64,000 nt of DNA, taken from assembly GCA_037189525.1 (NCBI GenBank), contig JBBCJC010000002.1, positions 160,001-224,000 of the forward strand, written 5' to 3'. Positions 1 through 64,000 of this stretch are shown here, one piece after another. Below the pieces are notes generated by a model that was not told the DNA's origin, made no database searches, and saw nothing but the letters and a program-made list of their open reading frames with translations. The translations under genes were made by a program, and so were the position numbers. Origin of the DNA: Gemmatimonadales bacterium (lineage in GTDB: Bacteria > Gemmatimonadota > Gemmatimonadetes > Gemmatimonadales > GWC2-71-9). Position 1 is the stretch's first letter. Each line of letters begins with the position of its first letter.

Positions 1-37
1 CGAGGACTCCCGTGGCAGAGATGGATTCGGATTGCAT
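1..37 (-). CDS. Possible 5' end of a gene running off the left edge (MQSESISATGVL...)
   Basis: Minus-strand ATG at 37 is preceded by GGAGTGTC (SD-like) and the frame is open to the edge. Only 12 codons are visible. Confidence 0.35.
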   Translation of the reverse strand, partial: MQSESISATGVL

Positions 38-261
38 GACACTCCGCGATGATGCGAATGAGGGACTCGGAATAAAGTAGCGCGGCGAGCGAACCGCGGC
101 CAGCGAACCGCTCGGGGCGTAGCAAGGATCTCGTCCTACGCCCGGATTGCTCGCGCCCGGGCACGATTCGGCGCTACCTTTGGGATGACCCCCTGGAACC
201 TACGACAGCCGGACCTCATGCCTTCGTCTCCGTTACCAGCGGTCTGCGACAGCACCCGGTT

Positions 262-1008
262 ATGAAACCCAACCCCAAGAACGTCGCGTTGATCGCGCCG
301 GTCCGCGCGGCCCTCATGCGTGCCGGCAACGCGACCCGGGCCAAGGGCGCCCAGGCGTACATGAAGTCGACCATGCCGTATCACGGCGTGGCGGTTCCCG
401 AGATGCGCCGCCTGGTGCGGGAGATCTTCGACACCTACCCGATCGGCATGGCCGCCGATTGGCGTCAGGCCGTCGGCGACCTCTGGGATCAGGCGACCCA
501 TCGGGAAGAGCGGTACGCCGCCATCGAACTCGCGGCGCATCCGCCCTATCAACGGTTCATCTCGCTCGCCGTGCTGCCGCTCTATCGGCGGATGATCCAG
601 GAAGGGGCCTGGTGGGATCTGGTCGACGGCCTGGCCGCGCGGGTGGCCGTCCTGCTCGCCACCTATCCCGATCGCCTCAAGCCCACCTTGCGCGCCTGGG
701 CCCGAAACGAGAACCTTTGGCTCCGCCGAGTGGCCATCATCAGCCAGATCTCGTTCCGGGAAGCGACCGACAGCCAGTTGCTCTGGGACGTGATCGCCCC
801 ATCGCTCGGTTCGTCGGAGTTCTTCCTGCGCAAGGCGATCGGCTGGGCGTTGCGGGAACATGCCAAAGCCCGTCCGGAGGAAGTGGCCGACTACCTCGCC
901 CGCCATGGCACCGAGCTCTCGCCGCTCTCTCGTCGTGAAGCCATGAAGGGGCTCGCGCATTTCAAACAGCGCGGCCCGACCCGCCAATCCTCGCGGAGGA
1001 AGAGATGA
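262..1008 (+). CDS. DNA alkylation repair protein (AlkD-like HEAT-repeat family)
   Basis: AYMKS..PYHGV, WWDLVD, NLWLRRVAI and EFFLRKAIGWALRE motifs typical of the family. Confidence 0.88.
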   Translation: MKPNPKNVALIAPVRAALMRAGNATRAKGAQAYMKSTMPYHGVAVPEMRRLVREIFDTYPIGMAADWRQAVGDLWDQATHREERYAAIELAAHPPYQRFISLAVLPLYRRMIQEGAWWDLVDGLAARVAVLLATYPDRLKPTLRAWARNENLWLRRVAIISQISFREATDSQLLWDVIAPSLGSSEFFLRKAIGWALREHAKARPEEVADYLARHGTELSPLSRREAMKGLAHFKQRGPTRQSSRRKR

Positions 1009-2612
1009 AACGCCGCCAGTTCATCGGAGCAACCGTCGCCACCGGACTCTCCGCGTCGATCGCGCCGAGTACCGCCCGAGCGGCCCGGCCGGAAGGTCGC
1101 ACCATGGTGGCGGACGACTTCGAACTCAACGAACTGACCGTTGCAGAGCTGCAGAACGGAATGCAGTCGGGCCGCTGGACCGCGCGCCGCCTGGTCGAAC
1201 TGTACCGCGGGCGGATCGACGCGATCGACAAACGCGGCCCCGCGATCAACGCCGTCATCGAACTCAACCCCGATGCCCTCGCCATTGCCGACGGCCTCGA
1301 TGCCGAGCGACGCGCCGGCAAGGTTCGCGGGCCGCTGCATGGCATTCCGGTTTTGATCAAAGACAATATCGATACGGGCGACAAGATGCAGACGACGGCC
1401 GGCGCCCTGGCACTGGCCGGATCGATTGCTCCGCGCGACGCGTTCATCGTCGAACGGCTGCGCGCAGCAGGCGCCGTGCTGCTCGGCAAGACCAACCTGA
1501 GCGAGTGGGCCAACTTCCGGTCGCGACCGTCATCCAGCGGCTGGAGCGGGCGGGGGGGCCAGACCCGGAACCCCTACGCCCTCAACCGCTCGCCCTGCGG
1601 ATCGAGTTCCGGCTCGGGGTCGGCCGGCGCTGCGAACCTGGCGGCCATCACCATCGGGACCGAGACGGACGGATCGATCCTCTGCCCCTCCTCGATCAAC
1701 GGCCTGGTCGGCATCAAACCGACGGTCGGCCTCTGGAGCCGCTCCGGGATCATTCCGATTTCCCACTCGCAGGACACGGCCGGACCGATGTGCCGCACCG
1801 TGGCCGACGCCGCCATCTTGCTTGGTGCGCTAACAGGTGTCGACCCGCGCGACCCCGTCACGGACGCCAGCCGAGGCAAGGCGCTGAGCGACTATCGCCC
1901 CGCGCTCGATCCCAACGCGCTCCGCGGCGCCCGGATCGGCGTGGTTCGCCGTCACATCAACGTCGCCGCCAAGGGCAACGCCGTCTTCGACACGGCGATT
2001 GCTGCGCTCAAGCAGGCCGGCGCCGACCTGGTCGACCCCACCGACTTCGAAGCCCCCGCGGCGCTCGGCGCTGCCGAAGGTACCGTGCTGCACTACGAGT
2101 TCAAGGCGGGCGTCGAGGCCTATCTCGCCACGCTGGGCGGGCGAGTGCCGCATCGGACGCTGGCCGACATCATTGCCTTCAACAAGGCCAACGCCGCGCG
2201 GGAAGGATCGCCCTTCGGCCAGGAAAGCCTCGAACGCGCCGCGGCCCTGGGCGACCTCTCGAGTCAGGAGTATCGCGACGCGCTGGCCACCTCCCGCCGC
2301 TTGAGCCAGGCGGAAGGTATCGACGCCCTGCTTGCTCGGCACAAGGTAACGGCCCTGGTGGCGATCTCGACCGGTCCCTCCTGGCCGATCGATCACGTCA
2401 GCGGCGATCGCTTCGGAGGCGGCAGCTCGACCTGGGCCGCCGTGGCCGGCTATCCGGCCATCACCGTACCGATGGGGATGGTCCAGGGCCTGCCGATCGG
2501 CCTCACGTTCATGGGCCCGGCCTGGAGCGAGGCGCATCTGATCGGGCTGGCGTACGCCTTCGAACAAGCGACCAAGGCGCGCCGCCCACCCACCTTTCAA
2601 CCGGTCATCTAA
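1005..2612 (+). CDS. Amidase (amidase signature family), Tat-exported
   Basis: Tat signal MKRRQF; GPLHGIPVLIKDN, GSSSGS and GTETDGSI (Lys-Ser-Ser triad); ATGA overlap with the upstream gene. Confidence 0.95.
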   Translation: MKRRQFIGATVATGLSASIAPSTARAARPEGRTMVADDFELNELTVAELQNGMQSGRWTARRLVELYRGRIDAIDKRGPAINAVIELNPDALAIADGLDAERRAGKVRGPLHGIPVLIKDNIDTGDKMQTTAGALALAGSIAPRDAFIVERLRAAGAVLLGKTNLSEWANFRSRPSSSGWSGRGGQTRNPYALNRSPCGSSSGSGSAGAANLAAITIGTETDGSILCPSSINGLVGIKPTVGLWSRSGIIPISHSQDTAGPMCRTVADAAILLGALTGVDPRDPVTDASRGKALSDYRPALDPNALRGARIGVVRRHINVAAKGNAVFDTAIAALKQAGADLVDPTDFEAPAALGAAEGTVLHYEFKAGVEAYLATLGGRVPHRTLADIIAFNKANAAREGSPFGQESLERAAALGDLSSQEYRDALATSRRLSQAEGIDALLARHKVTALVAISTGPSWPIDHVSGDRFGGGSSTWAAVAGYPAITVPMGMVQGLPIGLTFMGPAWSEAHLIGLAYAFEQATKARRPPTFQPVI

Positions 2613-2822
2613 ACACCGATTCCAACGACCCGAACCGACCCGAGTCCCGCGGGACGCGTGTTATCACAGGTGTGAGTGATTCTCCACCGCGATAGCGGGA
2701 TTTGATCGGGTTTTGTGCAGGAAAAGCGTGAAGGGCGAGTCCTCCTTCTATCATCGCGCACGCGGTGGCTCATACCGCCCTGTACCTGCAGGGAACCCGA
2801 ATGAGATGAAGTGGAGGACCCT

Positions 2823-3425
2823 ATGCCTCGCGAACTACTTCGGGTCATGTACGTCGATGATTTGCTGCACCTCTGGAGCGCGGAGAAGGGCCTGGTGGTG
2901 CCGATGTCACGCATGGCCCGCACCGCCACGTCCCCGTTCCTCAGACAAATCCTGATCAATCACGCCCGATTGATCGACTTCCACGCGCAGCGGCTCGAGT
3001 GGATGTGCGAAGGCTTGGGCGTGCGCGCGCGCGACCGGACCAGACGGTGCGCCGGGATGGATGGCCTGATCGCCCAGGCATACACCGTCATGAGCGGCGA
3101 GTACCGCGAAGACGTGTTGGACGCCGCCCTTGCCGCAACGGCCCAACGAATCACGCTGTACAAGGTGGTGCGCTACGGCACCGCCCGCTCGCGTGCGGCC
3201 CAGCTCGGCTACCGGGACCAGGTCTCTCTCCTGGACAACACGCAAAGCGAAGAGACGATCGTACTCGAAACACTCGAGGCCATGGGCGAAGCGCTGGCAG
3301 GACCCTACGCAGCGGCAACGTCGGACCGTTCGAGTTCCTTCGACCTCACGATGTCCTCTGACAGCACCTCACAACATCGGCGAGATGACGGCGCGATCGA
3401 TTTCGCCGAGACCGGCCAGGGATAA
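2823..3425 (+). CDS. DUF892/YciF ferritin-like protein, divergent
   Basis: LWSAEK, C-AGMDGLI, DAALAATAQR and RYGT..A..LG patterns; GGAGG SD before ATG 2823. Confidence 0.75.
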   Translation: MPRELLRVMYVDDLLHLWSAEKGLVVPMSRMARTATSPFLRQILINHARLIDFHAQRLEWMCEGLGVRARDRTRRCAGMDGLIAQAYTVMSGEYREDVLDAALAATAQRITLYKVVRYGTARSRAAQLGYRDQVSLLDNTQSEETIVLETLEAMGEALAGPYAAATSDRSSSFDLTMSSDSTSQHRRDDGAIDFAETGQG

Positions 3426-3427
3426 GG

Positions 3428-3480
3428 GAGGGAGCCGACGCCTCGACGCGCAGCAAGCGAGGCGTCGGCTCCCTTCGTTT
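3428..3480 (+). terminator. Strong stem-loop, probable terminator or mRNA-stabilising hairpin
   Basis: 16-bp perfect inverted repeat GGGAGCCGACGCCTCG / CGAGGCGTCGGCTCCC followed by TTCGTTT, just after the stop at 3425. Confidence 0.55.
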
Positions 3481-3487
3481 GGTGCGT

Positions 3488-3997
3488 ATGCCTTCGATCG
3501 ACTGGCAAAGCATGTTCGTGCCGAGTGTCGACCTCCTCAGCCTGATCATCCGCACCACGCTGGTATTTGTGGCACTGCTGGCCGGTCTCCGCATCCTCCA
3601 CCGCGATGCGGGACAGATGTCGCCGACGGACCTGCTCGTCATCATCTTCGTCGGGGATATCGCGGTCTTTGCGATGGACGTCGAGGCCAATTCCGTTACC
3701 GAAGCAGTGGTGATGCTGGGAACGGTGTTCACGGCCAACTATCTGCTCGATTGGCTAGCATCCCGTTTTCCCTGGGCCCACCGCCTGCTCCATGCGCCCC
3801 CGTTACCCCTGATTCGGAACGGGGTGGTCCAGCGGAAGAACCTCCGGCGTGAATTGATGACGATCGACGATCTGCGCTCGCAGCTGCGAGAGCACGGCGT
3901 GGAGGACTTCGGGAACGTGAAGAAGTGCTTCCTGGAGCCGGACGGCAAGATCAGCGTCGTCACCGATGAGCCTGGCGGATCCGCCTCCGAGAGCTGA
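3488..3997 (+). CDS. DUF421/YetF membrane protein
   Basis: Three TM segments, then PLPLIRNG..NLRRELMT.DDL.SQLREHGV...FLEPDGKISV. Confidence 0.9.
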   Translation: MPSIDWQSMFVPSVDLLSLIIRTTLVFVALLAGLRILHRDAGQMSPTDLLVIIFVGDIAVFAMDVEANSVTEAVVMLGTVFTANYLLDWLASRFPWAHRLLHAPPLPLIRNGVVQRKNLRRELMTIDDLRSQLREHGVEDFGNVKKCFLEPDGKISVVTDEPGGSASES

Positions 3998-4041
3998 GGC
4001 CTCGGCTTCCCCTCCCTTCCACAATCGCCCAAATTGGGGGT

Positions 4042-4530
4042 ATGACGATCGCGCGGAAGGCCAGGATCTTCTGGCCGGTTTTCCTGCTGCTGTTCCTGGC
4101 CGATTGTACCACCAAGGACCTGGCCGAAACCCACCTGGCATGGTCGGTCCCGGAATCGGTCATCGGCGACTTTTTCCGCCTGACCCTGGGCTACAACCCT
4201 GGCGCCGCTCTGGGCATCTCTATCGGAGAGCACTCCCGGATCTTCTTCAGCCTGACCGCGGCCATCATCGTGATTGCGTTGACCCACATCTATCGCCGAG
4301 CCGAGCCGAAAAGCACCATCGTGGGGTTATCGGTGGGCCTGCTGATCGGCGGCGCCCTGGGCAATCTCTACGATCGGCTGCGCTCGCCACGCGGGGTCGT
4401 CGACTTCATCGATATCGGGGTCGGTGACGTGCGATTCTGGACCTTCAACGTCGCGGACATCGGCATCTGTATCGGGGGCGTCCTGCTGGCTTGGCACCTG
4501 TCCACCATGCCCGAATCGAAACCGACATGA
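4042..4530 (+). CDS. lspA: Lipoprotein signal peptidase II
   Basis: YNPGAA, GGALGNLYDR, VVDFID and FNVAD motifs. Confidence 0.95.
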   Translation: MTIARKARIFWPVFLLLFLADCTTKDLAETHLAWSVPESVIGDFFRLTLGYNPGAALGISIGEHSRIFFSLTAAIIVIALTHIYRRAEPKSTIVGLSVGLLIGGALGNLYDRLRSPRGVVDFIDIGVGDVRFWTFNVADIGICIGGVLLAWHLSTMPESKPT

Positions 4531-5141
4531 TGAGAATCAACATCACACTGATTGCCGCGGCCCTGTTTGGGATGGCCCCGGCGCTGACGGCCCAGAGCAA
4601 TCCCGAGCCGGGCAAGCTCTCCATGGCGGGCGTGATGCGCGGCAGCGCCATGGTCGATTCGGTCTTCGTCGACCGCACCCTTCCCGCCGGGAAGATCGAA
4701 GGGGGCGACTGGGCCTCCTATCTGCTCGCCCGCCTGGGCGCCGGGCCGATGCCCGATGGCCTCGGCATCATCGTCAACGTGGACACGAGCCATATCGATG
4801 TCCGGGGCCGGTTACAGGATCTGCCGCTCGAGGCGCGTGCCCTCCTCGGCCCCATTGCGACCATGGTCGACTCGAGCACCATGATCTCGGCCGCCGTCCT
4901 GATGCAGCGGACCGGTCCCGAAGTGCTCCGCTTCTGGCTCAGGAGCATCACCGTCAACGGCATGGCGCTCCCGGAATTCATCCTGGGGCAGATGATGGCC
5001 TCGGTAGGTCGGCAGTATCCCGCCCTGACCAGGACCGGACGCGATCTCTACATCCAGGTTCCGCGGGACGGCATCGTCCGCCTGGGCTCCCGGGCGGTCC
5101 ATCTCGGCATCGACCCCACGCCGCCGGCCCCGTCGCCCTGA
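4527..5141 (+). CDS. Hypothetical exported protein
   Basis: Signal peptide, ATGA overlap with lspA and typical codon usage. Confidence 0.7.
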   Translation: MMRINITLIAAALFGMAPALTAQSNPEPGKLSMAGVMRGSAMVDSVFVDRTLPAGKIEGGDWASYLLARLGAGPMPDGLGIIVNVDTSHIDVRGRLQDLPLEARALLGPIATMVDSSTMISAAVLMQRTGPEVLRFWLRSITVNGMALPEFILGQMMASVGRQYPALTRTGRDLYIQVPRDGIVRLGSRAVHLGIDPTPPAPSP

Positions 5142-5956
5142 CGGAAACGTCCCCTCCGCGCCCGACGCGGCCCTCACTCGGCCGGCCTCTGCTCCTGGCC
5201 GGCATCGCGGGCACACTGGCCGGCCCGCTCCTCCCGCATGTCGTCGAGGTGGAGCGCCTCCGCCAGGTGGGCATTGCGTGGCTGGGCGTCACGATCCTCA
5301 CCACGACCGCCGTGATCGGCCTGCTCTATCGCCGGCTGGGCGTCGCGGGGCTCGCGTTGGGAGTCGGCACGCTGGCCGTCGGCTTTGCCATTCTCGGCGG
5401 AGACTGGTCCGGATCGCTGGGCACCCGGCTCCCCTGTCGCCACAACTGGCGCATCGCCGATGCGTACCTGCCGCGGGCCAGCCCGCTCCGTTCGATCACC
5501 TTCGACCTGGGAGCCACCCGCGTCAAAATCTGCTACGGCGCCCCGGCCACGCGCGGCAAACGGCGCCTGGGTAGTCCGGACATCCCGTACGGCCACCTCT
5601 GGCGTACCGGCGCCAACGAGCCGACCACGATTCGGAGCAGCGGGCCGATTGCCATTGCGGGCATTCCGGTAACCCAGGGCAATGTCTCCCTCTATACCGT
5701 CCCCGGTCCGGAAACCTGGGAAATCGTCGTCAACCGGGCGACCAAGCAGTGGGGCCGGGAAGAGGACTACACCGAGGCGATTGCCCGGCAGGAAGTCGGC
5801 CGGACCATCGTCCCGGCAGCCGCCCTGCCGGAGCCCCAGGAGCGGCTCGCCTTCGCGTTCGAAAACGCCGATGACGGCTCAGACTCGGGAACCCTGATTC
5901 TCCGCTGGGAAAGCACCGAAGTTCGACTTCCGATCCGATCGGACGCCACCCCGTAG
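5138..5956 (+). CDS. DUF2911 domain protein with N-terminal TM segments; start codon uncertain (CTG at 5138?)
   Basis: RASP, ICYGAP..RG, PYGHLWRTGANEPT, SLYTVPG...W.IVVN and QWG motifs of DUF2911. No in-frame ATG exists downstream of the preceding gene. Confidence 0.78.
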   Translation: MTETSPPRPTRPSLGRPLLLAGIAGTLAGPLLPHVVEVERLRQVGIAWLGVTILTTTAVIGLLYRRLGVAGLALGVGTLAVGFAILGGDWSGSLGTRLPCRHNWRIADAYLPRASPLRSITFDLGATRVKICYGAPATRGKRRLGSPDIPYGHLWRTGANEPTTIRSSGPIAIAGIPVTQGNVSLYTVPGPETWEIVVNRATKQWGREEDYTEAIARQEVGRTIVPAAALPEPQERLAFAFENADDGSDSGTLILRWESTEVRLPIRSDATP

Positions 5957-6341
5957 GGACCCGCCGCGCCCCGAAAAGGGCCGCAAAATCCAATACCGAC
6001 GAGCAAGCTACCAAAACCCGGATCGAGGCCAATCCTGCCGGCTGGACCTCTTTTCATGTTTATCGCCGTGTACTAATGGTACAGCTCGTAGTCGATATGG
6101 GGGCGACAATGACACTATATCAGTCACGACAACTCGTTGATAATGAATGAGATGGATAACAAACAGCCAACGACTACAGCTTGGGAGTAGTCCCAAGGCA
6201 TACTGTATGACTATTGCACTATCAAATTGACATAACTCTGACCTCACAACCCAGGCAATCACGGCGGCCGGAAAACAAGCCCGACTTATGCACCAACGGG
6301 CAGGGCTAGCAGCCATACGTCCGTCAGGGATCGATTGCGCC

Positions 6342-8912
6342 ATGGCCCAGGACAGTTCCAATTCGACTCGTGAATCGCGGCCCACGACGCCGCCGCGTTC
6401 GCGCATCCGGTCGCCGGGCCGCCCGAAGCTGACCAGCCTCCGGGCGCGCGTCACGCTGGGCGCCGTGATCGGAGCGCTGGTCCTCGCGGCCGCCGGCACC
6501 CTGGTGGTACTGCGGGCTGCTGGGGCCGTCCGCTCTCTCGAACGGACCCGGTACATCGGTCTTGCGACCGACGCCCGCAATCGCCTCGATCAACTGGAAG
6601 GCCGGGATCGCACCCGGCTGATGGAGATTGCCTTTTCGGACGGGCTCTATGCCCTGGCCGAGAAGGGGCCGGCACCGTCGGACTCATTTATCCGGCCGAC
6701 CTTTGCCGACCGTTTTCTGACCCAACACGGCGACCCCTATCTCGGGATCTATGACCCGAGTGGGAAGCGCATCTTTGCCGCAGACCGCTCGGCCGGCGGC
6801 GACCTGGCCCAGATCGCCGGGAGCAATGTCTTCTTCCGGATGCTGGACAACCGGTCGCCGGAGATCGGCCTGATCCGGCAGGGCAACCGGCTCTATTGGA
6901 TCGGCGGGGCGCCGATCCTTCCCACGACCTATACGGATGCGAGCCGCCCGATTCGTGGCTACCTGGTCGTGGTTCGCCCGTTCGACCCGGCCACACTGAC
7001 CTCGGGCGCCGATCGGACCGGCACGCCAACCGTCGAGCCGCTGACACCCACGCGTCCCGCCTTTCAACCCCGGGTCGACACCGACGGACGCGACAGCGCC
7101 CGGATCCAGTTTGCCCTGACCGACATCTTTGCGCAGCAGACGAGCCTGGCCACCGTAACGGCCAGCCGCGCCGACTATCTCGCCGCCGAGCGGCGAGTGG
7201 CTTTTGCCGCGGCGTTAGGCCTGATCCTGATCCTCCTGGCCGTGGCGGCCGCATGGGTCGCGATCATGCGGTGGCTGGTCACGCCCGCCGCGTCGCTGGC
7301 TCGGAGCGTCGGCGGCCACGCCGGAGGCTCGCCCGGTTCCCTGATTACCGCGCCGTCGAACGCCGCCGAGTGGCGACTGGTCACCGGCGCCGTCAATCGC
7401 GTCATCTCACAGCATCGCGCCGGCCTCGAGCGATTCGACCGGCTGACGCGCGCGGGCCGAGACGGCCTCTGGGAGCGCGACCTCACCTCCGGCGAGTGGA
7501 CTACCACCGCCCGATTCCACGAACTGCTCGGCTATCAGGACGGCGACATCGTATCGCCGCTGACGGCGCTGACGAACCGACTCCATCCAGACGATGCGGG
7601 TCCGATCCTGGCCTGGCTGGCCGCGGAACGGCCGACGCCCGCGACGTGGGCCAGCGATGCCCGAGCCCGCCGTGGTCCGCAGGAGTGGTTCCCGGTGCGC
7701 ATCGAAGCGACCGTGAGCGCCAATGCCGTGACCGGCCGCCTGATCGACCTGACCGGGCAGCGCGCCGCCGAACTGGCCATTGCCGATGCGGAAGCCCGGA
7801 GCGAACAGCGCCAGGAAAGCCTGGGCCACCTGCTGCAGGGTGTCGCTGCCCAGCTGCCGTCCGGGACGCAGACCCTGGCCATCCGCCATCGGCTCGAGCT
7901 GGTGGGCGCTGGGCTCAACGGGAGCCTCAAAGGCACCGCGGCGCCGTTCGACTTCTACACCTTCCTGCAGGAGACGGCGCAGAGCCTGAATGCGGAGCTG
8001 GCGGTGGCGCCCGGCGTACCCGACTGGGTCGAAGGCGATCGCAGCCTGCTCCGGACCGCCCTCGACTGCCTCGCGACCGATACCAGTGGCGGACGCCTTT
8101 CGCTGCGGGTGGAACTCGAGGACCGCCGCACGCCGGACCGGATCCTCTTTACGCTCGAATGCCGAGGCACCGCCTTTACCGACGCGCGGACCAGCGCGAT
8201 CCGAAGCACGCTCGAGACCGGCGAGCCGGGTTTTCCCGAGCCGTTCCTCGAGTGGCGCGCCGCGCATCACATTGCCCGAGCACTCGGCGGAACGGCCGTC
8301 TTCGACAACGATGGCCCCGATTCTCGGCGGCGGCTCGCACTGCCGCTGGCCGCGGCGAGCAACCCGTTTGTCGGCGCGGTGCCTGATGCCGACTGGGACA
8401 CCGCCGCGCCGGCCGACGCCACCTTCGGCGTGGAAGCCCCCGAGCCGGTCGTCGCGGCAAGCGCAGGCCCAGCAAGCGCTCCGGTGGAACTGGTGGCCGA
8501 CGCAACGGTCACGATCAACCTCGATGACGGACCGACGGCGCGCCCCGGTTCCGACGCTCCTGCGGAGCCGGCGATCGATTCGGCGACTCTGGAACAGATC
8601 TCCGCGTCGCTCACGAGCGGATCGGGGCTGGGCAGCCAGCTGATCACGCTGTTCCGGACCGAGGCGCCGGGTCGAGTCGAGGCCATCGAAGAGGCGGCCG
8701 GCACCGGCGACTGGGCCGCGCTCCGGATGCGCGCCAACGACCTCAAGGGTATGTGCGCCCTGATCGGGGCGAGCCCGCTCGCGGCACGCTGTGTCGCGCT
8801 GGCGAACACCACCGGCCCGGCCGCGCACGATGCCGCGCGCGCCGTTCGGACGGAATGGGAACGAGTCGAAGTGTTACTGGACGGACTGGCCGGCGCCCAA
8901 GCTGGCGCCTAA
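6342..8912 (+). CDS. Membrane sensor: TM, extracytoplasmic (CHASE4-like) domain, TM, PAS, degenerate kinase core, pseudo-HPt
   Basis: Two TM helices; PAS-like DGLWERDL...LLGY...LHPDD; remnant VEGDRSLLRTAL; C-terminal HPt fold ANDLKGMCALIGA. Confidence 0.75.
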   Translation: MAQDSSNSTRESRPTTPPRSRIRSPGRPKLTSLRARVTLGAVIGALVLAAAGTLVVLRAAGAVRSLERTRYIGLATDARNRLDQLEGRDRTRLMEIAFSDGLYALAEKGPAPSDSFIRPTFADRFLTQHGDPYLGIYDPSGKRIFAADRSAGGDLAQIAGSNVFFRMLDNRSPEIGLIRQGNRLYWIGGAPILPTTYTDASRPIRGYLVVVRPFDPATLTSGADRTGTPTVEPLTPTRPAFQPRVDTDGRDSARIQFALTDIFAQQTSLATVTASRADYLAAERRVAFAAALGLILILLAVAAAWVAIMRWLVTPAASLARSVGGHAGGSPGSLITAPSNAAEWRLVTGAVNRVISQHRAGLERFDRLTRAGRDGLWERDLTSGEWTTTARFHELLGYQDGDIVSPLTALTNRLHPDDAGPILAWLAAERPTPATWASDARARRGPQEWFPVRIEATVSANAVTGRLIDLTGQRAAELAIADAEARSEQRQESLGHLLQGVAAQLPSGTQTLAIRHRLELVGAGLNGSLKGTAAPFDFYTFLQETAQSLNAELAVAPGVPDWVEGDRSLLRTALDCLATDTSGGRLSLRVELEDRRTPDRILFTLECRGTAFTDARTSAIRSTLETGEPGFPEPFLEWRAAHHIARALGGTAVFDNDGPDSRRRLALPLAAASNPFVGAVPDADWDTAAPADATFGVEAPEPVVAASAGPASAPVELVADATVTINLDDGPTARPGSDAPAEPAIDSATLEQISASLTSGSGLGSQLITLFRTEAPGRVEAIEEAAGTGDWAALRMRANDLKGMCALIGASPLAARCVALANTTGPAAHDAARAVRTEWERVEVLLDGLAGAQAGA

Positions 8913-8924
8913 CGGAGTGAGTCA

Positions 8925-11900
8925 ATGAGCCTCTACGAGCACGAGACGCAACCATCGGACCTTCAGGGGAACGACACGCTGTCACTTCCCGAGATGAGCG
9001 AATATCTGCTCGCCATGCGACACGAACTGCGAGCGCCGCTCAACGCCATCATCGGCATGTCGGCCCTGCTGCTCGACGATGATGTCACGCTCCGCCAGGC
9101 GCAGTACGTCAAGAGCGTCCACGCGGCCGGCGAGAGCCTGTCCGTCATCCTGAACGACGTGCTCGACCTCGCCAGTGTCGCGGCCAACCGGCTGGCCATC
9201 GAACCGATTCCGTTCGACCTCAAGTCGATGATCGAAGAGACGGCCAGCGCGCTGGCGCCGAAGGCCAACGAGCGCGGCCTGGCGTTGCGGGTCGACTGGC
9301 GTCCGGAGCTGCCCCGCTACCTGGTGGGCGACCCGGGCCGGACCCGACAGGTCATCGGCAACCTGGTCGGTTACGCCGTCAACGGCACCACCCACGGTGA
9401 GGTCGTCATCCGCGTCACGCCGGACGGCGAGCGGAGCGGCATCCCGGCGATCCGGTTCTCGGTGGAGGACACCGGCATCGGCATTGCCCCGAATCGCTTG
9501 GCGCGCATCTTCGACGAGTATGTGCCGCTCGACGCGTCGCCCTACCGCTCGTTCGGCGTCACCGGCCTCGGACTTCGTCTTTCGGCCGAATTGGTTCGGC
9601 TGATGAACGGGGTGATCCACGCCGAGAGCGAGCCGGGCCGCGGCAACCGCCTCTGGTTTTCGATTCCGATGCCCACGGCGGCACAGTACGAAACCGGCGT
9701 CGGCACGGAGCCGGCTCTGACGGGAGGCGGCCGCGCCCTGATCGTCGAAGCTGACTTCTCCAACCGCTCCCGCTTCGCGCAGCAGTTCCAGGACGCCGGC
9801 TGGCGGGTCGAGTTCACCGACGACATCGACTCGGTCGGTGCGCAACTCCGGCAGGCCATTACCGAGGGCGACCCGTATCGGACCTGCATCATCTCGCACT
9901 ATGCGGTCCGGCCGATCCACATGGAACTCGCGCGCGACCTCAAGGCCGATAGCCTGCTCGCGCCGGTGGCGCTGGTGATGGTCACGGCCGTTGGCAGCCC
10001 GGGCGATGGACAGAAACTCTGGAGCGCGGGTTTCGCCGCCTATCTGCGGAAGCCGGTGCCGGCAGAAGAGATTCGCGAGTCGCTGGAGGCTTTATCGCGC
10101 TTGGGGCCGACCGGAAAGGGCAACTCCCTGATTACCCGCCACTCGCTGGCGGAAATCCGGAATGCGCAATCGTTCGAGGTCGAGGGCATCGATGAGATGC
10201 TCGCGAGCCTGACCGCCCCGGAGGAATCGACCACCGCATCGTCCGCAGCTACCGCGCCGAGCGATGTCTCCGCGCAGCTGGACGACGCGGCAATCCAGGC
10301 GTCGGCTGCGGAGCCGACTGCCGAATTCACTGCCGAGCCGGTCGAGTCTTCGAACGAAGCGGGCAACGAGGCGAGTGAGGTCAGTGCCGACGCCAATGCG
10401 TCCACATCGCTGCCGCCGGCGCTCGGCGCCCTGCTGGCGCTTCCGGTGCCTGAAGTCCAGGAAGAGCAGCCCTTGGCGGTCGACGTGACCGCCGTCGAAT
10501 CTGATGCTTCTGAGGCGCTGCCCGACGCGGCCACGTCCAAAGCCAGCCTCTCTGTACCCGAAGCCCTCGATGCGGACTCGAGCACAGAGGCCCTCGTCGA
10601 ATCGGCAACGAGTCTGTCGGCCGCGCCCGAAGTCGAGTTCGAGATCGAGGCCGAAGCGGAGCCTGCCCGGCAATCGGAGCCGCTCCTGCTCGCGGCACCC
10701 CAGGATGTATCGCAGGACGTACCGAGCGAGCCGGCAGCCCTGTTCGGACCAGCCGTCCCACCGATCGTCGAGTCGAGCGCATCCGCGCCGACGCTCTTCC
10801 ACGCTGAGCTCGATATCCTTGCTCCGCCCGCGATTGCGCCGACTCCGGAACCTGTCGAAGCGGCAGTGGTAGCGCCGGACACCAGCGCGGCCGAGGCTAC
10901 GATCGCAATCGAGATCAGTGCCAATGTCAGTGAGGATGCCGTTGTGGCCTCCTCGGAGATCACCGGTGTCGACGCGGACATCACGATCGAAGCCACCATT
11001 GCCGAGCAAGACTCGACCGGCGAAGCCGCGATCGATGAACCGACAGCGCAGCTTCCGGCTTCACTGATCGACGGGCACCAGGATGCGCTCTGGGAATCCG
11101 AACCGATCGTCCCGACGCTCGAGGGGCTGGTGACCCAGGCGGACGAGGCGATCGACGCTCCGAGCGCGGTGATCGAGTCGGTCACCCTGACCTCGCCCGG
11201 AGACTACCTGGTCGACCATCCGTCGGAGCCCGTCGCGATCGAATCCGCAGCTGCCGAGCCCGCACCGGCCATCGATCAGATTGCGGCAGCTGAGCAAACG
11301 GAGATCGAGCAAGCAGAGATCGAACAAGCGCCGGTCGAAGTTGCCTCGCTGATCGAGCAGTCTGTGAGTATCGAGTCCTCGGATGCCATCGACGCGACGG
11401 TCACGGTGGAACCCACCTCACTAGTCGAGTCCGAATCGGCCGTCGACGCGGATACCTTCTTGGCCATCGAGCACGGCGCAACCGAGACCATCGAATCGAC
11501 TGAAACCGTCGTCGAGACGCCCGACGCGCCGATCGAGTCGATCCTCGACAGCAACGATACCGACGGCTTTGCCGCCACAACCTCCGAGCCTGCGGACGCA
11601 GACCCGGACCTCGAACCGGAACAGGACATCGACGTCTCGACGTTCGACGTCGTGAGTCCGCAGCTGCTCGATCAGCTCTCCACCGGCGGCGGCTTCTTCA
11701 CCCAGCACGTGGTCACCACGTTCCTGCGGGATGGAGGCGCCCAAGTCGAGCATCTCGCCACGGCGCGCGACGCGCAGCTGGCGGAATCGCTCGACAAGCT
11801 GGCCCATGCGGCCGAGTGGGTTGGCGCGGCACGACTGTCGGCCCTGGTTGCCGATGCTGCGGCTCGCTTCGAGCGGACCGGACGGGTCAGCCCGACCGCA

Positions 11901-12320
11901 CGGATCGCGGCCGCGCTGGCCGAGGCACGCACTACTCTCGATTTCGCGAGTCCGCAGGGCCTTCCGGCCGAGCTGCCCGCCATCGGGGCGACCTTTGCCG
12001 AGCAGTTGTCGCCGTCGCAGGAAGGGTCGGGCCGTCTGCTGGCCGTCACGCTGGCAAACAGCTTCGTGTCGGAAGCCCCGGTCCGTGCATCCGAGCTGCG
12101 CGATGCCGTCGCGCAGGGCAACACCGATGCAGCCCAGCGGCTGGCTCAGACGCTCAAGGGCATGTGCGGCCTGATCGGCGCCGAGCCGCTTGCCAAGCTG
12201 GCGGCACTCGTCGAGGCGGATGCCCGTCTCAAGCGGCTCGGCCAGACCGAGCGCTATCTGACACACATCGACCTCGAGCTGGAACGAGTTCGTGCCTTTC
12301 TCGATCAGGCCCGCGCCTAG
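8925..12320 (+). CDS. Atypical hybrid histidine kinase: HisKA, HATPase, pseudo-receiver, long acidic linker, two HPt-like domains
   Basis: H-box HELRAPLNAIIG, G1 EDTGIGI, G2 TGLGL, receiver MVTA/YLRKP, HPt AQTLKGMCGLIGA. Confidence 0.88.
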   Translation: MSLYEHETQPSDLQGNDTLSLPEMSEYLLAMRHELRAPLNAIIGMSALLLDDDVTLRQAQYVKSVHAAGESLSVILNDVLDLASVAANRLAIEPIPFDLKSMIEETASALAPKANERGLALRVDWRPELPRYLVGDPGRTRQVIGNLVGYAVNGTTHGEVVIRVTPDGERSGIPAIRFSVEDTGIGIAPNRLARIFDEYVPLDASPYRSFGVTGLGLRLSAELVRLMNGVIHAESEPGRGNRLWFSIPMPTAAQYETGVGTEPALTGGGRALIVEADFSNRSRFAQQFQDAGWRVEFTDDIDSVGAQLRQAITEGDPYRTCIISHYAVRPIHMELARDLKADSLLAPVALVMVTAVGSPGDGQKLWSAGFAAYLRKPVPAEEIRESLEALSRLGPTGKGNSLITRHSLAEIRNAQSFEVEGIDEMLASLTAPEESTTASSAATAPSDVSAQLDDAAIQASAAEPTAEFTAEPVESSNEAGNEASEVSADANASTSLPPALGALLALPVPEVQEEQPLAVDVTAVESDASEALPDAATSKASLSVPEALDADSSTEALVESATSLSAAPEVEFEIEAEAEPARQSEPLLLAAPQDVSQDVPSEPAALFGPAVPPIVESSASAPTLFHAELDILAPPAIAPTPEPVEAAVVAPDTSAAEATIAIEISANVSEDAVVASSEITGVDADITIEATIAEQDSTGEAAIDEPTAQLPASLIDGHQDALWESEPIVPTLEGLVTQADEAIDAPSAVIESVTLTSPGDYLVDHPSEPVAIESAAAEPAPAIDQIAAAEQTEIEQAEIEQAPVEVASLIEQSVSIESSDAIDATVTVEPTSLVESESAVDADTFLAIEHGATETIESTETVVETPDAPIESILDSNDTDGFAATTSEPADADPDLEPEQDIDVSTFDVVSPQLLDQLSTGGGFFTQHVVTTFLRDGGAQVEHLATARDAQLAESLDKLAHAAEWVGAARLSALVADAAARFERTGRVSPTARIAAALAEARTTLDFASPQGLPAELPAIGATFAEQLSPSQEGSGRLLAVTLANSFVSEAPVRASELRDAVAQGNTDAAQRLAQTLKGMCGLIGAEPLAKLAALVEADARLKRLGQTERYLTHIDLELERVRAFLDQARA

Positions 12321-12333
12321 TCTGCCTGCTTTC

Positions 12334-12374
12334 GCGCCTCGGGCTTCGGAACCGATTTCCGGAGCCTGAGGCGC
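12334..12374 (+). terminator. Stem-loop after the kinase gene
   Basis: GCGCCTCGGGCTTCGGAA / TTCCGGAGCCTGAGGCGC pair with G-U wobbles on the + strand. There is no U-tract. Confidence 0.4.
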
Positions 12375-12430
12375 GCGCGTTGGGCCGGGGCTGGCCGCCC
12401 GGAATCCCTCGACAATACCTTTAGACATCC

Positions 12431-13273
12431 ATGCTGCCCGAGGGGGCCCGCGTGTACCGATCCTCCAACTTCGACTTTTCCGATCAACGGATCCCGGCCC
12501 GGTACGACGAGCGTCTCGTCCCGGTGCTGTTCGCGCCGTGGGGTGAAGGGTTGGTTGGTCATGCCAAGCCGTCGCTGGGGATTCGGGCGTTGGACGTCGC
12601 GACCGGACCTGGTACGGTCGCACGGATCCTGGCCCGGAAGATCGGAGCGAAGGGGATGGTCGCGGGGTGTGACGCGTCACCGGCCATGATCACACGGGCG
12701 CAGTCCAAACCCGAGCGCACCGAGTACGCGCCGACGGCCTATACGGTCTGTCCGGCGGCGCCGCTGCCCTATCCGGATGCGGCCTTTGACCTGGTCACCT
12801 GCCAGCAGGGGCTCCAGTTTTTCCCCGACGGCGCCAGTGCACTGTCCGAGATGCGGCGGACCCTGGTGCGGGGAGGACGGCTGGCGGCGAGCGTGTGGTG
12901 CCAACCGGAGGACTGCACCATTTTCTTTGCCTATCAGCAGGCGCTGCGTCGTGCCGGACAATCGGAGCTGGCCGACCTGATGCGCATTCCGTTTCCGCAC
13001 TGGACCGCCGAAGACATCCGCGCCCGTGTTGCCGCCAGCGGCTTTTCCTCCGTCCAGGTGGGCGACGAAACGCGGGACCTCGTTTTCGACGGCGGCTTGC
13101 AGCAGGCCCTGGCCGCCTTTGCGGCCACACCGATCGGCCCGGCCGTCGATGCCCTTCCCGATACCGACCGGGCCGCCATTGCCGATGCCGCTCGCCACAC
13201 CTTTGCGCCCTGGACCGTCGACGGCGTGATTCGCGGCCCGATGCGGTCGTGGATCATCCTGGCCACGACCTGA
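12431..13273 (+). CDS. Class I SAM-dependent methyltransferase (UbiE-like)
   Basis: ALDVATGPG motif I, LPYPD.AFDLVTCQQGLQFFPD and EMRR.L..GGRL. Confidence 0.9.
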   Translation: MLPEGARVYRSSNFDFSDQRIPARYDERLVPVLFAPWGEGLVGHAKPSLGIRALDVATGPGTVARILARKIGAKGMVAGCDASPAMITRAQSKPERTEYAPTAYTVCPAAPLPYPDAAFDLVTCQQGLQFFPDGASALSEMRRTLVRGGRLAASVWCQPEDCTIFFAYQQALRRAGQSELADLMRIPFPHWTAEDIRARVAASGFSSVQVGDETRDLVFDGGLQQALAAFAATPIGPAVDALPDTDRAAIADAARHTFAPWTVDGVIRGPMRSWIILATT

Positions 13274-13274
13274 C

Positions 13275-13829
13275 ATGCTCCGTCGCATTGCCGTCATCGC
13301 CGGCCAGGCGGAATTGGTCAGTCCCGACGAGATCGCGGCCGCCCTGCAGGTCGGACGCCTCCTGGGCGAGAACGCCGTAACGCTGGTCTTCGATAGCGCA
13401 GCAACCGGCATGATCGAAACCGTGGCCGACACCGCCATCCAGAGCGGCGGGCGCCTGCTGGGCATTCGGCTCGACGGCCAGACCGCGGGGCGATCCGACC
13501 TGGCGGAGGACCGCATCGCGGCCTCGCGCGGCGAATGGTGCGAGGAGGTCGGCCGGCTGTCCGATGCGTTCCTGGGTCTTCCGGGGGGATTCGCGTCGCT
13601 GGGCGAAGCGTTTGCCATTTGGGACTGGGGCGGCGGCAGTATCGATCGTCCATTGGGACTGCTCGATCAGGGCGGGTACTACAGCACGCTGCTCAAGGAA
13701 GGATCCGACGATGTGGTCGACCGCTTCGTCATCGAATCTCAGCGCGGACAGCTGATCGTCGGCACGAGCGCGGCCGAACTGCTGCGTCGCCTGGCCGACT
13801 ACCGGGCGCCCGAAGGCCGGCGGGAGTAG
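13275..13829 (+). CDS. LOG/lysine decarboxylase-like family protein, divergent
   Basis: SDAFLGLPGGFASLGE (variant of PGGxGTxxE), P.GLLD..GYY and the family's overall layout. Confidence 0.8.
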   Translation: MLRRIAVIAGQAELVSPDEIAAALQVGRLLGENAVTLVFDSAATGMIETVADTAIQSGGRLLGIRLDGQTAGRSDLAEDRIAASRGEWCEEVGRLSDAFLGLPGGFASLGEAFAIWDWGGGSIDRPLGLLDQGGYYSTLLKEGSDDVVDRFVIESQRGQLIVGTSAAELLRRLADYRAPEGRRE

Positions 13830-13838
13830 CGACCAAGG

Positions 13839-14324
13839 CTACTCGGTGTCGCCCTTCGTCTTGCGCACCTTGCGGTTGAAGACATTGTCGAGCGGAACGC
13901 CGAGCACCAGCACCACGATGCAGAGGCCGAGCGCCAGCAACGCGGTGCGCCAGAGGCCGACTCCCGCGGCCACACCGAGCGCGGCCGCCACCCAGATCGA
14001 CGATGCCGTCGTGATCCCCTTGACCTCGGTATCGCGATGGCGCTGCAGAATGGCGCCCGCGCCGATGAAGCCCACCCCCGCAACGACACCCTGGATCACC
14101 CGGCTCAACGCATCACCCGCAATCGGCGTCCCGGGCGCCAGCGCCACGAGCGGGACCAGGACGAAGAGCGCCGAGCCTAACGCCACCATCGCGTGGGTGC
14201 GGAGCCCGGCGGGCTTCCGGTGAATTTCACGGTCCAGGCCGACCGCCGCGCCCAGTCCGACCGCACCAACCAGCCTGAGCGCGACATCGAGCCAATCGTC
14301 GGGGATACGAACCGATTCGATCAT
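13839..14324 (-). CDS. MgtC/SapB family membrane protein
   Basis: GLDRE..KPAGLRTH, SRVIQGVVAGVGFIGAGAI and GITTASSIW. Confidence 0.92.
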   Translation of the reverse strand: MIESVRIPDDWLDVALRLVGAVGLGAAVGLDREIHRKPAGLRTHAMVALGSALFVLVPLVALAPGTPIAGDALSRVIQGVVAGVGFIGAGAILQRHRDTEVKGITTASSIWVAAALGVAAGVGLWRTALLALGLCIVVLVLGVPLDNVFNRKVRKTKGDTE

Positions 14325-14416
14325 GTTCCGGGGACGACGGCTGGAGCCGAAACGCACACGCCGGCATCCTGGGACGCCGGCGTGGCGGGAACGAACATGG
14401 CGGGAACCCGCTCCGT

Positions 14417-16756
14417 CTACTCCCCGTCCGGAGCAGCCGATCGGGCCCACGGTTCGGTCGGCTGCACTATCTCATAGTCGACCGGCGGCGTGACACCCAT
14501 CAGGTGCTGGACGAAGTAGTCCCAGCGCCGGCGAACGACATACGGCTCGTTGAGTCCGTGCGCCCGGTTGGGCAGCACCAGGAAGTCGAAGGTCTTGTTG
14601 GCCTTGATGAGCAGATCAGCCACCTGGAGCGTCATCGCGGGATGCACGTTGTCGTCCATGTCACCGGTCATCAGGAACAGCTTGCCCTTCAGATTCTTGG
14701 CATACGCTCCCGTAGCCGACGACGCAAAGTTGTCGGTCTTCCTGACCGTGTCACGAACCATCTGGCCCTGATACTTCTCGGCCCAATAGATGTTGTAGCT
14801 CCGATTATCGTGGTTGCCGGCAGTCGAGACGGCCACCTTGAAGAAATCGGGGAAGCGGAGAATCGCATCGGTCGAGGCAAAACCGCCGCCCGAGTGTCCG
14901 AAGATGCCGACGCGATCGACATCGAGCCCCGGATAACGAGCAGCCAACTGCTTGACCGCTTCGATCTGGTCCGGCAAGCCGTTGTCGATGAAGTTGGCGT
15001 AGTAGTTGTCGTGGAACGCCTTGGAGCGCAACGGCGTGCCCATCGCATCGAGCTGGATGACCACAAAGCCGAGCTGGGCCAGTGCAAACGCCTCGGCGCC
15101 CGACCGGAAGTTCCAGGCGCGCACGCTGCCGATCTGCGGTCCCGGATAGATCTCGACGATGATCGGGTAGCTCCCGGTGCTGTCGAACGCCGGCGGGAAG
15201 AAAATCAGGCCGTTGAGATCGGTGACGCCGTCACGCGCCTTGGTCGTGAAGACCTGGGCCGGCCGCCACCCCACTTCGCGGAGCCGCGACACGTCGGCCG
15301 TTTCGAGCGTCCGAATGATTCGTCCGTCCACCGCGGACCGCAGTACCGTCACGGTCGGCGTTTCGATCCGCGAGTAGCTATCGATGAAATACCGGCCGCT
15401 CGGCGCGAACTGGACCTCGTGCGTGGCATCTTCCGGCGTCAGCAGGGTCAGCCCGGAGCCGTCGAAGTTGACCCGGTACAGCTTGGCATAGTACCAGAAG
15501 TGGCCGGCCTCACGACCACGCGCCGTGAAGTAGATCTGCTTGGCCGTCTCGTCGACATGCTGAATGGCGCTTGCAAACCAGGCGCCTTCGGTCAGCCGGT
15601 TGCGGATCGAGCCGTCCGGCGCCAGGCGATAGAAATGCGCCCAGCCGTCCCGCTCCGACCACCAGAACGTGTCCTGTCCGTCGCGCGTGACGTACCAGGT
15701 CTGCGGCTCGTTAGGCGGAGCCAGCTCGACGTAGGTCTTGGAGCTGTCGGCCGCGCGGAGACGGACCGTGCCGGTGGCGGCATCGACCTCGTGGAGCGTG
15801 GCCCGCTGCGAGCCGCGACCCAGAGCGCTGACGTACACCTTATCGCTGCCGTCGCTCCAGACCGAGTCGCGCGCCGATCCGCTGAGCGTGATCTGCACCG
15901 GCTGCGGAGCGATGCGAACTTCCCGGTTGGACTTGCTGGCAACATCGATGATGTGCAAGGTCGGCACCGGGATGATCGAGTCGCCCGGCAACGCATACGG
16001 CTGGCTGTAGTGCTTGGGCCGCTGGTGCGTCATCGAGATGTAGTGCATGTGCGCCACCTGGCGCTCGTCCTGGCGGCTCACCACCAGCTTCTTCGAGTCG
16101 GGCGACCAGCGGATCATCGGCGCCCGCGGCTGGGGCCGGACCACCTGGTTGGGACGCGGCGCGGTGAGCCCATAGCCCCAGTGCTCGACCCCGTCGGTCG
16201 TCAGCTGGGTCGAATCTTTGCCGCCCCGCGAACGAACCCAGACGTTGTGCCCGGAGATGAAGGCTTCCTGGCGCTTGTCCGGCGACAGGATATACGGCAC
16301 CTCACTCGGCAGCGTGTCGGACACTGCGCAGCGATAGGCCACGATGTCGCAGACGAAGCGCTTCCGGTTGGCGTTGAATTCGATTTCCCGCTCGTTCTGG
16401 CCATCGTTGGTAAACCGGAACCGGGCAAACGGCAGCCGGGCAGGATCATAGGCCGAGTCGCGCGCGACACTCATCGCGGCTGCCAGCTTTGCGGTCTCGA
16501 ACACCAGCCCGCGGGTGTTTCGCACCGGATCGACCAGGACGAACTCGGCGCCGGCCGCCGTCTTGTTGCGGTACCAGAACCGATTGCCATCCGGATACCA
16601 CTCGGCCCGAACCGAGTCGCCCGTGACCAGCCGGGCCGTGTGCCAGGGGAGGAGCCGTTCGGCTCGGGCATAGTCGACCTGGGCCAGGAGGGGCGCGGTC
16701 GAGCCTAACGAGAGCGGAAGCGCCAGCAGCAGGGCGCGCACCGTTCGAGGTGTCAT
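14417..16756 (-). CDS. S9 family (dipeptidyl peptidase IV-like) serine peptidase, exported
   Basis: Signal peptide, DPP IV N-terminal propeller, GHSGGG nucleophile, DDNVH and NRAHG. Confidence 0.93.
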   Translation of the reverse strand: MTPRTVRALLLALPLSLGSTAPLLAQVDYARAERLLPWHTARLVTGDSVRAEWYPDGNRFWYRNKTAAGAEFVLVDPVRNTRGLVFETAKLAAAMSVARDSAYDPARLPFARFRFTNDGQNEREIEFNANRKRFVCDIVAYRCAVSDTLPSEVPYILSPDKRQEAFISGHNVWVRSRGGKDSTQLTTDGVEHWGYGLTAPRPNQVVRPQPRAPMIRWSPDSKKLVVSRQDERQVAHMHYISMTHQRPKHYSQPYALPGDSIIPVPTLHIIDVASKSNREVRIAPQPVQITLSGSARDSVWSDGSDKVYVSALGRGSQRATLHEVDAATGTVRLRAADSSKTYVELAPPNEPQTWYVTRDGQDTFWWSERDGWAHFYRLAPDGSIRNRLTEGAWFASAIQHVDETAKQIYFTARGREAGHFWYYAKLYRVNFDGSGLTLLTPEDATHEVQFAPSGRYFIDSYSRIETPTVTVLRSAVDGRIIRTLETADVSRLREVGWRPAQVFTTKARDGVTDLNGLIFFPPAFDSTGSYPIIVEIYPGPQIGSVRAWNFRSGAEAFALAQLGFVVIQLDAMGTPLRSKAFHDNYYANFIDNGLPDQIEAVKQLAARYPGLDVDRVGIFGHSGGGFASTDAILRFPDFFKVAVSTAGNHDNRSYNIYWAEKYQGQMVRDTVRKTDNFASSATGAYAKNLKGKLFLMTGDMDDNVHPAMTLQVADLLIKANKTFDFLVLPNRAHGLNEPYVVRRRWDYFVQHLMGVTPPVDYEIVQPTEPWARSAAPDGE

Positions 16757-16944
16757 GGAAGCTTCCCGTACGCAGATGGGGTGTGTTGTGGCGAACCCTG
16801 GCAATTTCTCCACCCCGCGCGCCTGCCGCCAGCCCCGGGAAACTGCCGGGACTTGACTTCCCGGCTCGCGGGCCCATTGTGCGGAGATTCGGACGGACGC
16901 CACTCGAGGCCCCGTCACGCCATGACCCGGACCCAGGGCCACCC

Positions 16945-19668
16945 GTGCGCCGTCGCTTCGCGTTTTCGATCGTCCTTCTCGTCCTCATCCTCGCCATTTC
17001 GATTCCGGGGCTGAGCAGCGTCCTCATCGACTGGTGGTGGTTCCGCGAAATCGGTTTCGCGATTGTCTTTACCCGCCAGCTGGCGACCAAGATCGCCCTG
17101 TTCTTTGGCGTGGGCGTCGCCACGTTCGGCCTGGTCTATCTCAACCTCCGGATGGCCCAGCGCGGCATCGTGCCGGACCCGATCGTCTTCCAGTTTCAGC
17201 CGGCCAGCCAGCGGGTCGACCTCACCGGCATGCTGCGCCGGATGAGCTTCCCGGTGGCGCTCGCGCTGGGCCTCTTGACCGGCCTCGGCGCGACGCCGGC
17301 GTGGAGCCTGATCCTGCAGGCCATCCACGGTACCCCGTTCGGCATCACCGACCCGGTCTTCGGTCGGGACATCGGGTTCTACGTCTTCTCGCTGCCGGCG
17401 TGGTCGGTCGCGCTCGGGCTCCTGACCAGCATACTGACCCTGACCCTGCTGCTGATCACGCCGATCTACTGGCTCCGCGGCGACATCATCCTGCGTCCTC
17501 GTCAGCTGCGGATCGAGCCGTCGGCCGGCCTGCATCTGGGCATGCTGATCGCCGCCAACCTGCTGCTCGCGGCGGCGCGACACTGGATCATCGACGCCTC
17601 CGGCCTGCTCTATTCCACTACCGGACCGCTGGTCGGCGCCAGCTACACCGATCTCAATGCCACTCTGCCCGCCATTCGGGTGAGTTCGGTCGTAGCCCTG
17701 ATCGCCGCGGCGGGTGTCCTCTTCGGCGCGGCGCGCGGCAAGCTGGCGTGGTATGGTCTCTGGTCCGTCGGCAGCTACCTGATCGTGTCGTTCGTGGGCA
17801 AGAGCCTGGCGCCCTGGGCCATGCAGAAGTTCATCGTGGCGCCCACCGAATTGACCAAGGAAGCGCCGCAACTCGTCTCGCACATCGCAGCCACGCGGCA
17901 CGCATGGGGTCTCGACAGCGTCGAGATCCGCGACCTGGACGGCGAATCCGAACTGACCCAGGAAACCATCCGGGCCAACGCGGCAACCATCGAGAACGTC
18001 CGGCTCTGGGACGGTGAGCCCTTGCTCCGCACGCTGGGGCAGCTCCAGGAAATCCGCACCTACTACGACTTCGTTTCGGTCGACGACGATCGCTACTGGA
18101 TCGACGGCAAGTATCGCCAGGTCCTGCTGGCGCCGCGCGAACTCAATCCCGGCGCGCTGCCGACTCGGACCTTCATCAACGAGCACCTGACCTTCACCCA
18201 CGGCATGGGGCTCACCATGAGCCCGGTCAACCAGGTCACCACCCAGGGCCTGCCGGTGCTGTTCATTCAGGATCTGCCGCCCCGGTCGACGGTGTCGCTC
18301 GAGATTGCCCGGCCGCAGATCTACTACGGCGAGATGGCGGATCGCTACGTCTTCGTCAACACCCTGCAGCGGGAGTTCGATCATCCGGCCGGCGAGACCA
18401 ACATATACCGTTCCTACACGGGTACCGGCGGGATTCCGATCGGCAGCTCGCTTCGACGGCTGCTCTTCTCGATCCATTACGGCTCGACCAAGATCCTCCT
18501 TTCCGGCGACATCAGTAACGAGAGCAAGATCCTCTATCGTCGCAACATCGTCGAACGGGGACGCGAAGCACTTCCCTTCCTGAGTTTCGATCGCGATCCC
18601 TATCTGGTGATCGGCACCGATGGCACGCTCAAGTGGGTCCTCGATGCGTACACCACCTCGGATCGGTATCCGTACGCGGCGCGCTTCGGACAAACCAGCA
18701 CCAACTACATGCGCAACAGCGTCAAGGTGGTGATCGACGCCTATGACGGTTCGGTCGGCGCTTACGTCAGCGACCCGAACGATCCGATCATCACCACCTG
18801 GGGCGCCATCCTGCCGGGCATTTTCCGTCCGCTCGACCAGCTGCCGGCCGGACTGGAAGCCCATTTGCGCTACCCGGACGATCTCTACCGGGCCCAGACC
18901 GCGCTGTACACGACGTATCACATGACCGAGCCGGAGGAGTTCTACCACCGCGAAGACCAGTGGCAGATTCCCGTCGTCGCCAAGAGCGACGGATCGGTGC
19001 CGTTCATGCGCCGGATCGTGATGCGCCTGCCCGAGGAAACCGCGGCGGAGTTCATCTACATGGTGCCGTTCACCCCTCGCGGCAAGGACAACCTGGCCGC
19101 CTGGATGGTGGCGCGCAGCGACGGCGAGGACTACGGCAAGCTGCGCGTCTATCGGCTGCCCCGCCAAAGCCTGGTCTTCGGTCCGCAGCAGATCGAGAAC
19201 CGGATCAATCAGGATACCGAGATTGCCCGGCAGGTGTCGCTTTGGGATCAGCGGGGCACCCGCGTCATTCGCGGCGACCTGCTGGTCATCCCGATCGAGG
19301 AAGCGTTGCTCTACGTCCAGCCGCTGTATCTCCAAGCGGAGGGCGGCCGGATTCCGGAACTCAAGCGAGTGGTCGTGGCGTATCGCAATCAGGTCGTGAT
19401 GGAGGAGACGCTCGAAGCCGGCCTGGCCGTGCTGTTCGGCGGCGGCACCGGTCCGGCTCGACCCACGACGGCAACGGCCGACCAGCCGGCCGCATCCACC
19501 GGCACCCCCTCGAGCGCGGTCCAGCAGCTCTCGGCCGAGGCGCGCCGGCGCTACCAGGCGGCACTCGATGCCCAGCGAGCGGGCGACTGGAGCCGCTATG
19601 GCGAGGAAATCCGGCGTCTCGGTGAACTGCTCGAGCAGCTCGCCGCGGCATCCGCTCCTCGGGAGTAA
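16945..19668 (+). CDS. UPF0182 family membrane protein
   Basis: DWWWF.EIG, DPVFGRDIGFYVF.LP, NVRLWD, QLQEIRTYYDF and NYMRNSVK. GTG start inferred. Confidence 0.93.
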   Translation: MRRRFAFSIVLLVLILAISIPGLSSVLIDWWWFREIGFAIVFTRQLATKIALFFGVGVATFGLVYLNLRMAQRGIVPDPIVFQFQPASQRVDLTGMLRRMSFPVALALGLLTGLGATPAWSLILQAIHGTPFGITDPVFGRDIGFYVFSLPAWSVALGLLTSILTLTLLLITPIYWLRGDIILRPRQLRIEPSAGLHLGMLIAANLLLAAARHWIIDASGLLYSTTGPLVGASYTDLNATLPAIRVSSVVALIAAAGVLFGAARGKLAWYGLWSVGSYLIVSFVGKSLAPWAMQKFIVAPTELTKEAPQLVSHIAATRHAWGLDSVEIRDLDGESELTQETIRANAATIENVRLWDGEPLLRTLGQLQEIRTYYDFVSVDDDRYWIDGKYRQVLLAPRELNPGALPTRTFINEHLTFTHGMGLTMSPVNQVTTQGLPVLFIQDLPPRSTVSLEIARPQIYYGEMADRYVFVNTLQREFDHPAGETNIYRSYTGTGGIPIGSSLRRLLFSIHYGSTKILLSGDISNESKILYRRNIVERGREALPFLSFDRDPYLVIGTDGTLKWVLDAYTTSDRYPYAARFGQTSTNYMRNSVKVVIDAYDGSVGAYVSDPNDPIITTWGAILPGIFRPLDQLPAGLEAHLRYPDDLYRAQTALYTTYHMTEPEEFYHREDQWQIPVVAKSDGSVPFMRRIVMRLPEETAAEFIYMVPFTPRGKDNLAAWMVARSDGEDYGKLRVYRLPRQSLVFGPQQIENRINQDTEIARQVSLWDQRGTRVIRGDLLVIPIEEALLYVQPLYLQAEGGRIPELKRVVVAYRNQVVMEETLEAGLAVLFGGGTGPARPTTATADQPAASTGTPSSAVQQLSAEARRRYQAALDAQRAGDWSRYGEEIRRLGELLEQLAAASAPRE

Positions 19669-19773
19669 GACGCGCGCCCCTCGGACTGGCGCTGGATGCA
19701 ATCCAGGATACAATCATGGCGGCGCACGGAGGATCTCTCCCTGCGCCGTCGTCCGTTTCCCGGAGAAACTCTG

Positions 19774-20736
19774 ATGCGGTTCGTCACGCTCGGTGGCCTC
19801 ATCGCCGCCACCCTGATGGCTCGCCCGGCCCAGGCCCAGGGGGTCGAGGCCGAGATCGAGGCCATGCTGAACGGGCTCAAGGCCAAATCCTCGCTCTACG
19901 CCAAGCACATTCCCTCGGGTCGGACCATCGCGATCCGCGCCGATGTCCCGATGAACACCCTGAGCGTGATCAAGATCCCGGTCATGATCCAGGTCTTTCG
20001 TGACGTCGAGGCCGGCCGGCTCAAGCTGACCGACCGATACACCATCCGCCCCGAAGACCTGCGGCGCGGCAGCGGGCTGATCCAGCGCTTCGACGTCGGC
20101 CTGTCGCCGACGATTCGCGACCTGATCGATCAGATGATCATCACGAGCGACAACACCGCCACCGACATCCTGATTGCCAAGGTCGGGCGCGACCGGGTCA
20201 ACCAGATGCTGGCGTCGTTCGGCTTTACCCAGACCCGGCTCGAGCGTACCACCGGCGATCTCTTCCGCGAGGTCTGGATCCGTTCCGACCCCAAGTTCGC
20301 GACCCTCACCGATCGCGAAGTGTACCAGCGCGGCTTTCCGAACGACGCGCAGTCGTCGGCCCGGTCGTTTGCCCTCGAAGGCGATTCGACCCGCTGGCTG
20401 GGCAGGACGACGGCCCGCGAGATGTCCGTCCTGCTCGAAGGGATTCGCGACGGGAAGTACGCTTCGGCCGAGCACAGCCGGATGATGATGTCGATGTTGT
20501 ACGGGCAGTTCTACGCCTCGCGGCTGCCCCAGCGGCTGATGTGGAAGCCGGGTATTGCCGTGGCCCACAAAACGGGTGACTGGCCGCCCATTGCCGGCAA
20601 CGATGTCGGCATCATTACCTATCCCGGCGGTCCGCTGGTAATTTCGATCTTCACCAATCAGAACACCGGGGACTTTTTCGAGCTCGAGGCCGTCGAAGGT
20701 CGCATTGCCGAGCGGCTCGTCAATACCTGGAAGTAA
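19774..20736 (+). CDS. Serine hydrolase, class A beta-lactamase-like fold
   Basis: SVIK (SxxK), SDN and HKTG motifs; signal peptide. Confidence 0.88.
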   Translation: MRFVTLGGLIAATLMARPAQAQGVEAEIEAMLNGLKAKSSLYAKHIPSGRTIAIRADVPMNTLSVIKIPVMIQVFRDVEAGRLKLTDRYTIRPEDLRRGSGLIQRFDVGLSPTIRDLIDQMIITSDNTATDILIAKVGRDRVNQMLASFGFTQTRLERTTGDLFREVWIRSDPKFATLTDREVYQRGFPNDAQSSARSFALEGDSTRWLGRTTAREMSVLLEGIRDGKYASAEHSRMMMSMLYGQFYASRLPQRLMWKPGIAVAHKTGDWPPIAGNDVGIITYPGGPLVISIFTNQNTGDFFELEAVEGRIAERLVNTWK

Positions 20737-20837
20737 CATCACCACGGGCGCGCATCGCCCAATCGATGACCCCGCACCACGACCGATGCGGGAGCCGCTT
20801 CTCAGGCTCCCGCACGTTTCACCCCCTCGGAGTCAGC

Positions 20838-23800
20838 ATGCGCTTCAGATCAGTTCTCGGCCTTACCCTGCTGGTTGGCATGACCTCGTCCGCGGCCGGA
20901 CAGGACGCCTCGTCGCAACCGGCGTGGGACGTGACCCAGCCCCGCGGCACTACCCGTGAGATCAGCTTCACGACTACGGAAGGCACCTGGATGTCGGTCG
21001 ATCAGAGCCCCGACGGGCGCTGGCTGACCTTCGACCTCCTGGGCCACATCTACCGGATCGACGCGGCGGGCGGTACGGCCACCGCGCTGACCCAGTCGAG
21101 CGGGATTGCCATCAATTCCCATCCCAGGATTTCGCCGGACGGCAAGTCGATCGCGTTCATCTCGGACCGGAAGGGACAGATGAACCTCTGGGTCATGGAT
21201 GCGGATGGGTCCAATCCGCGCGCCGTCTTCACCGAGAACTACGTCCGCGCCTCGATGCCGGCCTGGACGCCGGACGGCAATTACATCGTGGTGGTTCGCC
21301 AGCAGCTGCCCAGCGGGATGGGTGGCGGCGGGGGCGGCAGCGGGATCTGGATGTATCACAAGGACGGCGGTAGCGGGGTCGAACTCGTGCCCGGCAACCG
21401 TCAGCCGGGCGCCAGCTGGCCCAGCATCTCGCGAGACGGCCGGTATCTCTACTTCCAGGTCCGGGCGGGCTCGGGGCAACCCGGCTACGGCGGACGCACC
21501 GAGTTCCTCACCGGCTCCGCCCAGGTTCGGCGGATCGACCTCCAGACCTCTGAGATCGTCGCGATCTCGTTTGGTGAGCAGAGCCAGCAGGTACAGACCT
21601 CGAGCGGCGGTATGGCGGCGCCGGAAATCTCACCGGACGGCCGCTGGCTCGCCTTCGTGCGGCGGATTCCCGACGGGACGATTTCCTGGCGCGGCCACAC
21701 CTTCGGCCCGCGCTCGGCGCTCTGGCTCCGCGACTTACAGACCGGCAGCGAACGCCTGCTGATGGACCCGGTGGAACAGGACATGGTCGAAGCAGGCAAA
21801 GTCCTGCGACCCTTCCCCGGCTACTCCTGGAGCGCCGACGGCCGGTCGATCGTGATCACCCAGGGTGGCCTGCTCCACCGCGTCGACGTCCCCACCGGAC
21901 GGGTCACGCCGATTCCATTCAGCGCCCCGGTCAAGCGGACCATTTCGGAACTGGTGAATCACCAGGATCGGATCACGGATGAGCCGTTCGAGAGTCGCTT
22001 CATCCGCTGGCAGACCGCGTCACCCGATGGCAAGCGGCTCGCCTTCCAGTCGGTGGGCAGGATCTGGATCCAGGATCTGCCGAACGGCACGCCCCGCCGC
22101 CTGACGCCGGCCTCGTTCGAACCGTTCGAGTATGCCCCGTCGTGGTCGCCGGACGGGCAGTGGATTGCTTTCACCAGCTGGGCAGACTCGGTGGCGGGCC
22201 ATGTCTTCCGGATTCGCGTCGCGGGCGGCGCGCCGGAGCAGCTGACCCGGGACGCCGGCGAGTATACCCACCCCGTCTGGCGGCCCGACGGCGGTGAGCT
22301 GGTGGTGTCGCGCGGCGCCGGGGAAAGCCGGCACGGCCGCGGTATCGTCTGGAACCCGTACTGGGATCTGGTTCGCCTTCCCGCTACGGGGGGCGCCACC
22401 ACACCGATCGTCCGGGTCACCGTCTCACCAGACGGCACCGCGGGCGCGGTCTTCAACAGCATCCGGAATCAGATCGTGCGGGCCAGCTGGGGTCCGGACG
22501 GCCGGATCTTCTATCCGCACCTGACGATCGGCGCCACCGGTCTCGAAACTACGTTCTACTCGATTCGCCCCGACGGGTCGGATCGGCGTGCGCACTTGAC
22601 GTTCCCGTTTGCGGACGAGGTCGTCACCTCGCCCGACGGCAAGTGGGTCGCGTTCCAGGAGTCCGACAACGTCTGGGTCGCGCCGTTTCCCTACGCCGGC
22701 CACGGCTCGGCGCCGGTCCAGGTCACCAAGCTGCGTGGCAAGCTGCCGACCACGCGGGTGACCACGACGGGCGGGCTCTTTCCCCGCTGGCGCGACAATG
22801 AAACGGTGGAGCTGGGAAGCGGCAACCGCTATTTCCGCTACTCGGTGGCGACCAAGAAAACCGACACCGTCACGGTCCGTCTCCGGGTTCCGCGCGACAT
22901 CCCGAACGGCAGTGTCGTCTTCACCAATGCCAGGATCGTCACGCTCAACAAGCGGCAGGTAATCGAAGGTTCGCTGGTAGTGACCGGCAGCCGGATTGCC
23001 TGTGTCGGCAGCTGCACCGCGCCCGCGGGCGCTCGCATCTTCGACGCGGCGGGTAAGACCATCGTGCCCGGCTTCATCGATGTCCATTCGCACAACTATC
23101 GCGAGCATCGGGGCATCATTCCGCAGCGGAACACCGAGGGCGCCATTTTCCTGGCCTACGGTGTGACGACGACGATGGATCCGTCGATGTGGTCGCACAA
23201 CATCTTCCCGACGGCCGAGATGGTCGATGCCGGGCTGGTGGTCGGCTCCCGGGTCTACTCTACCGGCGATCCGCTCTACGCCGGCGACGGGTCCCGCCAG
23301 GAGAATTTCACATCCTACGCAGCAGCCGAAGCCGGGATTGCCAAGCTGAAGGACTGGGGCGCGGTGTCGCTCAAGCAGTATCTCCAGCCCCGTCGCGACC
23401 AGCGGCAGTGGGTGTCCGAAGCCGCCCGGAAGCTGGGCATCCAGCTGACCGCCGAGAATGGCGATCTCGAATTCAATCTCGGCCTGCTGATGGACGGGCA
23501 CACCGGCTTCGAGCACCCGCTCAGCTATCTCCCGCTCTACCGCGACTTCACCCAGTTCATGGGGCGGACCCAGGGCACCTATTCGCCCACCTTCATGGTC
23601 GGCGGCGCCGGCCCGTGGAACGAAGATTACTGGTTCCAGGAATCCGACACCTGGAAAGATCCCAAGACCCGCCGGTTCATGTCATGGCTGCAGTTCATTC
23701 CGCAGACCCGCCGCCGGGTGCTGGTGCCGGAAACGGATTACAGTTTCCCCTGGATTGCCCAGGGCCTGGCCGACATCATCGAGGCCGGCGGTTTCGGCGC

Positions 23801-24161
23801 GATCGGTGCGCACGGCCAGCACAACGGTCTGGGATCACATTGGGAGGTCTGGATGGCCGCATCGGCGCTGGGTCCGATGGGCGCGCTCGAAATCGCGAGC
23901 CTGCATGGGGCGCGATTCATTGGGAAGGAGCGGGATCTGGGGTCGATCGAGGTGGGCAAGCTGGCCGACTTCATGATCCTCAACTCGGATCCGCTCGCCA
24001 ACATCCGGAATACGACCGATATCCAGTACGTCGTGAAGGGCGGCGTGGTCTATGACGACGAGACCCTCGACGAAGTCTGGCCGCGGCAGCGCCGCTATGG
24101 CACCGGGCAGTGGGTCATTCCGGAGGCCCTCAAGCAGGACGACAAGCCGATTCGTCCCTGA
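20838..24161 (+). CDS. Exported PD40/TolB-repeat amidohydrolase
   Basis: Multiple SPDG/WSPDG repeats, then PGFIDVHSH, YGVTT and GSIEVGKLADF. Confidence 0.92.
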   Translation: MRFRSVLGLTLLVGMTSSAAGQDASSQPAWDVTQPRGTTREISFTTTEGTWMSVDQSPDGRWLTFDLLGHIYRIDAAGGTATALTQSSGIAINSHPRISPDGKSIAFISDRKGQMNLWVMDADGSNPRAVFTENYVRASMPAWTPDGNYIVVVRQQLPSGMGGGGGGSGIWMYHKDGGSGVELVPGNRQPGASWPSISRDGRYLYFQVRAGSGQPGYGGRTEFLTGSAQVRRIDLQTSEIVAISFGEQSQQVQTSSGGMAAPEISPDGRWLAFVRRIPDGTISWRGHTFGPRSALWLRDLQTGSERLLMDPVEQDMVEAGKVLRPFPGYSWSADGRSIVITQGGLLHRVDVPTGRVTPIPFSAPVKRTISELVNHQDRITDEPFESRFIRWQTASPDGKRLAFQSVGRIWIQDLPNGTPRRLTPASFEPFEYAPSWSPDGQWIAFTSWADSVAGHVFRIRVAGGAPEQLTRDAGEYTHPVWRPDGGELVVSRGAGESRHGRGIVWNPYWDLVRLPATGGATTPIVRVTVSPDGTAGAVFNSIRNQIVRASWGPDGRIFYPHLTIGATGLETTFYSIRPDGSDRRAHLTFPFADEVVTSPDGKWVAFQESDNVWVAPFPYAGHGSAPVQVTKLRGKLPTTRVTTTGGLFPRWRDNETVELGSGNRYFRYSVATKKTDTVTVRLRVPRDIPNGSVVFTNARIVTLNKRQVIEGSLVVTGSRIACVGSCTAPAGARIFDAAGKTIVPGFIDVHSHNYREHRGIIPQRNTEGAIFLAYGVTTTMDPSMWSHNIFPTAEMVDAGLVVGSRVYSTGDPLYAGDGSRQENFTSYAAAEAGIAKLKDWGAVSLKQYLQPRRDQRQWVSEAARKLGIQLTAENGDLEFNLGLLMDGHTGFEHPLSYLPLYRDFTQFMGRTQGTYSPTFMVGGAGPWNEDYWFQESDTWKDPKTRRFMSWLQFIPQTRRRVLVPETDYSFPWIAQGLADIIEAGGFGAIGAHGQHNGLGSHWEVWMAASALGPMGALEIASLHGARFIGKERDLGSIEVGKLADFMILNSDPLANIRNTTDIQYVVKGGVVYDDETLDEVWPRQRRYGTGQWVIPEALKQDDKPIRP

Positions 24162-24194
24162 GAATCGGCTGGTCGCTCGCTTCGCATCCGGTCG

Positions 24195-24764
24195 TCAGCG
24201 CAGGCGGCCGGATGCCATTCCCGACGGTTCGTGGTCATCCGCAGCCGGCGGGCGGTAGGTCGGATCGGGAGCTGCACCCAGCGGCTCCCGCGCCATGCCC
24301 CGCCGGAGCGCCGGATGCTTCCGGACCAGATACCACGCCATCACCGCGGCCGCCAGCGTGTTGGCCGCCAAGACCGACCACATCGGGAAAAGCCCTTCCG
24401 TGCCCCGGAAGAACATGTTGAGGAGTCCGTAGAAGAACACTTCGAACGCGATGAACCCCATCAACAGCACGAACCGGAAGATGCCATGCCGATCCGCCAG
24501 AAACACGAGCTGCGTGGCAACCGCGCCGATGACCAGGAAGGCCGCCACATGGAGCGCGGAATACGCCGCCACCGCCGACCACTGAACCGTTTCCGTCACA
24601 GGCGTGGTCTGACCGAAGAGAATTACCTGACCCAGGATGCTCGGCGTCACGAAGGGCCGGCCCGCCAGCGTGTCGACCACCAGGAACCAGAGCGCGACGG
24701 CGCCGGCGCCAAGCAATCCGGTCACCAGGCTCTCACCGCCAATCGAGTGATGGTGTTTCATCAT
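24195..24764 (-). CDS. Hypothetical integral membrane protein
   Basis: About four hydrophobic helices; SD-like AAAGGCGG upstream. Confidence 0.75.
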   Translation of the reverse strand: MMKHHHSIGGESLVTGLLGAGAVALWFLVVDTLAGRPFVTPSILGQVILFGQTTPVTETVQWSAVAAYSALHVAAFLVIGAVATQLVFLADRHGIFRFVLLMGFIAFEVFFYGLLNMFFRGTEGLFPMWSVLAANTLAAAVMAWYLVRKHPALRRGMAREPLGAAPDPTYRPPAADDHEPSGMASGRLR

Positions 24765-24990
24765 CGGAATTCCGCCTTTCTTCCGTAACAGATCCTCTCG
24801 GAAACTCGGGGAGGCCGCCCGGCATGGATGCTGGCCCGTTTCAATGCTAGCATTGATTCGGACTCGACATAACCCGGCCACGTCAGTGGCGTATTTTCAA
24901 TCACTTCGCCTGATCTCAGTGCCTGACCCGTTCCTCCATCTAGGGGTGACGGGGCGGCCTGATCCGATCGCACACCCATGGAGGCCCGGT

Positions 24991-27141
24991 ATGCGCCGTT
25001 CCCGTCTCATCGCTTTCGCGCTGGCAGCCTGGTGCGGAGCCGATGCTGCCGCTCTCAACGCCCAGGCTTCGGCACCCAAGCCGGAGATCATTCGGACCGC
25101 GTACGGCGTGCCGCACATCTATGCGGACAATCTCTGGGCCGCCGGCTACGGACTCGGCTGGGTCCAGGCGGAAGACTATGGCACCCGCGTCGTGCATGGC
25201 CTGGTCAGCGGTCGCGGCCAGATGGGCCGAACCTTCGGTCGCGACAGCCTCGACGGCGACTTCGGACGGCGACCGATCCACGCCGAGGCTATCCGCCGCT
25301 GGCCGACCCTGGAACGGGCAACGCAGGACGTCTATGACGGCTTTGCCGTGGCGATCAACGATTTCATCCGCGCCAACCGGGGCCGCTTCAACCCCGCGAT
25401 CGAGCCCGATTTTACCGGGTGGGACGTGCTGGCCCGGGAGATGGGCGGCGGCGGCAACCCCATGACTGCCCGGCGGCTGGTGCAGCGAGCGCTCGGCCGA
25501 TCGGGATCTAGCGGCGGGTCCGGGTCCGGCGGTCCCTCCGGCGAGGCCCTCAGTGGCTTCCCAACAGGCTGGGAAGGGCCGGTCGACGGCTCCAACGCCT
25601 GGGCCGTGGCGCCGAGCCGGACGGCGTCGGGCCGGGCGATCCTGCTCCGCAATCCGCACCTGGCGTGGACCGCCGGGTACTACGAGGCGCACGTCGTGGT
25701 GCCGGGCCGCTTCGACTTCTACGGCGACTTCCGGATCGGGAGTCCGTTCGGCGTGGTCGGCGGCTTCAATCGGGATCTCGGCTGGGCCACGACCAACAAC
25801 AACGTGGATACGGACGAGCTCTACGCGGTGCCGCTTGCGCCGGGACTGGTCGACCACATCCTGATCGATGACCGCCCGGTGCCGCTCGAACCGGTCGACG
25901 TGACGGTCGAGTACCGGAACGGGCCCGGATTCTCGTCGGAAACCCGTCGGAGCTGGACCTCGCCGTTCGGGCCGGTGGTGGAGCGCGCCGGTGGTCAGGC
26001 GTTCATCCTCAAAGCGGCGGGCGCCGGAGAACACCGCGGCGGCGAGCAGTTCCTCAGGATGATGCACGCCAAGACGCTCGCCGAGTGGGAGGCCGCGGTG
26101 GCGATGCGGGCGCGGGCGAGCTCCAACTTCACCTATGCGGACCGAGCGGGGAACATCTTCTACGTCTGGAACGGATCGCTGCCTGCGCTGCCGCATCCCT
26201 CCGGCGGCGATTCCACGGTCGTCGCGGTCACGTCGAGCCGGCAGATCTGGTCGCAGCTGGTGCCGTACGATTCGCTGCCCAAGGTCAAGAACCCGCCGGG
26301 CGGCTACGTCCATCAGGAGAACTCGTCGCCGCACTTCACCAACCTGCTGGCGCCGCTCGACCCGGCAAACTACCCGCCGAACATCGAGGCGCCCAGCCTG
26401 AGCCTCAGGAGCCAGCTCGGCGCGGACCTGATCGGCACGCAGGGCCGCAAGCTGACGCTGGAGAATGTGCTCCAGCTCAAGAACAGCACCCGGATGCTGC
26501 TCGCCGAGCGGATCAAACCCGACCTGCTCCGCGCGGCGGCAGCTGCGTCGAACGGCAAAATTCGTGAAGCGACCGCCCTGCTCGAACAGTGGGACAACAC
26601 CACCGACCCCGACAAGCGCGGGGGCGTCCTCTTCGAGATGTGGTGGCGGCTCTACTCCCGCTCCACGCGGCAGCCGTTTGCTACGCAGTGGGCCATCACC
26701 GAACCGACCACGACGCCACGCGGGCTGGCCAATCCGACCGCGGCGGTCGAAGCGCTGGCGCAGGCGGTCGACTCGGTCACGACCCGGTGGGGCCGCATCG
26801 ACGTGCCCTGGGGTGAGGTCCATCGCGTCCGCATTGCCAACCACGATGTGCCGGTCGGCGGCTGTCTCGGTGTGATGGGATGTTTCCGGACCCTGGCCTT
26901 CCAGGACGACCCCGACGGCAAACGGCGGGTGTCCGGCGGCGACGGCTGGATCCTCGCGGTGGAGTTCGGCGCCACGCCCCGCGCGTACTCGGTGCTCGCG
27001 TACGGGCAGAGCAACGATCCGTCGTCACCCTACTACGGCGACCAGGCGCCGATGTTTGCGCGCGGCGAGTTCAAGCCGATTGCGTACACGCGGGCCGACG
27101 TCGAGAAGCAGGCCATCCGGCGCTACCGGCCAGGCCAGTAA
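24991..27141 (+). CDS. Penicillin acylase family Ntn-hydrolase (S45)
   Basis: YGVPHIYA, Gly/Ser-rich spacer, autoprocessing site G|SNAWAV and LLRNPHL. Confidence 0.93.
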   Translation: MRRSRLIAFALAAWCGADAAALNAQASAPKPEIIRTAYGVPHIYADNLWAAGYGLGWVQAEDYGTRVVHGLVSGRGQMGRTFGRDSLDGDFGRRPIHAEAIRRWPTLERATQDVYDGFAVAINDFIRANRGRFNPAIEPDFTGWDVLAREMGGGGNPMTARRLVQRALGRSGSSGGSGSGGPSGEALSGFPTGWEGPVDGSNAWAVAPSRTASGRAILLRNPHLAWTAGYYEAHVVVPGRFDFYGDFRIGSPFGVVGGFNRDLGWATTNNNVDTDELYAVPLAPGLVDHILIDDRPVPLEPVDVTVEYRNGPGFSSETRRSWTSPFGPVVERAGGQAFILKAAGAGEHRGGEQFLRMMHAKTLAEWEAAVAMRARASSNFTYADRAGNIFYVWNGSLPALPHPSGGDSTVVAVTSSRQIWSQLVPYDSLPKVKNPPGGYVHQENSSPHFTNLLAPLDPANYPPNIEAPSLSLRSQLGADLIGTQGRKLTLENVLQLKNSTRMLLAERIKPDLLRAAAAASNGKIREATALLEQWDNTTDPDKRGGVLFEMWWRLYSRSTRQPFATQWAITEPTTTPRGLANPTAAVEALAQAVDSVTTRWGRIDVPWGEVHRVRIANHDVPVGGCLGVMGCFRTLAFQDDPDGKRRVSGGDGWILAVEFGATPRAYSVLAYGQSNDPSSPYYGDQAPMFARGEFKPIAYTRADVEKQAIRRYRPGQ

Positions 27142-27163
27142 CTCCGGACCGATCGAGCAAGCG

Positions 27164-27454
27164 ATGTCACGAGCATTCGTCAAAGAAGACAGCGATGGGG
27201 CCGCGCCGCGATACTCGCTGCCGGCCCCCGACGATCCGGCCTACCCGATGGCCGCCGCGCGGGCCTTGCTGACCGGCGCCAACGCTGGCGATACGGGGAG
27301 CGCCGAAGCCGCCACCGGGTACCTCTGGGGCGACCCGCGCCTGGTCGACGAGTTCCGCCAGCTGCGCCTGGAAGCCATCGAGCGCCGCGACGACCGCGCG
27401 GAAACGCTGGCCGAGCGGTACCTGCGCAATGCTGGAGTCGTTATCGAGGACTGA
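27164..27454 (+). CDS. Small hypothetical protein with a GreA/GreB-homologue-like N-terminus (MSRAFVKE)
   Basis: The N-terminal MSRAFVKED motif is present. The Gre coiled-coil and C-terminal domains are not recognisable. Confidence 0.7.
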   Translation: MSRAFVKEDSDGAAPRYSLPAPDDPAYPMAAARALLTGANAGDTGSAEAATGYLWGDPRLVDEFRQLRLEAIERRDDRAETLAERYLRNAGVVIED

Positions 27455-27465
27455 ATCTTTGTTCT

Positions 27466-27598
27466 GTCGGGAGGGACGAGGGGGCGCGGCGCTGCCAGCG
27501 CGTCAGTCGCACGGTACCCGGTCTGTGATCCCACCGATCGAGTGCGACTGCAGCGCCAAGCGCCGCGCCCCGCCCCGCGCCCCCTCGTCCCTCCCGAC
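27466..27598. repeat. Long hairpin element, copy 1 (shares its core with 56038-56166)
   Basis: 24-bp perfect outer inverted repeat; core GCCAGCGCGTCAGTCG...CGACTGCAGCGCCA. Confidence 0.8.
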
Positions 27599-27613
27599 GC
27601 TACGTTCCGTGAG

Positions 27614-29482
27614 TCAAGGCAGGTCGACCTTGTACTCGACGACCCCGCCACGTGTGCTGAGCAACCGAACGGTCAGGGAACGATCCGCGGTCTCGGCGCC
27701 CGCTTTGATCCGGAGTCGGATCGTTTTGGTCTCGTTGCCACCCATCCAGAACTCCGGCGCTCTGCCGACCGTCCGGCTCTTGCTTCCTTTGGCAAACTCG
27801 GCCACGAGCCGGTCGGGCCGCACAATCTTGACCTTTTTGGCTTGATCCAGCGCGGTCGGCAAGCGGCCGGCGTTGCGGACCGTTACGACCAGTTCATGGG
27901 TGGCCGAGTCGGCGGCGGCGCGGGTCAGGCGGGAGGCCTTGACCGAAGGGATCGACAGCTGCGGAAGGGATTTGGCCATGTACAGATTGAACATGGCCTG
28001 TTTGCGGGCCCACTCCTCCAGCACCTCCGGCGGGCCATTCTGCGAGAAGAACTTCGGGTTGAAGCCGCCGATTTCGACCTTGCCGAGCTGCGGGTGATCG
28101 AACGGAGTCCACGGCTTGAAGCAGGTCCCGTTGAAGCGCTCGTCGCACCAGCGGAGCACCTCCCATTCGTCGATATCGCCGTCCCCGTCGTAGTCCTTTT
28201 CGCGGCCGCCGTGCCAGATCTCGTCTCCGTACCAGACGGCGCCGAAATCGGCGTAGCCCCAGTCCGGGCCATGGCCGAACAGCGGCGAGGGACGCGTCGA
28301 ATCGCCGGTGAACGGGTTGATGGCGCGGCGGGTGGCGTAGGTCCGGTAGACGTCGCCCGCCCACGGATAGCCGGTGAAACTGAGCCCGGCCGAATCCATG
28401 TGGTGATAGATGACGAGGTCGGACGGCATGATGCACTCGGTTTCTTCGCAGACCGAGGGACCGCGTAAATGCATCGGCACCGCCGTGTCCATCGAGTTGA
28501 CCACGCCGACGTGCGGATGGCGCAGCAACCAGAGCACCAGCGAACGCGTCTCCGGCTCCGATAACGGATGCTCGCCCGCGCCCAACTGGGTCCAGCCTCG
28601 CCCCGTGACGTCGCTCCCCGGTTCGGGCCGCCAATTGGACGGGTAGTTGCGGTGGAGGTCGAGCCCGCCGATCCCGTCCTCGTTGTAGCGGCCGTCGCCG
28701 TCGTTGTCGATCCCTTCGCTCCAGACCTTCCAATCGCCGGTGCCGGTTCGCACCCGCTTCATCGCGCGGCCCGAGGGATCCTTGGGATCCTGGATGTAGT
28801 CGCCCTTGCCCATCTCGACCCGCTGGCGCATCTGGCGGATATACCCGTCGCTATCGAGGTCCTCTCCCGGGTCTTCGTCGAGCAAGCCGTCCCCATCCGA
28901 GTCGTGCGGTCGGACACTGCTGCGATTGGTTTGCGCGGTGAGCCGGTAGAGGTCCGAGCCATCCGGATTGTTGAGTGGTCGGACGTAAATGGCCTTCTGA
29001 TCGAGCAGGGCCGTGATCTCCGGATCCTTGCCGTAGTTCTCGAGCAGGTACCAGGCGAGGTAGAGCGCCGATTCCGTGCTGGAAATCTCGCCCGAGTGCC
29101 GCCCCGCATCGAACAGGGCGGCGGGCTTATCGGTGTGCTTGCCGGTCTTCTTGTTGGTGAGCGTGAGTTGCCAGAGGGTCCGACCGCCAAAACTCTCACC
29201 CACTTCGTAGAGGTCCACCAGCTCCGGATACCGTTTGGCCCACTCGTGCATCCACCATTCCACCTCGACCGAGGTATGGTAGTGCTTGAAATCCATCTGT
29301 CCCTCGACCAGCGGTTTGGTCTCGGGATAGCTGGTCAGCGGAAAGATGCTGGGTCCGTGGCGCAGTCCAGGTACGGCCAGGACTTTCGGCGTCGAGTCGC
29401 GTGTGGACGGGCGGTCTTGCCCTATCAGCGGGACAATCGCAACAAGCGGAAGTGCCGCAACGAGAAAGGCGCGGAGAGCCAT
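27614..29482 (-). CDS. M14 family zinc carboxypeptidase-like protein, exported
   Basis: HSGE zinc motif, NPDG, DLHRNYP and SEPET; several DxDGDG Ca-binding-like loops; signal peptide. Confidence 0.9.
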   Translation of the reverse strand: MALRAFLVAALPLVAIVPLIGQDRPSTRDSTPKVLAVPGLRHGPSIFPLTSYPETKPLVEGQMDFKHYHTSVEVEWWMHEWAKRYPELVDLYEVGESFGGRTLWQLTLTNKKTGKHTDKPAALFDAGRHSGEISSTESALYLAWYLLENYGKDPEITALLDQKAIYVRPLNNPDGSDLYRLTAQTNRSSVRPHDSDGDGLLDEDPGEDLDSDGYIRQMRQRVEMGKGDYIQDPKDPSGRAMKRVRTGTGDWKVWSEGIDNDGDGRYNEDGIGGLDLHRNYPSNWRPEPGSDVTGRGWTQLGAGEHPLSEPETRSLVLWLLRHPHVGVVNSMDTAVPMHLRGPSVCEETECIMPSDLVIYHHMDSAGLSFTGYPWAGDVYRTYATRRAINPFTGDSTRPSPLFGHGPDWGYADFGAVWYGDEIWHGGREKDYDGDGDIDEWEVLRWCDERFNGTCFKPWTPFDHPQLGKVEIGGFNPKFFSQNGPPEVLEEWARKQAMFNLYMAKSLPQLSIPSVKASRLTRAAADSATHELVVTVRNAGRLPTALDQAKKVKIVRPDRLVAEFAKGSKSRTVGRAPEFWMGGNETKTIRLRIKAGAETADRSLTVRLLSTRGGVVEYKVDLP

Positions 29483-29519
29483 GAGAACCGGTCACGGAAG
29501 GGGGACTCACTAAGATAGC
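29445..29519 (-). repeat. M14 promoter/5' end, direct-repeat copy A
   Basis: Aligns with 32143-32218; both copies end in ACTAAGATAGC (+ strand). Confidence 0.75.
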
Positions 29520-29572
29520 GCTCCGCTTGGAGTAACGCGGAGCGCTTTATAAGCGGACCTACGCCCGACAGG

Positions 29573-30208
29573 CTATTGCGCGGGGATCGTGGTCCATGCC
29601 GAGAGCACCTCTCCCGTGGGTTGGACATAGCGCGCCCAAACGGTGTCTCCCGCCTGTACCTGCAGTCGGTAGTCACCGGGCACCCCCGAACCTCCTACCG
29701 CCGCGACTGCAAAGTCACCGTACTGTCCCGCCGGAACGGGGCCCCAAGCCCTACGATAGCTATTCTCGACCCAGTCGACCGAAGACCATCGCGAAATGAT
29801 CTTGGCGGCCTCTTTCCAACCCAATGGGCCTACGACCCGAATGTGGATTGCCCGACCCTGAAGAAGCGAGGTCACGAACTGAGCATGGATTCCGGGCAAA
29901 AGCTGAACTACTTCGTCTATACTATGACCATTCTTGATGCCAATCAGAAGCTCGGTTGGAGGAGCACGAAGCACCTCACGATCTCCGCGCGACGTTTCGA
30001 AGATGATCTCATGTCGTTCGTGCTCGAGAAGCTCGGGATCGCCAACCGGATAGTAAATCCACGAGAAAACCATCTCGTGGCTTCGGACCGCCGATGCGTC
30101 GACCTCGATCCGAGCGACCCTCCGATTGATGACAACTTCCCACTCCGATGGATTTGTCGAGCAAGCAATCAGCCATACGCAGCTCCCAATAACGATTGGG
30201 CGAAGCAT
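29573..30208 (-). CDS. Hypothetical lipoprotein with a subtilase-prodomain-like segment (low GC)
   Basis: Lipobox LIAC; LLIGIK...IHIRV...EAAKII....VDWVENSY resembles S8 propeptides. Alternative start at 30250. Confidence 0.6.
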   Translation of the reverse strand: MLRPIVIGSCVWLIACSTNPSEWEVVINRRVARIEVDASAVRSHEMVFSWIYYPVGDPELLEHERHEIIFETSRGDREVLRAPPTELLIGIKNGHSIDEVVQLLPGIHAQFVTSLLQGRAIHIRVVGPLGWKEAAKIISRWSSVDWVENSYRRAWGPVPAGQYGDFAVAAVGGSGVPGDYRLQVQAGDTVWARYVQPTGEVLSAWTTIPAQ

Positions 30209-30263
30209 CCCAAAGACCCCAGGTAACAGAGACGTGTAGAAAATTCTCATCCTAGAACCTGAC

Positions 30264-31988
30264 TCAACAGATCGCGAAACCACCAATCATCTGGATATTG
30301 CTTGTTGTACGACCCGCGGATGTGACCGTCACTCGTAAAACGAACTGATCGCTCAAGCTCGTATACTCACTATAGGTCGACGAGTTGGACCCAACGGAGA
30401 CCCAAGTCGGACTGCATGCATCCCGACGCTCCCACGCGTAGTTGATCGTACCAACGCCGTTCGTTACGTCTGCAGTCCAAACATCTAGCCCGCCCGTAGG
30501 AAAGCTCGGACCGTTAATATACGCGCCTAGAGAGCCCAAAACGGCAAGTAACGCTTGAACGCGTCCATACCCGAAACTATCATCGCGACCAGGCGACCCG
30601 AAATCGGCAGCGGTTGAGGTTAGGCGACCAAGAACTTGTGACGATGTGAATCCTGGATTGTATGCCCAAACTAAAGCAGCTACACCTGCAACATGCGGTG
30701 AAGCCATAGAAGTACCGCACAGGGAGAAGTACGCCCCATTGGCGATCATGTTAGTGGCTTCAAACGGCGCGGAGATATCAACACCAGGACCATAGTTCGA
30801 CTTGTGGTACGTGAAATCGCTACAAAACACATTCGAGGCGAACCCGTCAGCCGATGTCGTTCCGGAGACCGACAGGACGGACGTATATCGTGCCGGGTAG
30901 CAGTCGACACCCGCACTGACGCCAGAGCCTCCGCACTCGTGGTTATTACCCGCAGCGCCAACAATAACATTTCCTGCTGCTGCGCTAGCCGCCAACGCGA
31001 TCGAAAGCGGTGTATGAGCACCGTTCCTCGTCAGGCTGAGGTTGACTACATGACGAGGAATACTGCTCGTAGTCGTCCAGTCAATCGCACCGATAAGCGC
31101 AGCATCTGAACACCCCGAGGGACCACAGGCTCTGATAGAGTTCACGTTGGCATCGCTAGCAACCCCAACATAGCCGATACTGTTGTCCCGAGCTGCAGCA
31201 ATGCCCGCAACATGAACCCCGTGATTTGAGGAGGAGTGATAGCAGCTGGTAACGTTCGGCGGATCACTCGCGTACAAGCATTGCAGATTGAATATCGAGT
31301 TCGCAGGGCCATCACCTGATACGATATGCACGCTATCCAAGCCGTAATCGATGACCGTAATTGTCGCGCCACTACCCGAAGTGTATGCCCAGGTATTTGA
31401 AGCACCGATCTTGGTCATTCCCCAGTCGATTGTCTGACTGAACAACGCGCTACTGCCAGCAGAGGCTCCCTGAGAATAATTTCCAGATTCCACTACGTAG
31501 TCAACAAAAGGCAACTCTCGCAAGGCTAGAGCCGCACTGGGATCAATCGTTCCTGCAGCGGCGGGGAAACTCGCAAAGGTCCGAACTATGCGTAGCCCTC
31601 GCGACTCAAGCTCGCCAATCGCATCGATAACTTCCGCTCTAGATACACTCGACGTTACACCGGACAGTCGACTCAGTGGAGCATCGATTGCCTTGATCCC
31701 CACAATAACGCCGCCGTTCGACTCGTTAATCCGACTCAACAATTCCGCGTCGGACAGTTCTTCGCCGACGTCGTATCGAATGGATGGAAATCGGGCCGGC
31801 ATCTCCGGAAACGTTGGGATAGCGCCCTGGGCATCCTTGGATCCGATCGCCCAAGAAGGCGTCAATCCCCGACCCTGTTTACTATCAGGAGAATTTTGAG
31901 TCGGGTCATCCGACTCAATGCAAGCAGTGACCGCCGACGCCAACAGTAACGGAAGAACGATTACACGGATGGGGGACATGCGAAGCAT
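30264..31988 (-). CDS. S8 subtilisin-like serine protease, lipoprotein (low GC)
   Basis: Lipobox VTAC; triad VIDYG / HGVHVAG / GTSMASPHVAG; AAGN oxyanion motif; prodomain present. Confidence 0.93.
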   Translation of the reverse strand: MLRMSPIRVIVLPLLLASAVTACIESDDPTQNSPDSKQGRGLTPSWAIGSKDAQGAIPTFPEMPARFPSIRYDVGEELSDAELLSRINESNGGVIVGIKAIDAPLSRLSGVTSSVSRAEVIDAIGELESRGLRIVRTFASFPAAAGTIDPSAALALRELPFVDYVVESGNYSQGASAGSSALFSQTIDWGMTKIGASNTWAYTSGSGATITVIDYGLDSVHIVSGDGPANSIFNLQCLYASDPPNVTSCYHSSSNHGVHVAGIAAARDNSIGYVGVASDANVNSIRACGPSGCSDAALIGAIDWTTTSSIPRHVVNLSLTRNGAHTPLSIALAASAAAGNVIVGAAGNNHECGGSGVSAGVDCYPARYTSVLSVSGTTSADGFASNVFCSDFTYHKSNYGPGVDISAPFEATNMIANGAYFSLCGTSMASPHVAGVAALVWAYNPGFTSSQVLGRLTSTAADFGSPGRDDSFGYGRVQALLAVLGSLGAYINGPSFPTGGLDVWTADVTNGVGTINYAWERRDACSPTWVSVGSNSSTYSEYTSLSDQFVLRVTVTSAGRTTSNIQMIGGFAIC

Positions 31989-32142
31989 TGGTCACTCCTT
32001 CAAAGAGGCGCTCTCTAGCGTACCTACCAATCCCAAGCTAGAATCTCCATCCATGCCATACAATACGGCCATTCGGCCCTGAAACAAACACCGAAGCAAC
32101 ACTGCTAGCGTCCGACGACCTTGATCTCCATCCGACCTCATC

Positions 32143-32218
32143 AGTGGCAGTGCCGCGGCGAGGAGAGCGCGGAGTGACATGAACGACCGGTTGCGAACGG
32201 GTGAACGACTAAGATAGC
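32143..32218 (-). repeat. Diverged duplicate of the M14 promoter and first ~13 codons (copy B, truncated MSLRALLAAALPL)
   Basis: Nucleotide alignment with 29445-29519; peptide MSLRALLAAALPL versus MALRAFLVAALPL. Confidence 0.75.
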
Positions 32219-32375
32219 ACCGGCGTCCAATCCTCTGTGGCCCCGGGTGTGATCCGCTCGGCCACGATGCCGATCCTCGACTGCGCTGTCATTGGCTTTC
32301 GTGGACGGGCTCCGCAGGCTGACCGCTCTTGATCTACGCCCGGTCGGAGCCGGAACGGAGGTCGGAGGACCACCC

Positions 32376-35050
32376 TCACTCGGCGCGGATCGCTACCAGC
32401 GGATCGGCCCGCGCCGCGCGGCGCGCGGGAATCCAACTCGCAAGCAATGCCACCACACCAAGCGCGATCGGTACCGTGATGAACGTCGGGAGATCGCTCG
32501 CCTGCACTCCGAACAGCAGGCTCTCCAACCAGCGGCTGGCGACGAACGCCACCCCCAGCCGATGGCGATGCCGAGCCCGGCCAGCACGACACCCTGGCCC
32601 AGCACCAGTCGGGAGAGATCGCCGGCCGTGGCGCCGATGGCAGCGCGAATGCCTAACTCACGGGCCCGCTGCGCAACACCATACGAGACCACGCCGTAGA
32701 TTCCCAGCGCGGCGAGCACCAGCGCCATCGTCGCGAAGAGACCGACCACCTGGCCCTGGAGCCGCTGGCGCCAGAACGCCCGCGAGACCGTCTGCTCAAA
32801 GGTCCCCACCTCGTAGAGCGGTACCTCGGCATCCAGTTCCCGCACCACTCGGCGCACCTCGGGGATCAGGGCGATCGGATCGTCGAGGGTGGTGCGGATC
32901 GCGAGCGCCTGGTTCCGGCGCGGCGAGGCGAAAAGGGGAAATAGATCGCCGGCCCCATCGGCTCCGGAAGGCGAAAGTGCTGGAACTCGCCGACGACGCC
33001 CACGATGGTGATCCAGGGCTCGCTCGAGGTGTGGTCGCCGAACTTGATCCGCTTGCCCACTGGATCCTCGTTCGGAAATTCGCGGCGGGCCAGCACTTCG
33101 TTGACGATCCCGACGCGGCCCCGCGGCTGCCACGATCCGGTGTCCCCAACGGTGCCCACGTCGGTCTGATCGACCCAGCGGCCGCCGAGCAGCGGAACAC
33201 CGATGGCCCGGAAATACTCGGGCGAGACCGACAGGAAGTGCATGTCGAGCGGATCGTGCGGGGGGCGCGGCGGCTTGCCCTCGATCGACATCCCGGCTTT
33301 CACGTCCCAACCACTGAACGGCAGGCCGTCGGCCGATCCGACGGCTTCGACACCGGGCAGCGCGGCCAGTCGCTCGAGCAGGGTCGCGAAGAACGTCCCC
33401 CGCTCCGTCGGGGTCTGATATCGGGCTGTGGGAAGCGTGATGCGCACCGACAGCATACCCTGCTGGTCGAATCCCAGATCGGAGGTGGTGTAGGCGCGGT
33501 ACGACTTGAGGAGCAGCATCGCCCCGATCACCAGCGTGGCCGAGAGGCCGACCTCGAGCACCACGAGCCCGGACCGAAGCCGTCCGGCGTGCCGAGACCG
33601 GAGGGAACCCGCGGCACGCTCCCGGAACGCACCGGCAAGGTCCAGCTTGGTGGCCCTGAGCGCCGGGATCACCCCCACCACGAGCCCGGTCAGCACCGTA
33701 ATGCCCGCGGTGATCGCGAGACTCGCCGGGTCGAGCCGGAGGGTGAGGTCGAACGGGAGACCACCGGGGAACGCGAGCGCGAAGAGCCGGATCCCGCCGG
33801 CCGCGACGCCGAGGCCCACGAGCCCGCCTAACATCGCGAGCGCCAGGCTCTCCACCACCAGCTGGCGCACCAAGCGGCGGCGGCCGGCGCCGATCGCGGC
33901 CCGAACCGCCATCTCGCGTTCCCGGGCCGCACCGCGCACCAGAAGCAGGTTCGCGATGTTGGCGCAGACGATCAGCAGCACGCACCCCACCGCCGCGAGG
34001 AACACCTGGAGCGGGCGACGGAGGTCTCCCACCCGGTCGTCGCGAAGCGACATCAGGTCGGCGCGCCAACCGAGGTTCTGGTCGGGCAGCTCGCGCTCGA
34101 GCCGCTGCATGATCACATCCAGGTCGGCCTGGGCCGCCGCCAACGTGACCCCAAGCCGGAGCCGTCCGAGCGCGCCGGCATTGCCCCGGTTGCCATGCCC
34201 GTCGTTCGGGTCGGGAATGAAGGGAACCCAGGCCCGCTCCCGATCGGGAAAGGCGAAGCCCCTCGGCATGACCCCGACGACAACGTGCGGCATCCCGTCC
34301 ACTTGGACGGCTCGGCCCACGACACTCGAGTCCCCGCCGAAGCGCTGGGTCCAGAGTCCGTGGCCGAGCAGCACCACGCGCTCCGCGCCGGAGCGTTCCT
34401 CGTCCGCCGTGAAGGTGCGGCCGAGTATCGGACGCGCGCCGAGCAACGGGAAGAGATTGGCGGTGACCGCCGCGGCGTCGACTCGCTCCGCATCGCCGGC
34501 GCCGTCGGTGAACGCGAGCGTCCACCAGGTGTACATCCCCAGCGATGCGAAGGTGCGGTTGTGATCCCGCCAGTCGGCGTACGAGATGTTCGAGGCGCGG
34601 ATACCGCGCTCAGGCGCTTTGGAGTACACTGCGACCAGCTCTTCCGGCCGGTCGTACGGCAGCGGGCGGACGAGGATGGCGTGGGCGACGCTCAGGATCG
34701 TCGCGGTAACGCCGATCCCGAGCCCCATGCAGGCGACGGCGAGCAGCGTGAAGCCCAGGCTACTACGCAGCAGTCGGGCGGCGAAACGCAGGTCGGCCAG
34801 GAAGTCGCCGACCCGTTCCCGACGACGGCGGCGCTGGCGCTGGGCGCCGTCGATCACGAGGCAGTCCTGCCGAACCTCCCACCGATCCGAATCGGCGGAG
34901 CGCTTCCGCCCGTGCTTGTTCGGCCGGCATCCCTCTGGCCTCCAACTCCCGCGCGAGTTCCTCGACGTGGAACTGCAGCTCGGTATCGACTTCCGCGGGA
35001 AGGTCAGGCCGCAGAATACGCCGCACCCGGCGCCAGCCGCCGTCGGTCAT
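32376..35050 (-). pseudogene. ADOP-type duplicated MacB/FtsX ABC permease with three frameshifts
   Basis: N-terminal prefix EVDTELQFH..EARGM..EALRRFG, DLRFAAR, CANIANLLL.R...REREMAVR and C-terminal PARRAARADPLVAIRAE are spread over four reading-frame segments. Frameshifts near 34870, 32930 and 32560. Confidence 0.85.
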
Positions 35051-35385
35051 GAGGCCGGCTGCTGGTTGGCCTTGAGCACCTTGCCCACCGCGTTCACAAA
35101 TCCCGACCACTCGGCAGACTCCTCGCGCAGCGCCTTGCGACCCCGAACCGTGAGCCGGTAAAAGCGCGCTTTGCGATTGCGCTCCGAGACCCGCCACTCG
35201 GACGCAATCGCGCCGCGGGCCTCGAGCCGGTGCAAAGCCGGATAGAGCGAGCCTTCACCGACGGTGAGGGCCTGGTCGGTGAGTTGCTCGATCCAGCGGG
35301 CAATGGCATAGCCGTGGGCGGGACCCCAGCTGAGGGCCTTGAGGATCAGGAGATCGAGCGTACCCTGAAGAAGGTCGAGAGGCAT
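35047..35385 (-). CDS. PadR family transcriptional regulator (ADOP-associated type)
   Basis: DLLQGTLDLLILK, HGYAIA, GSLYPALHRLE and NRKARFY; ATGA overlap with the permease. Confidence 0.95.
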   Translation of the reverse strand: MPLDLLQGTLDLLILKALSWGPAHGYAIARWIEQLTDQALTVGEGSLYPALHRLEARGAIASEWRVSERNRKARFYRLTVRGRKALREESAEWSGFVNAVGKVLKANQQPAS

Positions 35386-35451
35386 GGGCGGGCGACCGGA
35401 CGACAAGGGTTACGGATGACAGCGGAGGCAACGACAAACACCCCACTTATA

Positions 35452-35490
35452 CAATGAACATCGATGCATCGAATGTCAATGAGAATGATT
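35452..35490 (-). promoter_or_regulatory. Putative sigma70-type promoter with a palindromic operator for padR-permease
   Basis: Minus strand TTGACA-17 nt-CATTGT; the spacer contains the palindrome CGATGCATCG. Confidence 0.5.
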
Positions 35491-35499
35491 TCCTCCACC

Positions 35500-35580
35500 G
35501 CCGTCGCCGTCGTTGTCGATCCATCACTCCAGACCTTCCAGTCGCCTGCGCCATCCTGAACCCGCTTCATGCTCCGACCC
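35500..35580 (-). pseudogene. Internal fragment of an M14 peptidase paralogue
   Basis: Aligns with 28691-28772 with a 1-nt deletion; GRSMKRVQDGAGDWKVWSD versus GRAMKRVRTGTGDWKVWSE. Confidence 0.8.
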
Positions 35581-35726
35581 AACACCTCTCCACGGGCAGC
35601 ACCCCGCAATCCATCACGCCTCGACCGCCGTTCGAAGTCGAGTTAGCATTCTGATGTCCGACCTGCTGACGAGGCAGCACGGCAGGGGTTTACCACAGCC
35701 AACACGCCGACTTAACCGGAGGCAGT

Positions 35727-36116
35727 ATGACGGACGACACGGCGAAACATGTCGGGCCCGGCGGGACCTCGGGCGGCTTGGGCGAATTCTTCATCGGCCT
35801 GGCTCTGGTCATCGGCGGCGGCTACCTGGTCCTGAACCAGGTCACCGTCCATACCGGTGTCTGGCAGATCTGGGGCTACAGCGGCTTTGGTCTGTCGCTG
35901 ATCCCGCTCCTCATCGGGATCGGAATGCTCTTTTTCAACGGCCGTTCGCCCTGGGGCTGGTTGCTGACCGCCGCCGGCGGGTTGATCATCCTGCTCGGCA
36001 TCATCGTCAACCTGCGGATCTTCTTCCAACCCACGTCCCTCTTCAACACGCTCCTGATGCTCGGAGCACTCGCAGCGGGTATCGGGCTGATTGCCCGCTC
36101 GCTGCGGAGTCACTGA
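35727..36116 (+). CDS. Conserved hypothetical membrane protein
   Basis: GGAGG SD; four TM helices; GPGGTSGG motif. Confidence 0.8.
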   Translation: MTDDTAKHVGPGGTSGGLGEFFIGLALVIGGGYLVLNQVTVHTGVWQIWGYSGFGLSLIPLLIGIGMLFFNGRSPWGWLLTAAGGLIILLGIIVNLRIFFQPTSLFNTLLMLGALAAGIGLIARSLRSH

Positions 36117-36128
36117 CCGCCGCCGATC

Positions 36129-36605
36129 ATGCGCGCCGTCCACCAGGTGGTGAGCCGCGCGCCCGATATTCGGCGAGGGACGCCCGTCTTTGCGGGCACG
36201 AAGATCCCCGTTCAGCAGCTGATTGACCACCTCGACCGGGGCGGGACACTCGAAACCTTCCATGAACGCCATCGCCAGCTGCCGCTCGATCAGTTGACGG
36301 CCGCCTGCGCCCTGGGCCTCGAACTGCTGGTCGGCACCGTGCCGATCGAGCCGGTGGCGCCGCAGGGATCATTACTCCCACGCGCCGACGCGAACGGCAT
36401 CATCCTCAACGCCGAAGAACTGCGCGCCGACCAGGTGGTCGGCCGGCAAGTGCGCTGTCCGGCCTGCCGCGAACTCGTCTTCAAGTCGTGGCCGGAAGGA
36501 TGGGACGGCCATGCCGCCACCCGGTGCCGCGGTCTCGCCGGACGCCAGCCGGGCACGCGTAAAGCGGAGTTCAAGCGCCGATTCGACCACCTGTTCCGAT
36601 CCTGA
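36129..36605 (+). CDS. DUF433 domain fused to a C-terminal Cys/His-rich domain
   Basis: PDIRRGTPVFAGTKIPVQ.L.D.L..G..LE.F (DUF433), then CPAC...WDGHA..RC. Confidence 0.78.
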   Translation: MRAVHQVVSRAPDIRRGTPVFAGTKIPVQQLIDHLDRGGTLETFHERHRQLPLDQLTAACALGLELLVGTVPIEPVAPQGSLLPRADANGIILNAEELRADQVVGRQVRCPACRELVFKSWPEGWDGHAATRCRGLAGRQPGTRKAEFKRRFDHLFRS

Positions 36606-36644
36606 TACCGGGCTCGGAACGACGCACCTGAGGGAGGAGCGCGG

Positions 36645-38315
36645 GTGGGGCTCACCTGGATTGCCGCCCTGTTACTGCTGCAGGAGCCGATCGACCTTCG
36701 CCGGCTGGTGGAGCCGGGTGACACGCCGGCCGAGCGGCGGGGCGTAGCTGCGCAAGCCTCCTTCGAGCGGGACCGACGATTTCGCCTGCCGGCGACCGGG
36801 GGCGGCGGCGGACGCTGCGACGAGCGAATCGGCCGCTTCTGTTACTGGTACGACGACCGGGATACCACACTTCCCTCGGAATCGCTCTCGCTGCTCGAAC
36901 GGCGGATGCGGTTGCTGAGCACGCTCCGCGAGACGACCGCCGAGCAGCCGGAAAGCATCTGGTTGTCGGGCCAGCTGGTCCGGTATCTGGTCGAGCATGG
37001 CGAACGGGATTCCGCGCTGGCCGCTGCTGCCAGATGCGGCGCCAGCGCCTGGTGGTGCGAGGCCATCCGCGGCTTCGCGCTGCACGTGTTCGAACGTGAC
37101 GAGGACGCCGACGCCGCCTTCCGCCGGGCAATTGGCGCCATGCCCGGCACACTCCGCTGCGACTGGACCGACTGGACCAAGGTGTTGGAACCGGCCTTGG
37201 CAGCCCGTTTCGAAGCGCTCGACTGCGATGCCCGCCTGGCGCTGGGCGATACCGTCCTCTGGCTGGCCAAGCCGTTGCTGAGCCGTCCGGGAAACGTGAT
37301 CCGGTCCGAGCTCCTGTCGCGACGGGTGGTCGCGGCGTTAGGCGGTGTGAGCCGGTCGCCCTACGCGATTGCCTGGGGACGGGACATGGAGGAACTGGTG
37401 CTCCGCTACGGCTGGTCGCGCCGGTTCTCGATCGTGGACCATCGCTTCCGATCGCCCGAAGGGCCATCGGTCGTCGGCCATCAGCGCGCGCCGGCCTATC
37501 CGTTTCTTCCGGATCTCGCCCGCGAGGACGACGACCCTCCCTGGATCGATGTGCTGGAGGCGGACCGCCCGCGTTCCCGCTTCAGTCCCGGTTACATCGA
37601 CCGGTTCGAATCGACCGATGCGTTCCAGCTGGCCCGGTTTCCCCGCGGCGATTCCTCGATCGTAGTCGGATCCATCGACCCCGGGACCAAGTTCGGTCGA
37701 AGTGGCCCGTTCGACATCGCCCTGGCCGTCGGAGCGGGGCCCGATGACGTCGCAGTCGATCGGCGAGACTCGACCACGAGTCTGTCCGGCCTCCGGGTCG
37801 CCATCGCGGGAGAGGTCCTGGCCGCCAGCATCGAACTCGCCGGCCTGGGCGGACGCCAGTATCTCCGGGGCCGAGCGTATCTTGCTCCCATCGACCGCAG
37901 CGCCCCGATCATCCTGTCCGACCTGTTACTCTTTGCCCCCGGCGATGAGCTGCCGACGACCCTCGAGGCGGCGGCGACCACTGCCTTGCCCAGCAACCAG
38001 GTGTCGCGCCGGACTCCGGTCGGGATCTACTGGGAAACCACCAGCGCCGCCAGCGACTCGGTCATCGTGGCTGTCTCCGTCTCTCCGGTCCGCCGCGGTT
38101 TGCTGGGGCGACTGGGCCAGGGCCTCAGCGTGGTACGAAAGGACGCTCCGATCACGCTCGAATGGACCGGCTCGCCGTCGGCCGGCGCCACCGTGGGACG
38201 GGCCTTCGAACTCGACCTCGAGCGACTGGGGCCGGGCCGCTACCTGATCGTCCTCGAAATTCGGAGCGGCGCCGAGTCCGCCACGACACACCGGGCCGTC
38301 CGGCTGACCCACTGA
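36645..38315 (+). CDS. Hypothetical exported protein (C-terminus resembles GWxTD-associated proteins)
   Basis: GGAGGAG SD with GTG start; RYGW, LSDLLL, GIYWE and LDLERLGPGRY. Confidence 0.7.
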   Translation: MGLTWIAALLLLQEPIDLRRLVEPGDTPAERRGVAAQASFERDRRFRLPATGGGGGRCDERIGRFCYWYDDRDTTLPSESLSLLERRMRLLSTLRETTAEQPESIWLSGQLVRYLVEHGERDSALAAAARCGASAWWCEAIRGFALHVFERDEDADAAFRRAIGAMPGTLRCDWTDWTKVLEPALAARFEALDCDARLALGDTVLWLAKPLLSRPGNVIRSELLSRRVVAALGGVSRSPYAIAWGRDMEELVLRYGWSRRFSIVDHRFRSPEGPSVVGHQRAPAYPFLPDLAREDDDPPWIDVLEADRPRSRFSPGYIDRFESTDAFQLARFPRGDSSIVVGSIDPGTKFGRSGPFDIALAVGAGPDDVAVDRRDSTTSLSGLRVAIAGEVLAASIELAGLGGRQYLRGRAYLAPIDRSAPIILSDLLLFAPGDELPTTLEAAATTALPSNQVSRRTPVGIYWETTSAASDSVIVAVSVSPVRRGLLGRLGQGLSVVRKDAPITLEWTGSPSAGATVGRAFELDLERLGPGRYLIVLEIRSGAESATTHRAVRLTH

Positions 38316-38443
38316 CGCGTTCGGCGCCAGCGCGTCCGGCCGCGACCCTAACGCCCGCCGGCCGGGATGATATCTTGAATCAGCACGTGCCGGATCGTGT
38401 CCCGGAGTCTGCCTCAACCCAAGCCCGTCGTCCCGGAGTCATC

Positions 38444-39865
38444 GTGTTCTCGAAACCGATTGCGGTTGCCGCCGCACTGTTGTTGACCATTGCTCGCCCC
38501 TCCCTGGCCCAGTTGCCGTCCGATACGGCCGCGCAGGTCGATCGGATCTTTGCCGCCATGAATCGGACCGACACGCCGGGGTGCGTGCTCGGTGTCGACC
38601 GCAACGGCAACGAGCTCTATCGCAAGGGGTACGGCATGGCGAGCATCGAGCTCGGCGCGCCGCTCACCCCGTTCTCGGTGCTCGAATCCGGTTCGGTCGC
38701 GAAGCAGTTCACCGCCGGTGTCATCAACAAGCTTGCACTCGAGGGCAAGCTCGACCTGGACGCCCCGGTCCGGACATATATCCCCGAGCTGCCCGACTAC
38801 GGCGCGCCGGTCACGGTCCGGATGCTGATTCACCATACCAGCGGGATCCGTGACATGTGGACCCTGTTCAATCTCTCGGGTGAAACCGTCGGCGAGAATC
38901 TCTTCACGATGGATCGGTCCCTGGCGATGATCTATCGCCAGCGTGAACTGAACTTTCCGCCGAACTCCCAGTTTCTCTACAGTAATTCCGGCTACCTGCT
39001 GCTGGCCGACCTGGTCCAGCGGGTGACCGGACGGACGCTGGATGAGTATTCGTCCACGGAAATCTTCCAGCCGCTGGGCATGACCCGCACCCGCTGGCGC
39101 AGCGACTGGAACCGGGTCGTGGCCGGCCGCGCCGGCGCGTACGAACCGGTCGACGGCGGCTTTGCCATTGCCGCGCCGTTCATGCACGTCTACGGAGCCG
39201 GCGGCCTCCTGACCACCGTCGGCGACCTGCTGATCTGGAACCGTGAAATGGATCGAGGCAGCGTGGCGGGTCCGCGGTGGATCGAAGCGATGCACGCCAA
39301 GCAGAAGCTGACCACCGGCACGGAAATCGACTACTCCTCGGGGTTGATGATCGGCACCCATCGCGGTCAGCGCGAAGTCCAGCACAGCGGAGCAACCGGC
39401 GGGTACCGGACCTTCCTGGCGCGCTATCCCGATGCGAACCTGTCGATCGCGGTCCTCTGCAACGTGGCCAACGCCAATCCGGTCGCGCTCGGTCGGCAGG
39501 TTGCCGGCGTGCTGCTCCGGCTTCCGGAGCAGGCGGCCCAGGCGCAGCAGGGCGGCGGCCCCGGACAAGGCCGGCCGGCCGCCGCAGGCGAGGGCAGGAT
39601 CACGACCGCGCTCGCGACCTTTGCCGGTTCCTATTACAGCGACGAACTCGACGCGACCTATCTGGTCACCGTTCAGGACACTGCCCTTGCCATTCAGGTG
39701 CGGGGCGGACCGAAGATGACACTGACACGGTCGGCCGACGACACCTTCGTTCGGCGCGGCGCCGGTTCACTCCGCTTTACCAAAGGGCGCAACGGCCGGA
39801 TCGACGGATTCGTGATGTCGGCCGGACGGGTACAGAACCTCAAATTCATCAAGAGGACGTCATGA
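38444..39865 (+). CDS. Serine hydrolase (S12/AmpC-like beta-lactamase family)
   Basis: GSVAKQF (SxxK), LIHHTSGIRD, YSNSGY and HSG; signal peptide. Confidence 0.92.
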   Translation: MFSKPIAVAAALLLTIARPSLAQLPSDTAAQVDRIFAAMNRTDTPGCVLGVDRNGNELYRKGYGMASIELGAPLTPFSVLESGSVAKQFTAGVINKLALEGKLDLDAPVRTYIPELPDYGAPVTVRMLIHHTSGIRDMWTLFNLSGETVGENLFTMDRSLAMIYRQRELNFPPNSQFLYSNSGYLLLADLVQRVTGRTLDEYSSTEIFQPLGMTRTRWRSDWNRVVAGRAGAYEPVDGGFAIAAPFMHVYGAGGLLTTVGDLLIWNREMDRGSVAGPRWIEAMHAKQKLTTGTEIDYSSGLMIGTHRGQREVQHSGATGGYRTFLARYPDANLSIAVLCNVANANPVALGRQVAGVLLRLPEQAAQAQQGGGPGQGRPAAAGEGRITTALATFAGSYYSDELDATYLVTVQDTALAIQVRGGPKMTLTRSADDTFVRRGAGSLRFTKGRNGRIDGFVMSAGRVQNLKFIKRTS

Positions 39866-40398
39866 CCGCTCCGCGTTACGATCGCCCGGAGGCAGACGAG
39901 TACGCGCCGTTCTACGAGCGCTATGTCGCCCAGGTCGGCAGCGGCGACCTGGCCTTCCTCCTGGGCGGTCAGATGACGGAGGTCAATGCCCTGCTGCAAG
40001 ACGTTTCGGAGGAGCGGGCCGCCACCGCCTACGCACCTGGCAAGTGGACCATCAAGGAAGTGCTCGGTCACCTGATCGACGCCGAGCGAGTGTTCAGCTA
40101 TCGGGCGCTCAGTTTCGCCCGGCTCGACCCGAACCCGTTGCCCAGCTTCGACGAAAATGCCTGGGTACCTGCCGGCCACTTCAATGCACGGCTCTTCGTG
40201 ACGCTGGTCGACGAGTGGCTCACGGTGCGAAACGCGACCACGACCCTGTTCACCGGACTGCCTGACGACGCGCCCACCCGCCGCGGCACGGCGAGCGGGC
40301 ACGAGATCTCCGTCCGCGCCCTGGGCTACATCATCTATGGGCATGTCGCCCACCACCTCGACATCCTCAGAACCCGCTATTTGAGCCCGTCCGCCTGA
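39862..40398 (+). CDS. DinB/DUF664-like protein
   Basis: EYAPFYERY, YAPGKWTIKEVLGHLIDAERVF and GHVAHH. Confidence 0.9.
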   Translation: MTAPRYDRPEADEYAPFYERYVAQVGSGDLAFLLGGQMTEVNALLQDVSEERAATAYAPGKWTIKEVLGHLIDAERVFSYRALSFARLDPNPLPSFDENAWVPAGHFNARLFVTLVDEWLTVRNATTTLFTGLPDDAPTRRGTASGHEISVRALGYIIYGHVAHHLDILRTRYLSPSA

Positions 40399-40415
40399 CC
40401 CTGCGGCGAATGGGG

Positions 40416-40452
40416 AGCGGGCCGGTCACGGTTATGTGACCGGCCCGCTTTT
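40416..40452 (+). terminator. Rho-independent terminator
   Basis: AGCGGGCCGGTCAC / GTGACCGGCCCGCT stem followed by a short T-run. Confidence 0.75.
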
Positions 40453-40508
40453 GGTTCCGATTTCGGCCTTCGTGGCCTATCATTGAGGGGTCTCCTTCCC
40501 TGGATGTC

Positions 40509-42101
40509 ATGCAGCGTCTGCGCCGGATCAGTCGTCTGGCCCTCTCGATAGTTGCCGGTACCGCCCTTCAGGCCTGTACCCCTTCTCAGTCGGTTCCCGC
40601 ACCGGCGGTACGACCCAGCCTGGTCGTGTTCATCACCGTCGATCAGATGCAGCCCTCGTACTTTACCCGCTACGCATCGCAATTGCAGGGCGGATTTACG
40701 CGGCTGCTCGAGGGCGGAGCCGTCTTTACCAATGCCCATCACGATCACGGTATCACCGAGACGGCGCCGGGACATGCCAGCCTGATGTCGGGGCGCTTTC
40801 CGCGCAGTACGGGGATTACCCGAAACCTCCGCGGCGTCAACGATACCAGTGTTCGTCTGATCGGGGCCCGCGATCTGGCCGCGTCGCCGTTCCGCTTCCG
40901 CGGCACGACCCTGACCGACTGGATCACGGCCGTCGAGCCCGACATGCGCGTCCTGTCCGTCTCGGCCAAAGATCGTGGTGCGATTCTCCCGATCGGGCGC
41001 TCGCGGCAGAACGTGTACTGGTTTGCCAACAACGGCATCTTCACGACCAGTACCTGGTATCGCGACACACTGCCGTCCTGGGTGCGCGCCTTCAATGCCC
41101 GCCGGATTCCGCAGAGCTACCTGGGCAAGGCGTGGATGCCGCTACTCGATCGCTCGGCGTATCCGGAGCCGGACACCGTGATGTTCGAGTTCCCCACCAC
41201 CAAGGAATTCGCGTTCCCGCACTGGATTCCTGCGCACGACACGGTGGTGGCGATGAACCTCTACCGTTATTCGCCACTGATGGACGAGATCACCGCGGCC
41301 TTTGCGCTCGAAGGCCTCCGGAACCTCGACATCGGCCGCGGACCGACAACCGATATCCTGGCGGTTTCGTTCTCGGCAACCGACTATGTCGGCCACCGGT
41401 ACGGTCCGGAATCGGTGGAACAGCGAGATCAGATCATTCGTCTCGATCGAGTCCTGGGCGCGTTCATCGACACGCTGTACCAACTCCGCGATTCGAGCCG
41501 CATCATCTTTGCACTGAGCGCAGATCACGGCGGCAGTCCGATTCCCGAACTGCACGGCCGTGTGCGCGTCCGTATTCGGCCCGCCATGGCCGCGGCCCGA
41601 GCGGTGGTGGCCCAGGCCGGGGGCGACACGACGGCCCTCGATGTCGAAAGCGGCGCGTTCTTCGTCGATTCGGTGAAACTCGGCACCAACGCCATTTCGG
41701 TGGATTCGATCGTGGCCGCCTTCATGGCCGCCGCCATCAAGATTCCGGGTGTCGAACGGGTCGATCGGTTCCGTGATCTGCGGCAGCGCAATCTCGAGCG
41801 CGATTACGTAGCCCGCAGATGGCTCCAGATGTTCCCCGCCGATATGGAACCCGCGGCCGTCGTCACCCTCGGCCGAGGAAACATGTATGACTACGGCGTG
41901 GCCGCTACGCACGGATCGCCGCACATGCAGGATTCCCACGTTCCGATGATCTTCTACGGGCCGCCCTTCGTGCCTGGGCGGTACAACCAGTTCGTCCGGA
42001 CCGTCGACATCGGTCCGACCCTGGCGCGCGCGCTCGGCGTGACACCGACCGAGCCGCTGGACGGTCGCCCGCTCACCGACGCACTGCGACGGGCGCGATA
42101 G
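40509..42101 (+). CDS. Alkaline phosphatase superfamily protein (PafA-like, Thr nucleophile), lipoprotein
   Basis: TVDQM, TETAPGHA, KDRGAI, DYVGH.YGP, SADHG and HGSP. Confidence 0.9.
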   Translation: MQRLRRISRLALSIVAGTALQACTPSQSVPAPAVRPSLVVFITVDQMQPSYFTRYASQLQGGFTRLLEGGAVFTNAHHDHGITETAPGHASLMSGRFPRSTGITRNLRGVNDTSVRLIGARDLAASPFRFRGTTLTDWITAVEPDMRVLSVSAKDRGAILPIGRSRQNVYWFANNGIFTTSTWYRDTLPSWVRAFNARRIPQSYLGKAWMPLLDRSAYPEPDTVMFEFPTTKEFAFPHWIPAHDTVVAMNLYRYSPLMDEITAAFALEGLRNLDIGRGPTTDILAVSFSATDYVGHRYGPESVEQRDQIIRLDRVLGAFIDTLYQLRDSSRIIFALSADHGGSPIPELHGRVRVRIRPAMAAARAVVAQAGGDTTALDVESGAFFVDSVKLGTNAISVDSIVAAFMAAAIKIPGVERVDRFRDLRQRNLERDYVARRWLQMFPADMEPAAVVTLGRGNMYDYGVAATHGSPHMQDSHVPMIFYGPPFVPGRYNQFVRTVDIGPTLARALGVTPTEPLDGRPLTDALRRAR

Positions 42102-42127
42102 CCTCCCACTCTTCACCTCCGCGATCC

Positions 42128-43642
42128 ATGAACCGTCTCTGCGTACTGCTGGCCCTTCTGGTTCCTTCTCTCGCCGCTGCCCAGGCGCGTGCTCCCGAGC
42201 ATGGAGCGCGTCCCGCTGGACGTCTGGCCATTCGAAATGCGCTGGTGGTCCAGGGTAACGGCACGCCGGCGGAAGGTCCGTACGACATCGTGGTCGAGGG
42301 TAGCCGGATCGTCGACATGGTACCGCTCGATCCGGTGGCCTTGAGCCGCGGGTCTGCCCGGCGGCCAGCTGCGGATCGGGAAATCGACGCGACGGGCAAA
42401 TATGTGTTGCCCGGGCTCATCAACCTGCACGGCCATCTGCAGGACGAGCGGGGCGGAATTCCGCAACCGTTCGCCTATCAGCTCAAGCTCTGGCTCGCAT
42501 CCGGCGTCACCACGGTGCGCGACGTCAGCTCGGGCGGGAATCTGGCCCAGTTCCGTACGCTCAAGGAACAGAGCGCCGCCGGCCAACTCGAGGCCCCGCG
42601 TCTCGTCCTCTACTCGGGCTACACCCGCGGCCCGGCGATTCGGACGGTCGAGCAGGCGCGCGCCCGGGTGCGCGAGGTCAAGGCGGGCGGCGCGGACGGG
42701 ATCAAGATCGGCGGGATGGAGCGCGATCTGATGGCGGCCATGCAGGAGGAGGCCCGCAAGGTGGGCTTGCCGATTGCGCATCACGTCGGCGTCGAAGAAA
42801 CCACCGCGTGGGACGACATCAACATGGGCACCCGCAGCATCGAGCACTGGTATGGCGTGCCGGATGCGGCATTTGCGGACGGGGTCCAGCATTTCCCGTC
42901 GAGCTACAACTACAACGACGAAGTCGACCGGTTCCGCTACGCCGGCCGGATCTGGCGCGAAGCGGATCAGACCAAGCTGGGCCAGGTGCTCCAGGCCATG
43001 GTCGACAGCAACGTGGCGTGGAACCCCACGCTCGTCATCTACGAAGCAAGCAGAGATCTCCAGCGGGCGCAGACCCAACCCTGGTTCAAGGACTACCTCC
43101 ACCCCACGCTGGATGAGTACTTCCGCCCCAACCCAGCCAATCACGGCTCCTACTTCATCGGCTGGTCGTCGACCGACGAGGCGTATTGGAAGGAGAACTA
43201 TCGGATCTGGATGCAGGCCCTCCGCGACTTCGGCCGGCGCGGCGGTCTGATCGGGGTGGGCGAGGACGCCGGCTTCATCTACCAGATGTACGGCTTCGGC
43301 GTGATCCGCGAAATGGAGCTGCACCAGGAAGCGGGCTTCCATCCGCTCAAAGTGATTCAGCACGCCACCGCCAACAATGCCAAGATCATGGGCCGGGAGT
43401 CGGAACTCGGCCGAGTGCGCGTCGGGTATCTCGCCGACCTGATCGTGGTCAACGGCAACCCGCTCGAAGATCTGAAGGTGCTCTATCCCACCGGCACGAC
43501 GGCCATCATCGACGGCAAGGAAGTGCCAGCCGGCGGCATCGAGTGGACCGTCAAAGACGGCATTCCATACCACGGGCCGCGCCTGATGCGCGAGGTGAAG
43601 GAGCTGGTGGCCCAGGCACGAGCGGCTACGACCAAGCGATAA
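42128..43642 (+). CDS. Amidohydrolase family protein, exported
   Basis: PGLINLHGH, GVTTVRD, SIEHWYG and G.VRVGYLADLIVV.GNPL. Confidence 0.9.
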   Translation: MNRLCVLLALLVPSLAAAQARAPEHGARPAGRLAIRNALVVQGNGTPAEGPYDIVVEGSRIVDMVPLDPVALSRGSARRPAADREIDATGKYVLPGLINLHGHLQDERGGIPQPFAYQLKLWLASGVTTVRDVSSGGNLAQFRTLKEQSAAGQLEAPRLVLYSGYTRGPAIRTVEQARARVREVKAGGADGIKIGGMERDLMAAMQEEARKVGLPIAHHVGVEETTAWDDINMGTRSIEHWYGVPDAAFADGVQHFPSSYNYNDEVDRFRYAGRIWREADQTKLGQVLQAMVDSNVAWNPTLVIYEASRDLQRAQTQPWFKDYLHPTLDEYFRPNPANHGSYFIGWSSTDEAYWKENYRIWMQALRDFGRRGGLIGVGEDAGFIYQMYGFGVIREMELHQEAGFHPLKVIQHATANNAKIMGRESELGRVRVGYLADLIVVNGNPLEDLKVLYPTGTTAIIDGKEVPAGGIEWTVKDGIPYHGPRLMREVKELVAQARAATTKR

Positions 43643-43684
43643 CCCCGCCTGCACCGCGATCCGGAGCCCTACTCCGGATCGCGG

Positions 43685-44566
43685 CTACTTGAGGAACGCG
43701 AGCAGTTCGGCGGCGGTTGCCCCCGGCAGTTCCTCGGCCAGATAGTGGCCGCACTCCAGCGCCCGCCCGGTTACCGACGTTGCGTGTTCCCGCCAGTCAT
43801 CGAGTGGTTCGAAGCAGGTTTCCACCACGCCATGCTTGCCCCAGAGCACCAACAGTGGTGCGCGAATCCGCCGACCGAGATCGGCTTCATCGTGTTCGAG
43901 ATCGATGGTAGCAGCGGCGCGATAATCTTCGCAGCTGGCGTATATCGTGGCCGGGTTCCGAAACGCGCGGAGATACTGGGACAGGGCTTCGGGGTCGAAG
44001 GCCGCCAATCCGCCGTGCCGGCTCCCGAGATGGCGGGTCAGGAAGAAATCCGGATCGGCGCCGATCAGCCGCTCCGGCAGCGGCGCCGGCTGAATCAGGA
44101 AAAACCAGTGGTAATAGGCCTCGGCAAAGCGCCGATCGGTGCTGCGGTACATCGTCAGCGTGGGCACCACATCAAGCACCGACCAGCGGCGAATCCGGCT
44201 TTCATGGTCGAGCAGCATCCGGTGCGCCACCCGGGCACCGCGATCGTGTCCCACCACGTCGAACTTCTCGTAGCCGAGCGATCCCATGACCCGGACCTGG
44301 TCGGCGGCCATTTCCCGCTTGGAATAGGCCCAGTGCGGCGGCGACACCCCGCCATCCGGCTTGCCGCTGGCCCCGTATCCACGCAGGTCGGTCGCGACGA
44401 CGGTAAAGTGCTCCGCGAGCTGCGGCGCCACCTTGTGCCACATCGCATGGGTCTGCGGATATCCGTGCAGCAGGAGCAGCGGCGGCCCGGAGCCCCCGAC
44501 CACTCCATGAATCACCACGTCACCGACGTCGAACCAGCGCGGTTCGAATCCGGGGAAAAGCATCAT
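43685..44566 (-). CDS. Alpha/beta hydrolase, haloacetate (fluoroacetate) dehalogenase type
   Basis: LLHGYPQTH, YSKREMA.D, GHDRGARV (Asp nucleophile with Arg-Arg), YYHWFF and CEDYRA. Confidence 0.9.
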   Translation of the reverse strand: MMLFPGFEPRWFDVGDVVIHGVVGGSGPPLLLLHGYPQTHAMWHKVAPQLAEHFTVVATDLRGYGASGKPDGGVSPPHWAYSKREMAADQVRVMGSLGYEKFDVVGHDRGARVAHRMLLDHESRIRRWSVLDVVPTLTMYRSTDRRFAEAYYHWFFLIQPAPLPERLIGADPDFFLTRHLGSRHGGLAAFDPEALSQYLRAFRNPATIYASCEDYRAAATIDLEHDEADLGRRIRAPLLVLWGKHGVVETCFEPLDDWREHATSVTGRALECGHYLAEELPGATAAELLAFLK

Positions 44567-44753
44567 GTCGACAGTCCTCGATCGACCCTATTCCGCCGAT
44601 CCGCCCCTGCGGATCGCGGCCCGACAGCCAGCCTAACGACATTGCGCCGCGCCCGCCAGGTGTAACACGGGGGCAGTGGCAGCCCCAGAGCCACCCTGCC
44701 CCCGCAAGAATGTCGCCGCGCCCAGGCCTCGGGCGCGACGCCATTGGTCCAGC

Positions 44754-47369
44754 CTAACGCCGCGGATCGAAGATCTGTTCGATCTGCGCCAAGGCATCCT
44801 CCAGGTGCGCCCGGGTCGCCCGATCGGCCGTCCGCGGTAAAGCGCGGCGGATGGCGCCCTCGAGCGTCCGAAGCTCGGCGCCGAACGCGGACCGGATGTC
44901 GCTGGTTGCGCGCGCGGGCGCAAACTGCTGAGCAAAGACCGCCGGCAGCCCGGCCGGAAGCTGTACCGGCTGCGGATGGATCTTGTTGCGCGCCTGCGTC
45001 AGGTAACTCCGCTGCAGCTCGCGGCGGAAGGCGTCGATCGACACCGACCCGGAGGACAGTTCGCTCCAGACCCCGCCCCGTACGTCGGCCAGCATCTCGG
45101 TCAGCGCATAGGCGTCACGCGGCGACGAGGCCAGGGCTTCGAACTCGACCACCCGCTCCAGACGCCGATCGTTGAACAGCGCAGCGAGCACGCCGGCCTG
45201 CGCCGCATTGATACGCCGGAGCGCGCCCTCGACCTCGATGTTGCGGAGCACATCGTCGACCAGGAAGAAGGTCGGCGTGGCAAAGGCATTGGCATTGAGG
45301 AACTGTACCGCTTCCCGCTGCCGGGATCGCGACCAGGGCTTATAGCGATGATCGGCGTTCTGGCCGCCATAGGCCTCCTGCGCATCGGCGCCGCCAACCA
45401 TGATGGCCACGTGCCGCAACTCGGTGGCCCACTGCCCAATCAGACGATCGTAGAGCAAGCGCAGGTCATCGTAGTCCTGTCCGGGCCGTACCGCGGCCGG
45501 AATCAGCAGCGGGACGATCTGCTTGATGCTCTTGATGCCCCACCCGGTCGCCTTGACGGGATCGGCATCACCGACGGCCTCGCTGTGGTCGCCCGGATCG
45601 GCGCCGCGCGAATCCGACATATTGAACCGGTACCACGGAATCGAATCCTGCTCCCGCGACCAGCGATCCAGCGTCGGCCACTCATCATCCGGCGTCCTGG
45701 CCGACGCGATCGGCGTGTAGCCCCAGCGCGTGATGTAGAGATCCCACGGGCCGATCTTCGGCACCAGATCCTCGAGCGGGATCTTGTCCTCCGGCTGCGC
45801 CACATAATTGAACCGGGAGTAATCCATGATCGACGGCGAGTGTCCCATCCGCCGGATCCAGCTCGCGCTGCGCAGCGAGTCGACCGGATAGGTGGAGCTG
45901 CCCTTCTGATCGTGCTGGTAGCCCAGCGTATGCCCCACCTCGTGCGCCACCACGAACTCCACCAGACGACCCATCAGCGAGTCCGGATACGGCCACATCC
46001 GCGCCCGCGGGTCGAGATGCGCAACCTGCGAGAAGTACCAGGTCCGCTGCAGCGTCATGATGTTGTGATACATGTAAATGTCGGACTCGAGAATTTCACC
46101 GGTCCGCGGGTCGTGTACGTTGGGACCCTGGGCATTCTCGATCGTCGACGGCAGCCAGCGCACCACCGAGTAACGCGCATCCTCCGGCGCCCAATCCGGA
46201 TCTTCCGCGGGCGTCGGCGCGTCCTTGGCGACGATGGCGCGCCGGAACCCGGCCGCCTCGAACGCCACCTGCCACTGCTCCACTCCACGCCGGACGTACG
46301 GCTTGAGCCAGTCGGGGGTCGCGGGATCGATGTAGTACGTGATCGGCTTGACCGGTTCCGACATCGCCGCGTTAGGATCTTTCTTCTCGAGCCGCCAGCG
46401 CACCAGGTACTCGCGCGTCTGCGACCGCTGCTCCGGACGACCGTAGTCGATCTGCTGCAGGGTAAAGAAACCGATCCGCTTATCGGCGAGCCGAGGCATC
46501 ATCGGGTTCTCGGGCAGCTTGACCATGCTCCAGTACATGCTCACCGACGCCGTTCCGGTGGCGGCCGGCGCAAACGGATTGGCCGGCGCCGCGCCCGGCA
46601 GCTGCGGAGGCGGCGGAAAGGTGATGGTCGCCTGGACGTCGACGTTGGTCGGGAAGGCCAGCACCCGTTCGATGAACGAGCGATTCGGATCGGGCGTGCC
46701 GCGATACTGAGGCGCCCCCGGCCCGAACTCCGGCGGCGGCGCGGTGTACAGCCGCGAGACATCGACCACCGGCGCGCTGTCCGGACCGAACGCTTCGATG
46801 TTGAACGCGGCGACCACGACGTCGTTGTTGGAGTTGCGCACCGCCTGGTACATCGGATTCAGCGAATCGGCGACCGTCGCATACGACACCGAACGGAGCA
46901 GGACGCGATTGTCCCGCTGCTCCCAGCGCAGCACATAGGATCGGCCGAGTTGCTGGCCGCCGTAGCCGACGTTGAGGGGCGTCCGGGCCGCGCGGCTCAC
47001 CAGCAACAGCTCCTGGCCCAGCTCACGGCGCGGAATCTCGAAGTAGAGCCGGCTCCCGACCCGGTGAGTCTTGAAGAGACCATCACGGGTGGTGGCCTGC
47101 GGGGTAATGACGGAGCGGTACGGCCGAGGAGCCGGATCGCCACCGGGCGGCTGCGGAGCGGCCCGCCGGGTCGTGTCCTGCCCCGGGGCTGGAGCGGCAG
47201 CAGCCTGATTCGGACGCCCTGCCTGCTGGTTCGGTGTCGGGACCGCCGCCGGCGCGGCGGGACGACACGCGGCCCCCAGCACGACCGTCGCCACCAGGGC
47301 CATCATGGCCCCCGGGACGGATGGCAGGGACCGAGCTTTGGGACGATCGACGTCGGTTGGTACAATCAT
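44754..47369 (-). CDS. Zinc-dependent metalloprotease (DUF5117/DUF5118/DUF4953 architecture), lipoprotein
   Basis: HEVGHTLG..H zincin motif, SIMDY Met-turn, DPRTGEI; lipobox GAAC. Confidence 0.92.
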   Translation of the reverse strand: MIVPTDVDRPKARSLPSVPGAMMALVATVVLGAACRPAAPAAVPTPNQQAGRPNQAAAAPAPGQDTTRRAAPQPPGGDPAPRPYRSVITPQATTRDGLFKTHRVGSRLYFEIPRRELGQELLLVSRAARTPLNVGYGGQQLGRSYVLRWEQRDNRVLLRSVSYATVADSLNPMYQAVRNSNNDVVVAAFNIEAFGPDSAPVVDVSRLYTAPPPEFGPGAPQYRGTPDPNRSFIERVLAFPTNVDVQATITFPPPPQLPGAAPANPFAPAATGTASVSMYWSMVKLPENPMMPRLADKRIGFFTLQQIDYGRPEQRSQTREYLVRWRLEKKDPNAAMSEPVKPITYYIDPATPDWLKPYVRRGVEQWQVAFEAAGFRRAIVAKDAPTPAEDPDWAPEDARYSVVRWLPSTIENAQGPNVHDPRTGEILESDIYMYHNIMTLQRTWYFSQVAHLDPRARMWPYPDSLMGRLVEFVVAHEVGHTLGYQHDQKGSSTYPVDSLRSASWIRRMGHSPSIMDYSRFNYVAQPEDKIPLEDLVPKIGPWDLYITRWGYTPIASARTPDDEWPTLDRWSREQDSIPWYRFNMSDSRGADPGDHSEAVGDADPVKATGWGIKSIKQIVPLLIPAAVRPGQDYDDLRLLYDRLIGQWATELRHVAIMVGGADAQEAYGGQNADHRYKPWSRSRQREAVQFLNANAFATPTFFLVDDVLRNIEVEGALRRINAAQAGVLAALFNDRRLERVVEFEALASSPRDAYALTEMLADVRGGVWSELSSGSVSIDAFRRELQRSYLTQARNKIHPQPVQLPAGLPAVFAQQFAPARATSDIRSAFGAELRTLEGAIRRALPRTADRATRAHLEDALAQIEQIFDPRR

Positions 47370-47553
47370 GGAGATACCTCGGCGGCAAACCCGCGAAAAC
47401 GAGCAAATTGTGACGGAGATCCCGGTCGGGATGGATTGAGACCGGACCATCTGAATTATACGCTTCGGTGTGCAGAAATGTTGAGCCACCCGGCGCCAAC
47501 GCCGCTCGAGGCGGTATCTTGCCCCGTAACGACCGCCAGGACAGTCTCCTGCC

Positions 47554-50500
47554 ATGAAGCTCAGCCCTGACGGCAATCTCGTCTTCTCACCGAGCGACTT
47601 GATCGTCTTTCTCGAGGGAGACTTTGCCTCATGGATGGACCGGGCCCGTCTCGAGGCGGGACGGGGTGTCGCCATCCCGGCGCACATTGCGGCGGCCGCC
47701 GCGGATGAGCCATCGGACGAGACCGCGCTCTTTGCGCGCCTGGGCGATGCCCACGAACGCGCGGTGCTCGAACGGCTGCATGGCGTCGATGGCCCGATCG
47801 TCACGATCGATCGCGACAACCAGTCTCGCGAACGAACGCTCGAAGCCCTGACCCTGGCCCAAGCAACCATCTTTCAGGGTCACCTTGCCGACCCGCCATT
47901 CGAAGGCTACGCCGACTTCCTGCGCCGCGTTACCCATGAGAACGGGACCGCATTCGAGCCGTGGGACAGCAAGCTGGCACGATCGACCCGGCCGTATTTC
48001 CTGGTTCAGCTCTGTTGCTACGCAGCCATGCTGGCCCGTGTCCAGGGTCACTTGCCGGCACGGCTCGGCGTGATTCTGGGCACCGGTGATGAGCTGACCT
48101 ATCCGACGACGGATTTCATCCACTACTATCGCCACCTGCGGCGGCGTTTTCTCGCCTTTCAGGATCGCTTCGACCCGTCGGTCATGCCCGACCCCGCCCT
48201 CGAGCGTGGCTTGGGCAGCTGGAGTGATTTCGCCCGGCAGGAGTTGATCCGGCGTGACGACCTTCGCCTCCTGGCCGGGGTGACCAGAAGCCAGATTGCC
48301 CGGCTCCGTGAATGCGGTATCCAAACCCTGGCCGCGCTGGCCACCGGCACGCGTCCGCCGGACCTCCGCATCAAGCAGGGCATCTTCGACCGTTTACAGG
48401 AACAGGCCCGTCTCCAGATCACCTCGCGGGGCCAGGAACGGCCTGTTTGGATCGTGGTGCCGCCGCCGGAGGAACGGCCCGGTCGCGGTCTGGGCGGCTT
48501 GCCACCGGCCACGCCCTATGACGTCTATCTCGATTTCGAGGGCTACCCGCTGCTCGGCAAGGACGGGTTGGAATACTTGGTAGGCGCCGTCACGATCGAG
48601 AGCGGATCGCCCGAGTTTCACGATTGGTGGGCTCACGATTCGCTGAGCGAGCGGCGCGCCTTCGAAGCGGTGGTCGACTGGCTCTGGTCGCGCTGGCGAG
48701 CCCAACCGGCGCTGCACATCTATCACTACGCGCCCTACGAAAAGACCGCGCTCCGGCGGCTGGCCGCCAAGTACGCAACCCGCGAAGACGAGCTCGACGA
48801 CCTGCTGCGCAACGAGGTGCTGGTCGATCTCTACCCCATCGTTCGGCAAGGTATGGTGGTGGGGACGGAGAGTTACTCGCTCAAGGACATCGAGCGGCTC
48901 TATCGAGGACGTCGCGAAGGCACGGTCACGGCCGCCGGCGGATCGATGGTGGCCTATCAGAACTGGATCGACAGCGGCGAGCCCGGCGATTGGCGCGCAT
49001 CACCCAGGCTGGCCGCGATTCGGGATTACAATCGCGACGACTGCGTCTCCACCTGGGAACTCGCCGAGTGGCTCCGCAAGAGGCAGACCGAGGCTGGCAT
49101 CCCGTGGGCGCCGATCAAAGCCGCCGACGCCCAGAAGCCGCCGAGCGACAAGGAGCTCGAACGCCGGGCCAGGGTAGAGCCGCTGGAGCAGGAACTGCTG
49201 CGCCGCGCCGAGACTGCTACCGACCCGGAGTCCGGGCGGGTGACCGTCTTGCTTGCTCACCTGCTGCAATTTCATCGGCGTGAAGCGCGGCCGGTCTGGT
49301 GGGAGCTGTTCGATCGCGCTGCCAGGCCGGACGACGAGCTCGTCCATGACCATCGCTGCCTGGTCGGCATGGAGCGGACCTCGCGCCCGCCCTTTTCGAT
49401 CAAGCGTTCATTCGGATACGAGTATCGGTTCGATACCGAACAGGATTTTCATATCCATGCCGGCGACACCGGCCGCCTGCCACACGACCTCGACATCAAA
49501 GCATCGATCGAGAGCATCGACCCCGACGCCGGACTCGTCGTCATCAAGACGACCGCCGGGAAGTTGCCCAAGACCGCGACATTCATCGAGCATCGGTTCT
49601 TTTCGGCGGATGCGATTGCCGACAGCATCTTTCGTTTCGTGACCCGCTGGTCTCAGCGTACGCTCTCCGACCGCAATGCCGTGATCGACGTACTGCATCG
49701 GCGCGCGCCGCGACGAAAGTCCACTGCATCCGGCCCGCTCATTCCCGGCGACACGACCGATTTCCTCGCCGACCTGATTCGCGTCGTGGCCGACCTCGAC
49801 GACAGCTCGCTCTGCATCCAGGGTCCGCCCGGTACCGGGAAGACCTGGAGCACCGCCCAGGTCATCCTGGCGCTGGTCAACGCCGGCCATCGCGTCGGTG
49901 TCGCGTCCAACAGTCACTCGGCCATCCGGAATTTGATGGTGACGGTGGCTGAGCACGCCGCACGTCGCGGGACACCGGTTCGTCTGGTCAAAGCCGGTCA
50001 GGATGACGACGGGCTCGAGGCGCTCGCGGCTCACGGAATCACGCAGATCGAGTCGGGGGATGCCGCCGGCGCCTGCGAAGCTGGCCCGCTCGTGCTGGGT
50101 GGGACAGCGTGGGTCTTCTCGCGGGAGGATATGCAGGAACCGACGCCGCGACTCGACTATCTCTTCGTCGATGAAGCCGGGCAGGTCTCACTCGCCAATC
50201 TGGTCGGTATGGGCAGCGCCGCGCGCAATCTCGTCCTGATCGGCGACCAGATGCAGTTGGCGCAACCGGTCAAAGGCAGCCATCCCGACGAGAGTGGCGA
50301 CTCCTGCCTGGAGTACGCGCTACAGGGTCACGCCACCGTTCCACCCGATCGCGGCGTCTTCCTGCCGACGACCTGGCGGATGCATCCGGACATCTGCGAG
50401 TTCGTTTCGGCGGCGGTCTACGAGCACCGCCTGCACGGCGCACCGATTACCCGAACCCATCGGCTGGAGCTGTCGAAGCCGGGGCCGATCGATCGCGGGA

Positions 50501-50985
50501 CCGGTATCGTACTGATTGATGTCGACCACGACGGGAACACTCAGGACAGCGAAGAGGAAGTCGCAGCCATCGGCGCGATCGTCGACCAGCTCGAGGGTGG
50601 AACCGTCGAAATCGAGGGGACCCAACGGCCGTTCGATCGGACCCGTGATATCCTGATCGTGGCTCCGTACAACCTGCAGGTCCATCGCCTGCGTCAGGCC
50701 CTTCCGGATCTCCAGATCGGGACGGTCGACAAATTCCAGGGGCTCGAAGCGCCGGTGGTCATCGTCTCGATGTGCGCCTCTTCGCTGGAGGATGCCCCGC
50801 GCGGCGCTGCATTCCTGCTCAACCCGAATCGCCTCAATGTCGCGATTTCGCGGGCGCAGTGCCTTGCCGTGGTGGTCGGATCGCCCGACCTGACGATGAC
50901 GCGCTGCACCAGCGTCGCGGAGATGAAGCTGGTCAACCTCTACTGTCACCTCCGCGACTACGCGACTGGAGCGTTAGCGGAGTAA
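47554..50985 (+). CDS. TM0106 family RecB-like nuclease / RNase H-like / SF1 helicase
   Basis: [58 protein letters not shown] and RLNVAISRA. Confidence 0.93.
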
Positions 50986-51822
50986 CTCCTCCAGTTTGAC
51001 GGAGGCATCGGTCTTCTCGTCACGGTATTTGACGATGACCGGCGCGTAGAGCGCAATGCCCAGCGCAGCACCCACTCCATACTTGACCGGCCGCGACCCG
51101 GGTACCACGACGGCGCCAGCCGGGATCTCGAGCGGACGATCGCCGTCTCGGCGCAGCAAGCGGTCGTGCACCAGATCGACCACGACGGTCCCGCCCGTCA
51201 GGATCGTCCCTGGCGCCAACACCGCACGCTCCCGAACGATGGTACCCTCGTAGATGCCGGTGTTACCACCCACCAGGACATCGTCTTCGACTACCACTGG
51301 CAACGCCCCGGCCGGCTCCAAGACGCCCCCGATTTGCGCACCTGCCGAAATGTGGACCCGCTTCCCGATCTGGGCGCACGATCCGACCAGCGCATGCGAA
51401 TCGATCATGGTACCATCGTCGACGTAGGCGCCGGCATTGACGTACATCGGCGGCATGCAGACCACGCCCCGGCCGAGATAGGCGCCTTCGCGCACCGAAG
51501 AACCACCCGGTACGACGCGAACGCCATCGTCTGCTCCGAAGCGGCGGATGCCGTAGGTGTCCTTATCCGCGAACGGGAGGTTGCCCGGGCCTGCAAGCTC
51601 GACCACGACACCCAGTCGGAAGCCAAGCAGGATCCCGCTCTTGACCCAGGTATTGGCCTGCCAGGTACCGTCTGCCGCGCGTGTTGCTGCGCGCACCGTC
51701 CCCGCCTGCAGCGCCAGTTTGAGATCGCCGAATGCCTGCCGCGCCTCCGCTTCGGCGCCTGCCGGCACGCCCGCAGCAAAGCGCTCGATCCGCTCCTGCA
51801 ACCCTGCTCCACCTGCCGTCAT
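50974..51822 (-). CDS. dapD: Tetrahydrodipicolinate N-succinyltransferase
   Basis: [17 protein letters not shown], hexapeptide repeats and GGVLEP. Confidence 0.93.
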
Positions 51823-52709
51823 GCCACTGCCTCCACCGCGAAATCGCGAAGTACATTCTCGAGCACAGCCCGAGAGCTTGCCGATACCGGCACCAATGGT
51901 AATCGCAGCACGTTGGAAATCTTACCCATCATGGCCAGCGCACACTTGGCCGGCGCGGGATTGGTTTCGATGAAGTTGGCGTCGATCAGCGGCAGGAGAC
52001 GATAGTGCAACTCGCGGGCTTCGACCAACCGGCCATCGAGGGACAACCGGGCCAAGCGTGCCATCAGCCCGGGTACCTCGTTCGAGATGACGGAGATGAT
52101 CCCGTCGCCGCCGATCGCAATCAGCGGGAGTGTCATGCCGTCATCCCCAGACAGCACCAGGAACCCGTCGGGACGATCCTTGATGATTCGCATCATCTGA
52201 TTGAGGTCGCCGCTGGCTTCCTTGACAGCCACGATCCGTGGATGCGCGGCCAGTTCGAGAATGGTGGCCGGCGCCATGTTGACCGCGGTCCGGCCCGGCA
52301 CGTTGTAGAGGATCACCGGCCGAGTGCTGGCCTCCGCCACTGCCTCGAAATGCCGGAGCATTCCGGTTTGGGTCGGCTTGTTGTAGTACGGCGCCGCGCT
52401 CAGAATGCCGTCGACGCCAGCTTCGCACATGGCGCGCGTCTCGGCCACGGCCCGCGCCGTATCGTTGCTGGTGGCTCCTGCCACCACGGGGACCCGTCCG
52501 CGGGCGGCTTCGACCACGGTACGCGCCACGGTGAGCCGTTCGTCGTCGCTCAGCGTCTGGGCTTCACCGGTCGAGCCACACGCCACCAGGAAGTCGATCC
52601 CATCGGCGATCTGCCAGTCGACCAATCGGCGGAGTGCCGCCAGGTCGAGGGAACCGTCCGACTCGAATGGGGTTACCAGCGCGGTACCACAACCGCGAAA
52701 TGCGCTCAT
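51819..52709 (-). CDS. dapA: 4-hydroxy-tetrahydrodipicolinate synthase
   Basis: [31 protein letters not shown] and ETNP.P.K. Confidence 0.97.
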
Positions 52710-53404
52710 CGTTCGTCTCCAAAGAGGACTTGTTCGAATCGATAGATTCCGATATGACCCGGCAGCCACTCGGCCGCCGTGACCGCGCCGACCGCAAACA
52801 CGGCGCGATTGCGCGCACTGTGGGTCAGCGTGATGGTTTCGTGTTCGCCGTCGATTTCCAACCGATGCAGCCCGGGAATCGAGCCCAACCGTTCTGACGT
52901 GATCGGATACGGACGTCCGGGATCGCCGGCCCGAGCCGCGGCCTGCAGCGCAAGCCCGGTCCCCGACGGCGCATCCAGCTTGTGGCGATGATGCTGCTCG
53001 AAGATCGCCGCATCGAACTCGGGCCGGCCGGCCAGCGCCCGCCCCAGTTCGCGCGCGGCCCGGAACATCAGATGCGCACCGATCGAGAAGTTCGCGGCGT
53101 GGAGGAGCGCACCGCGCCGCGCCGCGACCAGCGCTTCCAGCGCAGGCAACTCTTCGCGCCACCCGGTGGTCCCGGTCACCACCGGCACGCCCAACTCGAT
53201 CAACCGATGCAGGTTGGCCACCGCGGCCGCCGGCTGGGTGAACTCGACCGCCACCTCGGCGCCGTGCAGCGTCGCCGCCGACAGGCCTGCTCCGTCGACA
53301 TTGTCGGCCTCGCCGATCCGCGCCACCACCTGATGCCCTCGACGCTCGGCTTCGGCAATGACGGCCTGTCCCATGCGCCCGAGACCGATCACGGCAATCC
53401 TCAT
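52706..53404 (-). CDS. dapB: 4-hydroxy-tetrahydrodipicolinate reductase
   Basis: GLGRMG, GTTGW, NFSIG and EQHHRHKLDAPSGT. Confidence 0.95.
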   Translation of the reverse strand: MRIAVIGLGRMGQAVIAEAERRGHQVVARIGEADNVDGAGLSAATLHGAEVAVEFTQPAAAVANLHRLIELGVPVVTGTTGWREELPALEALVAARRGALLHAANFSIGAHLMFRAARELGRALAGRPEFDAAIFEQHHRHKLDAPSGTGLALQAAARAGDPGRPYPITSERLGSIPGLHRLEIDGEHETITLTHSARNRAVFAVGAVTAAEWLPGHIGIYRFEQVLFGDER

Positions 53405-54762
53405 GCGGCCACCTCCGGAAAGAACTCGCGATGGAGCAGTTGAACCGCGCCGACGGCCTGATCCTCGCGAATCACGAAGGTCATGTTGATGGCCGAGGCA
53501 CCCTGCGAGATGACTTCGATGTTGATGGGATTGACAGCGGAGAAGATGCGGCCGGCGATACCGGGTTCGGTCCGAAGCCCGATACCTACGACGGCCACGA
53601 TGGCTCGGCCCCCAGCCGTGGTCACGTCGCCTAACGTCCCGAGATCGCGACAGAGCATCTCGAGGCGGGCCGGATCGTCGATGGTGAGCGAGACGCTGAC
53701 CTCGCTCGTCGCCACCACGTCGACGGAGATCCCGTGCCGTTCGACCACTTCGAACAGTTTGCGCAGGAATCCGACGGCATCGAGCATCCCGGTCGCACGC
53801 ACGTTGATCAGCGTGATCCCCTTCTTCCAGGCAATCGACCGGACCGGCGACCCCTCGATCGGCTGAACCGAGGCCCCGGCCAGGATGGTCGTTCCCGGCC
53901 GCCCCGGGGCAAAGGAGTTGAGGATGACACAGGGAATGCGAGCGTGGATCAGCGGAGCGTACGTGGAGGGGTGAAGCACCTTGGCGCCGAAGGTCGCGAG
54001 CTCGGCAGCTTCGTGGTGGCTCGCGACCTCGATCAATCTGGCGTCCGGTACCACGCGCGGGTCGGCGGTCATCAGTCCGTCGACATCGGTCCAGATCTCG
54101 ACCCGTTCAGCACCGAGCGCGGCGCCCAGCAGCGACGCCGAGTAATCCGAGCCCCCTCGACCCAACGTCGTCGGGCGGCTATCGGCGGTCGCGCCAAGAA
54201 ATCCCTGGGTGACGGGAACGATCCCGGCATCGAGGATCGGGCCGAACACCGCGGGGGCCGCCTGATCCAGTACCTGCCGGTCGACGACGGCCCGCCCGAA
54301 ACGCGCATCGGTACGCATCACCGTCCGGACATCGACCCACCGGGAGGCAATATCGGCCACCGCCGTCAGCGCCGCCGCCACCAGATGGGAACTCCAGAGC
54401 TCGCCGAACGAGACGACCGCATCGCGCACCGCCTCGGGTGCTCCACCGTCCCGCAGGCTGTCGAGCCGCGCCTCGATCAGAGCGACATCGGCCGCGAGAA
54501 CCTCGTCGAGCGCGCCGGAGACGCCCAGCTCTTCCGCCGTTGCCCGATGGCGAGCCACGATCTCGCCCAACCGCACACGGGCGCCATCCCTATCGCCGGC
54601 CTCGGTCTGATCGACCAGGCCAAGCAGGGCATTGGTCACCCCCGACATCGCCGACACGACGACCAGTGGGCGGCTGGTCAGTCTCCCTTTGACGATCCCG
54701 GCGAGTCGTTCGATCGCTGCGCAATCACCCACGGACGTCCCGCCGAACTTACAAACGATCAT
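53401..54762 (-). CDS. lysC: Aspartate kinase
   Basis: KFGGTSV, VVSAM, TLGRGGSDY, IWTDVDG and GAKVLHP; two ACT domains. Confidence 0.96.
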   Translation of the reverse strand: MIVCKFGGTSVGDCAAIERLAGIVKGRLTSRPLVVVSAMSGVTNALLGLVDQTEAGDRDGARVRLGEIVARHRATAEELGVSGALDEVLAADVALIEARLDSLRDGGAPEAVRDAVVSFGELWSSHLVAAALTAVADIASRWVDVRTVMRTDARFGRAVVDRQVLDQAAPAVFGPILDAGIVPVTQGFLGATADSRPTTLGRGGSDYSASLLGAALGAERVEIWTDVDGLMTADPRVVPDARLIEVASHHEAAELATFGAKVLHPSTYAPLIHARIPCVILNSFAPGRPGTTILAGASVQPIEGSPVRSIAWKKGITLINVRATGMLDAVGFLRKLFEVVERHGISVDVVATSEVSVSLTIDDPARLEMLCRDLGTLGDVTTAGGRAIVAVVGIGLRTEPGIAGRIFSAVNPINIEVISQGASAINMTFVIREDQAVGAVQLLHREFFPEVAA

Positions 54763-54799
54763 AAAACAAAAAACCCGCCACACGATATCGTGCGGCGGG
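54763..54799 (-). terminator. Attenuator (intrinsic terminator) immediately before the lysC start
   Basis: Minus strand CCCGCCGCACGATATCGTGTGGCGGG followed by TTTTTTGTTTT and then ATG. Confidence 0.88.
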
Positions 54800-54825
54800 G
54801 CTCCGGTGGTCAGAACTACGTTTGA

Positions 54826-54939
54826 CTACGCCGAATGCCCTCCGCACGGGCTGCACTTGAGCCCGCGCTTCTTCGCCCCGGCCTTAGTGGCCGACGTGAG
54901 AGCAGCGATGCGGTGCGCCTTAGCGGAAAGCGAGGTCAT
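54826..54939 (-). CDS. Putative lysine-sensing leader peptide MTSLSAKAHRIAALTSATKAGAKKRGLKCSPCGGHSA (37 aa)
   Basis: Five AAG Lys codons including a tandem KK; the 3' part is complementary to the terminator's 5' arm. Too short for the ORF track. Confidence 0.8.
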   Translation of the reverse strand: MTSLSAKAHRIAALTSATKAGAKKRGLKCSPCGGHSA

Positions 54940-54945
54940 GTTTGA

Positions 54946-54974
54946 AGCTTAGTGGGCTGATTTCTACAACACAA
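54946..54974 (-). promoter_or_regulatory. Putative sigma70 promoter giving a leaderless transcript starting at the leader ATG
   Basis: Minus strand TTGTGT-17 nt-TAAGCT-6 nt-ATG(54939). Confidence 0.65.
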
Positions 54975-55251
54975 GCGGTTGAGACCTTGGAAGCAAATCA
55001 TGCACTCGGCAGCGTACAACGCCGGGTTGATTCCCTGCGAGCCGCCAATGGCCGGCTGCACACGTCGGTTGGTGTCCTCGACGCACCAGGATCACGCCCA
55101 ACTCGTCACCCGGCAAGTTGTTTGGGTTCCTCCCTCGCCCTTACTGCGGCATTGACGGCGGAATTGCCCTATCAGCGGACGAACTAACTGGTACATGTGG
55201 CCGTGATCAGCATCACGGACAAATGGAGAGAACGCGGAATACCTTAGCCGG

Positions 55252-55797
55252 ATGCGATACCTTTCCGTGGTGGGGACCCTCGTTCTCCTCGCTGGCGCGC
55301 CTCCTCTCGCGCTTCACGCCCAGGAGCGCGGTCACGCCGCGTCTGCTGCGCTCCGGGTCGGGGGCGCGCCGGATAACGGCGGCACAGCCTCACTCGGCTT
55401 CGAGTTCCGCAGCCCGGCTGCCGGGCGAATCGCGCTCAGTGCAGGCGTCGACCGCTGGTTTCGGGCGGTTGGTTGCGACGCCGCCATCGGGGCACCAAGT
55501 GATGGTGGCGCGTGGGCTGCGGAAGCCGGTCTGATACTCCATTTGGCCCCAGCGACACGGGCTATGATTCCCTACGCTGCAGCGAGGCTCGGTCGCCTGT
55601 TTCCAGACAACTCCGCTGAGGAGCCTGGGTGGAATCCAAGCCTCAGCGTCGGCTTCGCTGCTCGCGCACAGTCGACCGTGGGATTCGTCTTTGAGGTCAA
55701 GTACAGTGCACTGATCGGTGAGGAGCCTATACCCTCGAAATATGCAGATCGGAGCGATCGGGTTTTCGTTCAGGGGGGAGTCAGGCTTTCCTTCTAG
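55252..55797 (+). CDS. Small outer-membrane beta-barrel-like protein
   Basis: Signal peptide, alternating beta-strands and C-terminal GGVRLSF (terminal Phe). Confidence 0.7.
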   Translation: MRYLSVVGTLVLLAGAPPLALHAQERGHAASAALRVGGAPDNGGTASLGFEFRSPAAGRIALSAGVDRWFRAVGCDAAIGAPSDGGAWAAEAGLILHLAPATRAMIPYAAARLGRLFPDNSAEEPGWNPSLSVGFAARAQSTVGFVFEVKYSALIGEEPIPSKYADRSDRVFVQGGVRLSF

Positions 55798-56037
55798 TGA
55801 CTGGCTAACGCCTAAGCCCTGTGAATTCGGCCGCTGGCTTCATGACCTGCCAACGGCCGGTTCAGTTTCACCTGGTATCCTCACCTCACATTGAGGTACC
55901 GATACAGTTGGTTGGGTCTGGCAGTGGCTGCAGTCACGCGACGCATTGCCCTGCTTAACGTACTCCTGCTCGCGTTCTCAAAAGCATGAGCTTCACTGCA
56001 CTAACCCGCGACCTCCCCATCGTGGCGCACCCCTTGG

Positions 56038-56166
56038 GGGGCATTGGGGGCGGGTTCGGGGCGGCGCCGCCAGCGCGTCAGTCGGCGCCCCCGCCATGCC
56101 ACCATCTCAACATCATCCGCGCGACTGCAGCGCCAGGCACCGCCCCGAACCCGCCCCCAATGCCCC
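56038..56166. repeat. Long hairpin element, copy 2 (shares its core with 27466-27598)
   Basis: 27-bp perfect outer inverted repeat; same core GCCAGCGCGTCAGTCG...CGACTGCAGCGCCA. Confidence 0.8.
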
Positions 56167-56176
56167 GACCCGGATC

Positions 56177-59065
56177 CTAACGAACCACGTCGTTCCAGTT
56201 GAGCAATGTGTTGAAGACCATGCCAAACTCCCCGTGGTTCTGCCAGCGATAGATCGGGTTGTTCGAGAAGAGAACGACGCGGCCGTTGCCGTACCGTGCG
56301 CGCGGAATGTCGACGACGAACGGGCGTCCCTTGAGCGAATCGGCGCCGATCATCAGACCGGACAAGACCGAGGCGTCGCCGCCGACGTAGCGCGCGACCA
56401 CATTGTCCTCGTGCGCGACGCCGACCCGGAACGGCTGACCGCCCACGTACTTGACCGGGATGGTCTTGCCGGCATAGCCATAAAAGATCGGGTGATCGGT
56501 GCGCACGATCTCGCCCTGGATCAGCGGGCGGCGCGTCGTAAGGCCAGGCACGGTCACTCGCTCGACCGTACCGGCCCAGCCGAATTCGATCGGGAGGCGT
56601 GCCGCATCGCCGATGGCAATCAGCGTCCCGCCCGCTTCGAGAAAGGCCGCGAAGGCATCGACGCCGGCCTGGCCGAAGCCGCCGGTGATATCGGGAGACT
56701 CACCGTACATGCCGAGGAACTGGTACTTGTCGCTCTTCTGGTAGGGAACCGGCTTTTCGTTCGGGAGCCGCATCACCGCCGTCCGGCTGAGATCCTGTTC
56801 CGCCGTGAAGATGACGTCGTACTTGGCGCGCAGGTTCCCCTGGACCACTTGCTCCTTGTAGATCAGATCGAAGGGAATCTCGAAATTGTCGAACGTCAGC
56901 CGGTACCAGCCGAGATTCTGAGTTCCGGTCCACTGCGAGTAGACCGCGATCCGCGGCAAATCCGCCTCATGCGTCGGCACGTCCGGCATGCTCGACAGAG
57001 CTGCTGCCGTGAGGCCGAGCGATTCGACCGCCGTCCGCACCGCCGCGGCATGCGTGGCCCCGGTCACCAGGAACGACCCCGCTGGAAACTCGACACCGTC
57101 CACCTTGAAGGCGCGCTGCGCCACCTTCATCGGGACGTCGCGAAGACGATAGCGGAGGGTGACCATGTGGTTGGAACCCAAGTGCGCGATCGCGATGCCT
57201 GCCGAGCCGCTGCCGGTTACCGTTCCTTTGAGCGTGACGGTCGTGACCAGCGTGGTCGATACTTTGAGAATCGACGCATCGGCCACTTCGACGACGTCGA
57301 GACCCATGGCATAGCCCATGGTCCAGCCGCTGTCGTCATAGGTGTTGAGCCGGGCATCGGGGAACTGCTGCTTTTCGAGCAGGTTCTTGGCCAGCCGGCC
57401 GTAGGGCTGATCCCGCTTGATCACGTACGACCCGGCCGGATAACTCACCGAATCGATCTTGAAGGCCTGCCGCGCAACCCCGACCTCGATTCGCTGGCTC
57501 CGCAGGATGTTGACGAGTTCCGCCGCGCGGGTCATGTCCCGCTGGACCGGAATCACATAGCCGAAGGGCGCCTTGGTCTTCCCTTCCTCGATCGAGTTCT
57601 TCGTCTTGACGTAGAAGTTCTCGAGGATGGTGGCCGGGAACATGGCGGCGAGCTGCAGCGCGGAGAGCACCCCCGTCTGCATATAGTTGGCATTGGCGCG
57701 GCGGGTGAAGTTGGCCGAATCCTCCGGACCAATCGGAATGCCGCGGTACCATTCGCGATCCTGCGCCCCGCCCCGACCGGTCGGGATTCCTCCCGGTCCG
57801 GCACCGGTCGCCGGCCGTGCCGCACCCGCACGGCCGCGGGCCGAGTCAGCCTTCGTGGAATCGGGACGCGGCGCGACGCGCTCGACATTATCGAGGTCGC
57901 GACCTGACTGCGTCTCGTACATCTTCATCAGGCCGTTGTGATTGTAGGCCACCGACCCCAAATACCCGGGCGACCACCCGTCCATGAACGCATGAGTGTA
58001 GACGCCAGGCATGCCGTACTTGGTCATCTGGGCCATTTCCCAGTTGGCAAACCACGGCAGCTCCGCAAACAGGAGCGGATCGAGATTCGGATTCTGCGGC
58101 GCGGCACCGCTGTAGCTGTACAGGAGCGGCAAAGATTCGTGCAGGTCGTGCATGATCGGCGGATAGGCGGTGAAGTACCAGTCCACCAGGGAACGCATCT
58201 GGATCAGTGACAGGTTGATGTCACGATTGTTGTCGTGATAAGCATAACGCCCCCAGTACGGCACGTTGGGAGTGATCCGCCGCGCCAGCTGACGCACACT
58301 ATCCCGTACGGCTTCGCTGGCCCGCGTCGTATCAGGCGGCGGCGGCCGGAGCGGATTGTTCAATCCGGCTTCGAGGTTGCGATGGAACCAGTCGACGTTA
58401 CGATCTCGGCCATCCGCATCAGCCGCCGGCGTGATGGAGACGATCAGATTCTCGCGGATCTGCGAGATGATCGGCGAGGTTTCCGTCGCGAGCCGGTAGA
58501 CCAGCTCCATCAGCATCTCGGACGGACCCGTTTCACCGCTGTGCAATCCGCCCATCAGGTGATAGTGCGGCTTGGTCTGCTTGATCAACGCGGCGATGTC
58601 GGCGTCGGTTTTGCCGCGCGGGTCGGCAATGGTCGCCAGGTTGCGCTTGTTGGCGTCCAGCGTCTTCATATTCTCTTCCGACGTGACCCAGACGACCACC
58701 AGCTCGCGCCCCTCGTCCGACCGGCCGATCGTCTCGATTCGGACCCGCGGCGTTGCCGCAGCCAGCGCGCGGTAGTAACGAAGCTGGTCCGCATAGTACG
58801 TCAGCCGCTTCGGAATCCCGATGTGGTACCCCAGGATGTCACGGGGCGTCGGAATCCCGGCAACCAGCGGAAGGTGGTCGACCAGCGGGCTACCGAGCCG
58901 CGGATTGGGCAGCCATTCCCGATAGCTCTTTTCGAACGTCGGATCCTGCTTCTGATTGGGATCACGAGTCGCGGTAGAGGTCTGCTGGGCGGCGAGAGAC
59001 GACGCGAGGAGCGTACAGGCAAAAGCCGCCGCTCCGGCAGTCGCGCGGACCGATCGGAGGTTCAT
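56177..59065 (-). CDS. M14 family zinc carboxypeptidase with a C-terminal glutamine-amidotransferase-like domain, exported
   Basis: GLHSGETG, HDNNRD and HDLHE; signal peptide. Confidence 0.9.
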   Translation of the reverse strand: MNLRSVRATAGAAAFACTLLASSLAAQQTSTATRDPNQKQDPTFEKSYREWLPNPRLGSPLVDHLPLVAGIPTPRDILGYHIGIPKRLTYYADQLRYYRALAAATPRVRIETIGRSDEGRELVVVWVTSEENMKTLDANKRNLATIADPRGKTDADIAALIKQTKPHYHLMGGLHSGETGPSEMLMELVYRLATETSPIISQIRENLIVSITPAADADGRDRNVDWFHRNLEAGLNNPLRPPPPDTTRASEAVRDSVRQLARRITPNVPYWGRYAYHDNNRDINLSLIQMRSLVDWYFTAYPPIMHDLHESLPLLYSYSGAAPQNPNLDPLLFAELPWFANWEMAQMTKYGMPGVYTHAFMDGWSPGYLGSVAYNHNGLMKMYETQSGRDLDNVERVAPRPDSTKADSARGRAGAARPATGAGPGGIPTGRGGAQDREWYRGIPIGPEDSANFTRRANANYMQTGVLSALQLAAMFPATILENFYVKTKNSIEEGKTKAPFGYVIPVQRDMTRAAELVNILRSQRIEVGVARQAFKIDSVSYPAGSYVIKRDQPYGRLAKNLLEKQQFPDARLNTYDDSGWTMGYAMGLDVVEVADASILKVSTTLVTTVTLKGTVTGSGSAGIAIAHLGSNHMVTLRYRLRDVPMKVAQRAFKVDGVEFPAGSFLVTGATHAAAVRTAVESLGLTAAALSSMPDVPTHEADLPRIAVYSQWTGTQNLGWYRLTFDNFEIPFDLIYKEQVVQGNLRAKYDVIFTAEQDLSRTAVMRLPNEKPVPYQKSDKYQFLGMYGESPDITGGFGQAGVDAFAAFLEAGGTLIAIGDAARLPIEFGWAGTVERVTVPGLTTRRPLIQGEIVRTDHPIFYGYAGKTIPVKYVGGQPFRVGVAHEDNVVARYVGGDASVLSGLMIGADSLKGRPFVVDIPRARYGNGRVVLFSNNPIYRWQNHGEFGMVFNTLLNWNDVVR

Positions 59066-59152
59066 GGGTGTATTCCCGGAGGATGTGACGTCGACGAACT
59101 ACTGAATAATACGCGCGACCGCACAGGGATGCTGACAAATCCGCGGATTGTC

Positions 59153-60409
59153 TCAGCGCGCGCCGCCGGTCGCGATGACGCGGCCGTCGACCGCATCTAT
59201 ATAGAGGTCCGCGGTGCCGGCCGCATCGGCAAACCCGACGCGCCAGGCCAGCCGATGAGCAGGATCGGCCAGCTCGGTCGGGCGAACATAGCAGAGCGCC
59301 GGAGTACCGGGCATCATCTCGGAGTCGAGCTCCCGCTCGGTCCGAGCAGCGAGCGCCAGCCGCAGCGCCTCCTCCGCATCCAATTCCGCCCCGGTGCGCG
59401 GCAGCAACGACTGTGCCCATCGCGTCCTCACGCCGACCAAACGCCCCGACTCGGCGTGGACCTCCACCTGATGGAAGTCGCCTGCGACCGGGATATCATT
59501 GGACAGGTGGAGCCATGTCACCCGCCAGGTCCGCACTGGATCACTCCGACCGACCCGGCCGGCCGTGGGATTGCTGGCGCCTTCGGGAGGCGGTGCGGTA
59601 CGGGTCGCTGCCGCGATGAGCGCCGCCACCGGCAGCGAACGCCGCGCCGGCGGATCGGCCAGGCGGGCTAGCGACCATCCGGCCACGGGACCACCCGGAC
59701 CGTCGACCTCGACCGTCGCCGCCGACCAGTGACGCCAGGTTGCCAAGCGCACCTGACGTCCACCGCCGTAGCCTTCGACGTTCTCGAGCGCAAGCACGAC
59801 ATACCGATGCGCCGGTTTCGGCCGAATTCCCGCGCGACGGAGGCGGGCTTCGAACAAATCGAGCATCGCCAGGCGCGCACGATACTCGATGGCGCCGTCC
59901 GAGACGTCGAATGCCCGGCCGCTCAGCACCTGAATCGCCCGATGGGTTGCGGGGTCGGCCCAGACCCGTACCGCGCCAACCTGGCCTCGGATCGAGGTTC
60001 GAATCCGGACCTCGTAGGTCCAGCCGAGCGGATCGAGAAAGACCGCTCGCTGCTCGCGCACCTCCGCACCAACCAGGGCGAGCTCCGCCACGACCGCCTG
60101 CCCGACCTCTGGACCAGGCGCCGGCGGCCGAACCGCGGCGCCGAGCCGGCCGTCGTCCCGCCAACCGACCAGGCCGTCTTCCCGATCGAAGAAAACCACC
60201 ACATCGGGACCCGCTGCCAGCACCGACAGGTCGACCCGCCGAACCGGCGCCAGCGAGGGATGCAGGCTCGACTCCTCCGTCTCGTACGCGAGGATTCGCC
60301 GACCGGTCGGCCGGCCCTCGGGTAGCCGCTCTTCGATCAGCCGCTCGGCCCGAGCCCAGTCGGGATCCGGACCGGCACGCGAACCGCTGGACGGAGGCGG
60401 TTCAGCCAA
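59153..60409 (-). CDS. Hypothetical protein with PepSY-like repeats (candidate immunity protein or inhibitor)
   Basis: Repeated VRVWADPAT, VEVHAESGRLV and LAWRV..LYIDAVDGRVI; LDAEEAL.LA helix; overlaps the upstream gene. Confidence 0.65.
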   Translation of the reverse strand: MAEPPPSSGSRAGPDPDWARAERLIEERLPEGRPTGRRILAYETEESSLHPSLAPVRRVDLSVLAAGPDVVVFFDREDGLVGWRDDGRLGAAVRPPAPGPEVGQAVVAELALVGAEVREQRAVFLDPLGWTYEVRIRTSIRGQVGAVRVWADPATHRAIQVLSGRAFDVSDGAIEYRARLAMLDLFEARLRRAGIRPKPAHRYVVLALENVEGYGGGRQVRLATWRHWSAATVEVDGPGGPVAGWSLARLADPPARRSLPVAALIAAATRTAPPPEGASNPTAGRVGRSDPVRTWRVTWLHLSNDIPVAGDFHQVEVHAESGRLVGVRTRWAQSLLPRTGAELDAEEALRLALAARTERELDSEMMPGTPALCYVRPTELADPAHRLAWRVGFADAAGTADLYIDAVDGRVIATGGAR

Positions 60410-62279
60410 GAGCGGCCTCGCCGTGATCGGGCGGTAACGGATCGAACCCCATGCGTTCGTCTATCGACCGGAGCCGAGGTTCGTAATACACCGGGTCGCC
60501 GGTCCGTGCCAGCTCCGCATATACCTCGACGAACCGGTAGGGGTCCCACTCATCCTGACCCATGTCGACCCCGGTTTCCTTGATCCAGCGTCGAAAGAGC
60601 CGGCTCGCAAAGGATGCGTTGACCTGGCCGTCGACCGAATACACCCAACCATGGGTGTAACAGGTTCCGTTCGTTGCGTACCAGCCGATCAGCCCGTCGC
60701 TCACTGCGGTTCGGCAACCGCCCACGTAATGCAGGAACCGCGGCACCGCGTCCGCCTCGATACTGAGGGCGCCTTCCGCCAGCTGTCGATTCGCGCCACG
60801 AGTACCGACCTGGACGTAGTCGTCGTCAGTCGCCTGGCGATTGTGACGATTCATCAGCATCACACCGCTTCCCACCATCGGAATGGTCCGATACGGACCC
60901 GGGTTGCCACAGCCGAGTTGAATCGGCCAGGCATACTCGGCGTGATGCTCGACCGCCTCCGCTTCTGCTTCGGGACTTAGGTATCGATCGGGGCAGACCA
61001 GCCCGTCAGGCGGAAAACCCGAATGGGGGTGATCGATCGGCTGATTGTTGCGAGTCGGGTGATCGGCATGCCAGCAATCGCCGTATGCATGACCGATATG
61101 TACCACGATGTACCGGTTGCGCGTCTGGCGATGATACTCCGCCGGCGTCGTCATCGGGCTCGTCAGGACCGTGGCGTGAAAGTACTTTGAGTGCCGGTTC
61201 ATGACCTCGCCGATTTCCCGAATCGCCGGCACCCGATAAGGGTTGTCTCGCGAGGCCGCATACAACAGGCACATGAAGCGCATGTGGAGAGCATCGCGCT
61301 CGTGGGCGAGGTAATCCCGTTCAGTCACCGGTATCCAACGGTCGCTCTGGCCGACCTGAATCCAGAGGGCGTAGAAGTTGTTCCCGGGATACTTCCAGTG
61401 CTCGGCATGATTGCCGAAGATCACCTTCGGGTTGCGTCCGCTCACCTTGACGTTGCCGCCACGCACGGTGCCCGGCTCGATCCCTGGCTGCGCAGATGCG
61501 TCCCGGCCGGAAAAGTCGTAGAGGCGGTCGTGCGCCGGGGCCTCGATCTCGACGATGCGCGTCACGGCGAATCGGATCGGTGTATCGTCCGGGACGTTCT
61601 TGAGCCTCAGGTCGATTTCCGTGTCACCGCGCGCCGGCTCGTCTGGATCGCCGGCAGGCAACACCGACCGACTGGCCCAGCGCGCCCGCACTACGATGTC
61701 GATCGGCACCATGACCGCATCGTGGGACACCGTACCTTCGTCGTCGGGCCCCGGCGGTTCGTCGGCATCCCGATTCCAGACCTCGAGCCGCACCCAGACC
61801 GGCGCATCCAGCGCGGAGATCCGTCCGCCGCCCGCCAGATCTCCCGACCAGCGCCGCTCCTCAACCAGCGTGTGCGCACCGTGGATCAATTCGTCGGACT
61901 GCAGGGCAATGGTGTGTAGTGCGGTGGGTTCGGGGTCGCCGTCGGGGAGGGCCAGCTGCTCGCCGATCTCCGCGCCGATTGCCGGCCCCGTATCGGCCGA
62001 CTCGGTGGTGTCGTCGCCACCCGAATCGTCCGCTGTATCGGCATCGTCACGCGTTTCTTCTCGAGGGGGAGACCGATAGAAACTCAAACGCCCGCGCCGG
62101 ATCTGGGCATTGGGATCGAATACCCGATAACTGAGCAACAGACGATCGGTCGAAGGATCCCAGCGCGGCGGTCCGCTCAGTTCGGCAACCGAAAAGCCGG
62201 CGACGCGAATTTCGGTTTCACGGCCGGTTCGGACGTCATCGGTCAAGACTGGTGCAGCTTCGTCGGAGGGCTCTGTCAT
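60402..62279 (-). CDS. Putative secreted effector with a C-terminal caspase/CHAT-like cysteine-protease domain
   Basis: IVVHIGHA and LHYVGGCRT followed by GW..SV....ASFASRLF; lies in the DUF4123 operon. Confidence 0.6.
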   Translation of the reverse strand: MTEPSDEAAPVLTDDVRTGRETEIRVAGFSVAELSGPPRWDPSTDRLLLSYRVFDPNAQIRRGRLSFYRSPPREETRDDADTADDSGGDDTTESADTGPAIGAEIGEQLALPDGDPEPTALHTIALQSDELIHGAHTLVEERRWSGDLAGGGRISALDAPVWVRLEVWNRDADEPPGPDDEGTVSHDAVMVPIDIVVRARWASRSVLPAGDPDEPARGDTEIDLRLKNVPDDTPIRFAVTRIVEIEAPAHDRLYDFSGRDASAQPGIEPGTVRGGNVKVSGRNPKVIFGNHAEHWKYPGNNFYALWIQVGQSDRWIPVTERDYLAHERDALHMRFMCLLYAASRDNPYRVPAIREIGEVMNRHSKYFHATVLTSPMTTPAEYHRQTRNRYIVVHIGHAYGDCWHADHPTRNNQPIDHPHSGFPPDGLVCPDRYLSPEAEAEAVEHHAEYAWPIQLGCGNPGPYRTIPMVGSGVMLMNRHNRQATDDDYVQVGTRGANRQLAEGALSIEADAVPRFLHYVGGCRTAVSDGLIGWYATNGTCYTHGWVYSVDGQVNASFASRLFRRWIKETGVDMGQDEWDPYRFVEVYAELARTGDPVYYEPRLRSIDERMGFDPLPPDHGEAALG

Positions 62280-62602
62280 CGCCGAGCTCGATCGGGAATG
62301 GCGGTGAATCGGGCCATGCCACCGCTGCGCGCCAAGCCCTCGAAACGAACCCGACCCTCACGGTCGGTGCGCCCTTCCAGCGTTTCACCGGTATCCAGTT
62401 CGATCCGCACATCCTGGTCGGGCACCGGGTCGCCCGCGTCGTCCCGGAGAACGACGCCAAGCCAGGTGTCCTGCGGATCATCCGGGAGGACCGGCCCCGG
62501 TTCGGTTGCCGGACGCGGCCCGGTACGGCACGGTGCGCAGGCCGATCCGCCGCCGGGCGGAGCAAGCGCGTCCGCCTGCGCCTGGGAAACTCGAAGCGTC
62601 AT
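62276..62602 (-). CDS. Small T6SS-locus-type protein (transthyretin/carboxypeptidase-regulatory-like beta domain)
   Basis: QAQADAL...CAPC N-terminus and LRDDAGDPVP...EGRTDREGRVRFEGL; ATGA-coupled on both sides. Confidence 0.65.
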   Translation of the reverse strand: MTLRVSQAQADALAPPGGGSACAPCRTGPRPATEPGPVLPDDPQDTWLGVVLRDDAGDPVPDQDVRIELDTGETLEGRTDREGRVRFEGLARSGGMARFTAIPDRARR

Positions 62603-63177
62603 CGGATGGCCCCGCCGAGTGAAGCGTGCTGCTCGCCGATGCGCCGCCAGAGGAGTTCACAGGAACCATCCGGACGACCAACAGCGAATGCGTCGACCGG
62701 GCCGAAGAAATCGGGCAGGTCGACATCCGGCGCGGTGAGATAGCGGGACAACACTCGGGGATCGTAATAGCGGAAGTACCACGATTCGCCCGCCGGACTC
62801 TCGACGATGAGGAACTGCCGGAAGTGGCGATACAGCGCTTCGAAACCGGCGCCGGACAGCACCAGCACACCCCACGGCTCGTGCCACACCGTGTCCCGCA
62901 GCCACGCGAGCGTGTCGGCATCGACCCGAAACAGATACGGCGCAATGGCCCAGAGTTCTTCCTCGGCGCGCCCGCGATAGAGCGACCGCGCGCGGCCGGG
63001 ATTAGAGGCTCGGCACCGGACCGGAACCGCGGGCTGATCGCAGGCATCGACGAGCGCATAGAGGCGGCCGGCATCGGACCATCGGGTGATGGTTGCCGGG
63101 GCAACATCGGTGCGTTGAAGCGAGGTCACCCGGAAAATATGGGTCAGCGGCGGCCGGAGCGGCAACGTCGCATTCAA
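62599..63177 (-). CDS. DUF4123 domain protein (T6SS effector chaperone/adaptor)
   Basis: LYALVDA, SLYRG, APYL, WGVL, HFRQFL.V and YFRYYDPRVL. Confidence 0.9.
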   Translation of the reverse strand: MNATLPLRPPLTHIFRVTSLQRTDVAPATITRWSDAGRLYALVDACDQPAVPVRCRASNPGRARSLYRGRAEEELWAIAPYLFRVDADTLAWLRDTVWHEPWGVLVLSGAGFEALYRHFRQFLIVESPAGESWYFRYYDPRVLSRYLTAPDVDLPDFFGPVDAFAVGRPDGSCELLWRRIGEQHASLGGAIR

Positions 63178-63220
63178 TCAGGCTCCGTTGCGATTGGGAA
63201 ATCGGTCCGGTACCTTCCGT

Positions 63221-63239
63221 CCTATTGAACATCTATAGG
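63221..63239. promoter_or_regulatory. Palindromic putative PadR operator
   Basis: CCTATTGA-ACA-TCTATAGG (one mismatch), overlapping the padR ribosome-binding region. Confidence 0.55.
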
Positions 63240-63244
63240 TGAAC

Positions 63245-63577
63245 ATGGCCGCAGACAAACTCGACCTGCTGCAAGGCACTCTGGATCTCATCGTGCTCAA
63301 ATTATTGCAGGGCGGTCCGGCCAATGGCTGGCAGCTGACGCAGACGATTCAGGTCGTGTCGCGCGGTATCCTCGACGTCAATTACGGCTCGCTCTATCCG
63401 GCGCTGCGCCGACTCGAGGCCAAGGGTATGGTGAGCGCCGAATGGGGGCCGTCAGAAAACAACCGCCGAGCCCGATTCTACAAACTGACGACCGTCGGCC
63501 GCAAACAACTGACCAAAGAGCGCGCCGACTGGGAGCGCTTCACCAGCGCACTCGGCCTGATCCTCGCCACCGAATAG
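63245..63577 (+). CDS. PadR family transcriptional regulator
   Basis: DLLQGTLDLIVLK, GSLYPALRRLE and SENNRRARFY. Confidence 0.95.
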   Translation: MAADKLDLLQGTLDLIVLKLLQGGPANGWQLTQTIQVVSRGILDVNYGSLYPALRRLEAKGMVSAEWGPSENNRRARFYKLTTVGRKQLTKERADWERFTSALGLILATE

Positions 63578-63588
63578 TCGGCAGCCGG

Positions 63589-64000
63589 TCAGACCACACC
63601 GAACAAGGCGCTGAGCTTCTCGACGTCCTCCGGATCGAAGAGACGCCAACCCTGCGCCGAGAATCGCAGCAGCTCGTCTTCGGTGGGATAACTGAAGTAT
63701 GCGCCGGAGCCGGCATCCTGCGGTTCGGTGGCGATCTCCTCTGCCCGCTCGATCCGCAGGACGGCGTCCTCGATCAACCGTATCCCCAAAGGATAGAGTG
63801 ACAGGATGTGCCACAGGAGCGATCGGCTGCGATCGACCGGCTGGCGCGCCGTCGCGATGATTCCGCCGCGATCGATTGCCGGGCTGTCGATCCAATGGAG
63901 GGTACAGCCCACATGCGTATCGCCCGCCACCAATGCACGGAAGCTCGCGAGAATTCCTCGGTAGGCAGGCAAGAGGCCCGAGTGCAGATTGAGCACCCCG
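63589..64000 (-). CDS. Formyltransferase family protein (C-terminal part; start outside the window)
   Basis: LNLHSGLLPAYRG, GCTLHWI and IDRG motifs. Confidence 0.85.
   Translation of the reverse strand, partial: GVLNLHSGLLPAYRGILASFRALVAGDTHVGCTLHWIDSPAIDRGGIIATARQPVDRSRSLLWHILSLYPLGIRLIEDAVLRIERAEEIATEPQDAGSGAYFSYPTEDELLRFSAQGWRLFDPEDVEKLSALFGVV

Follow-up and report, generated by a model that had tools for sequence, protein, structure and literature searches.

A probable lysine-codon attenuator, predicted to be leaderless, in front of lysC-dapB-dapA-dapD in a Gemmatimonadales bacterium, and the uncatalogued leader family to which it belongs

In textbook accounts, lysC and the diaminopimelate (DAP) pathway are controlled by the lysine riboswitch. 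Attenuation through lysine codons is, to our knowledge, otherwise known only from the aminoadipate cluster of Thermus thermophilus, where a leader peptide with Lys codons reportedly attenuates lysine biosynthesis. Here we describe a short open reading frame (ORF) before the lysC-dapB-dapA-dapD operon of a Gemmatimonadales bacterium, on the minus strand of the window (the whole 64,000-nucleotide stretch that was analysed), which is very probably a ribosome-mediated transcription attenuator that senses lysine and whose mRNA is predicted to be leaderless. The mechanism class is an old one, varied here in that lysine would be sensed, for the DAP pathway, by way of an ORF predicted to be leaderless. 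The leader is set apart from the Thermus cluster, by description only, in that the genes here encode aspartate kinase and the DAP pathway rather than the aminoadipate pathway, and in another phylum.

Classical leader-peptide attenuation is described in PMC2659441, according to which Shewanella lysC carries a lysine riboswitch instead. The E. coli attenuators of the trp, thr, his, leu and phe type are likewise built from a short ORF rich in product codons, an antiterminator over the ORF end, an intrinsic terminator and a protector helix, the last being predicted for the present leader; unlike them, the leader described here would sense lysine, is predicted to be leaderless and matches no Rfam leader family. 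Leaderless examples come from PMC10117765, in which trpL (rnTrpL) of Sinorhizobium meliloti is a leaderless attenuator small ORF (sORF) and SEP5, with six Thr and three Lys codons, is suggested to be the leader peptide of an aspartate-pathway gene. There, trpL senses Trp, and SEP5 is a Thr-dominated putative regulator restricted to Sinorhizobium, whereas the present leader is Lys rich. Mycobacterial poly-Cys leaderless sORFs are first cistrons on which stalling at product codons controls the operon, according to bioRxiv 10.1101/834739; they sense Cys and free a ribosome-binding site, whereas here an intrinsic terminator is combined with Lys codons. The available part of PMC10783764 is silent on leaderless genes in Gemmatimonadota. 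Outside subscription journals and supplementary tables of predicted attenuators, our literature search returned no description of this leader family and no attenuator paper for Gemmatimonadota, a phylum to whose DAP pathway the present leader would add attenuation by Lys codons; a retuning of codons with operon content was not found in print either.

The lysine riboswitch (RF00168) and the T-box (RF00230) would do the same job, lysine-responsive control 5' of lysC, and the leader is a member of neither. As the first-pass annotation of this DNA had expected, the two models gave no match at the locus or anywhere in the 98% complete genome, with control genomes positive. At gathering scores, Rfam returned only tRNAs in eight related loci. 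Four sub-threshold Rfam matches near the locus, all far below gathering scores, were rejected as chance.

At the locus itself we recovered the arrangement outlined in that annotation, with some extensions. A predicted -35-like hexamer TTGTGT (54969..54974; this and all following leader and operon features are on the minus strand) and a predicted -10-like hexamer TAAGCT (54946..54951) are 17 nt apart, and the latter stands, as annotated, 6 nt before the upstream ORF (uORF) ATG at 54939. TTGTG is invariant in four of four aligned orthologous leaders, and promoter geometry places the ATG at about +1 in 49 of the 55 family leaders introduced below. The uORF (54826..54939) has the 37 codons and the five Lys codons first read there (7, 19, 23, 24 and 28), all AAG. 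The leader thus has 5 Lys in 36 codons, and at least 5 Lys occur in 11 of the 6,536 ATG-started ORFs of 30 to 45 amino acids in the genome; its peptide had no Pfam match at E ≤ 1. The GC-rich terminator was likewise found, as a hairpin running from 54799 to 54774 (segments 3 and 4, 54774..54799; 11 pairs, 9 of them G-C, -22.5 kcal/mol) and followed by an 11-nt U-rich tract (54763..54773) that adjoins the lysC ATG at 54762. Pairing of codons 31 to 35 with the terminator 5' arm, also proposed at first pass, proved to be part of a longer helix: segment 2 (54831..54848, codons 31 to 36) pairs with 54806-54789 over 16 bp, the extension joining 54835-54831 to 54806-54802. This antiterminator helix (-29.7 kcal/mol including the enclosed helix) begins 10 nt after the first base of K28 and consumes the terminator 5' arm. 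Near the start of the ORF, segment 1 (54923..54931), a predicted protector strand, pairs in the minimum-energy fold with 54845-54837 if the leader is untranslated.

A strict sigma-70 scan called 0 promoters at the locus, TTGTGT/TAAGCT included, and a lone terminator-like site there is at shuffle level (0.9 expected). The case therefore rests on the combination of elements and on the relatives. No Shine-Dalgarno (SD) pairing was found before the uORF (-0.7 kcal/mol), and its mRNA is predicted from the sequence to be leaderless, starting at or beside the AUG. Genome-wide, ATG peaked 5 to 8 nt after the promoter pattern, with 35 long-ORF sites at 6 to 8 nt versus 0 to 3 at most other spacings and 8 at 11 nt; because of this enrichment, leaderless starts look common in the genome. 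Two sequencing runs from one study, guessed to be RNA, each yielded one short contig (54689-54911 and 54743-54885) spanning the leader and the first 20 to 74 nt of lysC; their RNA nature is unproven, and we did not count them as evidence.

The operon downstream consists of lysC (53401..54762; lysine-sensitive aspartokinase III type, NF006570 over cut-off), dapB (52706..53404; TIGR00036 at 118.8 bits, just below the cut-off of 122), dapA (51819..52709; profile assignment) and dapD (50974..51822; NF008808 over cut-off), and the stops and starts of neighbouring genes overlap. lysA and dapF are elsewhere in the genome. In most relatives the operon is headed by an M20 (dapE-like) gene, of which this genome has only distant homologues (best 27-31% identity). 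Convergent with the operon and overlapping the dapD end is a TM0106-family RecB-like nuclease fused to a helicase (47554-50985, plus strand); a divergent ORF of 181 amino acids (55252-55797, plus strand) without an NCBIfam match resembles, by eye, a secreted or outer-membrane protein.

Next, we folded the leader with a ribosome placed along it, taking the nascent RNA to end at the hairpin loop and the ribosome to cover 13 nt from the A-site codon. In these nascent folds the antiterminator formed with P of 0.84 for a stall at K23 or K24, 0.57 at K28 and 0.23 at C29, and with P of 0 from H35 on, stop codon included, although the zero at the stop is partly built into the model. Across the family, antiterminator P reached at least 0.5 in 56 of 56 nascent folds with the ribosome on one of the last four Lys/Thr/Met codons. 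With the full hairpin transcribed, the terminator won at equilibrium for every ribosome position (P about 0.9-1.0; at K24, -38.9 versus -32.7 kcal/mol), and an equilibrium switch was rejected, as folding with the ribosome present showed no switching. The antiterminator must therefore act as a co-transcriptional kinetic trap. Kinetic trapping is usual for attenuators. The idea, already in the first-pass annotation, that a stall at K23-K24 allows read-through thus stands with K28 added, but only as a kinetic effect. For the full leader without a ribosome, the minimum-energy fold had codons 3 to 6 on segment 2 and a formed terminator; at minimum energy the 8 Lys-type leaders shown had the ORF folded on itself and the terminator in place, and the predicted segment 1:2 duplex reached -15 to -18 kcal/mol in the four orthologues. 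At the nascent stage without a ribosome the antiterminator was favoured (P of 0.84), so the default state of an untranslated leader is uncertain.

From these elements we propose the following sequence of events. Transcription would start at or beside the first base of the uORF ATG (54939), giving a 5' AUG for a ribosome to load on. With Lys-tRNA in short supply, this ribosome would stall at K23/K24 and partly at K28, leaving codons 31 to 36 free to pair with 54806-54789 as this emerges and before the 3' arm is made; polymerase would then read into lysC, and a weak SD in the 3' arm would also be exposed. When lysine is plentiful, the ribosome would cover codons 31 to 37, the hairpin would form and transcription would end in the U-tract. 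In a leader that is not translated, segment 1 may hold segment 2, giving termination by default in the folding model. Some basal read-through is probably needed, since the DAP pathway also supplies a cell-wall precursor.

We then compared the leader with its orthologues. In two congeners (L002 and L003; lysC 90% identical), promoter spacing, ORF length, frame and terminator are all kept, and DNA farther upstream is visibly unrelated. A more distant leader (L409) precedes an M20-peptidase-dapB-dapA-dapD operon (the M20 gene is labelled dapE-like by us) and has the same ORF length and frame; its first 18 codons are unrelated, while the block with K23, K24 and K28 and the tail are kept. A further leader (L463) is near-identical to L409 and cut off. 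The terminator is conserved among the aligned orthologues. The Lys-rich uORF is thus conserved in relatives, but its Lys codons are so only in part: K23, K24 and K28 are present in four of four aligned orthologues, whereas K7 is present in two (lost in L003 and L409) and K19 in three (lost in L409). This pattern indicates that codons 23, 24 and 28 (K23-K24-x-x-x-K28, 54856..54873) are likely the control codons, as judged from the alignment. A special role for AAG was considered and rejected, 130 of the 132 Lys codons of the leader family being AAG. A scan of genome contigs for the pattern KKRGxK gave 61 matches, of which 2 were real (L409 and L463); another pattern scan gave at least 119 matches, of which 12 were inspected and 4 were leaders before an M20 gene.

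Leaders of this type form an uncatalogued family. We collected 55 distinct leaders (duplicates removed) before aspartate-pathway operons in one Gemmatimonadota family; these relatives are kin and so not independent. The dapB tally (101/301) takes in three genomes flagged unpublished, on which none of the other claims rests; upstream DNA was taken for 74 of the 101 dapB places, 67 of them intact upstream. A short ORF with the same terminator type preceded 25 of these 67 intact dap operons (21 called automatically, 4 by eye), a lower bound because the true first gene of lysC-M20 loci may lie further up. The promoter geometry (TTG, 17-18 nt, TAnnnT, 5-10 nt, ATG) recurred in 49 of 55 leaders, with 6 to 8 nt between -10 and ATG in 41 of the 49; the -10 part belonged to the search rule, the TTG spacing did not. 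Ten of ten intact loci in two further families of the order lacked a leader, their first gene looking directly leaderless, and none was found before lysC in Chlorobiaceae loci above 43.5% lysC identity, more distant loci having been screened more loosely. Two other leaders or leader-like ORFs deserve mention. In L350:140-227 (reverse strand, G015:C15), a degenerate leader before M20-dapB-dapA-dapD has the promoter and ATG directly before the terminator, and its 18-codon ORF without Lys reads through the hairpin, so that it may be constitutive. In L018 (G024), a promoter-like TTGACA-TAGCCT and a 32-codon ORF lie about 275-175 nt before the matched aspartate kinase, with no Lys/Thr enrichment and no terminator called.

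Antiterminator complementarity, proposed at first from this one locus, is also conserved: in every one of the 55 leaders the tail of the ORF can pair with the 5' arm of the terminator (-18 to -37 kcal/mol; L354 was left out of this set, its label not having located the leader). In 54 of 55 leaders this tail pairing exceeded the average of synonymous recodings in strength; p < 0.05 was reached in 11 of 55, and the leader in the window gave p of 0.17. RNAalifold, run on 32 leaders, recovered the antiterminator core GCGG/CCGC pairs unprompted. When 32 of 56 leaders were aligned on an 11-pair extended helix, 72% of cells were paired versus 33-56% for slid partners, and two-sided changes occurred at 6 of the 11 antiterminator pairs; 18 of 500 and 14 of 500 shuffles scored as high. 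The covariation is modest and no greater than relatedness can produce.

To ask how leader content relates to operon content, we set operon classes by gene content and not by leader. Most relatives have (M20)-asd-lysC-dapB-dapA-dapD or rearrangements thereof. Among residues before the antiterminator, asd-less lysC-dap operons (n = 9) had Lys 0.18, Thr 0.05 and Met 0.005; operons with asd and dap (n = 34) had Lys 0.10, Thr 0.20 and Met 0.07; and asd-lysC operons without dap (n = 12) had Lys 0.09, Thr 0.30 and Met 0.12. Lys equalled or exceeded Thr plus Met in 9/9, 2/34 and 0/12 leaders of these classes, respectively, that is, in 9/9 asd-less versus 2/46 asd-containing operons, and internal Met was present in 1/9 versus 44/46. 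Only Lys was enriched in the asd-less class (0.18 versus about 0.02 in 4,052 background residues). On a quick lysC tree (35 leader-bearing rows plus 7 outgroup rows), from which the 20 of 55 leaders without full-length lysC were left off, the asd-less class needed 3 changes, 2 of them forced by well supported branches. Four related congeners (G001, G008, G009 and G011) have asd-lysC leaders with 0, 0, 1 and 0 Lys, and no dapA over cut-off was found in these genomes (84-96% complete), in which lysA is present; being one clade at that completeness, they make one suggestive case. Outside the genus, asd has no leader of this type in the five genomes whose dap operons lack asd.

A scan of the genome that was blind to amino-acid content returned 120 promoter-plus-ATG sites, 37 with a short ORF, and a terminator stood behind 4 of the 37, where about 0.3 were expected (rate of 0.007 after random stop triplets). 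All four units match their downstream genes: Lys with lysC-dap, Thr-Met with asd-lysC2, Cys with cysK and Trp with trp. The Thr-Met sister leader (Thr8-Met3-Lys2; G000:C1:804115, plus strand, L396:3116-3281) precedes asd and a second lysC (lysC2, on C1, 56% identical), divergent from thrC. The Trp unit is a predicted leaderless 24-codon ORF with four Trp and a terminator (G000:C3:116483, minus strand, L395) before DAHP synthase-trpE-G-D-CF-B-A, and the Cys unit is a predicted leaderless 28-codon ORF with two Cys-Cys pairs (G000:C3:809907, plus strand, L394), with a hairpin and weak U-tract before cysK. Four Cys codons mark a further short ORF, also equipped with a promoter and a terminator, at G000:C5:485152 (minus strand). 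The pairing of a Lys leader with an asd-lysC leader seen in this genome recurs in G021, G005 and G019.

The aspartate kinases differ along the same line. The residues that align with E. coli M318 and G323, sites that presumably take part in lysine feedback, are retained in the window lysC and in 9 of 9 LysC of asd-less operons; in LysC of asd-only operons, Met is missing in 4 of the 4 readable (of 8), and Glu replaces Gly in two. Both sites are among the AKIII mutation sites listed in PMC3195717.

We weighed four other readings against lysine-dependent termination. Lysine might be sensed in the same way with a mainly translational output, the hairpin hiding the lysC ribosome-binding site and termination being minor, much as the mycobacterial poly-Cys leaders work. 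The hairpin does lie close to the lysC start, at a distance of 11 nt (7 nt in L002 and L003), the only SD-like stretch before lysC is in the terminator 3' arm, and the U-tract begins at most 16 nt from the start codon in 25 of 57 automatically called leaders (duplicates included). That SD is weak, however (-5.8 kcal/mol, versus -7 to -15 kcal/mol for dapA/D/B), and every hairpin of the family is followed by a U-tract, including those with the start codon 22-56 nt away, even if the U-tract was part of the search rule. We consider this reading unlikely, although the SD in the 3' arm means that a translational layer may be added to termination. A leader that responds to general translation stress or to several amino acids would account for the 3 Thr and 8 Ala codons that also stand before the antiterminator and for the folding model, in which any stall before codon 27 frees segment 2, but Thr codons number 1 to 3 in close orthologues and 0 in L409, L050, L331, L347 and L378, and the enrichment of Lys alone makes general sensing highly improbable.

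The chance that the ORF encodes a small protein in its own right and ends in a terminator of its own, with lysC transcribed from elsewhere or by fixed leak-through, appears just as slim. The peptide is 81-92% identical, by count, among three close species and has a CxxC-like tail; against this, the stretch from the terminator to the ATG has neither space nor motif for a lysC promoter, L409 does not keep the Cys residues, Pfam offers no match, and the peptides of the family share only a Lys/Thr/Met bias and the antiterminator-encoding tail. Least probable of all is an RNA switch that binds a ligand or a protein, such as a new kind of lysine riboswitch, with an incidental ORF: the ORF region does fold as a long stable stem (-52.5 kcal/mol), but it has no Rfam match, the 5' two thirds of the leader differ in sequence even among orthologues, which nevertheless keep frame and Lys codons, and the amino-acid content varies with the operon.

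Returning to the lysine attenuator, we lean towards a broader reading of the family, held with less assurance than that of the single locus: one leaderless attenuator module would have been retuned by codon swaps whenever the aspartate-pathway operon split, with the enzymes mirroring the split, and would replace the lysine riboswitch for DAP genes while also reading methionine. It would carry Lys, Thr and Met codons before joint asd-lysC-dap operons, Lys alone before asd-less dap operons (arising two to three times independently), and Thr and Met before asd-lysC, with almost no Lys where dapA was not found. In this genome, the Lys leader would serve the kinase with intact lysine-site residues, and the Thr/Met leader the paralogue with changed residues.

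If so, the more than 55 leaders form a natural series in which sensing specificity shifts with operon content. Such a series would make testable how a multivalent attenuator gives rise to single-amino-acid ones and how leaderless initiation is coupled to termination. It would also open to test how shut-off by lysine is tolerated in a cell whose wall requires DAP.

Follow-up and report, generated by a model that had tools for sequence, protein, structure and literature searches.

Gene content and layout of the cassette

The window, a stretch of 64,000 nucleotides from a Gemmatimonadales bacterium, was found to carry a cassette of four minus-strand open reading frames encoding, in order, a DUF4123 protein, a 108-aa protein, a 625-aa protein and a 418-aa protein, with overlaps of 4, 4 and 8 bp (Table 1). 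This is the order given in an earlier note made from the sequence of the window. The motifs IVVHIGHA (His397), LHYVGGCRT (Cys522) and, downstream, GW.YSV that the note had read in the 625-aa protein were all present. Its observation of four genes and their motifs was confirmed, and its interpretation of the cassette was partly supported. No hydrophobic segment was found in any of the four proteins, in keeping with the 625-aa protein having been described as lacking a signal peptide. Searching the cassette region revealed no sigma-70-like promoter.

Table 1. Features of the cassette, with positions in the window
Feature	Position	Strand	Basis and remarks
DUF4123 adaptor, 192 aa	62599..63177	-	PF13503, E 2.3e-28
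108-aa small protein, likely co-adaptor or cargo hook	62276..62602	-	QAxxL...CxxC N-terminal segment and beta-sandwich
625-aa candidate effector	60402..62279	-	Two Ig-like domains and clan CD protease domain; no signal peptide
Ig-like beta-sandwich pair at the N-terminus, likely serving in loading or as a carrier	61278..62201	-	Residues ~27-195 and 196-334 of the 625-aa protein; model secondary structure
Caspase-hemoglobinase (clan CD) fold domain	60450..61277	-	Residues ~335-610 of the 625-aa protein; structural matches
His397 codon, predicted catalytic His	61089..61091	-	Invariance; follows model strand 391-395
Cys522 codon, predicted catalytic Cys	60714..60716	-	Invariance; follows model strand 516-520
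~110-aa insertion between dyad residues, likely zinc site	60750..61082	-	Invariant C402, H407, C429 and C457, from which metal binding is suggested
418-aa partner with tandem PepSY-like modules, candidate immunity protein or inhibitor	59153..60409	-	PF03413; no signal peptide
Cassette extent as indel between M14 peptidase gene and padR	59145..63183	.	Comparison with G021

The cassette is an accessory indel. A close relative (G021) has an empty site: its alignment to the window breaks off at 59144 and picks up again at 63184, the two parts being separated by approximately 30 bp. The M14 genes of genomes G000, G005 and G021 are roughly equidistant (86-87%), so that the indel may be either a gain or a loss relative to G021.

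Predicted structure of the 625-aa protein

The AlphaFold model of the 625-aa protein (pLDDT 91, pTM 0.85) comprised two Ig-like domains and a clan CD protease domain. The earlier note had set a caspase/CHAT-type fold as a check, and the best 21 structural matches of the model were all clan CD proteins (CHAT, gingipain, legumain, separase, metacaspase, caspase, clostripain, GPI transamidase and similar). In the wide structural search, the protease domain matched SAVED-CHAT 8tl0 best (Z 13.4, rmsd 2.7, 171 aligned). Further matches included gingipain (Z 11.0), legumain (Z 10.9), the OaAEP1 peptide ligase (Z 10.9), separase (Z 10.8), GPI transamidase (Z 10.0) and Tce1 (9qpe_G; Z 9.7, rmsd 3.3, 153 aligned). 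The protease domain was revealed by this search only; Foldseek with the whole model returned, among the matches listed, mostly generic Ig/Fn3 proteins (PDB, BFVD) and no clan CD protein. ESM Atlas clusters were matched for Peptidase_C25 (29% of members) at 0.94 and CHAT (41%) at 0.93, and residues 25-332 gave no usable match there. The alpha/beta/alpha core is predicted to superimpose on clan CD structures, and each of His397 and Cys522, the predicted catalytic dyad, follows a core strand in the model.

The Ig-like region was aligned with the N-terminal domain of BtaeB from the Bacteroides fragilis T6SS (BtaeB-NTD 9jdh; Z 9.7, rmsd 12.1, 203 aligned) and with 9jg8_C (Z 9.1, rmsd 3.1, 111 aligned), the BtaeB match being tied with fibronectin (Z 9.0).

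Sequence family and conserved residues

No match to the 625-aa protein was found in Pfam, NCBIfam, PHROG or PADLOC, and a search of PDB sequences with the family profile gave a single chance match (E 0.9). The His/Cys pair pointed out in the earlier note was invariant in 41/41 aligned homologues and present in every sequence covering each position (His397, 50/50; Cys522, 56/56). These residues are two of only 12 invariant columns among the 41 homologues, at a mean column identity of 28%, so the dyad pattern goes beyond chance. Within the insertion spanned by the dyad, C402, H407, C429 and C457 were each found in 41/41 aligned homologues and in 50/50, 51/51, 52/52 and 52/52 covering sequences, respectively. 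This C-H-C-C insertion likely binds zinc.

The parallel to CHAT and caspases drawn in the earlier note held for the fold of the model but not for membership of Pfam CHAT. The CHAT profile (PF12770) matched 0/41 homologues at E 0.1 and had no match in the genome of the window. Comparison of the family with CHAT by hhalign gave a probability of 3.7% (E 0.011) without the insertion and 2.5% with it; H397 and C522 were placed onto the CHAT His and Cys in what is a low-probability alignment. At the sequence level, kinship with CHAT is weakly supported. Membership of PF12770 was rejected on the profile and hhalign results, and the 625-aa protein was assigned to a clan CD family of its own, outside Pfam CHAT.

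Adaptor and beta-sandwich hook

The DUF4123 protein scored above the PF13503 cut-off and matched the Tla1 model over positions 17-129 out of 245. The RYYDP motif is followed by 52 residues, versus 170 in the copy of a related genome (G010), and the protein is a short, TecT-like form consisting of the conserved lobe only. DUF4123 had been put forward as the loading element. Its gene does stand next to the effector gene in the window, but DUF4123 was found beside the protease in only 4/19 loci and was rejected as the constant loader of the family, given a beta-sandwich gene upstream in 16/19.

The 108-aa protein gave weak matches to CarboxypepD_reg and Big_1, below cut-off. Its beta-sandwich, which we take to be transthyretin-like, is a free copy of a domain that, upstream of most protease homologues, forms part of a PAAR fusion protein. 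A gene with this domain lies directly upstream of the protease in all loci with upstream DNA (16/19, the other three having none). Eleven of the 16 are whole PAAR fusions, one is cut by the contig start, and four are free beside DUF4123. The domain forms a C-terminal extension of PAAR in the Phycisphaerae, Bryobacterales and metagenome loci, and a free protein in the genus of the window. In a tree of 44 beta-sandwich domains collected by HMM match, the 17 protease-adjacent domains shared one branch (100/99); it is therefore this domain, rather than DUF4123, that tracks the protease. The CxxC noted in the 108-aa protein is present in 3/5 free small proteins beside the protease. Pairwise distances for the effector, the partner and the hook domain were correlated over 13 loci (rho 0.67, 0.54 and 0.43), which shows co-inheritance only and is not evidence of binding.

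PepSY-like partner

PF03413 was matched by residues 343-413 of the 418-aa protein (E 6.1e-8, 33.3 bits against a cut-off of 24). The model (pLDDT 86) predicted a tandem PepSY fold, with structural matches to YpeB (Z 12.4), fungalysin 4k90_B (Z 10.8) and vibriolysin 3nqz_A (Z 9.0), the last of which was aligned to the C-terminal half, residues 233-418. When seven homologous partner ORFs were scanned for PepSY, one scored above cut-off, three weakly and three not at all. Zinc metalloproteases are the source of the solved PepSY propeptides to which the partner is similar, and some proteins with PepSY domains are not inhibitors (YpeB, YycH/YycI).

The pairing of effector and PepSY-like partner suggested in the earlier note was borne out by gene order: the partner lies directly downstream of the protease in 18/19 loci, and the remaining contig ends inside the protease gene. 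Nine loci encode the partner as 3-4 separate genes, which is unusual for an immunity gene. Effector and partner of the window share a compartment, neither having a hydrophobic segment, and an exported or periplasmic partner was rejected for want of a signal or such a segment. The partner is likely the antidote, a candidate immunity protein or inhibitor.

T6SS genes and occurrence in relatives

A contractile injection system in the genome had been set as a further check, and T6SS tail and spike genes were found on the same contig approximately 530 kb from the cassette. This cluster contains PAAR, TssB, TssC (PF17541), VgrG, TssG, a TssK-like protein, a ClpB/ClpV-like ATPase, an FHA protein and a kinase, together with a second pair of DUF4123 and small genes. 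The only PAAR match of the genome is at C2:749 kb and the only Phage_GPD/VgrG match at C2:762 kb, both outside the window (C2:160-224 kb), which agrees with the report of no vgrG or PAAR gene in it. The genome (98% complete) gave no match to TssM (IcmF_C) or TssL (DotU), the 146-aa ORF after TssC had no family match, and Hcp was not identified by family; a working T6SS is therefore an assumption of the model proposed below.

The protease was present in 5/61 kin genomes and DUF4123 in 12/61, in each case exclusively among the same 13/61 with TssC, the kin not being independent of one another. A sample of 401 genomes of the phylum contained three protease carriers, all in the genus of the window. 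In G003 and G010 the gene order is PAAR, DUF4123, small gene, protease, partner; the protease copy of G010 is fragmented. Linkage to the spike, as proposed, was seen across the family as PAAR/VgrG linkage. The PAAR proteins beside the protease family have long acidic tails, and other large ORFs are often near.

Proposed function and alternatives

As the best explanation, and with moderate confidence, we propose that the cassette arms the T6SS encoded ~530 kb away with a spike-borne caspase-fold protease, probably antibacterial, and a PepSY-repeat antidote. The gene anatomy, the conserved dyad, the PAAR/VgrG linkage, the co-occurrence with TssC and the empty site were observed directly. The clan CD and tandem PepSY folds are model predictions, and toxicity, injection and inhibition of the 625-aa protein are inferred.

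The protease would travel as a single spike-borne cargo and cut some protein of a neighbouring bacterium, and the PepSY-repeat partner would protect the producer cell. For loading, it is fairly probable that the 108-aa protein attaches to the effector through its beta-sandwich, with the Ig-like domains of the effector as the probable binding site. In the genus of the window, the short DUF4123 would link the free beta-sandwich to a PAAR tail, an arrangement like that of the split TecT/co-TecT adaptor. The mode of action is held with slightly more confidence: once injected, the His397/Cys522 dyad probably cleaves a cytoplasmic protein, the C-H-C-C insertion would bind zinc and shape substrate access, and the cytoplasmic partner would bind and block the enzyme in the manner of a propeptide.

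Processing is an unlikely but the strongest alternative. The protease would be a spike-associated enzyme that trims its own chain, the acidic tail of PAAR or an effector loaded alongside it, with the partner as chaperone or regulator. Releasing peptidases make up most caspase-like domains of polymorphic toxin systems in the account drawn on here (PMC3482391), and both the acidic PAAR tails with their neighbouring large ORFs and the 3-4-gene partner, odd for simple immunity, would fit. However, the protease domain is C-terminal, with nothing to release, no other cargo gene travels with it in the window, and the protease is dispensable for assembly, being carried by only 5/13 TssC-bearing genomes.

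It is less probable again that the protease is T6SS cargo against eukaryotes (protists, fungi), kept latent or folded by a partner that is not sibling immunity. Tce1 is among the fold matches, and Tce2 impairs yeast and not E. coli in the results cited (PMC13323088). Tce1 and Tce2, however, are Hcp cargo with no neighbouring immunity gene, whereas the protease here keeps its overlapping or adjacent downstream partner. Slightly behind this comes a transpeptidase, transamidase, ligase or non-toxic enzyme that modifies targets rather than cutting them, which is improbable: OaAEP1 and GPI transamidase rank within about 1 Z of the proteases beside them, but the majority of the fold neighbours are hydrolytic enzymes, and the loci share no conserved gene for an acceptor substrate. 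A defence or toxin-antitoxin module that acts inside the cell and has no relation to secretion, like the CHAT proteases of CRISPR or CBASS, is very improbable despite the SAVED-CHAT match and the accessory nature of the island, since PADLOC profiles matched 0/4 cassette proteins, the model has no sensor domain, PAAR or DUF4123 is linked in loci with upstream DNA, and every protease carrier has TssC.

The antibacterial, spike-borne protease that we prefer may, tentatively, represent a wider family of T6SS toxins of the caspase/CHAT clan. Its members would have a zinc-binding insertion, be inhibited in trans by a PepSY partner that resembles a propeptide and is made of one or 3-4 polypeptides, and depend for loading on a portable beta-sandwich hook, specific to the effector, which has switched in evolution between PAAR fusion and a free, DUF4123-tethered protein.

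The literature searched, which included few subscription papers, yielded no experimentally tested antibacterial effector that pairs a caspase fold with a PepSY immunity protein. Within it, the antibacterial T6SS cysteine protease described is the papain-like Cpe1, the clan CD-type Tce1 and Tce2 are not antibacterial, and Tox-Caspase is a prediction. The cassette is likely a variation on the split-DUF4123 effector-immunity cassette, with a so-far unlisted protease. If the proposal is correct, it would add a new protease with a target in bacteria, an example of a PepSY scaffold directed at a cysteine protease, and cargo for a poorly known T6SS in which the standard membrane complex was not found. 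It would also provide a natural experiment in loading, in which a single hook stays with a single effector in Gemmatimonadales, Phycisphaerae and Bryobacterales and passes from PAAR-fused to adaptor-tethered; such switching would show a possible origin of the co-adaptors in split DUF4123 systems.

Comparison with known systems

The predicted fold is shared with CHAT, separase, gingipain and legumain, including a His and a Cys after adjacent core strands. The family differs from these in having 0 Pfam matches in 41 members, the ~110-aa insertion and 5-14% identity in structural alignments. The C-terminal half of the partner aligns to vibriolysin 3nqz_A and fungalysin 4k90_B and is in this respect like the M4/M36 propeptides and YpeB. 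M4/M36 propeptides act in cis on secreted zinc metalloproteases, whereas here a protein with a predicted cysteine-protease fold is accompanied by a cytoplasmic partner encoded separately, as one polypeptide or as 3-4.

A precedent for the split DUF4123 adaptor is the PAAR / TecT / co-TecT / TseT set of P. aeruginosa, as outlined in PMC11582642 and PMC10433429. The cassette likewise combines a short, conserved-lobe DUF4123 with a separate small protein beside the effector, and PAAR stands in front in G003 and G010. TseT is a DNase, whereas a clan CD protease fold is predicted here, and the small protein, likened to co-TecT by arrangement, has a beta-sandwich found fused to PAAR in other phyla. 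A VgrG TTR domain is described as binding Tle1 (PMC10433429).

Tox-Caspase is presented in the passages cited as a predicted C-terminal toxin, with the T6SS among its delivery routes, and has a caspase-like fold with His and Cys (PMC3482391). Its immunity families are given as Imm36 and Imm57, and the term PepSY is absent from the PMC3482391 text available. The family here differs in having no Pfam match, two Ig-like domains and the C-H-C-C insertion.

Tce1 and Tce2, clan CD-type effectors of the P. aeruginosa H3-T6SS, are reported in PMC13323088 as non-toxic to E. coli and without an immunity gene. T6SS association, a His/Cys dyad and the structural match to 9qpe are held in common, but Tce1 and Tce2 are small cargo of the Hcp lumen, and the protein here is 625 aa long, PAAR-linked and accompanied by a constant partner.

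In Cpe1-Cpi1, a T6SS cysteine protease that acts against bacteria is matched by a cognate inhibitor in the cytoplasm (PMC12136450). Cpe1 is papain-like and cleaves GyrB and ParE, and Cpi1 is unrelated to the partner described here. By analogy, Cpe1-Cpi1 is the best functional model for the cassette.

Cassette and insertion site

Four minus-strand ORFs were found where the earlier note had placed them, with overlaps of 4, 4 and 8 bp between successive genes. No hydrophobic segment was detected in any of the four proteins. The cassette is flanked by an M14 peptidase gene on one side and a divergent padR on the other. G021, a close relative, has an empty site at which the M14 and padR genes directly adjoin, and its similarity to the window stops at 59144 and restarts at 63184; in G005, another kin genome, the cassette occupies the same M14/padR site. 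Positions 29000-33000 of the window (GC 54-60% versus ~66% elsewhere, AT skew raised) are possibly a foreign island.

Genes of the cassette and their Pfam matches
Gene	Position	Strand	Pfam
DUF4123	63177-62599	minus	DUF4123, E 2e-28
108-aa protein	62602-62276	minus	sub-threshold Ig-like matches only
625-aa protein	62279-60402	minus	no match
418-aa protein	60409-59153	minus	PepSY at C-terminus, E 6e-8

Family and fold of the 625-aa protein

The family is small (12 matches in 90% clusters, 57 in 50% representatives), and the nearest named homologue, from a Gemmatimonadales bacterium, shares 50% identity. The motifs quoted for this protein were found in its sequence. Across 41 aligned members, mean column identity was 28% and only 12 columns were invariant, H397, C402, H407, C429, C457 and C522 among them. 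In 65 sequences, query included, H397 was kept in 50/50 and C522 in 56/56 covering sequences. The insertion between H397 and C522 carries an invariant C-H-C-C set, which suggests a putative zinc site.

In the AlphaFold model (pLDDT 91, pTM 0.85) an alpha/beta domain comes after two beta-sandwich domains, and a core strand immediately precedes each of H397 and C522. A wide structural search placed SAVED-CHAT at the top (Z 13.4, rmsd 2.7, 171 aligned), followed by gingipain, legumain, AEP ligase, separases, metacaspases, caspases and clostripain; the best 21 rows were clan CD without exception. ESM Atlas pointed, at 0.93-0.94, to clusters with Peptidase_C25 in 29% and CHAT in 41% of their members. 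The Foldseek matches listed were mostly generic Ig, and comparison of the family profile with 26 CHAT domains, insertion left out, was weak (probability 3.7%, E 0.011), aligning H397 and C522 with the CHAT dyad. The caspase/CHAT proposal is therefore supported as to fold but not as to membership of the CHAT family; of the 41 aligned members, 0 matched any relevant Pfam family. A clan CD fold is nearly certain, and the protein is very probably an active cysteine enzyme.

The N-terminal domains matched the N-terminal domain of the B. fragilis T6SS effector BtaeB (Z 9.7), but this likeness was tied with fibronectin (Z 9.0) and is therefore no more than a lead. The protease gene of kin genome G010 (73% complete; L060:4923-7214) lies in three pieces in different frames, running into the first partner module, and is a pseudogene or an assembly error.

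Locus context and the hook domain

Nineteen protease loci were counted, with three duplicates (L018 and L026 of L014, L058 of L009) excluded; named hosts include Phycisphaerae and Bryobacterales. A beta-sandwich homologue of the 108-aa protein (the hook) was directly upstream of the protease in 16/19 loci, the other three having no DNA upstream of the protease. It was a PAAR C-terminal extension in 11 loci (Pfam-confirmed in L010 and L011, otherwise read from sequence), an ORF cut by the contig start in 1, and a free protein adjoining DUF4123 in 4, which were the only loci with DUF4123. Several loci have VgrG genes upstream, and in 2 of them this was confirmed. The order in G003 and G010, both kin genomes, was PAAR, DUF4123, small gene, protease, partner. 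Large, mutually unrelated ORFs between vgrG and PAAR-protease genes (L011:4118-6856, L014:3598-5679, L020:2601-5615) probably encode additional effectors, as yet uncharacterised.

In a tree of 44 beta-sandwich domains, the 17 protease-adjacent ones formed one side of a branch (100/99), opposite the remaining 27, which are tails of VgrG, PAAR and free proteins and include tails from these same genomes; the tree is unrooted and has only 66 columns, and its domains were collected with an HMM seeded mostly with protease-adjacent ones. By this comparison the hook tracks the effector across phyla, which suggests that it is the element conferring specificity.

DUF4123 genes of the genus usually adjoin a free small beta-sandwich protein (L001, L036, L039, L041-L043, L045, L047, L049, L052) with the N-terminus Q..(A/V).A(L/M)GGC..C. 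The longer DUF4123 (~290 aa) of L060:3738-4926 (G010) and L059:10477-11878 (G003) pairs with a small protein lacking the QAxxL...CxxC start, which suggests a possible link between this segment and the short form. PAAR proteins near the genus DUF4123 genes share a tail motif, TMxAAKAxGxAF, a candidate DUF4123-binding helix.

Partner protein

The partner lay 3' of the protease in 18/19 loci, the remaining contig stopping inside the protease gene. In 6 of these loci a single gene encodes it and in 9 it is spread over 3-4 genes; in the other 3 a contig end truncates it. The PepSY-like character proposed for it is supported by Pfam and by its model (pLDDT 86), which matched proteins with tandem PepSY modules: YpeB (Z 12.4), fungalysin 4k90_B (Z 10.8) and vibriolysin 3nqz_A (Z 9.0), the latter two being propeptide chains. 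Inhibition by PepSY is established for zinc metalloproteases. Its position and constancy, and the fact that it has no export signal, are consistent with a candidate cytoplasmic immunity protein. Split partners (L011:9788-11353, L012-L014, L016, L020, L021, L059) run first module, PepSY, middle module, an order that differs from that of the fused form; in L011 PepSY is present twice and the middle module matches DUF4901.

Secretion system

A search for T6SS core genes, as the earlier note had advised, located a cluster in the same genome (C2 746-773 kb) with PAAR, TssB, TssC, VgrG, TssG, a TssK-like protein, a ClpB/ClpV-like ATPase, an FHA protein and a kinase; its likely tube gene had no family match. 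An atypical membrane anchor is possible, since TssC matches PF17541 and family searches of the genome found neither IcmF nor DotU. The first genes of the T6SS operon (C2:756323-758754; L005:11323-13754) encode a 381-aa membrane protein with six helices and a 428-aa VWA protein.

The cluster also holds a second DUF4123 gene next to a gene paralogous to that for the 108-aa protein; ORFs of 1350 and 438 aa lie upstream of this pair. This second cassette (C2:749453-755732; L005:4453-10732; order 1350-aa ORF, 438-aa ORF, small beta-sandwich gene, DUF4123) is probably another effector-immunity pair of the same adaptor design; the 1350-aa ORF has weak OmpA-like and M6 metalloprotease-like matches and the 438-aa ORF a lipoprotein-like N-terminus. 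On the minus strand (C2:743840-748218; L106), PAAR is followed by a 799-aa ORF lacking any family match, a 657-aa OmpA/peptidoglycan-binding ORF and then an M48 peptidase gene.

Among 61 genomes (own and kin), the protease was present in 5, TssC in 13 and DUF4123 in 12, TssC occurring in every carrier of either; no statistic is claimed because kin genomes are not independent. G021 (90% complete) had none of the three.

Proposed mechanism

The 625-aa protein is, with high probability, spike-associated cargo. The hook would bind the effector and the short DUF4123 would tie this complex to a PAAR tail belonging to the distant T6SS; the injected protease would cleave a cytoplasmic target, and the partner would protect self and kin. 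As a whole this is the likeliest reading, held with moderate confidence; an antibacterial role with the partner as immunity is, on its own, rather probable. That the protein is a processing peptidase is unlikely, and an effector against eukaryotes is more doubtful still, closely followed by a transpeptidase. A non-secreted defence module is very improbable.

Comparison with known systems

DUF4123 proteins are described as placing one lobe on the VgrG tail and another on the effector, with TecT/co-TecT as a split version (PMC11582642); compared with the two-lobed proteins described there, the copy in the window spans the conserved lobe only. A VgrG TTR domain is described as binding Tle1 (PMC10433429), and the BtaeB complex is mentioned in PMC13402684. 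Gemmatimonadetes are named among T6SS-bearing phyla (PMC9113992). Tox-Caspase toxins have been predicted, with T6SS delivery and Imm36/Imm57 immunity, most domains of this type being described as releasing peptidases (PMC3482391). Tce1 and Tce2 are presented as Hcp-borne putative cysteine proteases, and the account in PMC13323088 gives them neither immunity genes nor toxicity in E. coli. Cpe1 is described as papain-like and antibacterial, with an inhibitor (PMC12136450). Among the papers listed by our literature search, none dealt with the 625-aa family or with a PepSY protein as immunity against a T6SS protease. The cassette is real and accessory, a T6SS adaptor-effector-partner set whose design is known; it carries a predicted clan CD protease family that is unlisted, a partner with unusual PepSY repeats and a hook domain alternating between PAAR-fused and free forms.
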